NCBI GenBank assembly: GCA_019056785.1 | Contig: DXJV01000102.1 | Span: 1-25,189, forward strand | DNA length: 25,189 nucleotides | Reading direction: 5' to 3' | Source of the DNA: Candidatus Heimdallarchaeota archaeon | GTDB taxonomy: Archaea > Asgardarchaeota > Heimdallarchaeia > JABLTI01 | In this document: one piece after another, positions 1 through 25,189 of the stretch | Layout of the letters: every line of letters begins with the position of its first letter | How positions within the stretch are numbered: position 1 is the stretch's first letter | Position numbers and translations under genes: made by a program | Notes under the pieces: generated by a model | The model's database searches: none | Seen by the model: the letters and a program-made list of their open reading frames with translations, nothing else | Told to the model about the DNA's origin: nothing

Positions 1-12
1 TTGTGATGTTTT

Positions 13-288
13 ATGCCCTACAAAAGAATTGTTGTTGAAGTCATTTCCCAAAAAGGCACTTGCGCAGCTGGTCATAAAATCGGGGATAGAATTATTTTCG
101 AAGAGGGTGAAGTTAAAGGTAAGCTCTGCCTTTCTGCGATGTATTCTATGCTTCCAAAAATCTACGCAATGACTTATGAAGCCAACTTTCCTTGGTTGAA
201 AAACAAAGACGAGGCCACTCATGCTTGCCCTGACGGTTACAATCCTGTTATCTTTAAAATTACTCGAGAAAAATTCTCTCCTGATTAA
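13..288 (+). CDS. TIGR04076-family small Cys-containing protein, function unknown
   Basis: 91-aa ORF with GTCAAGHKIGD, LCLSAMYS and ACPDGYNPVIFKI, the C-x-x-G-H / C / C-P-D pattern I recall for this family. Confidence 0.85.
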   Translation: MPYKRIVVEVISQKGTCAAGHKIGDRIIFEEGEVKGKLCLSAMYSMLPKIYAMTYEANFPWLKNKDEATHACPDGYNPVIFKITREKFSPD

Positions 289-473
289 ATGACTCTTCTA
301 ATGTTATTTTTTTTCACTCATTGATAATAGGGAATCCACCAAGGTGGCATTTTTTATAGCTAGTCACAGAAAGCATTATCGCCCATCGTTTTTGTTGACA
401 AAAGTCAAGGGGAGAAGGTGCAGTGATTGATTGTTTTGAATGAATTAGCTCTTCAATAACAAATGATGAACTC

Positions 474-505
474 GGTACTTTTATAGAAAGGTACTTTTAT
501 AGAAA
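474..505. repeat. Perfect 16-bp tandem duplication (GGTACTTTTATAGAAA x2) upstream of the 548 gene
   Basis: 474-489 and 490-505 are identical; each copy contains a TATA-like TTTTATA. Confidence 0.9.
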
Positions 506-547
506 AATATTTAAAATTAAACAAGGAAAAAATAAGTAAGAAAAGGA

Positions 548-1395
548 GTGATTTTTTTGAAAACAAAGATAACGACACTACTTATGATGTTTTGCATACT
601 AGGAATGAGCTCTCGCTCTTTATTGGAGACGTCTTCTTTTGGTGGGACAGATACTATCAATGATTTTAGTGGCTTTTTACCTTACGCGGATTCGAATCTA
701 GTTACGACTATACTAAATAAGACGATGATATCTATGACTTATGATAATCAACCAGGCAATTATGAATGGGAGACTGTTTACTTTGGATTCGGTGAAAATA
801 AACTCTATTATGATTTAATTTACTTCTTGAATTAGACTATCTGTATACTGGAAGCCTATTAAAACAGTTCACGTTTGCTCTTGGTAGTTTTTATTTTGAG
901 AATGGAACTTTTGACGAAGCAACACCGAAAGGGTATCTAAGGCTTTGTGCTTTTGATTGTTGGGATGCTTGGGATGCCCATGGAGGTAAATATTGTATAA
1001 GTGCTAATCCTGATAACCAAGGATTTGATATTATTGAAACAACTTATGGAACGCTTCCCTCTTCAGCATCACTTCAATATATTGTTACCAGAATTAATGG
1101 CATTCTTAAACTGCAAATTATAAAAAAAGGGATAATCCAAATAGAGCATCAATGGACAACCGGTGTAGCAAGACCTCTAAATTACCTGTTAATCGCTTTA
1201 GCTGTAGATCCAAGTTACTGCACATTCACTAATGTTAAATTTACTTCATTAAACGTTGAGCTAAAATACTGGGATATTATTACAAGAACTATTACAACAA
1301 CAATTTTTGGCTTACCGGGCTACATAATTGGCATCATAATGAGCGTTAGTTTTGGAGTGATGGTCATAACTAAAAAATTGAGAGAAAAAGCCTAA
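548..1395 (+). pseudogene. Frameshifted secreted protein with C-terminal membrane anchor (about 282 aa if repaired)
   Basis: ORF 548-835 has a hydrophobic N-terminus. A second frame with no early start codon is open from 814 to TAA at 1393-1395 (FNLLLELDYLYTGSLL...CWDAWDAHGGKYC...GLPGYIIGIIMSVSFGVMVITKKLREKA). Adding one T at GATTTAAT (812-819) fuses the two frames. Confidence 0.7.
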
Positions 1396-1535
1396 AGCGT
1401 CATTCTCTCTCTTTTTCTTTCTAAAGCTTAAATTTTTTTTAACTAAGCTATTGCTTTGAAAAGAACCGGTAGAAGACCAATGTGAGGAAGTATCATTCTT
1501 CTATTTTTACTTTTCCTCTATTCAACACCTCTCTC

Positions 1536-1549
1536 CGAAAATTTATAAA
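1536..1549 (+). promoter_or_regulatory. Archaeal BRE + TATA box for the SCP2-adh-aor operon
   Basis: CGAAAA directly followed by TTTATAAA, about 45 bp upstream of the first gene; AGGAG at 1584-1588. Confidence 0.55.
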
Positions 1550-1591
1550 TTCAAAGGTTATTCAATAGATAATCAATTGTAACAGGAGTTA

Positions 1592-2017
1592 GTGTTTAAT
1601 TTGGTTGTGAATTTTCCTAGTAAAGAATGGCTAATAAAGTATCAAGAGGCCTTAAATGGCGAAGCCGGCAAGGCTTGGCAAGAAGCTGCGAAGGATTGGG
1701 AAGGCGATTTTTTGTTTGTCATTGAAGCAGATGATAAACTTGAGAAAGACTTGACCTTCTATATTGACCTCTGGCATGGCGAATGTCGTCGGGTTGAATT
1801 TATTGAAGACCCAGCAAAAGCCCCTCAGACAGAATTCCAATATCGTGGGAAATACTCCAATTGGGTCGATTTAATTCACGGGAAGATTGATCCTATCAAA
1901 GGAATTCTTATGAGAAAATTCAAACTGGTTGGTAATAAGGCCAAAGTTTTACGAGCTGCAAAAGCAGCACAAGAACTAGTGAATACCGCACAAAAGATTG
2001 AGAGTGTGTTCCTTTAG
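1592..2017 (+). CDS. SCP2 sterol-carrier / lipid-binding domain protein (start may be 1601 or 1607)
   Basis: FPSKEW, A.DWEGDFLF, YIDLWHGEC and GKIDPIKGILMRKFKLVGN, typical of stand-alone prokaryotic SCP2 domains. Confidence 0.85.
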   Translation: MFNLVVNFPSKEWLIKYQEALNGEAGKAWQEAAKDWEGDFLFVIEADDKLEKDLTFYIDLWHGECRRVEFIEDPAKAPQTEFQYRGKYSNWVDLIHGKIDPIKGILMRKFKLVGNKAKVLRAAKAAQELVNTAQKIESVFL

Positions 2018-2058
2018 CATCCCTCTTTTTTCTTTTCTACCCTCAGGAGAATTAGCTC

Positions 2059-3210
2059 ATGTGGTATTTTTGTTCTCCACGTAAGATTGCCTTTGGTGAA
2101 GAAGCACTCGAAGCTTTACGCGAAGTTCATGCAAAAAAGGCTTTAGTTGTAACAGATACTACACTTCTACAACTGGGAACCATCCAACCTGTTCTCGATT
2201 TATTAAAAGAGGAAGATATTCCTTTTGTAATTTTCTCAGCCATTCAACCTGAACCGGCAATTCCCCCTTCTCGCGAGGGAGCGAAATTGGCTGAACAAGA
2301 AGATGTTGATTTAATCATTGCTGTTGGAGGTGGCTCAGTGATAGATGGCGCAAAAGCAATTTGGGTTTTTTATGAGAATCCAGATTTGGATATTGCAGAG
2401 GTGTTTCCCGAAGACCCTTTAGTCTTACGGCAAAAAGCCGGTTTTGTCGCCATCCCAACGACCAGTGGCACGGGCTCTGATGCTAACTGGGCGATAGTTA
2501 TTAAGAACCCTGAGACCAAGCAAAAATTAAGCCTTGCTCATCGCGAATTAATTCCTGATTTAGCTATTGTTGACCCGCAATTTACTAAGGCGCTTCCATT
2601 AAGCTTGACTGCTGCCACGGCCTTTGATGCTCTTACTCATGCTATCGAAGCCTTTACTGTTGAATGGCGCAACGATTTTAGCGATGGTCTTGCATTGCAG
2701 GCGCTCAAATTGATCTTTGAATTTTTACCACAAGTGATGGCTGACAAGGATAATATGGTTGCACGTGAGAAATTGCATAATGCTGCAACAATGGCAGGAC
2801 TCGCTTTTGGCAATAGTCAGATTGGAGGCGTTCATGCCTTAGCCCATTCTCTCGGAGCGGTTCTTTCACTCCCCCATGCACAAGTAGTAGCTGTAGTATT
2901 ACCACATATGATGCGCTATTGCTTATCAGAACCTATTATTGAACAACGCTATGCAGAAATTGCCTATACCCTACAATTGGTAAATACCCTCGATGCAAAG
3001 GGTGCCCATACACTTATTGATAAGATTGAAGAATTCCGGAAGTCTTTTGACTTGAAAACGAAGCTATCAGATTTCGGGGTGACAAAAAGTCTTCTCGAGG
3101 AAAAAATGCCTTTGATCATTGAATTTGCTCTGAATGATACCGGTTCGCTTGTTAATCCTAAAGAACTAAACAAGGAAATTATTCGTACCCTCTGTTATAC
3201 CATGTTTTAG
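2059..3210 (+). CDS. adh: Iron-containing (type III) alcohol dehydrogenase
   Basis: GGGSVID, PTTSGTGS, DALTHAIE, HALAHSLG and the distal His metal ligand; SD AGGAG upstream. Confidence 0.95.
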   Translation: MWYFCSPRKIAFGEEALEALREVHAKKALVVTDTTLLQLGTIQPVLDLLKEEDIPFVIFSAIQPEPAIPPSREGAKLAEQEDVDLIIAVGGGSVIDGAKAIWVFYENPDLDIAEVFPEDPLVLRQKAGFVAIPTTSGTGSDANWAIVIKNPETKQKLSLAHRELIPDLAIVDPQFTKALPLSLTAATAFDALTHAIEAFTVEWRNDFSDGLALQALKLIFEFLPQVMADKDNMVAREKLHNAATMAGLAFGNSQIGGVHALAHSLGAVLSLPHAQVVAVVLPHMMRYCLSEPIIEQRYAEIAYTLQLVNTLDAKGAHTLIDKIEEFRKSFDLKTKLSDFGVTKSLLEEKMPLIIEFALNDTGSLVNPKELNKEIIRTLCYTMF

Positions 3211-3228
3211 GAAGAGGAGGATTTACCA

Positions 3229-5070
3229 TTGGTTGGAATTCGTGGAAAGCTGCTAAAAGTTAACCTTACAACACAAGAAATTACGACAGAACCATTGCCC
3301 CTCGAGATTGTTCAAAAGTTCTCCGGCGGGAGTGGTTTGGGGGCGTATCTTTACTATCAATTTATTAAAAACCGCGAGGTTATCCCTGAAGCCTTCGCTT
3401 CTGAGAACCCCCTTTATTTTCTCACCGGTGTTCTTACAGGCTTGCCCGCCTATTGCACTTCGCGTTCGACTTTTTGCTCTCGTTCTCCTCTAACAAACAT
3501 TTGGGGGGAGTCTAATGTTGGCGGGAAAATTGGCCCAGCATTGAAATTTGCTGGTTTTGATGGAGTGATTATAACAGGAGCCGCTACAGAACCAACTATT
3601 TTAGTAATTGATGATGGGAAGGCAAGGTTATTACCAGCAAAGACTTACTGGGGAAAAGGAACATACGAGGTACAAAAACAACTTAGTAAGGATTTCAAGG
3701 GAAAAAAAATTGAAGTTGCAGTCATCGGGCCGGCAGGTGAAAACCTAGTTAAGTATGCTTGTATCATGACTGGCAATGGCCGAACAGCTGGGAGAACAGG
3801 CTTGGGCGCAGTTTTGGGTTCGAAAAACTTGAAAGCAATTGTGATTAAGGGAACTAACACGACCTTCGACCTCCCAAGTGATTTTAAAGAGGTAAGTAAG
3901 CAAGGACTTGAGGAGTGTCGAGACGGCTTCAGCTTTGAATTGTTGCAAGAATTTGGCACTGCAGGAAATGTTGATGTGGCTCTAGAGATGTATGGTGATA
4001 TGCCAATCAAAAATTGGTCCGAAGGAACAATAGAGAATGCTGGCGATCTCTCAGGAATAACTATGGCAGAAACAATCCTTGTCGGGAAAAAAGCGTGTTA
4101 TCGCTGCCCCATTGCTTGTGGTCGGGAGATTGAAATTCCAACCGGTCCCTATAAACTCCCCAGAATTGATGGGCCCGAGTATGAGACCTGTGCCAGCTTC
4201 GGAACAAATCTTGGTATTACTGATTTAGAAGTCGTTGCTTATGCTAATGTGAGGGCAAATGACCTTGGGATGGACACTATTTCTGCAGGTGAAACAATTG
4301 CTGTTCTCTTTGATCTTGTGGAAAAAGGTGTCATTCCAAAAAAGGTTCTTCCGGCAAACTGTAAATGCACATTTGGTGATGACAGCTCACTAATCACCCT
4401 CCTCGAGGTAATTGCTAAGAGAGAAGGTATAGGTGATGTTCTGGCTGAAGGATCCAAATTTTTGGCTGAGAAATATAAGCAAGCCGAACTTGCTGCTCAA
4501 GTTAATGGTTTAGAAGCCCCATATCATGACCCTCGTGCCTTTAGTGGTATGGCATTAATGTACGTAACAAGCCCAAGAGGAGCATGCCATCTGAATGGTG
4601 ATGCTTATCTTACCCAGCAAGGACAATACTTCCCGGAGATTGGCGTTGAAGGCATCCCAGATGACCGCTTTGCTAATGAGGGGATCGTCAAGGCGCTAAC
4701 AAACCTCCAAAGCTACAGACAAGTATACAATGCAATTGGCATTTGTCAATTCTATAACCCCACAGCAACAACCATTGCACAATTACTCTCTCTGGCACAA
4801 GCACAAAAGATTTCGCCAGAAGAATTGATTATCTTGGGAGACAGGTTGTTTGCGCTCAAGCGTCTTATCAACCTCAAACTCGGCTGGAACCCAAGAAACG
4901 AACGCCTCCCAAGGGTCATGCTCCAGAAACTCACCGGCCCAACAGACGGCCATGTTCCTGATGTACAATACCAGCTTAAAGAATGGTACTCATACCGCAA
5001 TTATGACCAGGAGACAGGGCGACCAAACAAAGAAAAATTAGAAGAATTAGGATTGTTAGAAATTTTATAA
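3229..5070 (+). CDS. aor: Tungsten-dependent aldehyde:ferredoxin oxidoreductase family protein
   Basis: GRTGLGAVLGSKNLKAI, CYRCPIAC (4Fe-4S), EYET, DLGMDTIS, PRGACHL; TTG start after GAGGAGG. Confidence 0.95.
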   Translation: MVGIRGKLLKVNLTTQEITTEPLPLEIVQKFSGGSGLGAYLYYQFIKNREVIPEAFASENPLYFLTGVLTGLPAYCTSRSTFCSRSPLTNIWGESNVGGKIGPALKFAGFDGVIITGAATEPTILVIDDGKARLLPAKTYWGKGTYEVQKQLSKDFKGKKIEVAVIGPAGENLVKYACIMTGNGRTAGRTGLGAVLGSKNLKAIVIKGTNTTFDLPSDFKEVSKQGLEECRDGFSFELLQEFGTAGNVDVALEMYGDMPIKNWSEGTIENAGDLSGITMAETILVGKKACYRCPIACGREIEIPTGPYKLPRIDGPEYETCASFGTNLGITDLEVVAYANVRANDLGMDTISAGETIAVLFDLVEKGVIPKKVLPANCKCTFGDDSSLITLLEVIAKREGIGDVLAEGSKFLAEKYKQAELAAQVNGLEAPYHDPRAFSGMALMYVTSPRGACHLNGDAYLTQQGQYFPEIGVEGIPDDRFANEGIVKALTNLQSYRQVYNAIGICQFYNPTATTIAQLLSLAQAQKISPEELIILGDRLFALKRLINLKLGWNPRNERLPRVMLQKLTGPTDGHVPDVQYQLKEWYSYRNYDQETGRPNKEKLEELGLLEIL

Positions 5071-5113
5071 AAAAAGAGAGAGAAATAATAACCACAACGG
5101 TTATTATTTTTTT
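5070..5113. terminator. Probable bidirectional terminator between convergent aor and the pilin-like gene
   Basis: Perfect 11-bp stem AAATAATAACC (5083-5093), loop ACAAC, GGTTATTATTT (5099-5109). T-run to 5113 on the + strand and CTCTCTCTTTTTT on the - strand. Confidence 0.7.
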
Positions 5114-5116
5114 ATT

Positions 5117-7912
5117 TTAAGAAGTTATTTTGATTTTTTGTGGTTCGGTAGTAGTTGTGATCATTTGGTCCAAGGCAGGATTTGCATCTAGTAATAGCAT
5201 TTTAGAAACATCTAGATCGACTGGTTTGGTTCTAGTACCATTGAAAAGTTCAGACCAATGATAACTACTATCATAAGTTACTCTGAAACGATAGTTCGTA
5301 TTGCTTAGCACACCATTAAATTGGGCATAGCCTGAAGCATTGGTTAGTGCACTTAAACCCGCATAGGCTCCACCTTCGGTGAAAAGGTAGATTCTGTAAT
5401 TGACGAGGGGAGTTCCCGCATCATTTGCATAGCAAAAGACTGTTCCACCGATATTCACTACGTGGGTATAGACTGGCAAGGAGCCGTTGAAAGTGGTCGA
5501 CCAGAATTGTCCGCCAGCGTAATCGATTCTGAATTTGTAATTTGTATTTCTAAGTACTCCATTGAAACGGGCATGTCCGGTTGCATTTGTTCGAGCTGAA
5601 AGACCTGAGTAGGAACCCCAGGAGGTGAAGAGATAGACACGAACATTGTTAAGTGGATTATTCTCGGTGCCATAAACCACCTGACAATAAACAATGCCAC
5701 CAATATTCATCTCATGGACATAGATTGGAAGAGAACCATTGAAGGTAGTGGACCAGTATTGTCCTCCTGCGTAATCCACGCGGAACTTGTAGTTTGTTGT
5801 TGAAAGTACGCCGTTAAATCGAGCATAACCTGATGCATTAGTTCGAGCTGACAGACCTGTATAGGAACCCCAGGAGGTGAAGAGGTAAACCCTTACATTT
5901 GCCAAGGGACTGTCATCTGGTCCATAGACAACATGGCCGTAAACTATACCACCGATATTGATCTCGACCACTAAGCCATCCACTGAACCGTTGAAGAGTG
6001 TTGACCAATATTGTGAGCCCGCATAATCTACTCTGAAACGATAATTGGTATTACTTAGGACACCATTGAAACGGGCATAGCCGGTTGCATTCGTCCGGGC
6101 TGACAGACCAGTATAGGAGCTCCACGAGGTGAAGAGATAGACACGAACATTAGCTAATGTTTCATTTTCGGGTCCATAGACCACATAGGCATAAACAGTT
6201 CCACCAATGTTAATATCGACTACCAAACCATCCACAGAGCCATTGAAGAGTGTTGACCAGAATTGTCCGCCTGCATAATCGACGCGGAACTTGTAGTCTG
6301 TATTTCTTAAGACACCATTGAAGCGTGCATAGCCAGTTTGGTTTGTTCGTGCTGATAGGCCTGTGTAGGAACCCCAGGAGGTGAAGAGATAAACACGGAC
6401 ATTGGCTATAGGATTGTTGTCGGAACCATAAACAACGTGGGCAAAAACTTGACCGCCGATATTAATGGTAACAATCGTTGTAGCATTTTCACCTGTGAAT
6501 TCGTTGCTCCAGATACGACTGCCTGCATAGTCGACACGGAATTTGAAGTAAGTACTTCGGGCAACAGGGTTAAAGAGCGCATAGCCGGTTGCATTCGTTC
6601 TAGCTGACAAACCAGTATAGGAACCCGCAGCGGTAAATAAGTAGACTCGTACATTTGCCAGCGGGGTTTCAGCAGCACCATAGACAACATGGGCATAAAC
6701 TTTTCCACCGATATAAATGTTAATTACAGCACCATCTGCGGCGCCAAAGATCTCGCTCCAGCTTCGTGCACCACCATAATCCACTCGGAAACGATATGCA
6801 CCTTCTGAGAGGGTAAAGGCAGCATAGCCGGTTTGGTTCGTTCTTCTACTAATACCGAGGTAAGAACCAGTTGAGCTGAAGAGATATACTCTGAAATTAA
6901 ATTGTCCGACATTGTCACTATCGATAACTCGCGCATAAACAGTTCCACCACCGATGTTAATAGTGGTTTCATTTACAGTCGGATAGTCAACCAGTGGACT
7001 GCTGTAATTCAAACCTAAATAGAAGACTTTGAAAACATAAGTGCCAGGATTAATTGTTAAGAATGCGTCACCATTTGCATTGGTTTGTGCATGTTCTCCA
7101 ATATATCTTCCGAAGGGATCAAAACCATAAACGGTTAAACCTTCAAGACCACCAGAGCTACCGATAACGTGGACTGTCATCATTGGTCCTCCTCCTCCAA
7201 CTCGAACAGTAACTGTTGAGATTTGCGGGTGGAAGAAGGTTTCAGACCAATAGGTGAACCCCTGGTAGCTAACTTTGACTTTGTATTCACCTATTTTCAA
7301 GTAGGCAAGTACTTGGCCGCTACTGGGGGTTGTTTGTGTTGGTTTCCCAACAAAAGCATCATTAGCATAATAATAATCGACAGCTGCACCTGCAACTGGA
7401 TTGGAATCTTGATCAATTACATGGACAGTAACTGCTGGCCCGGGGATTGCTTCTCCGGCAACGAAGGATTTAGTTTCTGATTTCGAACCATAGGTCACTT
7501 TTATGGTATATGATTGTCCTTCGACAAGCTCACCCGAGGAACTCCAAGCGGAGATTACCACATCACCATCACTATTTTCACCGATGAGTGAGGCGCCTGC
7601 TCTCGTGTATACCCATTGATAAGTTTCTGTTTCACTAAGAATAACATAATCAAATTTTGACATGTTTGCGGCACCGGTGCCATAGGTCGTCACAACAACG
7701 ATGTTAACTTTCAGCGCGTCTATTTTGCCATTATGATCATAATCTTTGAAATCACTAACAGAGGTGATTCCAAATTCAATTTTATTGTCATTTTTCAACA
7801 TTGGAATTACGACAAAATAAACGATTGCTGCAGCAGAAACTGTGAGTGCAACTAGTAAGAGAGTAGCAACAACTGGACTAACTGCTTTTTTATTTCTAAA
7901 TAATCGTCTCAA
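5117..7912 (-). CDS. Giant archaeal type IV pilin-signal protein with nine tandem beta-rich repeats (putative adhesin / minor pilin)
   Basis: MRRLFRNKKA|VSPVVATLLLVALTV is a class III signal peptide. It is followed by a ~120-aa domain with DYDHNGKID and nine repeats resembling carboxypeptidase-regulatory / prealbumin-like modules. Many N-x-S/T sequons; no C-terminal TM. Confidence 0.85.
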   Translation of the reverse strand: MRRLFRNKKAVSPVVATLLLVALTVSAAAIVYFVVIPMLKNDNKIEFGITSVSDFKDYDHNGKIDALKVNIVVVTTYGTGAANMSKFDYVILSETETYQWVYTRAGASLIGENSDGDVVISAWSSSGELVEGQSYTIKVTYGSKSETKSFVAGEAIPGPAVTVHVIDQDSNPVAGAAVDYYYANDAFVGKPTQTTPSSGQVLAYLKIGEYKVKVSYQGFTYWSETFFHPQISTVTVRVGGGGPMMTVHVIGSSGGLEGLTVYGFDPFGRYIGEHAQTNANGDAFLTINPGTYVFKVFYLGLNYSSPLVDYPTVNETTINIGGGTVYARVIDSDNVGQFNFRVYLFSSTGSYLGISRRTNQTGYAAFTLSEGAYRFRVDYGGARSWSEIFGAADGAVINIYIGGKVYAHVVYGAAETPLANVRVYLFTAAGSYTGLSARTNATGYALFNPVARSTYFKFRVDYAGSRIWSNEFTGENATTIVTINIGGQVFAHVVYGSDNNPIANVRVYLFTSWGSYTGLSARTNQTGYARFNGVLRNTDYKFRVDYAGGQFWSTLFNGSVDGLVVDINIGGTVYAYVVYGPENETLANVRVYLFTSWSSYTGLSARTNATGYARFNGVLSNTNYRFRVDYAGSQYWSTLFNGSVDGLVVEINIGGIVYGHVVYGPDDSPLANVRVYLFTSWGSYTGLSARTNASGYARFNGVLSTTNYKFRVDYAGGQYWSTTFNGSLPIYVHEMNIGGIVYCQVVYGTENNPLNNVRVYLFTSWGSYSGLSARTNATGHARFNGVLRNTNYKFRIDYAGGQFWSTTFNGSLPVYTHVVNIGGTVFCYANDAGTPLVNYRIYLFTEGGAYAGLSALTNASGYAQFNGVLSNTNYRFRVTYDSSYHWSELFNGTRTKPVDLDVSKMLLLDANPALDQMITTTTEPQKIKITS
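5204..7438 (-). repeat. Intragenic tandem array of nine ~80-84-aa units; core period 252 bp
   Basis: Equivalent positions at 5621, 5873, 6125, 6377 and 6629 are exactly 252 bp apart. Consensus about GxVYAHVVYG...PLANVRVYLFTSWGSYTGLSARTNATGYARFNGVL.NTNYKFRVDYAGGQ.WST.FNGS...INIG; the three N-terminal units are more diverged. Confidence 0.95.
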
Positions 7913-7975
7913 TTAAATTCCCACCATTAAGTACTGGACTAACTTTTTGCCTTATCTCACTTAAGAATTATTTTT

Positions 7976-8086
7976 GCGGCAAAGAAATGTTACTCCACCT
8001 TCAATTATTAATACTACGACCGAAAAATCCGCAGATATAGCGAAAATATCCGCAATAAATATGTTTTCAGGCACTTTTTTTGCCGC
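7976..8086. promoter_or_regulatory. Divergent control region with flanking inverted repeats and internal direct repeats
   Basis: GCGGCAAAGAAA (7976-7987) and TTTTTTTGCCGC (8075-8086) form an 11/12 inverted match; CGAAAAATCCGCA (8021-8033) and CGAAAATATCCGCA (8041-8054) lie inside. Confidence 0.45.
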
Positions 8087-8172
8087 TATCGTAAAAGTTA
8101 ATCTATTAAAAAACATTGGTTGGATAGCACAAAAATTTTGAGTGAATAACAATTTTTGATAGGCGAAAAACC

Positions 8173-9696
8173 ATGGTAAAGAGCATTATAAAATCATATG
8201 TAACCCTTTTACTGATAGCAGCAGCTATTTTCCTCCCAAATAGCATCAGAGTGCAAGCCGGAGGAGATTTAAGCTTTTCTACTATTGAATCTTCTGCACC
8301 CTCTGTTCAATCTCTTAATTCCGTTGATATTACAGTTACAGTTCAAAATTCAACTGATCTCATTGAGAATGCAGATGTGGGGATTTATGTCGAAGGCGGC
8401 AATTTCACTTCAACAGGGACAAACATTTATAACGGTACCAGTGATAGTTTAGGCGTTGTTACTGTTGAATGGATAGCCCCCTTAGTGGATGTTTCAACTG
8501 TCTATAATTTCACCGCCACAATTAAGAAATTTGGCTTTACTAATGCAACCAAAGTCCTTGGTGTAACTGTTACTCCTCTCGACTTTTCAGGTTCAACCTT
8601 CGACGCAGACCCAACCAGCATTAACGAGAATGAAATGACCCTTGTTACTGTTGTTGCCCAAGGTAGCGGTGGGCCAATTGAAAATGCCCATGTGGAAATC
8701 ACCGGTGTTGGTGGCACCTTTAATGCTTCAAAAACAGACAAAGTAACTGGCAAAACAGACTCCTCTGGAGCCTTTGCTGATTATTGGATTGCTCCAGAAG
8801 TCACTGATCCAACAGATTATGTATTAGTAGTTGTAATCACTCGGTTCGGTACAAATGCAACCTTCACAGACGAATTAAATGTCACTGTTAATCCCGTAGA
8901 AGGGCAGATACTATTCAATCTCACCGTCACCCCTGGTTATGACATCAAAGTTGGTCAATTAGTTACGATTGAATTAACGGCGTTCGACAATGTGACTTTG
9001 CAACCAATACAAGATGTTATTGTAAGCTTTAGTGCTTGGGATGGCAATTTCACTGAAAACGGCTTGGACTTTTATGAAGGAGTTACAGACAGCAATGGTA
9101 AAATTACTGTCCACTGGAACACTTCAACTTTGACGCCCAATTTTGTTGGGGGAACGGATTATCCAATGGAAATCCGCTTGCGAAAAATTGGCTTAATAAC
9201 AAATATTACAACTGTTATTTTCCATGCTGAATACTATGCTGGTGTTTTCGGAATGACCGTCGAAAGCTCAGAAACAACCATCACTTTAGGAGACTCTGTA
9301 ACTATCACAGTGACTGTAGCTGTGGATGGTATTGCCGTTGAAGGTGCGCATGTTGAAATTGTTGCGCCCTCGGGCAAATTCACAGAGTCAGATGATGCTA
9401 TTGTTACAGGATTCACCGACGAAGACGGAATTTTCACAGCCACATGGGATACTACAGGTATGAGCATAGTCGGCGGAGATCCGGTAAACTATACTTTGAC
9501 AATTACTGTCGACATCTTTCCGAACTTCCTCGATAAACAAGAAACCTACACTATTACTGTTAATCCCCCAAATTATACGCCTCCTAATGGCGATGGGACA
9601 GAACAACCATTCTATACTCAATGGTGGTTTATTCTCTCAGTTGCTGGTGGAATAGTTGTTATAGGTATGATTGTAATTTTTGCCAGAAAGAAATAA
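8173..9696 (+). CDS. Cell-surface protein: Sec signal, four Ig-like (Big_1 / invasin-type) domains, C-terminal TM anchor
   Basis: Four ~105-aa units sharing I.NA.V.I...GG.F...G.TD..G......W; Pro-rich linker; FILSVAGGIVVIGMIVIFA-RKK anchor; many sequons. Confidence 0.8.
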   Translation: MVKSIIKSYVTLLLIAAAIFLPNSIRVQAGGDLSFSTIESSAPSVQSLNSVDITVTVQNSTDLIENADVGIYVEGGNFTSTGTNIYNGTSDSLGVVTVEWIAPLVDVSTVYNFTATIKKFGFTNATKVLGVTVTPLDFSGSTFDADPTSINENEMTLVTVVAQGSGGPIENAHVEITGVGGTFNASKTDKVTGKTDSSGAFADYWIAPEVTDPTDYVLVVVITRFGTNATFTDELNVTVNPVEGQILFNLTVTPGYDIKVGQLVTIELTAFDNVTLQPIQDVIVSFSAWDGNFTENGLDFYEGVTDSNGKITVHWNTSTLTPNFVGGTDYPMEIRLRKIGLITNITTVIFHAEYYAGVFGMTVESSETTITLGDSVTITVTVAVDGIAVEGAHVEIVAPSGKFTESDDAIVTGFTDEDGIFTATWDTTGMSIVGGDPVNYTLTITVDIFPNFLDKQETYTITVNPPNYTPPNGDGTEQPFYTQWWFILSVAGGIVVIGMIVIFARKK

Positions 9697-9747
9697 ATAA
9701 GGTTGAAACGGGCTTTCAAAGCTCCTTTCCTTTTTCTTTTTCTCTTA

Positions 9748-10359
9748 TTATTTCAAGTGATGAGTGTCATTTGTTTTTATGATCTGGAATTTCCCGTTCT
9801 TTTCTAATGTTATTTCAGAAATGGAACCGTTATCAAATTGAAAGTCCCAGAAGTGCCGCAAATCCAACCCTAAAAGATAGAGCATTATGATGTTTATAAC
9901 CACACGGTGGGTAACAATTGCTATGGGGGAGGACTCTTTTTGCCGCAACTGTTTGAAGAAGGCATCTATTCGCTCAAAAACTCTATAAAATGACTCGCCG
10001 TTTGGAAAGATAAGCTCTTCTGGATGGTTGTTCCACTGCTCTTCTAATTCAGGGTTTTGTTCGAAGATTTCACTGTGCTTTTTCCCTTGCCAATCACCAA
10101 AATGTATATCAATTAAAAGTGGTTCTTCGAGGAAACGACAAGTTTCTTCTTGATATGCTTTGATTTTCTCAGCTGTTTGTAAACATCGTTTTAAGGGGCT
10201 GCAATAAATTGCAGTTAAATGCTCTTTTTCTAAGGCGCCGCCAGCCAATTCTGCCTGACGCGTCCCCTCTTCTGACAGGGAAATATCTAATTGCCCTCTG
10301 AAACGTTTTTCCTTTATATTCCAGGCTGTTTCGCCATGTCTGATTAGATAAATTCTCAT
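9748..10359 (-). CDS. Histidine phosphatase superfamily protein (PGM / CobC / PspA-like)
   Basis: IYLIRHGET, SPLKRCLQTA, DIHFGDWQG, PNGES, IVTH. ATG at 10359 is preferred over the upstream TTG because it places RHG at the usual N-terminal position. Confidence 0.9.
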   Translation of the reverse strand: MRIYLIRHGETAWNIKEKRFRGQLDISLSEEGTRQAELAGGALEKEHLTAIYCSPLKRCLQTAEKIKAYQEETCRFLEEPLLIDIHFGDWQGKKHSEIFEQNPELEEQWNNHPEELIFPNGESFYRVFERIDAFFKQLRQKESSPIAIVTHRVVINIIMLYLLGLDLRHFWDFQFDNGSISEITLEKNGKFQIIKTNDTHHLK

Positions 10360-10526
10360 GCAACTTAACCTCATCTTAGTCCACCCTTTAATTCTTTTTG
10401 AAATTACCTTTTGCATTGTAAAATTTGGATTTAAATTCAGAGTACCTCGTTATTTACTGCGATATATATAACTGAAAAGCAATAATACTGCAAAGATATT
10501 TTAGCTTATAAATTAAAGGTTACAGT

Positions 10527-11267
10527 ATGCCAGGGGTAGAAATTACCATTCCAGGAAATATCCACTATGCTACGTTCTATAACAGACCAAATCGTTTTTT
10601 AGTTAATCTTACGCTTGAGGGAACAAAGCATCTTGAACAAGCATATCTTCATGATCCTGGCAGAATGAAAGAATTGCTTCTCCCCCAAGTTAGATTACTC
10701 ATTCGACAACCTCAACCCAAGAACGGGACAAACAAGAGAAAAACTAAATGGGATATTTTGGCGGTCGAACACCAAAACAGGATCGTTGTCATCAATTCCC
10801 GGCTTCCAAATATAGTTGCAGCAAACATTTTAAAAAAGAAAAAACTGCCGGAATTGAAGGAGTACACTTTGGTTCGGCCGGAAATCTCTTATGGGAATAG
10901 CCGACTGGACTTCTATTTGAAGAAGGATACGAATGAATGTTATCTTGAGGTCAAAGGAGTAACATTAGTTGCAGAGAAGAAAGCGCTTTTTCCAGATGCA
11001 CCCACCACTCGAGGTGTGCGGCATTTAAAGGAATTAATGAAAATCCGGCAGGAAGGAAAGAAGGCAGTCGTACTGTTTCTCGTGATGCGTGAAGATCCAA
11101 GCACTTTTGGTCCCAACGAAACCACAGACCCAATCTTCACTCAGACCTTACTACAAGCTTATAAAAGTGGCGTAGAGATACTTGTTTATAAGGTAAAACC
11201 AATACTCCAAAATAAAAAACTTGTTTTGCAATTTGGAGAAAAAATCAATTGGAGTGGAACCATTTAA
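10527..11267 (+). CDS. sfsA: SfsA-family DNA/RNA nuclease (sugar fermentation stimulation protein)
   Basis: RPNRF, HDPGRMKELL, SRLDF, YLEVKGVTL, FPDAPTTRGVRHLKEL. Confidence 0.95.
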   Translation: MPGVEITIPGNIHYATFYNRPNRFLVNLTLEGTKHLEQAYLHDPGRMKELLLPQVRLLIRQPQPKNGTNKRKTKWDILAVEHQNRIVVINSRLPNIVAANILKKKKLPELKEYTLVRPEISYGNSRLDFYLKKDTNECYLEVKGVTLVAEKKALFPDAPTTRGVRHLKELMKIRQEGKKAVVLFLVMREDPSTFGPNETTDPIFTQTLLQAYKSGVEILVYKVKPILQNKKLVLQFGEKINWSGTI

Positions 11268-11575
11268 TGAGCCAGAACAACACACCTCCCTTTGAAATGG
11301 GCAAACTAGTGGGGAAAATTGTTGCCGACAAAAAGAACCGGAAACTTGGCAAGGTCTTTAAAATCGAAGAAATTAAAGATAAAAAGACAAACATCCCCAA
11401 ACCACATCTTCTTGTTCTAGTGAAAAAATTCCTCCGAACCGATATTATTGTTGTCGTTGATGCTAACAAAATTCTCAAAACAGATGATTTTCATGTTTGG
11501 CTCGACCTTTCCAAAGAAGATTTTGAGCGAGAGGTTCGAGAAACGAGAGCACTTATTTCTCTTATGAGAGGATGA
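11267..11575 (+). CDS. PRC-barrel-like small protein
   Basis: MGKLVGKIVADKKNRKLGKVFKIE fits the PRC pattern L.G..V.D..G..LG.V..I; ATG overlaps the sfsA stop (TAATG). Confidence 0.6.
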   Translation: MSQNNTPPFEMGKLVGKIVADKKNRKLGKVFKIEEIKDKKTNIPKPHLLVLVKKFLRTDIIVVVDANKILKTDDFHVWLDLSKEDFEREVRETRALISLMRG

Positions 11576-11674
11576 AATTTAGAGAAAAATCTCACTCAAA
11601 TGGCGTTTTAAAAAGGTAAATTTAAAAAACTAATTTTATATGTTGATTTTGGCATTCACAGGACTCAAGAGACA

Positions 11675-12808
11675 ATGACATTCTTATTCGAGTTTACCCC
11701 ATTAGTAATTATTATCGTTATCCTTGCATTTGTCTTTGAGCTATTAGATGCCTCCCTCGGCATAGGCTTTGGGACAGTACTTACTCCCATCCTTTTGGTC
11801 ATAGGTTTACCTGTGAGTAAAGTTGTTCCGTCCATTCTTTTGGCAGAACTACTGGCAGGCATTATTGCAATGATTTTTCACACTTTGTTGAAAAATGTGA
11901 AATTAGGTTCACGAAAGATTTTTCGTCGCAAAGGAAAAAGAAAACGAAGGGCAAGAAAAAAACCGACCAAAAGTTCAGATGCCAACCTTCCTGAAACAAG
12001 TAGCCTTAAAGAAGAAGCTAAGACTCTTGATTTGCTTGAAATAGAGGAACTCGAGGGAGAAGAGTTTATCATAGAAGACGAAGAAGAATTTATTCCCGCA
12101 GATGGAGAAGAATTGGAAGAGATCACCATAAAGAACAAATCAATTATTTTCAAATTGAAAAATCTCACAACAGATACAAAGGTAATTATTCTTTTATCGA
12201 TTGTGGGAATTTTAGCGACTATCATTGCTGCTATTCTAAATGTCCTTTTTGACTACAATGATTGGTTCAATTTTAGCGTTAAAATTTACATTGGAATCAT
12301 GGTCCTCTCCATGGGGGTTCTTGTCCTGGCTTTCCGGAATAAAGAAATGAAACTCCCGATGCGAAGGATTCTCGGGTTAGGTATTTTAGCAGGTTTTAAT
12401 AAAGGCATCTCTGGTGGCGGCTATCGCCCTATCACTGTTGCCGGTCAGCTGCTGTCGGGCAGAAAAAGCAGAAACGCCCTTGCTTCCACTACATTCTCTA
12501 AAACGGTTATTTGTTTTGTTGGTATTCTTGCCTATATTTTGACGCATATCATACAAAATTTGCATGCCGGCATACCCATTACTTGGGAGTATCTGGAATT
12601 AGCGCCATATTTAAGTCTTGGAACTATTGTGGCAGCTCCCATAGGAGCATTTATTACTAAAAGTGCCGACAGTAAAAAACTCAAAATGGCGATCGGCTGG
12701 GCAACCATTGTATTGGGTGTCTTTAGTATTATCAAGCTTTCATTACTCCGAGCCGGCATTTGGGATAAAATTCCCCCCTTTGTCGAAATTCTCGAGTCGT
12801 TTTCCTAA
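11675..12808 (+). CDS. TauE/SafE (TSUP) family transporter with a large charged insertion
   Basis: ELLDASLGIGFGTVLTP, LAGFNKGISGGGY.P, AAPIGA; multiple TM segments. Confidence 0.85.
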   Translation: MTFLFEFTPLVIIIVILAFVFELLDASLGIGFGTVLTPILLVIGLPVSKVVPSILLAELLAGIIAMIFHTLLKNVKLGSRKIFRRKGKRKRRARKKPTKSSDANLPETSSLKEEAKTLDLLEIEELEGEEFIIEDEEEFIPADGEELEEITIKNKSIIFKLKNLTTDTKVIILLSIVGILATIIAAILNVLFDYNDWFNFSVKIYIGIMVLSMGVLVLAFRNKEMKLPMRRILGLGILAGFNKGISGGGYRPITVAGQLLSGRKSRNALASTTFSKTVICFVGILAYILTHIIQNLHAGIPITWEYLELAPYLSLGTIVAAPIGAFITKSADSKKLKMAIGWATIVLGVFSIIKLSLLRAGIWDKIPPFVEILESFS

Positions 12809-13353
12809 GAGTTTGTTTTCATCACATGTAAAAACGCTTGAAAGCTCTCCGTAACTTGACCGATATAACGCTCATCAAATACAGCAATTTCTCTAAAGAC
12901 GTTATTAAGCAATTTTGGAGCAATGTTTTGTAATAATCGAACAATTATGGCTCTTCTTATCTCCTCATCCTGCTGGAAAACAGATGCAAGCAACAATTGA
13001 ATTTGAGCATCTTCCAAATAGAGGGTATTAAAAATTGACTCATCGCTTCTGATAAAAGATGCAAAAGTTTTGAATAAGGGAGTATTAATACCAACCGTTC
13101 CAATAAAGAGCTGTTCCCGCGTTTTCTTTGATGGAAGGGGCAGCTCTTTTATTGTATGAAAAGCTCCCAATGAAACAACATACCCAATGATTGCATCGAG
13201 TAAATTGAAGATCACTCGTGGACTGGGAAGAATCGCAGCACGTGCAGCTGCTTTTACTGCTCGTTTAATTTCCACCTGCCTTTTTTTATAAAGCGAAAGA
13301 TATTCTTTAAGAATATTTATGATATGTGTTTTTTCATCAATAATTTTGGACAT
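12805..13353 (-). CDS. Hypothetical helical protein (182 aa)
   Basis: Long ORF filling the gap; ATG at 13353 preceded by AAGGA; stop overlaps the tauE stop; no motif recognised. Confidence 0.6.
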   Translation of the reverse strand: MSKIIDEKTHIINILKEYLSLYKKRQVEIKRAVKAAARAAILPSPRVIFNLLDAIIGYVVSLGAFHTIKELPLPSKKTREQLFIGTVGINTPLFKTFASFIRSDESIFNTLYLEDAQIQLLLASVFQQDEEIRRAIIVRLLQNIAPKLLNNVFREIAVFDERYIGQVTESFQAFLHVMKTNS

Positions 13354-13522
13354 ATTCCTTTTACCCAATATTGTAAACCCAAGTGATAAGGGCTCTTTCT
13401 TCTTTAAAAAACTCTGACAAAACTGTAAAATCAATCCAAAACCTTCGAAAGTAAAAATTCAAATTATTTATTTAGGAAGAGAACAAAGTATTCTTGAAAA
13501 AACGGCAAAATGGTGAAAAATT

Positions 13523-13840
13523 TTGGACCATGAAAGAACCTTCACGATGTCGGAAATAATTGGCAAAAAAGCTTTTTCTGCAGATAATATCCCTCTTGGA
13601 AAGATCACTAAAATTATTGACCAATCTGATAGGGAGCAAGACGATCCAAATAAGCTCTGTGACATCGAAAAGGACCTTTTTCAAGTTGTAGTTGAATTGA
13701 CCCCGGATATTTTCCCAGAACTCTCTGAGCCAACGGAAATTCTCTTTTCAAGTCAAACGCTTTCTAAGGTTGTTGAAGATGGCATTCAGTTAAAATTACA
13801 GAAAGAAACAATTAGTGCTACACTTAAACGCTCGTTATAA
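13523..13840 (+). CDS. PRC-barrel-like small protein
   Basis: FTMSEIIGKKAFSADNIPLGKITKII fits the PRC N-terminal pattern. Confidence 0.55.
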   Translation: MDHERTFTMSEIIGKKAFSADNIPLGKITKIIDQSDREQDDPNKLCDIEKDLFQVVVELTPDIFPELSEPTEILFSSQTLSKVVEDGIQLKLQKETISATLKRSL

Positions 13841-13891
13841 TTGCTACTGTTAAGACACACTTTTTATTAGTCAATACTGTTCCCGATGCTG

Positions 13892-15199
13892 CTAAACCAT
13901 TTTGTTAGGGCCAAGCAGTTCATCTAGATCCCCAAGAATATTCATAGCTAATTCTTGAATGACCTCCCGAATGCTTTTATTGGCTTCATATGCTTTCTTA
14001 GTAATTTCCCCGGCTTTATCATAACCAATAATCGGTGTTAATCTGGTAACAATCATCAGCATTTGCTCGAGATCTTTTTCTATTTTCTCTTTATTTACTT
14101 TAAGGGCCTTTAAGCAATAATGATTAAATGACTAGGTGCCATTTGCTAGCAATGTTATTGACTCAAGTAAATTAACAATCATTACGGGCTTGGCTAAATT
14201 CAGGTCAAGGATACTGCTGGTGCTTTCAGCCAAAGTAATGGCAAGATCGTTACCAATGACTTATTGGCACGCTTGCATTAAAGCTTCTGCTTGAATCGGA
14301 TTGATCTTTCCAGGCATTATTGATGACCCGGGTTCGTTTTGTGGGAGGAGAAGTTCTCCCAGCCTGGCTCTGGGGCCACTACCTATTAATCATATGTTAT
14401 TTGTCATTTTGAGCAAAGTAAGGGCAAGCAATTTCAAGACGCTGCTCAAATAAGCAAGTGAATTGTGTGAAGCTATTCCTTCTGCTTTCACAGAGTTAGT
14501 CTTAAAGGGGAAACCAGTTAACTCTCGAAGATTAGCGAGTGCATAGTCTGTGTATTGAGAGGAAGCATTTAAACCAGTTCCGAAAATCGTCCCGCCAAGC
14601 AGCAATAAATAAAGCTCTTGCAAAACGCTCTCAAGTCTTTGTTTTGTTTTCATTAATTGTTCTTTATAGACTGCAAACTCCATTTCCAGAGGGATTGGCA
14701 CAGCATCTTGTAAATGTGTTCAACCAACTTTAATGACCTCTTTGAATTCAGTGATTTTTTTATAAGTTTGTTCCATCAGAGTTATTACCGGAAGAAGTTG
14801 TTTGGTAATTTGTGAGATACAAGCAAGATGCATTGCTGTTGGAATCACATCATTGCTCGATTAGCCAACACCTCATTCATATTCATATTTATCTGTGTAC
14901 CGGACCGCGTTTGAAAAACATCAATAGGGAATTGCTCTAGAAACCTTCCCTTAAGGAGAATCTCATCTAAAACTTGGTTGATCGCTTTTGTTTTTGTGGG
15001 GGATCAATTGCAGTTTTTCATTGGCTTGTAAACAAGATTTCTTCACCGTTGCAAGTGCAAATAAAAACTCTCATGGGAAGGTTTTACCACTAATTTTGAA
15101 AAGTTCCAGTGTCCGCTGCGTATTTATTCCCCAGTAAACATTCTCCGGAATAAGCATTTCTCCAAGAAGGTCTTTTTCTTTTCGCATTTTCTGTGTCAT
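13892..15199 (-). pseudogene. fumC: Class II fumarate hydratase pseudogene (FumC/AspA family)
   Basis: Manual translation: MTQKMRKEKDLLGEM...YWGINTQR...[24 protein letters not shown] / [11 protein letters not shown]...G*THLQDA...[13 protein letters not shown]...IGYDKA. Stops at 15071, 14720, 14390, 14261 and 14132; frameshift near 14985-15003; deletion at 14852-14862. Confidence 0.92.
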
Positions 15200-15784
15200 T
15201 GTTTTTTCTTCTCGATTTTCCAGACACTATCAATTGTGGTGCCTGGCTGAACACCCTTAGGGCAAACAGCATTACAAGCGAAGACCTTTTCGCAAGCTGG
15301 AACGCCATCTTCCTTCAACACACGTTCATAAATCGCTTGTCGGTGCTTTTCCTTCGAATTCAGTGTCAATGAATGGTTGAATTTCACGATAAAAGCGCCA
15401 GAATGGCTCCCTATCGACAACAAGGTCTTTTAGCACAACCATATTTGGTAATGGCTCAATTAGAATCTCTGTTTCTGGGTCCCAATCAGTTATCTCACCG
15501 AAAACCAACTCTGGAACGCGGGGATGTGTTTTAACGGTTATTGGTTCAACTTGTGTTTTGCACGCTAATTGTGGGAATTTATTGATTGTCAATCCACAAG
15601 AGCCACAAATAGCACCACGGCAAGAATATCTGAAAGCAAGCAATGAATCATAATAATCCTGAATATAGAATAAGGCTTCTAAAATCGTAATTCCAGGTTT
15701 CAAGGGAACTTTGTATCGTTCATAATGGCGTTCGGAATCAGTCTCTTCTTTTCGAAAAATTACAAAGGTTTTCTCTTTGATCAT
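15196..15784 (-). pseudogene. sdhB: Succinate dehydrogenase / fumarate reductase Fe-S subunit pseudogene
   Basis: 2Fe-2S motif SCRGAICGSC...LAC and PLP....KDLVVD are intact. The C-terminal CEKVFACNAVCPKG is in another frame. The intervening CxxCxxCxxxCP motif is absent, implying an internal deletion near 15340-15375. Confidence 0.9.
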
Positions 15785-16576
15785 TTAATATGCACGCTCC
15801 TTAACTTCAAATACCCCAAGGATTACAGGTTTGGTTTTCATCTTAAGGCCATCTTTTGTTCGCCGGACCAAAGAATGAACCAAAAAACGTTCATCATTTT
15901 TTGTGGGATAATCAGTCCGAAAATGCGCGCCCCGACTTTCTTTCCGCCAGAGAGCAGCAAAAGCTGTCACCTCAGCAATGTTAACCATATTTCGTAACTC
16001 GAGTGCTCGAATAAGTCCGAAGTTAAATTTCCGGTTGGAAGTATCAATATGCATTGCTTTGAAATCCTTTTGCACCCGTTGTAGAATCCTCTAATGCTTG
16101 CTTTAGATGCGCTTCGTCTCGAAAAACGCCGACATTTTGATCTATCGTGTTTTTCATTGCTGTGCGAATTTCTCCAGGGGCTTTTCCCCGTTTTCTTGCC
16201 ACGTATGAAACAAATTCGTAACGTTTTTTAGTGTTCTTTCTTTTGCTTCCTTTACTTCGTTATTTTGAGTGAGTTTTTAAATTCCACGTTTATTTATTAA
16301 TCTCCCTACATAACGCCCAAAGACAACCGTTTCAAGAAGGGAATTTCCCCCAAGGCGGTTTGCTCCATGAACAGATATACAAGATGTTTCACCAATGGCA
16401 CACAACCCTTCTATTGGTGTTTCACCAAACTCCCCCAGGAATTTCGATGCAATGCCACCCATTGAATAGTGCTGTCTTGATTGAACCGGAATTGGTGTTT
16501 CAATAGGATCAACTCCTGCGAAATACATTGCTATTTCACGAATGCCCGGCAACCGCTCGAGAATCCGTCCCAACAC
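15785..16576 (-). pseudogene. sdhA: 5'-truncated succinate dehydrogenase / fumarate reductase flavoprotein pseudogene
   Basis: [55 protein letters not shown] at 16277; frameshifts near 16175 and 16088; the N-terminal FAD-binding half is missing. Confidence 0.92.
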
Positions 16577-16610
16577 TCTTCATAGGCAAAAAAAGATTGG
16601 AAGGATGAAT

Positions 16611-16650
16611 AAAAGAGGAAGGATTCACAACCGCAGTGCGGGACTTCCTC
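16611..16650 (-). terminator. Hairpin plus T-tract downstream of fba
   Basis: GAGGAAG (16615-16621) / CTTCCTC (16644-16650) stem enclosing the CCGCA-G-TGCGG palindrome; TTTT and further pyrimidine tracts follow on the - strand. Confidence 0.5.
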
Positions 16651-16658
16651 AAATAAAT

Positions 16659-17624
16659 CTAATAACGATTCGCAGAACCCAGAACATGTGTATTTTTATG
16701 GATAAGAAGCGTTTTGAGCTCTTCACGCGCTGGCCCAAGATACTTTCGTGGGTCAAAGACTTCTGGTTTTTCTGTGAGAACTTTCCGGATGATTGCTGTA
16801 ACGACCAATCGTCCATCGGAATCGATATTTATTTTACAAACATTCATTGCTGCTGCTTTTCTTAGCTGCTCTTCCGGAACGCCAACTGCGCCTTTCAAGT
16901 TTCCCCCAAACTTATTAACTATTTCAACATACTTTTGTGGGACAGAAGAACTGCCATGCAAAACAATGGGAAAATTGGGCAGCTTTTTCTGGATCTCTTC
17001 GAGGATGTCAAAACGGAGTGGTGGGACCGGTTGCCCTGGCTTAAACTTATATGCCCCATGTGAGGTGCCTATTGAAATTGCCAGGCTGTCACAGTTTGTT
17101 CGACTTACAAAATCCTCCACTTCTTCTGGTTTTGTATAATGTGATTTTTCTGCAGAAACATGCTCTTCGATTCCAGCTAATACACCTAATTCTGCTTCCA
17201 CAGTGACATCAAATTTGTGAGCATACTCTACCACTTGTTTGGTAATCCGGATATTTTCTTCGTAAGGAAGGTGAGAGCCATCAAACATGACCGAGGAGAA
17301 ACCCATATCAATACACGATTTGCATAACTCGAAAGAATCACCATGGTCAAGATGGAGAGCCATTGGGATGTTTCCCCCAAGCTCTTTCATATAAGCTACA
17401 GCTCCTTCTGCCATGTAGCGAAGCAACGTTTGGTTTGCATATTTGCGCGCCCCTTTTGAGACCTGTAAAATAACAGGGGAACGTGACTCCACACAAGCCA
17501 TAACGATTGCTTGCAGTTGTTCCATATTATTGAAATTATATGCTGGTACTGCATACCCATGCTTCATTGCATGCTTGAACATTTCTCTTGTATTTACAAA
17601 ACCGAGTTCACTGTAATGGACCAT
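16659..17624 (-). CDS. fba: Class II fructose-1,6-bisphosphate aldolase, bacterial type
   Basis: ALHLDHG, SSVMFDGSH, VEAELG, GTSHGAYK, VLHGSSS, KINIDSD, FDPRKYL. Confidence 0.97.
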   Translation of the reverse strand: MVHYSELGFVNTREMFKHAMKHGYAVPAYNFNNMEQLQAIVMACVESRSPVILQVSKGARKYANQTLLRYMAEGAVAYMKELGGNIPMALHLDHGDSFELCKSCIDMGFSSVMFDGSHLPYEENIRITKQVVEYAHKFDVTVEAELGVLAGIEEHVSAEKSHYTKPEEVEDFVSRTNCDSLAISIGTSHGAYKFKPGQPVPPLRFDILEEIQKKLPNFPIVLHGSSSVPQKYVEIVNKFGGNLKGAVGVPEEQLRKAAAMNVCKINIDSDGRLVVTAIIRKVLTEKPEVFDPRKYLGPAREELKTLLIHKNTHVLGSANRY

Positions 17625-17788
17625 TATTCTTTCACATCAATTGAAAGTTTTCTACATAATTATTACTTAATAATCAAATAACTCTTACGCTTCTCGGTAT
17701 TAAGAATTGTTCTCGTTCTTTTAGCAACGAATCAATTTTTGGGCAAACTTAGAAAAAAAGAGAGGGAAAGTGGGAAGCAAACTCCCAT

Positions 17789-19615
17789 TTAATCTACAGT
17801 GAGTGTTTTCGATAAGTTTCGAGGATAGTCAGGGTCTATCCCTCGTTCAATTGACATATATAATGCTAATAATTGAAGAGGAATTGCTGCAAGAATAGGC
17901 GAAATTAATTGTGATGATTTTGGGATTTCAAAATAGTCGCCTTCTTTAACATGCTTATCTAGTCCATCGATGTGTTCACCTACAACTATGGGACGTCCAT
18001 CTCGGCATTCTACTTCAGAAACGTGAGAAATGACATAATATTTGTCATTTGGGGCAACAACATAAATGACCGGATAGCCATTTTCAACGATGCTTAAGGG
18101 GCCATGTTTGAATTCTGAAGAATACATTGCCTCTGCCGAGATATAATTAATTTCACGTATTTTTAATGCCCCCTCCATAGCCACTCCATGTGTTATCCCA
18201 TAACCTAAAAGAGACATGGCATTTGTTTTAACCAACTCTTTTGCGAGTTTTTTTGCTTTGGGGATGCTTTCTTCAATTGTTTGCTTTACGAGTGCTGAGA
18301 GGTTATGAATTTCAGCTTTCAATTGCTCATATTCTTCTTTGGTTATACGCCCCCGCTTGTAGCCAATGCGAGCAGCCAAGATGAGAAACAGCAACACTTG
18401 GTTGGTATATGTCTTTGTTGCGGGCACACTTCGTTCAATGCCTGCACCAATATACGCATATGCTTCTGACAAACGTTCTACAGTGGAGCCTGGAACATTC
18501 ACCATGCCCAAAATATGATAGCCCTTTGGCTTCGCAAAATTGATGGTATTAATAATATCTTTTGTTTCCCCACTCTGAGAGACACAAAGAAGCACAGTCT
18601 TATCATCCGGCTGATAATTCTTGTATTCCTCAAAGAACCGTCCACCAATAACAGGGAAAGCTATAATGCCGGCAAGATTATTGAGATAATATGAACCGAC
18701 ATTACAAGCATTAAAACTCGAGCCACAACCAACAAGAAATGCAACATTAGCTTCACTTAATTTGTTAACAATCTCATCTAGAACATCACTTTCTAAACCG
18801 AAAGCTAATTTTTCAGTAGCATCTACTTGTTCATGTATTTCTTTTGTCAGGAAATAATCATAAGAACCCTTAACTGCTTCTTCGGCAGAAAGATCGGTTA
18901 TCCGTGGTTTACGGTGTATCTCTGAACCATCTTCAGCATTATAAATTTTGTAGGATGTTGCAGTGACTTCAATTATTTCCCCATCATTTAATGGTACAAA
19001 TTTATTTGTTAAAGGAAGAATCGAAGGAAGATCAGATGCGATATAGTTCTCCCCTTCACCAATCCCCAAAACGAGTGATGAGCCCATTTTTATGGCATAG
19101 AGGGTGTCCGGGTGATCCTTATGAAAGCAAATAAAGGCAAAAGCCCCTTCCATCTCTTTAACTCCCTCCATCAACCCCTTAATCATATCTTTGGTTTTGT
19201 CGTAGTGCTTTTCTGTGGCATGAACACAAATTTCTCCATCATTTAAACTCCGAATGGTATGCCCTTCGTTCTCGAGTTGTTCTTTTGTTCGATGAAAACT
19301 AACAATATTGCCATTATGGGCCCCCACCATGTCACCATCACAATCAAAATGAGGTTGTGCATTTATTTTACTGGGACGGCCGAAAGTAGACCAACGCAAT
19401 TGCCCCAAACCAATCTTACCCACCATTTCCTTTAATTTCAAGTTCTCTGTTACACTTTCAATTGTACCAACACCCTTTCGCAGGTCAATATTCCCATCGT
19501 TATAGAGAGCCAAACCCGCACTATCATATCCACGATATGCCAAACGCTTTCCAATTGTCAACAATTTTTCTGCGACATTTCCTTCTTTTGCAACAACACC
19601 GAAGATACCACACAT
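17789..19615 (-). CDS. glmS: Glutamine-fructose-6-phosphate aminotransferase (isomerizing)
   Basis: MCGIFG, YRGYDSAG, HNG, SQSGETKD, ATKTY, EGALK, EFKHGP, PRNLSKTLTVD. Confidence 0.97.
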   Translation of the reverse strand: MCGIFGVVAKEGNVAEKLLTIGKRLAYRGYDSAGLALYNDGNIDLRKGVGTIESVTENLKLKEMVGKIGLGQLRWSTFGRPSKINAQPHFDCDGDMVGAHNGNIVSFHRTKEQLENEGHTIRSLNDGEICVHATEKHYDKTKDMIKGLMEGVKEMEGAFAFICFHKDHPDTLYAIKMGSSLVLGIGEGENYIASDLPSILPLTNKFVPLNDGEIIEVTATSYKIYNAEDGSEIHRKPRITDLSAEEAVKGSYDYFLTKEIHEQVDATEKLAFGLESDVLDEIVNKLSEANVAFLVGCGSSFNACNVGSYYLNNLAGIIAFPVIGGRFFEEYKNYQPDDKTVLLCVSQSGETKDIINTINFAKPKGYHILGMVNVPGSTVERLSEAYAYIGAGIERSVPATKTYTNQVLLFLILAARIGYKRGRITKEEYEQLKAEIHNLSALVKQTIEESIPKAKKLAKELVKTNAMSLLGYGITHGVAMEGALKIREINYISAEAMYSSEFKHGPLSIVENGYPVIYVVAPNDKYYVISHVSEVECRDGRPIVVGEHIDGLDKHVKEGDYFEIPKSSQLISPILAAIPLQLLALYMSIERGIDPDYPRNLSKTLTVD

Positions 19616-19707
19616 TTTATTATGAACTCCATTGTTTTGAACTATAGTAGCACCGAAATTATTTAAGAAAAAAAGTTACTTAAATATAATTTTTCCTCTT
19701 TATTTGG

Positions 19708-20397
19708 TTAGAAGAGGGAGAAGATTGTTGTAGTACTGTTTGTAGGTACAGAGAAACCCCCGTAAAGCGCTTTTTGTAGGATAGCGGCAAGGATCAATAA
19801 GACAAGAGAATTAACGATTAGGATTGAGACCAACCCCCCTCGAAGAATGAATGATTTCAACCGGTAACTGGTTTGCTCATCTTCGAGCTCTTCATAAGAA
19901 TATTCATCTTCAAGTTCTCCTTGCTCTTTTTCTTCCTTCTCCTCTTCTAGCTCGTCCTCATCTTCATCATACTCGTATTCGTCTTCTGGTTCTTCGTCTT
20001 CAAGTTCATACTTTGCCTGTGCTCTTCGCCTTGCTTCTCGCTCTCTGATTATCTCCTTATAAACTCTAGCCCTTTTGTTTTCCTGCCGAAGCATTCGATA
20101 AACAAAGATATTCCGATAAAGCATGTCTCCAATAACAACTAAAAAGAAGGTTGTTAAACCAATTAACGCGATTATTGCTGCTGGAAAAATGGTTTCCGGG
20201 AACCCTACCGTCCGATCAATAATAATAACTATTCCAGCTATTAGCCCCGCGGGGATAAACATCATTGGATATCGTATCCACTTAGGAATTCTGACCAGTG
20301 GGGGGCTTGTTTCCTCTTCTGCGAATGCTACTGCAACCGGCTTTTTCCTTGCTTCTCCATTCTCAGAGGAGCTCTGTGGGGATTTTTCTTGGGGCAT
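19708..20397 (-). CDS. Hypothetical three-TM membrane protein with a long basic-then-acidic loop
   Basis: Two hydrophobic segments, an Arg-rich helix, an Asp/Glu/Tyr tract, a third TM, and a short tail with an NST sequon. Confidence 0.75.
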   Translation of the reverse strand: MPQEKSPQSSSENGEARKKPVAVAFAEEETSPPLVRIPKWIRYPMMFIPAGLIAGIVIIIDRTVGFPETIFPAAIIALIGLTTFFLVVIGDMLYRNIFVYRMLRQENKRARVYKEIIREREARRRAQAKYELEDEEPEDEYEYDEDEDELEEEKEEKEQGELEDEYSYEELEDEQTSYRLKSFILRGGLVSILIVNSLVLLILAAILQKALYGGFSVPTNSTTTIFSLF

Positions 20398-20590
20398 TTC
20401 ATCACCGAAATTTAGCTTAATTATTTGCGAGCTTATCTAAAAGAATTTTTAAGGATTTGTTTTTAGATTGGTTAAACACAAATTTTGGAGATGTCCACAA
20501 AACAATCTTTATCAATTAGAAAAAACATCAATATAATGTTTCTAGGCAGTAGCAAGTAACTAACAAGTAAACCTATGGAGTAAAGATTTT

Positions 20591-21607
20591 ATGCCAACAA
20601 TAGGATTTGTCGGTATTGACAATGCTGGTAAAACCACAATCATTGATGTTTTTGCCAAGCAACGATTTGAACACACAATTCCTACAGTTGGCATTAATTT
20701 TGAACAAATTAGCTTTTCCGAGATTGCCCTGGATTTTGACATATTAGATATGGGCGGTCAAAAGAATTTCCGTATGTTGTGGGTTGATTATCTTAATACT
20801 GTAGATATTGTTATTTATGTTATTGATGCGAGTGATCATAAGCGATTAGAAGAAGCCCTTGAAGAATTTCGGCGAATGTTGGTTATCACTGAAGAGAATA
20901 ATGTCCCCATTCTCATTCTTGTAAACAAAATCGACCTTCCCAATACAATGAGCGCGTGGGAGATAGGCCAACGACTGAGCTCTATCGAAGAGCTTGCGGA
21001 CCGCGATTGGAATATTATTGAAACTAGTGCTGTGACTGCTAAAGGACTTGTCGAAATGATAAAATGGGCTTATTCAAAACTGACCAATAATATTTTAGAC
21101 CTTGAGATCAAGTATCGAGAAATTGCTGATAAGAAATACTATCACCCCTGCCCGCTTCTTTTAACTCTCCCTGATGGGAATTATTGTATTAATCACGACA
21201 ATTTTACGCCGGTAAAAGTCGTTCCATTAGATAACCTCTTTACAAATGAGATGGAAGAGACAGAAGAGGTAATAATTGACACCATAGAGGAATTCAAAGA
21301 GCTGGGGAGAATGGTCTGTTTTAATAATATTTTTGTAACTGATAACGATGAGAAAATACGATGTGCAACAGATCAAACAGTCATCGAGGTTGAAGGGACG
21401 ACTGCGAATAAAGATGAATATATTGATTCGTATAATATGATGCACCTGACTGGCGGGCAAATGTGTTCTGAATGCATCTATAAGATCTTGTTTTCTGCCA
21501 TTAAAAGAAAAGTAAAAGCCATTGCCAAAGAGTATAAGAAGGAAGAGCTTGAAGAGATCTATCGATCCGATTTGGAAAAGATTAGTGATACCAGTAAGTG
21601 CAATTAA
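20591..21607 (+). CDS. Arf/Arl/Sar-like small GTPase fused to a ~170-aa Cys-rich C-terminal domain
   Basis: G1 GIDNAGKTT, G2 PTVG, G3 DMGGQ plus R.LW, G4 NKID, G5 TSA; tail with CPLL-x8-C-x2-H, C-x14-C and CSEC. Confidence 0.93.
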   Translation: MPTIGFVGIDNAGKTTIIDVFAKQRFEHTIPTVGINFEQISFSEIALDFDILDMGGQKNFRMLWVDYLNTVDIVIYVIDASDHKRLEEALEEFRRMLVITEENNVPILILVNKIDLPNTMSAWEIGQRLSSIEELADRDWNIIETSAVTAKGLVEMIKWAYSKLTNNILDLEIKYREIADKKYYHPCPLLLTLPDGNYCINHDNFTPVKVVPLDNLFTNEMEETEEVIIDTIEEFKELGRMVCFNNIFVTDNDEKIRCATDQTVIEVEGTTANKDEYIDSYNMMHLTGGQMCSECIYKILFSAIKRKVKAIAKEYKKEELEEIYRSDLEKISDTSKCN

Positions 21608-21608
21608 A

Positions 21609-23498
21609 CTACTCTTTCTTCTGGGCGGTCTTTTGTATTGCTGTGTCATAAGCTTTCTTATAGGCATGAATGATGTTTTCCCAGCTGTAAATCTCTGCGA
21701 TCTTTCGTGCCTTCACTCGAGCGTTTTCTAGCGCTTTTTTCGACAAGCCCAATTGCTTGAGAATGATTGTTGCCAGTTCATTTGCCGCTTCCTGACTTGT
21801 ACGCCCTTTTCGCCGCAGGATATGAATCCCATCTGAATGCGATTCTGATAATTCATTTACTAATAAACCAAAACCTGACAAGTCAGTAGTGATTGCCGGG
21901 ACGCCAAGCGCAAGTGCTTCTAATGGTGTTAAGCCATAAGGTTCATAAGTTGATGGATAGATGCCCATATCACAACCGGCAACAGCATCATAATAGTCTA
22001 ACTCGAGTAATTGATCCATCTCTGAAAGATAAATAGGATAAAAAATCACTTTTACTTTATCTGAAGGTTTATTTGTCAGGTCTAATTTCTTCAATGTTTG
22101 AAAGATAGTGTCACGTTCATTGATAATAAAGGGGCAAATTGGCGGCATTTCTTCTTGAAGTTCGCCCAATGGATTGTCTAATGCTAAAGCATTTATTGCC
22201 GCGATTTCTTCTTCTGTGAAAAATTCTCGTAGTGTTTTTGACTCGATATGTTCCTCAAATTTTTGTGTGGTATAAGAGAGCCACTCATTCATCCTCATTA
22301 GTGGCCGTTCGATCAATGAGCGATGTTTTTTTGCAATCTCAAATGCCTTACTGACTATTGGTTTGATACCTGAGACGGGAGCCGGCACCCAAATAAATGC
22401 CAGCACCTCTCGTGCGGCTTTTTGGCTTTTTAATTGGCGATTGATAATTTCAAGCGCCTCTAAAAAGACATCTATGCCTTTATTATGAAATTCATACCGG
22501 CCTGAAATGTGAATTATCATTAAATCTTCAAACTGTAGCTTATAATAGGGATTAAAATACGCTTCAACAAAGCGTGCTAACTGACCACGAGCATTTAGAT
22601 GTTTTGAGAGCAGATTATCGCTTGTCGCGATAGTATTAAAATTGATGCCATTTGGAATGATAAAATCGGCTCGTTTCCCAAGAATCACCTCTGTTTCGCG
22701 AGCAACAGCCTCAGAAACAGTAATAAGGATATCTGCTTTTTGGGCGCAAAGAACTTCTATCTGATGTGAACCTTCCACATGATATTGATAAGCTTTTTCT
22801 GGGGGAATCGTTTCTTTTCGTTGGAGGAGTTCGTCAAGAATAACATTAATATCTTCATTACTCATAGCAATGTTTCGACCCAATTGGGTTGCATGCGTCA
22901 TAAAAACAGTCCCAACACTCACTTTATGCTTCTTTAAATAGAGCAACCCCGGACCAGAAATCCATTCATGAAAGTGAGCAACGATATTTTTATTTTTAAA
23001 ACGCGGCATTTCCACCAAGTAGGAAATAAGCACACCAGCTGCCCAACCAAAAGCTACCATCGGATCAAAAACTTCGCTCATCCACAGCGAATCAATTTTA
23101 TACCAATCCCAAAGAAACCCTTTAATTTGATCTATTCGCCTTTCAGGCTTTCCTGTGATAAGCGGAACATCTAAGAGATAGGAAGGATCTAGTAGGATAG
23201 TCTCGACTCCTCCGCCTCCCAGCCACAAACCATATTTCGCAGTTATTCCTTCCAACCGCAATTGATTAAAAACCTCTTCGAATTCCCGTGGTGTCTCGAG
23301 TTCCTCAAAATCATTTCGAGCCTTAAAAGCATTGAAAAGACCGATGGCAAGATAATTTCCCGGCCCTAAGAGTTTTTGCATTTCAGGAGCCTTCGAAGCA
23401 ATGACAGTATAAATTCCGCCTATTTTGTTGCCAACTTCATTTGAAATTTCGAAAACAACCTGGCATTTTTGGTGGGGCATAGACTGTTGTTCTGCCAT
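21609..23498 (-). CDS. Glycogen synthase, GT3 family
   Basis: FEISNEVGNKIGGIYTVI, HFHEW, THATQLGR, SGRYEFHNKGID, VKVIFYP.YL, PSTYEPYGLTPLE. Confidence 0.93.
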   Translation of the reverse strand: MAEQQSMPHQKCQVVFEISNEVGNKIGGIYTVIASKAPEMQKLLGPGNYLAIGLFNAFKARNDFEELETPREFEEVFNQLRLEGITAKYGLWLGGGGVETILLDPSYLLDVPLITGKPERRIDQIKGFLWDWYKIDSLWMSEVFDPMVAFGWAAGVLISYLVEMPRFKNKNIVAHFHEWISGPGLLYLKKHKVSVGTVFMTHATQLGRNIAMSNEDINVILDELLQRKETIPPEKAYQYHVEGSHQIEVLCAQKADILITVSEAVARETEVILGKRADFIIPNGINFNTIATSDNLLSKHLNARGQLARFVEAYFNPYYKLQFEDLMIIHISGRYEFHNKGIDVFLEALEIINRQLKSQKAAREVLAFIWVPAPVSGIKPIVSKAFEIAKKHRSLIERPLMRMNEWLSYTTQKFEEHIESKTLREFFTEEEIAAINALALDNPLGELQEEMPPICPFIINERDTIFQTLKKLDLTNKPSDKVKVIFYPIYLSEMDQLLELDYYDAVAGCDMGIYPSTYEPYGLTPLEALALGVPAITTDLSGFGLLVNELSESHSDGIHILRRKGRTSQEAANELATIILKQLGLSKKALENARVKARKIAEIYSWENIIHAYKKAYDTAIQKTAQKKE

Positions 23499-23701
23499 CT
23501 TCTAAACCGGCTTTCTGCTTGTTCCTTAACATACGCAGTATATCCTTTTTTGTTCTCCCCCTTGTTAAAACTTTTTTTCCATTATGAAATAGATCTACCT
23601 TCTATCGCCCCATAGAGAGCTATTTTCTATTTTTGAGATAAAATTTTAAGTGAGAAAAAATAGATTTGTTCAAAAATAAAAAATCCTTAGAGGGAAATTA
23701 T

Positions 23702-25039
23702 TTGAACGGCAAAGAAATTTACCAAAAAGTTCGAAGTAAATTAAAAGAACATCATGAGCTTTTTGCTCGTGCCATTCCGTTAATTGCTTCAGAGAATGTC
23801 ACCAGTAAGGAAGTTCGAGAAGCCACTCTGTCTGATTTTTCGCACAGATATGCCGAGGGGTGGCCCGGCGAACGCGTTTATGCTGGTTGTCAATACATTG
23901 ATGATGTTGAATTTATCTGCATGGACCTTGCCAAGGAAGTTTTTAAAGCCGATTTTGCAGATGTCCGACCAATTTCTGGAGTCGTAGCAAATATGGCACT
24001 CTATGCCGCCTTTACAAATCCCGGCGATGTGAGTATGTCTATCAGCATTCCTTGTGGTGGTCACATCTCAACTGGACCATTATACACGTCCAAAGGGGCA
24101 TTCATGGGTGGAACAGCAGGAGCGGTTAGAGGATTGAATGTAAAATATATTCCCTTTGATCGCAGAGCATTGGTTATAGACACAGAAAAAGCCGAAGAAG
24201 CAATTAAAGAGATAAAACCAAAACTCTTGCATTTTGGTGCGTCTGTCTTTCTCTTCCCACATCCTGTGAAAGAACTCGCACAAACAGCCAAGGATTTGGG
24301 CGCAACAGTCACCTATGATGCTGCACATGTTTCTGGTCTTATCGCATGCGGTTATTTCCAAGACCCACTGAATGAGGGAGCTGAAGCAATGTCCTTCTCC
24401 ACTCATAAGACAATGTTTGGACCCCAACACGGCTGTGTTGTAGCCAAATCTGAACAAGAAGAATTCTATGATAAAATAAAACGAGCAGTCTTTCCTGGAT
24501 TAACGAGCAACCATCATCTTCACAACGTAGCCGGACTTGTAATCGCTTTGGCTGAAATTAAAGAGTTTGGCAAAGATTATGGCGCACAAGTAATCAAGAA
24601 TGCCCAGACACTCGCAAAGGCATTAGAAGAGGAAGGGTTCACCGTTTGTGGCAAAGAAAAAGGCTATACAAAGTCTCACACCTTATTGGTAGATATTAGC
24701 CCGCTGCAAGAAAAAGCAGGGCTTGGCAAAGACATTGAAGAACGACTGGAACAAGCAGACATCATTTTAAACAGGAACCTTCTTCCGTGGGACATGTTCG
24801 AAGGACGGAATTATCTGAACCCTGGCGGCATTCGAATGGGCACTTCTGAAGTCACCCGACTTGGAATGAAAGAGGGCGAAATGAAACAAATTGCCAACTT
24901 TATCCGCCGAGTAGTGATTGACTTGGAAGATCCAAAGAAAGTTGCAAAAGAGGTCAATGACTTCCGCAAAGAATTCCAAACACTTCATTATTGTTTCGGT
25001 TCTAACGAAGAAGCGTACAAATATATCGAAATCGACTAA
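23702..25039 (+). CDS. glyA: Serine hydroxymethyltransferase, archaeal type
   Basis: LIASEN, RYAEG, RPISGVVAN, YDAAHV, STHKT (PLP lysine), LNRNLLPWD, GIRMGT. In-frame TTG at 23702 after GAGGG is preferred; 23666 is possible. Confidence 0.97.
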   Translation: MNGKEIYQKVRSKLKEHHELFARAIPLIASENVTSKEVREATLSDFSHRYAEGWPGERVYAGCQYIDDVEFICMDLAKEVFKADFADVRPISGVVANMALYAAFTNPGDVSMSISIPCGGHISTGPLYTSKGAFMGGTAGAVRGLNVKYIPFDRRALVIDTEKAEEAIKEIKPKLLHFGASVFLFPHPVKELAQTAKDLGATVTYDAAHVSGLIACGYFQDPLNEGAEAMSFSTHKTMFGPQHGCVVAKSEQEEFYDKIKRAVFPGLTSNHHLHNVAGLVIALAEIKEFGKDYGAQVIKNAQTLAKALEEEGFTVCGKEKGYTKSHTLLVDISPLQEKAGLGKDIEERLEQADIILNRNLLPWDMFEGRNYLNPGGIRMGTSEVTRLGMKEGEMKQIANFIRRVVIDLEDPKKVAKEVNDFRKEFQTLHYCFGSNEEAYKYIEID

Positions 25040-25049
25040 ATAAATGACT

Positions 25050-25080
25050 AGAGTCCTTTTGATGATAAAAAAAGGACTCT
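25050..25080 (+). terminator. Perfect 11-bp hairpin after glyA
   Basis: AGAGTCCTTTT - 9 nt - AAAAGGACTCT, with CTCTTTTT shortly downstream. Confidence 0.6.
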
Positions 25081-25166
25081 CCAAACCTCTTTTTCAAATA
25101 AAATCATTTTAAAACCTTGAAAAAACTTATAAGGAACTACTGACCTTTTTTCCTAGTTGATTAACC

Positions 25167-25189
25167 ATGAGCACTAAAAAGACAGAAAA
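25167..25189 (+). CDS. Possible start of the next gene, cut by the window edge (MSTKKTE...)
   Basis: ATG with an open frame to the edge; GAAAAAAC-TTATAAG BRE/TATA-like element about 35-45 bp upstream. Confidence 0.4.

Follow-up and report, generated by a model that had tools for sequence, protein, structure and literature searches.

Genomic context and domain organization

The window analysed here, meaning the whole stretch of 25,189 nucleotides from a Heimdallarchaeial genome, carries a giant gene whose product joins a pilin-like N-terminus to a long array of repeats, and its neighbours in the window are AOR, Fe-ADH and an Ig-repeat protein (Table 1). The single open reading frame of 931 aa listed by our first-pass annotation was recovered, and it is located on the minus strand, where its TTG start has the sequence GGTGG some 8 nt upstream. 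The protein can be divided into four parts, namely a class III leader, a hydrophobic helix, a beta-sandwich head, and nine repeats followed by a disordered tail that is not conserved in the orthologue consensus. A scan of the whole protein with a hydrophobic window revealed residues 9–41 as the only hydrophobic segment and no C-terminal TM helix or anchor, just as the annotation had it. We identified 23 full-length orthologues of 837–933 aa (most of them 903–933 aa) sharing between 98 and 33% identity, which already carry generic labels at NCBI and JGI as pilin-N-terminal or flagellin-like proteins. Literature searches turned up no paper on this family and no experimentally characterised member, and both the family and its conserved partner gene are previously undescribed.

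Table 1: Features of the giant pilin locus (positions in the window).
Feature	Position	Strand	Description or basis
Giant modular pilin gene P0001	5117..7912	minus	931 aa, TTG start; ORF list and translation
Class III leader, residues 1-10, ends in KKA, predicted cut before V11	7883..7912	minus	TIGR02537 and Pilin_N matches
Hydrophobic alpha-helix at the mature N-terminus, residues 11-39 (polymerisation or membrane segment of pilins)	7796..7882	minus	AF2 helix 13-39 (27 residues)
Pilin head, beta-sandwich, residues 46-158	7439..7777	minus	AF2 pLDDT ~90-97
DYDHNGKID loop, residues 57-65, candidate Ca2+ site between head strands 1 and 2	7718..7744	minus	DxDxDG pattern
Nine beta-sandwich repeats in tandem, CarboxypepD_reg / prealbumin-like, residues 159-905, no linkers	5198..7438	minus	PF13620, repeat alignment, AF2
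Central repeats R5-R8	5450..6457	minus	71-81% protein identity to each other; DNA period 252 bp, 71% matches
C-terminal tail and stop codon, residues 906-931	5117..5197	minus	predicted disordered; pLDDT <50 at 907-931
Divergent intergenic region, 260 bp, common to pilin and partner genes	7913..8172	.	direct and inverted repeats
Partner gene P0002, 507 aa	8173..9696	plus	Sec-type signal peptide, Ig-like (Big/MG-like) repeats, C-terminal TM helix, then ARKK

Class III leader and N-terminal helix

As a class III signal we regarded a leader that is short and basic and ends in [KR][GA], provided that ~20–30 hydrophobic residues come next and that the score exceeds the cut-off of the respective HMM. 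The N-terminus KKA|VSPVVATLLLV, which had been noticed by eye, has all these properties of a signal peptide of class III and of a type IV pilin N-terminal domain, with 32.4 bits against TIGR02537 (cut-off 20) and 25.4 bits against Pfam Pilin_N (PF07790, cut-off 25.2, thus barely above it). The motif [KR][KR][AG] followed by [VI]SPV[VI]A is kept in all 23 orthologues.

From the first 30 mature residues 24 are common to the giant and a 152-aa pilin of the same genome, and 16–21 of 32 mature residues are alike between the helix of the giant and those of orthologous giants in the other family. The helix variants IVYFVV versus IVFLVV, and LPMV, track between giant and small pilin, a co-variation that is no more than suggestive, as the f3 family's small pilins hardly differ from one another. 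The likeness of the two helices comes from two independent lineages only, and gene conversion among paralogues could be its source.

Fold of the pilin head

The AF2 model of the head has a pLDDT of 89.6. Superposition of head and helix with VIA led to Z scores of 10.1 for the P. calidifontis pilus (8fk7), 10.0 for the M. hungatei archaellin (5tfy), 8.5 for the S. acidocaldarius Aap pilin (8q30) and 7.5 for the S. solfataricus pilus (6w8x), the alignments spanning 128–153 residues (129 of 136 residues aligned for 8fk7). The best ten VIA matches are all archaeal T4F proteins (Z 8.2–10.1), and a Foldseek search with the head also placed archaellins on top (E 3e-5). The giant therefore shows the N-terminal helix plus Ig-like beta-sandwich of archaeal type IV pilins and archaellins, superposable on solved subunits. 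Leader, long helix and head resemble these subunits as a whole, whereas the latter comprise only 130–210 aa compared to the ~770 extra residues that follow the head of the giant, and the sequence identity is as low as 7–14%. The archaellin HMM PF01917 was absent from the Pfam matches at E<=1, and no arl genes are located within the window. ArlF and ArlG, which are membrane-anchored and do not polymerise into filaments, are equally close to the head fold (VIA Z 9.0–9.8), an observation that speaks against a pilus role.

Stand-alone pilins of ~150 aa align to the giant's head over its full length, and many paralogues with the same head, 360–1300 aa long, are found per genome. The head places the giant in a small Heimdallarchaeial pilin family ranging from 150 to ~1300 aa, which is new here. 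Weak matches of the head to PKD_6 and YDG repeat giants were dismissed as generic Ig-like similarity.

With these data one can judge an ordinary Sec-dependent protein, signal-anchored or secreted, whose pilin-like N-terminus would be due to chance or vestigial. The Pilin_N score, which also weighs against a pilus role by exceeding its cut-off so slightly, would fit such a protein, as would the occurrence of the same type of repeat arrays on Sec-secreted bacterial proteins. We nevertheless regard it as very improbable, as TIGR02537 is clearly above its cut-off, [KR][AG] followed by [VI]SPV is invariant in the 23 orthologues, head and helix match whole archaeal pilin subunits and the ~150-aa stand-alone pilins are homologous across the entire head.

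The head also contains the calcium-loop-like motif DxDxNGxxD recognised previously, in the form DYDHNGKID between the predicted strands 46–57 and 66–75. D57, Y58, D59, G62 and D65 are invariant among the 23 orthologues (pattern DYDxDGxxD), and the residue at position 12 of an EF-hand-type loop is not acidic here. Judged from this pattern the loop may bind Ca2+, and the metal site of an archaellin offers a precedent, though at another sequence position (PMC6500986).

The nine-repeat stalk

The nine beta repeats proposed at the outset are supported by the repeat alignment as well as by the AF2 model, which folds residues 159–905 into nine beta-sandwiches. PF13620 matches eight stretches with an E-value of 1.8e-37 and 128 bits (cut-off 32.3), and repeat R1 matches Big_1 and SpaA in addition; HMM match and seven-stranded beta-sandwich together assign the repeats to the CarboxypepD_reg type. 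A Foldseek search with the whole 931-aa model gave generic bead-array proteins only (TM ~0.06–0.1), including GhpA, Cna B, TIE and MG arrays, which informs about the fold class alone, and the whole giant had no match at E<=1 among the sequences of solved structures.

Seven repeats follow a period of 84 aa and two are divergent. R1–R4 and R9 retain positional orthology across species, and R5–R8 look partly homogenised. A recent, expandable DNA repeat in the window was rejected, as the 252-bp period shows only 71% matches. TNx[ST]G sequons are present in seven of the nine repeats and retained in 15–23 of the 23 orthologues; FNG[ST] sequons occur in five repeats and are less well conserved. The conserved aromatics FTSW and Q[FY]W turned out to be confined to R5–R8, and a W-S pair is what eight of the nine repeats have in common. 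In total the protein carries 17 sequons compared to 10.8 +/- 2.9 in shuffled sequences, with 59 of 2000 shuffles reaching 17. The stalk is probably N-glycosylated, as far as sequons can tell.

Repeats of the same CarboxypepD_reg subfamily are present in bacterial YD-repeat/Rhs-type giants, with 33% identity over 757 aa and the common motif YLF..GSY.G...T[DN]..G...F......YK.R.DY.G.Q[FY]WS. In contrast to the archaeal protein, these bacterial giants lack a pilin module and end in YD or toxin-type C-terminal regions, and their repeats show TDxxG where the archaeal repeats have the sequon TNx[ST]G.

A complete pilin module as head would also allow the giant, as major subunit, to build a thick filament of its own, in which helices and heads build a T4F core and the nine-domain arms a bottle-brush sheath. 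Archaellins with extra outer domains do form sheathed filaments as major subunits (PMC13357602), but these precedents bear one outer domain and not nine, and nine rigid domains per subunit at the T4F rise of a few angstroms would presumably lead to extreme crowding. As the giant is moreover patchy in genera whose members invariably have small pilin and ATPase, we consider such a filament improbable.

Assembly machinery and distribution

As stated in the first-pass annotation, the window contains no gene for a T4F ATPase, platform protein or peptidase. It had also named the lack of a prepilin peptidase and assembly machinery from the genome as an argument against a pilin, and a genome search found both: an archaeal A24-type prepilin peptidase with both Asp motifs (VQD and GGADSK; Arc_PepC_II, 32.1 bits) on C84, a T4F ATPase together with a platform protein on contig C78, and small pilins including the 152-aa one. 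Peptidase, ATPase/platform and 152-aa pilin are all unlinked to the giant gene, which is located neither within nor next to a T4F assembly locus. By function, an archaeal type IV pilin loses its leader to an A24 peptidase of the PibD/FlaK/EppA type and is polymerised by a T4F ATPase and platform protein; candidates for these are encoded in the genome, and the helix likeness to the small pilin lends the polymerisation of the giant indirect support. None of the three types of machinery gene was detected within 6–10 kb of the giant in seven other contexts, and in two closed genomes, whose small pilins have 139–140 aa, the T4F genes are megabases away. The absence of a linked T4F gene in any genome, including the two closed ones, is an observation that speaks against a pilus role; scattered and unlinked T4F genes are usual in Asgard archaea (PMC13705601).

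An orthologue of the T4F ATPase is present in 78 of 83 genomes of the class, and the giant is patchy (9/400), also inside genera that all retain small pilin and ATPase. Such a distribution is what one would expect if the machine were a core one and the giant an accessory substrate. As nearly every genome of the class has the ATPase, a phylogenetic-profile test of a link between the two is uninformative.

The partner gene

The giant forms nearly always adjoin a gene for a Sec-secreted, C-terminally membrane-anchored Ig-repeat protein. In the window this is P0002, whose repeats are rich in sequons and which shows 51% identity to the partner in L020 and 29% to that in L022. The partner adjoins giant or >1000-aa modular pilins at ten genome places from three families, and its Atlas neighbours belong to Ig-like/MG-domain clusters. 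An origin of pilin and partner by duplication was rejected, as BLASTP found no similarity between them. The partner probably works with the giant at the cell surface, be it for docking, for passage or as a binding partner.

This pairing also suits a different role, in which the giant is a helix-anchored envelope fibril and not a component of pili. Whether or not the leader is removed, its helix would remain membrane-embedded or sit in a very short pseudopilus, as has been proposed for bindosome proteins of Sulfolobus or for the stator proteins ArlF/ArlG. The nine-domain rod would rise from the cell surface and form, with the C-terminally anchored Ig-repeat neighbour, part of the poorly known Heimdallarchaeial cell envelope or glycocalyx. 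The head being as like ArlF/ArlG as pilins, the membrane anchor of the conserved neighbour, the unlinked assembly genes and the many same-head paralogues per genome, which resemble a general display route, all agree with it. Furthermore, T4F surveys pair a C-terminally anchored S-layer-like protein with a large signal-peptide protein (PMC4858521), and class III binding proteins that are no filament subunits have been described (PMC13705601). However, the giant has neither a substrate-binding domain nor an ABC transporter nearby, and the canonical, strongly conserved cleavage motif as well as a helix nearly identical to that of the small pilin suit co-polymerisation, while a mere anchor needs neither of them. 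We therefore see an envelope fibril as possible but rather doubtful.

A probable modular type IV pilin

With moderate confidence we take the gene product for an archaeal modular type IV pilin, an accessory subunit that would be loaded into a T4F filament. This assignment is based on the class III HMM matches above cut-off and the leader and helix kept in 23 orthologues, on the fold of head and helix, which is that of whole archaeal pilus and archaellum subunits, and on a head family that includes stand-alone ~150-aa pilins. It is also based on the helix matching the 152-aa pilin of the same genome (24/30), on the peptidase, ATPase and platform protein encoded there, on the precedent of bulky bacterial modular pilins that polymerise via their pilin module and on the conserved sequons that replace the TDxxG of the homologous bacterial repeats. 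The initial proposal of a class III protein with a pilin module and a long repeat stalk is supported by HMMs, fold and repeats. To our knowledge, no archaeal filament with a subunit of 930 aa has been described, which argues against a pilus role.

In the proposed model the class III signal would take the precursor into the membrane, where the A24-type prepilin peptidase would cut off the 10-residue leader after KKA. By means of mature helix and head the giant would next be loaded by the conserved Heimdallarchaeial T4F machine (ATPase and platform) into a filament consisting mainly of the 152-aa pilin. As the head would bear a linker-less rod of 750 residues and nine beta-sandwich domains, a low-abundance minor pilin would be expected, either placed at the tip or scattered thinly over the shaft. 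The stalk, probably N-glycosylated and tens of nanometres long, would project as adhesin or spacer. The giant is most probably a minor or tip pilin displaying a glycosylated stalk and probably a surface adhesin on pili, which may take part in partner contact.

How Asgard cells hold partners, and their cell surfaces in general, are poorly understood and matter for models of eukaryogenesis. Giant modular pilin and membrane-anchored Ig protein make up a conserved pair, a concrete candidate for surface contact by Heimdallarchaeia, for which the likely machinery can be named (peptidase, ATPase with platform protein, 152-aa pilin). It might even be, though this is quite speculative, that the class III/T4F route serves Heimdallarchaeia as a general display system for long Ig-rod proteins of ~380 to 1300 aa, with giant and anchored neighbour as the filament-borne and the membrane-borne part of a two-component contact device. 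As the design principle is known and the database label generic, the finding is useful more than surprising, and the function proposed here is putative.

Comparison with known systems

The first-pass annotation did not recognise the architecture as a known one, which has to be corrected, as it corresponds to the 'modular pilin' design of bacteria (10.1101/2021.01.27.428410). Modular type IV pilins in this sense include PilB and PilC from S. sanguinis and CofB from ETEC, the bulky ones polymerise via this module, with models placing them at the tip, and multi-repeat examples exist, e.g., an 860-aa protein with 12 repeats (10.1101/2021.01.27.428410). The giant combines a pilin module (residues 1–158) with domains not specific for T4P, the nine CarboxypepD_reg-type domains, and thus shows the design of a modular pilin sensu Raynaud et al. 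2021. It shares with the bacterial proteins the fusion of a class III signal and a pilin module to domains without pilus specificity, and a proposed role as tip-displayed adhesin. It differs from them in its archaeal module (Pilin_N/TIGR02537, Ig-like head) instead of the N-methylation-motif fold, in its nine prealbumin-like domains, and in its gene, which lies apart from the machinery genes and is accompanied by that of a conserved membrane-anchored partner. The bacterial set is defined by the prepilin N-methylation motif domain IPR012902; Pfam/NCBIfam scans of the giant at E<=1 found the archaeal PF07790 and TIGR02537 and no bacterial N-methylation-motif family. On this evidence the giant appears to be an analogue of the bacterial modular pilins by design that stands outside their set. 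Modular pilins have so far been characterised in bacteria, and the present family gives them an expanded archaeal counterpart.

Surveys of archaeal T4F note large class III or Ig-fold adhesin-like proteins (PMC4858521; PMC13705601: arCOG05616, systems 2 and 4G). The adhesin pairs of T4F loci described there are composed, like ours, of a large Ig-fold signal-peptide protein and a protein with a C-terminal TM helix, proposed as adhesin/minor pilin and envelope component, but are located inside T4F loci of Thermoproteales and Euryarchaeota, whereas the Heimdallarchaeial pair stands alone. We found no evidence for homology between these pairs and the giant pilin family. Bindosome-type class III substrate-binding proteins also resemble the giant, as they carry a large non-pilin cargo behind a class III signal and their genes lie apart from those of the T4F machine that handles them. 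In contrast to them, the giant has no solute-binding domain and no adjacent ABC transporter, and it keeps a full pilin head.

Results and Discussion

The giant, the 931-aa modular pilin, is encoded on the minus strand, a detail absent from the first-pass annotation, and a database protein 98% identical to it has the same start residue. After a basic leader ending in KKA come VSPVVAT and a hydrophobic run, and this N-terminus scored above cut-off with both TIGR02537 (NCBIfam, 32.4 bits against 20) and Pilin_N (Pfam, 25.4 bits against 25.2), confirming the annotated pilin-type start; of all readings considered, an ordinary Sec protein is the least probable, and very unlikely. Because residues 9–41 are the sole hydrophobic window, the protein has no C-terminal anchor, as had been proposed. 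The layout listed in the table comes from self-alignment and from a model built with AlphaFold2 (mean pLDDT 85.5) and includes the nine beta repeats (R1–R9) of the original description, which was borne out at every testable point. CarboxypepD_reg matched in eight stretches (Pfam, E 1.8e-37), and the Big_1 and SpaA matches (Pfam) fall on R1.

Features of the giant pilin, its surroundings and the type IV filament (T4F) machinery of the source genome (G000; C numbers are its contigs, L numbers extracted DNA contexts)
Feature	Location	Strand	Details
Giant pilin ORF	5117–7912	minus	931 codons; TTG start; GGTGG about 8 nt upstream
Predicted helix	residues 13–39		AlphaFold2
First beta-sandwich	residues 46–151		AlphaFold2
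Nine further beta-sandwiches	residues 159–905		no linkers; self-alignment and AlphaFold2
Disordered tail	residues 907–931		AlphaFold2
Divergent promoter region	7913–8172		260 bp
Partner gene	8173–9696	plus	507 aa; divergent from giant, 260 bp apart
Run of short ORFs	13890–16600	minus	42–152 aa
Arf-domain protein	20591–21607	plus	338 aa
Glycogen synthase-like protein	21609–23498	minus	629 aa
Small pilin	G000 C49		152 aa; Pilin_N 37.6 bits
Archaeal A24 prepilin peptidase	G000:C84:161969–163321 (L009:643–1995)	minus	450 aa; Arc_PepC_II 32.1 bits, cut-off 29.9
T2SSE-type ATPase, then T2SSF platform gene	G000 C78		ATPase 519 aa
Second T4F-like locus	G000:C47:51279–54826 (L026:7279–10826)		platform gene divergent from three overlapping pilin-like genes

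To model the head (residues 46–158), residues 1–158 were folded alone with a 23-sequence alignment (pLDDT 89.6), and archaellins and archaeal pilins ranked best in Foldseek (E 3e-5 to 1e-3). A second structural comparison (VIA) matched the model to the P. calidifontis type IV pilus (Z 10.1, 129 of 136 aligned), the M. hungatei archaellin (Z 10.0, 153 of 164), the S. acidocaldarius Aap pilin (Z 8.5, 134 of 141), the S. solfataricus pilus (Z 7.5, 128 of 132) and the soluble domains of ArlF and ArlG (Z 9.0–9.8, 93–99 residues), all ten best rows being archaeal T4F proteins. The modelled fold identifies the head as that of a pilin. When the head served as query for an exhaustive HMMER scan of 1.84 billion representatives, no more than 116 proteins reached E ≤ 1e-3, in length classes of about 150, 360–460, 600–690, 845–930 and 1042–1298 aa. 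In the stand-alone pilins of about 150 aa the alignment covers the entire head, and Ig or CarboxypepD_reg arrays are also present in members above 1000 aa; judged by sequence, then, the giant is one size class of a small modular pilin family nearly confined to Heimdallarchaeia. The first-pass annotation had called the architecture unrecognised, which does not hold, as a pilin module with grafted domains is an established design in bacteria. Surveys of archaeal T4F have also remarked on large adhesin-like proteins, class III or with Ig folds, and on their C-terminally anchored companions. We found no paper describing the giant's own family, and what is new here is a paralogous modular-pilin family together with a conserved partner gene.

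Of 52 relatives returned by a word-indexed search, about 25 are orthologues, and 23 of these, of 837–933 aa (mostly 903–933), were aligned. All come from Heimdallarchaeota or Heimdallarchaeaceae metagenome genomes, with identities from 98% down to 33% and generic database labels (pilin-N-terminal at NCBI, "flagellin-like protein" at JGI). Around the predicted cut A10, V11, S12, P13, V14 and A16 are invariant or almost so, structural residues are conserved in every repeat, and the repeat count is constantly nine. D57, Y58, D59, G62 and D65 do not vary; the loop to which they belong, DYDxDGxxD, probably binds Ca2+ and so stabilises the head. In archaellins filament integrity depends on a conserved metal site, which lies at a different sequence position (PMC6500986). 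The 914–954-aa form occurs in nine of 400 Asgard genomes searched, three in family f1 and six in f3, and is patchy even inside genera.

Within the stalk R5–R8 share 71–81% pairwise identity; against these, R3, R4 and R9 show 39–65% and R1 and R2 21–33%. Positional orthology of R1–R4 and R9 is preserved across species, and R5–R8 look partly homogenised. A recent expansion of the array is ruled out, since the 252-bp period of the DNA shows only 71% matches. The giant contains 17 N-x-S/T sequons, where shuffled sequences give 10.8 ± 2.9 (at least 17 in 59 of 2000), and TN-type sequons do sit at fixed positions as annotated, TNx[ST]G being present in 15–23 of the 23 orthologues for each of R3–R9. 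The same repeat subfamily is abundant in YD-repeat/Rhs-type giant proteins of sediment bacteria (33% identity over 757 aa), whose hosts include Desulfobacterota and Dehalococcoidia (P0021, P0030, P0039 and others), and the stalk module may have moved across domains of life. The conserved aromatics noted earlier (Q[FY]WS and others) are indeed present; they belong to the repeat type, bacterial arrays included, and are not pilin-specific. Where the bacterial repeats have TDxxG the archaeal giant has TNx[ST]G, a conserved change that puts an N-glycosylation sequon in the turn and supports, short of proof, a glycosylated stalk.

No assembly gene was found within the window, in agreement with the first-pass annotation; peptidase, ATPase and platform genes are present elsewhere in the source genome (2.87 Mb, 82.5% complete). 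The lack of a peptidase or of assembly machinery, which the first-pass annotation would have counted as refuting its reading, is therefore not seen. Its sole clear prepilin peptidase, on C84, contains VQD and GGADSK, which we take, by their resemblance to PibD/FlaK/PilD, for the paired catalytic-Asp motifs of an A24 prepilin peptidase. About 230 extra residues, an unusual insertion rich in short G-x-[FL]-x-G-type repeats, separate its A24 core from the Arc_PepC_II C-terminus; the open frames that are putative counterparts of this peptidase in f3 are only 270–280 aa. Orthologues of the C78 ATPase (56–94% identity) are carried by 78 of the 83 genomes in the class. One of them (G025:C17:41013–44081) aligns as two segments separated by about 1.5 kb within a single 1067-aa open frame, which could reflect an inserted element, e.g. 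an intein, or a fusion. The pilin-like genes of the C47 locus (363, 151 and 236 aa) have G|Q-type, KKGQ/KKGE-type class III N-termini, and no ATPase adjoins them. In five other giant-bearing genomes, two of them closed, ATPase and peptidase are likewise distant from the pilin gene, and Asgard T4F genes are typically scattered according to a 2026 survey (PMC13705601).

Scanning all six reading frames of the source genome for the giant's N-terminal motif revealed the 152-aa pilin and paralogues of 380 and 412 aa. Of the first 30 mature residues of the giant, 24 are identical in the 152-aa pilin and the differences are conservative. Across five genomes the giant's helix is at least as similar to the small pilin of its own lineage (20–25 of 32 positions) as to giants of the other family (16–21 of 32), and lineage-specific variants (IVYFVV versus IVFLVV; LPMV) occur in both proteins alike. 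Co-polymerisation would require such likeness, behind which stand only two independent lineages, and gene conversion could also produce it. The 152-aa pilin is a likely filament partner. We consider a minor or tip modular pilin most likely, with moderate confidence: the A24 peptidase would process its precursor, and the conserved T4F machine would insert it into filaments made of the small pilin, where it would display a glycosylated rod. This reading is modelled on the modular pilins of bacteria, for which polymerisation via the pilin module and a tip position have been proposed. A major subunit of a sheathed filament is improbable, as nine domains on each subunit would seem to leave too little room, even if precedents with one outer domain exist (PMC13357602).

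In the partner protein a Sec-type signal peptide precedes Ig-like repeats rich in sequons, and ARKK comes after a C-terminal TM helix; the protein shows no similarity to the giant. Its homologues directly adjoin the giant in every metagenomic context fetched, where in L023, L024 and two contexts without DNA an upstream gene of about 616–635 aa was counted by position and size. The homologue is divergent from the giant in L020/L021 (51% identity) and co-directional, immediately upstream, in a distant clade; for L022 homology was shown (29% identity, E 4e-35). In the genome set the pair is found in G022, G026, G027, G049, G051 and G052, homologues also adjoin modular pilins of 1044, 1054 and 1289 aa (G025, G064), and of the genomes that carry the giant only G002 clearly departs from this. 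Thus giant and partner form a conserved two-gene module, present in three families, which goes beyond the first-pass annotation and would gain interest if shown to mediate cell–cell contact in Heimdallarchaeia. The C-terminally anchored neighbour also fits a different role, in which the helix would serve only to hold the rod in the membrane or in a short pseudopilus and both proteins would build part of the envelope; with the bindosome and ArlF/ArlG as precedents, we regard this as the main alternative, possible but less likely, and keep the minor or tip pilin as the preferred reading.

The promoter region between the two genes carries two direct repeats AAAWATCCGCA spaced by 21 nt and imperfect inverted repeats with 27-nt (70% complementarity) and 16-nt arms (81%). 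The run of short ORFs contains only fragments of Lyase_1 (fumarase/adenylosuccinate-lyase-like) and Fer2_3 iron–sulfur subunit genes and looks like decay or assembly frameshift errors; an intact Lyase_1 + ADSL_C gene lies close to the giant in the distant contexts L023 and L024. Further along the window, residues 1–165 of the 338-aa protein form a small GTPase domain of the Arf family (E 9e-46), ahead of an unassigned C-terminal half, and the protein classes as an Asgard eukaryotic-signature-type protein. The 629-aa protein aligns along its entire length with PF05693, the eukaryote-type glycogen synthase family (E 2.6e-102).

Follow-up and report, generated by a model that had tools for sequence, protein, structure and literature searches.

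A Heimdallarchaeal Arf-family GTPase joined to an uncharacterised six-cysteine domain

Arf GTPases start eukaryotic membrane budding, and their membrane binding is defined by an N-terminal amphipathic helix that is released on GTP binding. In a 25,189-nucleotide stretch of Candidatus Heimdallarchaeota DNA (contig DXJV01000102.1, assembly GCA_019056785.1; the whole stretch is called the window), one gene encodes an Arf-like G domain that starts without this helix and continues into a cysteine-bearing tail. The question is how a switch of this build could be localised or coupled, and what its tail is. Our preferred answer, to which we give about an even chance, is that the Arf switch is localised or coupled via a metal-stabilised C-terminal module that replaces the N-terminal helix. 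The features on which the analysis turns are collected in Table 1.

Table 1. Features of the GTPase gene and its divergent neighbour in the window
Feature	Position	Strand	Basis
Whole gene ("A family"): Arf-type G domain, Cys6 domain, basic helix and terminal Cys	20591..21607	+	ORF, translation
In-frame TAA, bars N-terminal extension	20561..20563	+	Sequence; 30 nt upstream
Arf-family G domain, residues 1-168, begins straight at beta-1	20591..21094	+	Pfam PF00025, PDB matches
P-loop GIDNAGKT, residues 8-15, Arf-specific Asp at position 3	20612..20635	+	Translation
Switch II start DMGGQ, residues 53-57, catalytic Gln57 present, Leu52 just before	20747..20761	+	Translation, alignment
G4 motif NKID, residues 112-115	20924..20935	+	N112, K113 and D115 invariant in ortholog alignment
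Six-Cys domain, residues ~178-312, ~125-aa core	21122..21526	+	Alignments, AF2 pLDDT 90.2
Polybasic amphipathic helix, residues 296-316, extends last domain helix	21476..21538	+	Moment, charge, conservation
Cys337, penultimate residue, conserved terminal Cys	21599..21601	+	Ortholog C-termini
Divergent neighbour, 229-aa protein with three hydrophobic segments	19708..20397	-	No known family
Shared intergenic region of the divergent pair, 193 bp	20398..20590		Sequence

Gene integrity and the Arf-type G domain

The reading frame was uninterrupted over 338 codons, giving a 338-aa product inside a stop-to-stop frame of 347 aa; the start codon is the ATG at 20591, with GGAG about 10 nt 5' of it. No ATG, GTG or TTG was found between the upstream TAA and this ATG, and because the TAA is in frame with no alternative start in between, an N-terminal extension of the GTPase is impossible. 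The product begins with MPTIGFVGIDNAGKT; beta-1 starts from residue 3 and the P-loop from residue 8, so that an N-terminal amphipathic helix would not fit in front of them; the orthologs are alike in this respect.

Two genes wrongly merged, or a chimeric assembly, could give the appearance of such a fusion, and we consider the chance of this artefact negligible. The reading frame is continuous across the G domain and the tail, and the same fusion was found in 46 or more clusters from NCBI, JGI, ENA and Logan assemblies. All ten other genomes of the genus (g1) contained the six-Cys (Cys6) domain; nine of them had the fusion gene at E < 1e-60, and only weak tail matches came from the remaining one, G088 (64% complete). 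Near-identical DNA was also found in at least 11 sequencing runs from several studies. The continuous frame, the independent assemblies and the runs refute the artefact, for which no support was found.

The G domain matched Pfam PF00025 (Arf) over residues 6-161 with 155.9 bits against a cut-off of 22.3 (E 9e-46), and the competing models Ras (55.7 bits) and Gtr1_RagA (37.2 bits) scored lower. The best PDB sequence matches were all Arf/Arl, with Arf1 at E 1e-29; 8OUM and 8OUN also matched at E about 1e-26 to 1e-27, and 8OUM is one of the deposited Asgard Arf crystal structures according to the accessible text of PMC11914678. Besides the motifs of Table 1, TIPTVG was found in switch I and TSAV at residues 145-148, and the R.LW motif reads FRMLW. 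In the accessible text of the same paper, Arfs are defined by Asp at G1 position 3 and Gly at position 3 of DxGGQ; both residues were found in G1 and G3 of this protein, and G1 position 2 is Ile instead of the usual Leu. Taken together, the motifs and matches assign the GTPase to the Arf family, and its probable placement in the ArfR/AArf clade is drawn from similarity.

Eukaryotic Arf1/Arl gave the best overall sequence match and share the same set of G motifs including the catalytic Gln, whereas the window protein has neither the N-terminal helix nor Gly2 and carries an extra C-terminal domain. In the alignment with Arf1, the Trp of wDvGGq is replaced by Leu52 and the Phe of switch-I GFN by Ile35, and the interswitch is two residues longer, an insertion that is missing in 5 of the 22 aligned orthologs. 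The preliminary description of this locus had proposed an Arf-family domain with intact G1-G5, Arf-type GGQ and R.LW, a P-loop at residue 8, an in-frame TAA at 20561 excluding an N-terminal extension, Leu in place of the interswitch Trp, and no N-terminal amphipathic helix; the translation, the ORF sequence, the start position, the Arf1 and ortholog alignments and the Pfam and PDB matches bear out all of these points.

The Asgard ArfR/AArf proteins (HodArfR1, GerdArfR1, Heim12F4_9-5) share with the window protein the Arf-type G domain, the Arf-specific G1 and G3 residues and the Heimdallarchaeial origin. Their characterised members bind membranes via an N-terminal amphipathic helix, as given in the accessible parts of bioRxiv 10.1101/2024.02.28.582541 and PMC11914678; in contrast, the window protein lacks the helix and carries a 170-aa C-terminal module, which is unmentioned in those parts of both papers. 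The accessible text of the AArf paper notes extra N-terminal domains, such as longin, on Asgard Arfs (PMC11914678). In that survey, again as far as its accessible text goes, an amphipathic helix, N-terminal in position, was present in only 19 of 210 Asgard Arfs (PMC11914678), and other localisation modes are therefore to be expected.

The genome from which the window comes (2.87 Mb, 82.5% complete) contained 28 Arf-HMM matches. Several of these paralogs have classic N-terminal amphipathic leaders, such as MGFLARLFGK and MSFLKRLFRQR, and both Arf paralogs with the Cys domain have no such leader. The helix-bearing Arf-like paralogs are found at L046 and L049-L052; the MGFLARLFGK paralog has a Gly2 leader resembling that of myristoylated eukaryotic Arfs, and two helix-bearing paralogs (318 and 322 aa) carry uncharacterised C-terminal extensions of their own.

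The second Cys-domain paralog, called paralog B (L008:1450-2439, minus strand, contig C60), encodes 330 aa with a Pfam Arf match of 5.6e-41. Its G4 motif is degenerate (HKSD in place of NKxD), the P-loop Asp is degenerate as well (GLSNAGKT), and the protein has 10 Cys without a basic helix or a terminal Cys. The gene adjoins a NurA-like gene. In a G-domain tree of own-genome paralogs and orthologs, the two Cys6 fusion families were sisters (support 90/88) nested among helix-bearing paralogs. This placement fits a single fusion event with helix loss, which may have been followed by duplication.

The six-cysteine domain and its distribution

The six domain cysteines are C187 and C199 (HPCPLL-x8-CINH), C243 and C258 (C-x14-C), and C292 and C295 (C-SE-C). 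All six were invariant in the alignment of 22 orthologs, and across 65 non-redundant domain sequences, where members outside the orthogroup are about 17-32% identical to the window domain, they were the sole invariant columns. P188, N201, D203, Y297 and K298 were nearly invariant in the 65 sequences, and the domain follows the pattern CP-x(10-12)-C[LIV]N-x-D ... C-x(13-15)-C ... C-x-x-C-[LI]-Y-K. Judged by these alignments, the Cys pattern goes far beyond what chance would give.

A search with residues 168-338 gave 46 clusters from Heimdall or "Asgard" MAGs, with tail identities of 54-99%; apart from one 241-aa fragment (P0023), these were full-length fusions of about 327-342 aa. When 400 Asgard genomes were searched in six frames with the tail, 127 gave a match. 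Matches at E < 1e-60 were limited to the genus of the window, the fusion orthogroup is confined to one genus, and the weaker matches were the same core of about 125 aa in different contexts. A single-sequence tail search of 1.84 billion representatives returned nine matches, and profiles were needed: profile searches of 5.8 billion proteins gave at least 280 matches among proteins of near length and 243 among longer proteins. The named profile matches were all Asgard "hypothetical protein" entries, Arf fusions aside, and the longer-protein search revealed no informative long fusion of the domain. The tail domain is thus a mobile Asgard-wide domain that is also found without any GTPase.

Several architectures were found. 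In its own genome the domain is present on the two sister Arf paralogs and, as the C-terminal part, on a multi-pass membrane protein of 381 aa (L009:790-1932, plus strand, contig C54), which has at least six hydrophobic segments and is kept across the genus; by the positive-inside rule, this copy is probably cytoplasmic. Another type in the same genome (L010) has the domain at the N-terminus of proteins of about 320 aa with a helical C-terminal half. Genes of this Cys6-helical kind form tandem paralog pairs in most of the Thorarchaeota-like family f31 (for example L021, L023 and L035), in a conserved neighbourhood different from that of the window, and their helical C-terminal domain had no PDB or NCBIfam relative. 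Stand-alone Cys6 genes of 120-140 aa were found at L025-L027 and L029, and at L030 the domain is followed by a weak thioredoxin/KaiB-like region.

Some further observations were made at these loci. The Thorarchaeotal pairs of about 320-aa proteins are near-universal there (L021, L023, L024, L035, L036, L038-L040), with the conserved gene order RHH, pair, CxxCxxCC, aminotransferase, DUF362 and ThiF. In the Heimdallarchaeial family f3, a stand-alone Cys6 gene lies directly downstream, on the same strand, of a giant coiled-coil protein of 1440-1481 aa (L066:1442-6375, L067:1601-6393), one copy of which gave Pfam TrmB and apolipoprotein-like matches, with none recorded for the other copy. In L038, about 7.5 kb separate the Thorarchaeotal pair from a similar protein of 1297 aa.

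According to the accessible text of the Asgard survey, Arf-type GTPases were found only in Heimdallarchaeia orders (PMC11914678). Because the Cys6 domain is common in Thorarchaeota, its basic role is not GTPase-specific, a point that counts against the reading we prefer. Alternatively, the tail could have no localisation role and fold back on the G domain as a cis-regulatory element, for example into the pocket that holds the N-terminal helix in Arf-GDP, and act as an intramolecular inhibitor or a built-in GAP/GEF-like element. Such a tail would suit the missing N-terminal helix, the interswitch that is kept and slightly longer, the strict conservation of the fusion and the short linker; however, most Cys6 occurrences are without any GTPase, and the full-length AF2 model made with 22 close orthologs was too poor (pLDDT 51) to show docking and was not used. 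We regard cis-regulation of this kind as improbable.

The architectures also recall the Rag/Gtr GTPases, which consist of a G domain and a C-terminal roadblock dimerisation domain. The two-domain layout, the similar length and the paralog pairs are alike, and Cys6 could be a roadblock equivalent by which the two sister Arf-Cys6 paralogs dimerise, with the Thorarchaeotal tandem pairs pairing up likewise. The co-occurrence of sister paralogs of like architecture across the genus, the adjacent paralog pairs of domain-plus-helical genes in Thorarchaeota and an overall length close to that of Rag GTPases are consistent with such a dimer. On the other hand, the G domain is Arf-type and not Rag-type, the weak structural matches listed included neither a roadblock nor a longin fold, and paralog B has a degenerate G4 and lacks the basic helix and the terminal Cys, so a Rag-like dimer seems unlikely to us.

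Searches for a known family or fold returned no significant match. Neither Pfam nor NCBIfam matched the tail, or the Cys6 part in any architecture, and the domain profile gave no match at E up to 10 against PDB sequences. AF2 on the 65-row alignment gave a model with pLDDT 90.2 and pTM 0.82, in which five short strands, a helix, more short strands and two helices follow one another and the long final helix has the CxxC at its N-terminal end. With this model, Foldseek against PDB gave a best E of 0.75 and BFVD (viral) a best E of 0.16. VIA-align against 48,161 chains reached a best Z of 3.9 (rmsd 3.8, 61 residues aligned), where unmatched models typically reach a best Z of 7-8, and its re-examination of the top Foldseek matches gave a best Z of 3.5. 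The ESM Atlas gave a TM of 0.39 or lower by structure and nothing usable by features. A two-copy Cys6 complex prediction scored 0.00 and, being run without controls, counts neither way.

Two candidates were rejected as CxxC noise: DUF4428, matched by 10 of the 65 members with a best E of 0.011, and Mss4, matched by one member at E 0.058. Among eukaryotic proteins, TRIM23/ARD1 has an Arf-family domain fused to an N-terminal Cys-rich Zn-binding RING/B-box of known folds, and ARL13B has one with a long C-terminal extension, coiled-coil and Pro-rich; these are likewise Arf domains on other modules, and no homology to Cys6 was detected. A literature search by locus tags gave no match. No such domain is mentioned in the accessible parts of Liu et al. 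2020, Tran et al. 2024, the ArfR preprint, the AArf paper or two structural-proteome papers, and a check of the accessible supplements of the ArfR preprint for the accession numbers of the orthologs gave nothing.

From these searches we consider the Cys6 domain to be a new family that extends across the Asgard archaea, its members numbering in the hundreds and having several architectures, and the modelled fold is apparently new. The preliminary description had placed the six spaced Cys (HPCPLL-x8-CINH, C-x14-C, CSEC) and the penultimate Cys of SKCN exactly where we found them, and had called the fusion an architecture that it could not match to a described family; the profile and structure searches of the tail alone, and the accessible text of the Asgard GTPase papers, leave this standing. 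The homolog alignments that it asked for kept all six Cys in the 22 orthologs and the 65 diverse sequences. Its interpretation holds for the Arf family, the absent helix, the conserved Cys and the unmatched tail, but it overlooked that the domain is mobile and that the tail is composite. Its further proposal, that a Zn- or Fe-S-binding sensor or effector module controls or localises the switch, stays a hypothesis.

Taking at least four invariant candidate ligands as the mark of a metal centre, we found six Cys in the 65 sequences. Since the thiols are invariant and the domain is cytosolic, the putative centre would most likely be structural Zn, and an Fe-S or redox centre is the main rival. 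As a sensor, the domain would use its six thiolates to bind an Fe-S cluster or to form a Zn-thiolate switch that responds to redox state; the tail would change conformation when oxidised or when the cluster is lost, and thereby gate the GTPase. The nearly invariant Asn and Asp beside the second of the six invariant Cys are compatible with this, and some members have a weak thioredoxin/KaiB-like region after the domain (E about 1.5e-3), although these matches fall below the cut-off. One Thorarchaeotal locus adjoins DsbD and AhpC/thioredoxin genes and an FeS_assembly_P gene lies about 7 kb away at two others, yet such redox neighbours are not kept across loci, and a canonical Fe-S motif is absent from the domain. 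We consider a sensor of this type possible and do not favour it over a structural Zn site.

The basic helix, the terminal Cys and the neighbouring genes

The tail is composite: the Cys6 domain is followed by a polybasic helix, another helix and, at the end, a conserved Cys. The basic helix has a hydrophobic moment of 0.57-0.63 and a net charge of +5 to +6, and is conserved as LYKILFSA[IL]KRKIKAG in an orthogroup-specific manner; the second helix, which is short, lies between it and the terminal Cys. In 53 of 56 orthologs a Cys occupies the final position of the chain or the one before it, and two further orthologs missed by the pattern also have it. Among about 140 other domain proteins scanned, none had a Cys in the last four residues; two Thorarchaeotal stand-alone Cys6 proteins end in CSM and CSV.

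In Ras, Rho and Rab, the C-terminal anchor consists of a polybasic region and a lipidated Cys. The window protein likewise has a basic stretch and, after it, a conserved Cys at the very end of the chain, but it has no CAAX, CC or CXC, only a lone Cys at -1 or -2 (SKC, SNC, SKCN). Eukaryote-type prenyltransferase, DHHC and ICMT genes were not found above the Pfam cut-off in its own genome, which is 82.5% complete, and PF01239 and PF00432 gave sub-threshold matches only; a lipidation of the terminal Cys would thus be without identified machinery. The terminal Cys is unusual in that Tran et al. did not find such a residue on any small GTPase of the cultured Asgard archaeon MKD1 or on Thor-Rab, as far as the accessible text of that paper goes (PMC10933270).

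The GTPase gene is divergently transcribed from the gene of the 229-aa protein with three hydrophobic segments (3-TM), which matched no known family and contains a loop in which a basic part precedes an extremely acidic one (rich in Glu, Asp and Tyr). The 3-TM gene was found only in genus g1, in 9 of the 10 other genomes and in its own, and adjoins the GTPase gene every time. This synteny is a weak sign of a functional link because the entire neighbourhood, including aldolase, GlmS, glycogen synthase and SHMT, is syntenic within g1.

Two other regions of the window were noted. The glycogen synthase gene (21609-23498, minus strand) is of the eukaryote type (GT3, Pfam Glycogen_syn E 2.6e-102) and convergent with the GTPase gene, ending 1 nt after it; it is missing at that position in L005 and L006. 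At 14390-16576 (minus strand), the fumarase/SdhB/SdhA region contains only short ORFs in different frames (a 152-aa Fer2_3 piece, a 75-aa piece with a CPKG motif, and SdhA-like pieces of 96 and 99 aa) and is intact in L002, L003 and L005; these fragments could be pseudogenes or MAG frameshift errors.

Proposed coupling and its meaning

In the reading that we prefer, a metal-stabilised C-terminal module in place of the N-terminal helix, the G domain with its intact G1-G5 and catalytic Gln is predicted to be a working Arf-family switch, and the six Cys would bind a structural metal, most probably Zn, that stabilises a compact adaptor domain. Cys6 may be a shared protein-protein coupling module, since it is present on multi-TM, sister Arf, helical and stand-alone proteins. 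If Cys6 is such a module, GTP/GDP switching could be read out, or the protein positioned, via the C-terminal part and not via a nucleotide-gated N-terminal helix. The basic helix, perhaps with some help from the terminal Cys, would let the protein bind acidic membranes or the acidic loop of the 3-TM neighbour.

More specific forms can be imagined, namely a homotypic Cys6 tether of Arf GTPases to the multi-pass membrane protein, or a lipid-modified Ras-like C-terminal anchor, and we hold these to be quite unlikely. If true, the homotypic tether would be an Asgard-specific link from receptor to G protein, and the lipid-modified anchor would be the first on an archaeal small GTPase.

By its sequence, the window protein represents a new Arf-family architecture. 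Asgard Arfs are under study as the root of the eukaryotic budding machinery, and in the accessible text of the survey the helix is present in about one in eleven of them (19/210, PMC11914678). Cys6 is a new domain family left blank in current databases, and the basic helix and the terminal Cys recall the anchors at the C-termini of Ras, Rho and Rab. The gene described here could be considered a concrete and conserved alternative to the helix, an Arf switch fused to an uncharacterised Asgard-wide six-Cys domain.
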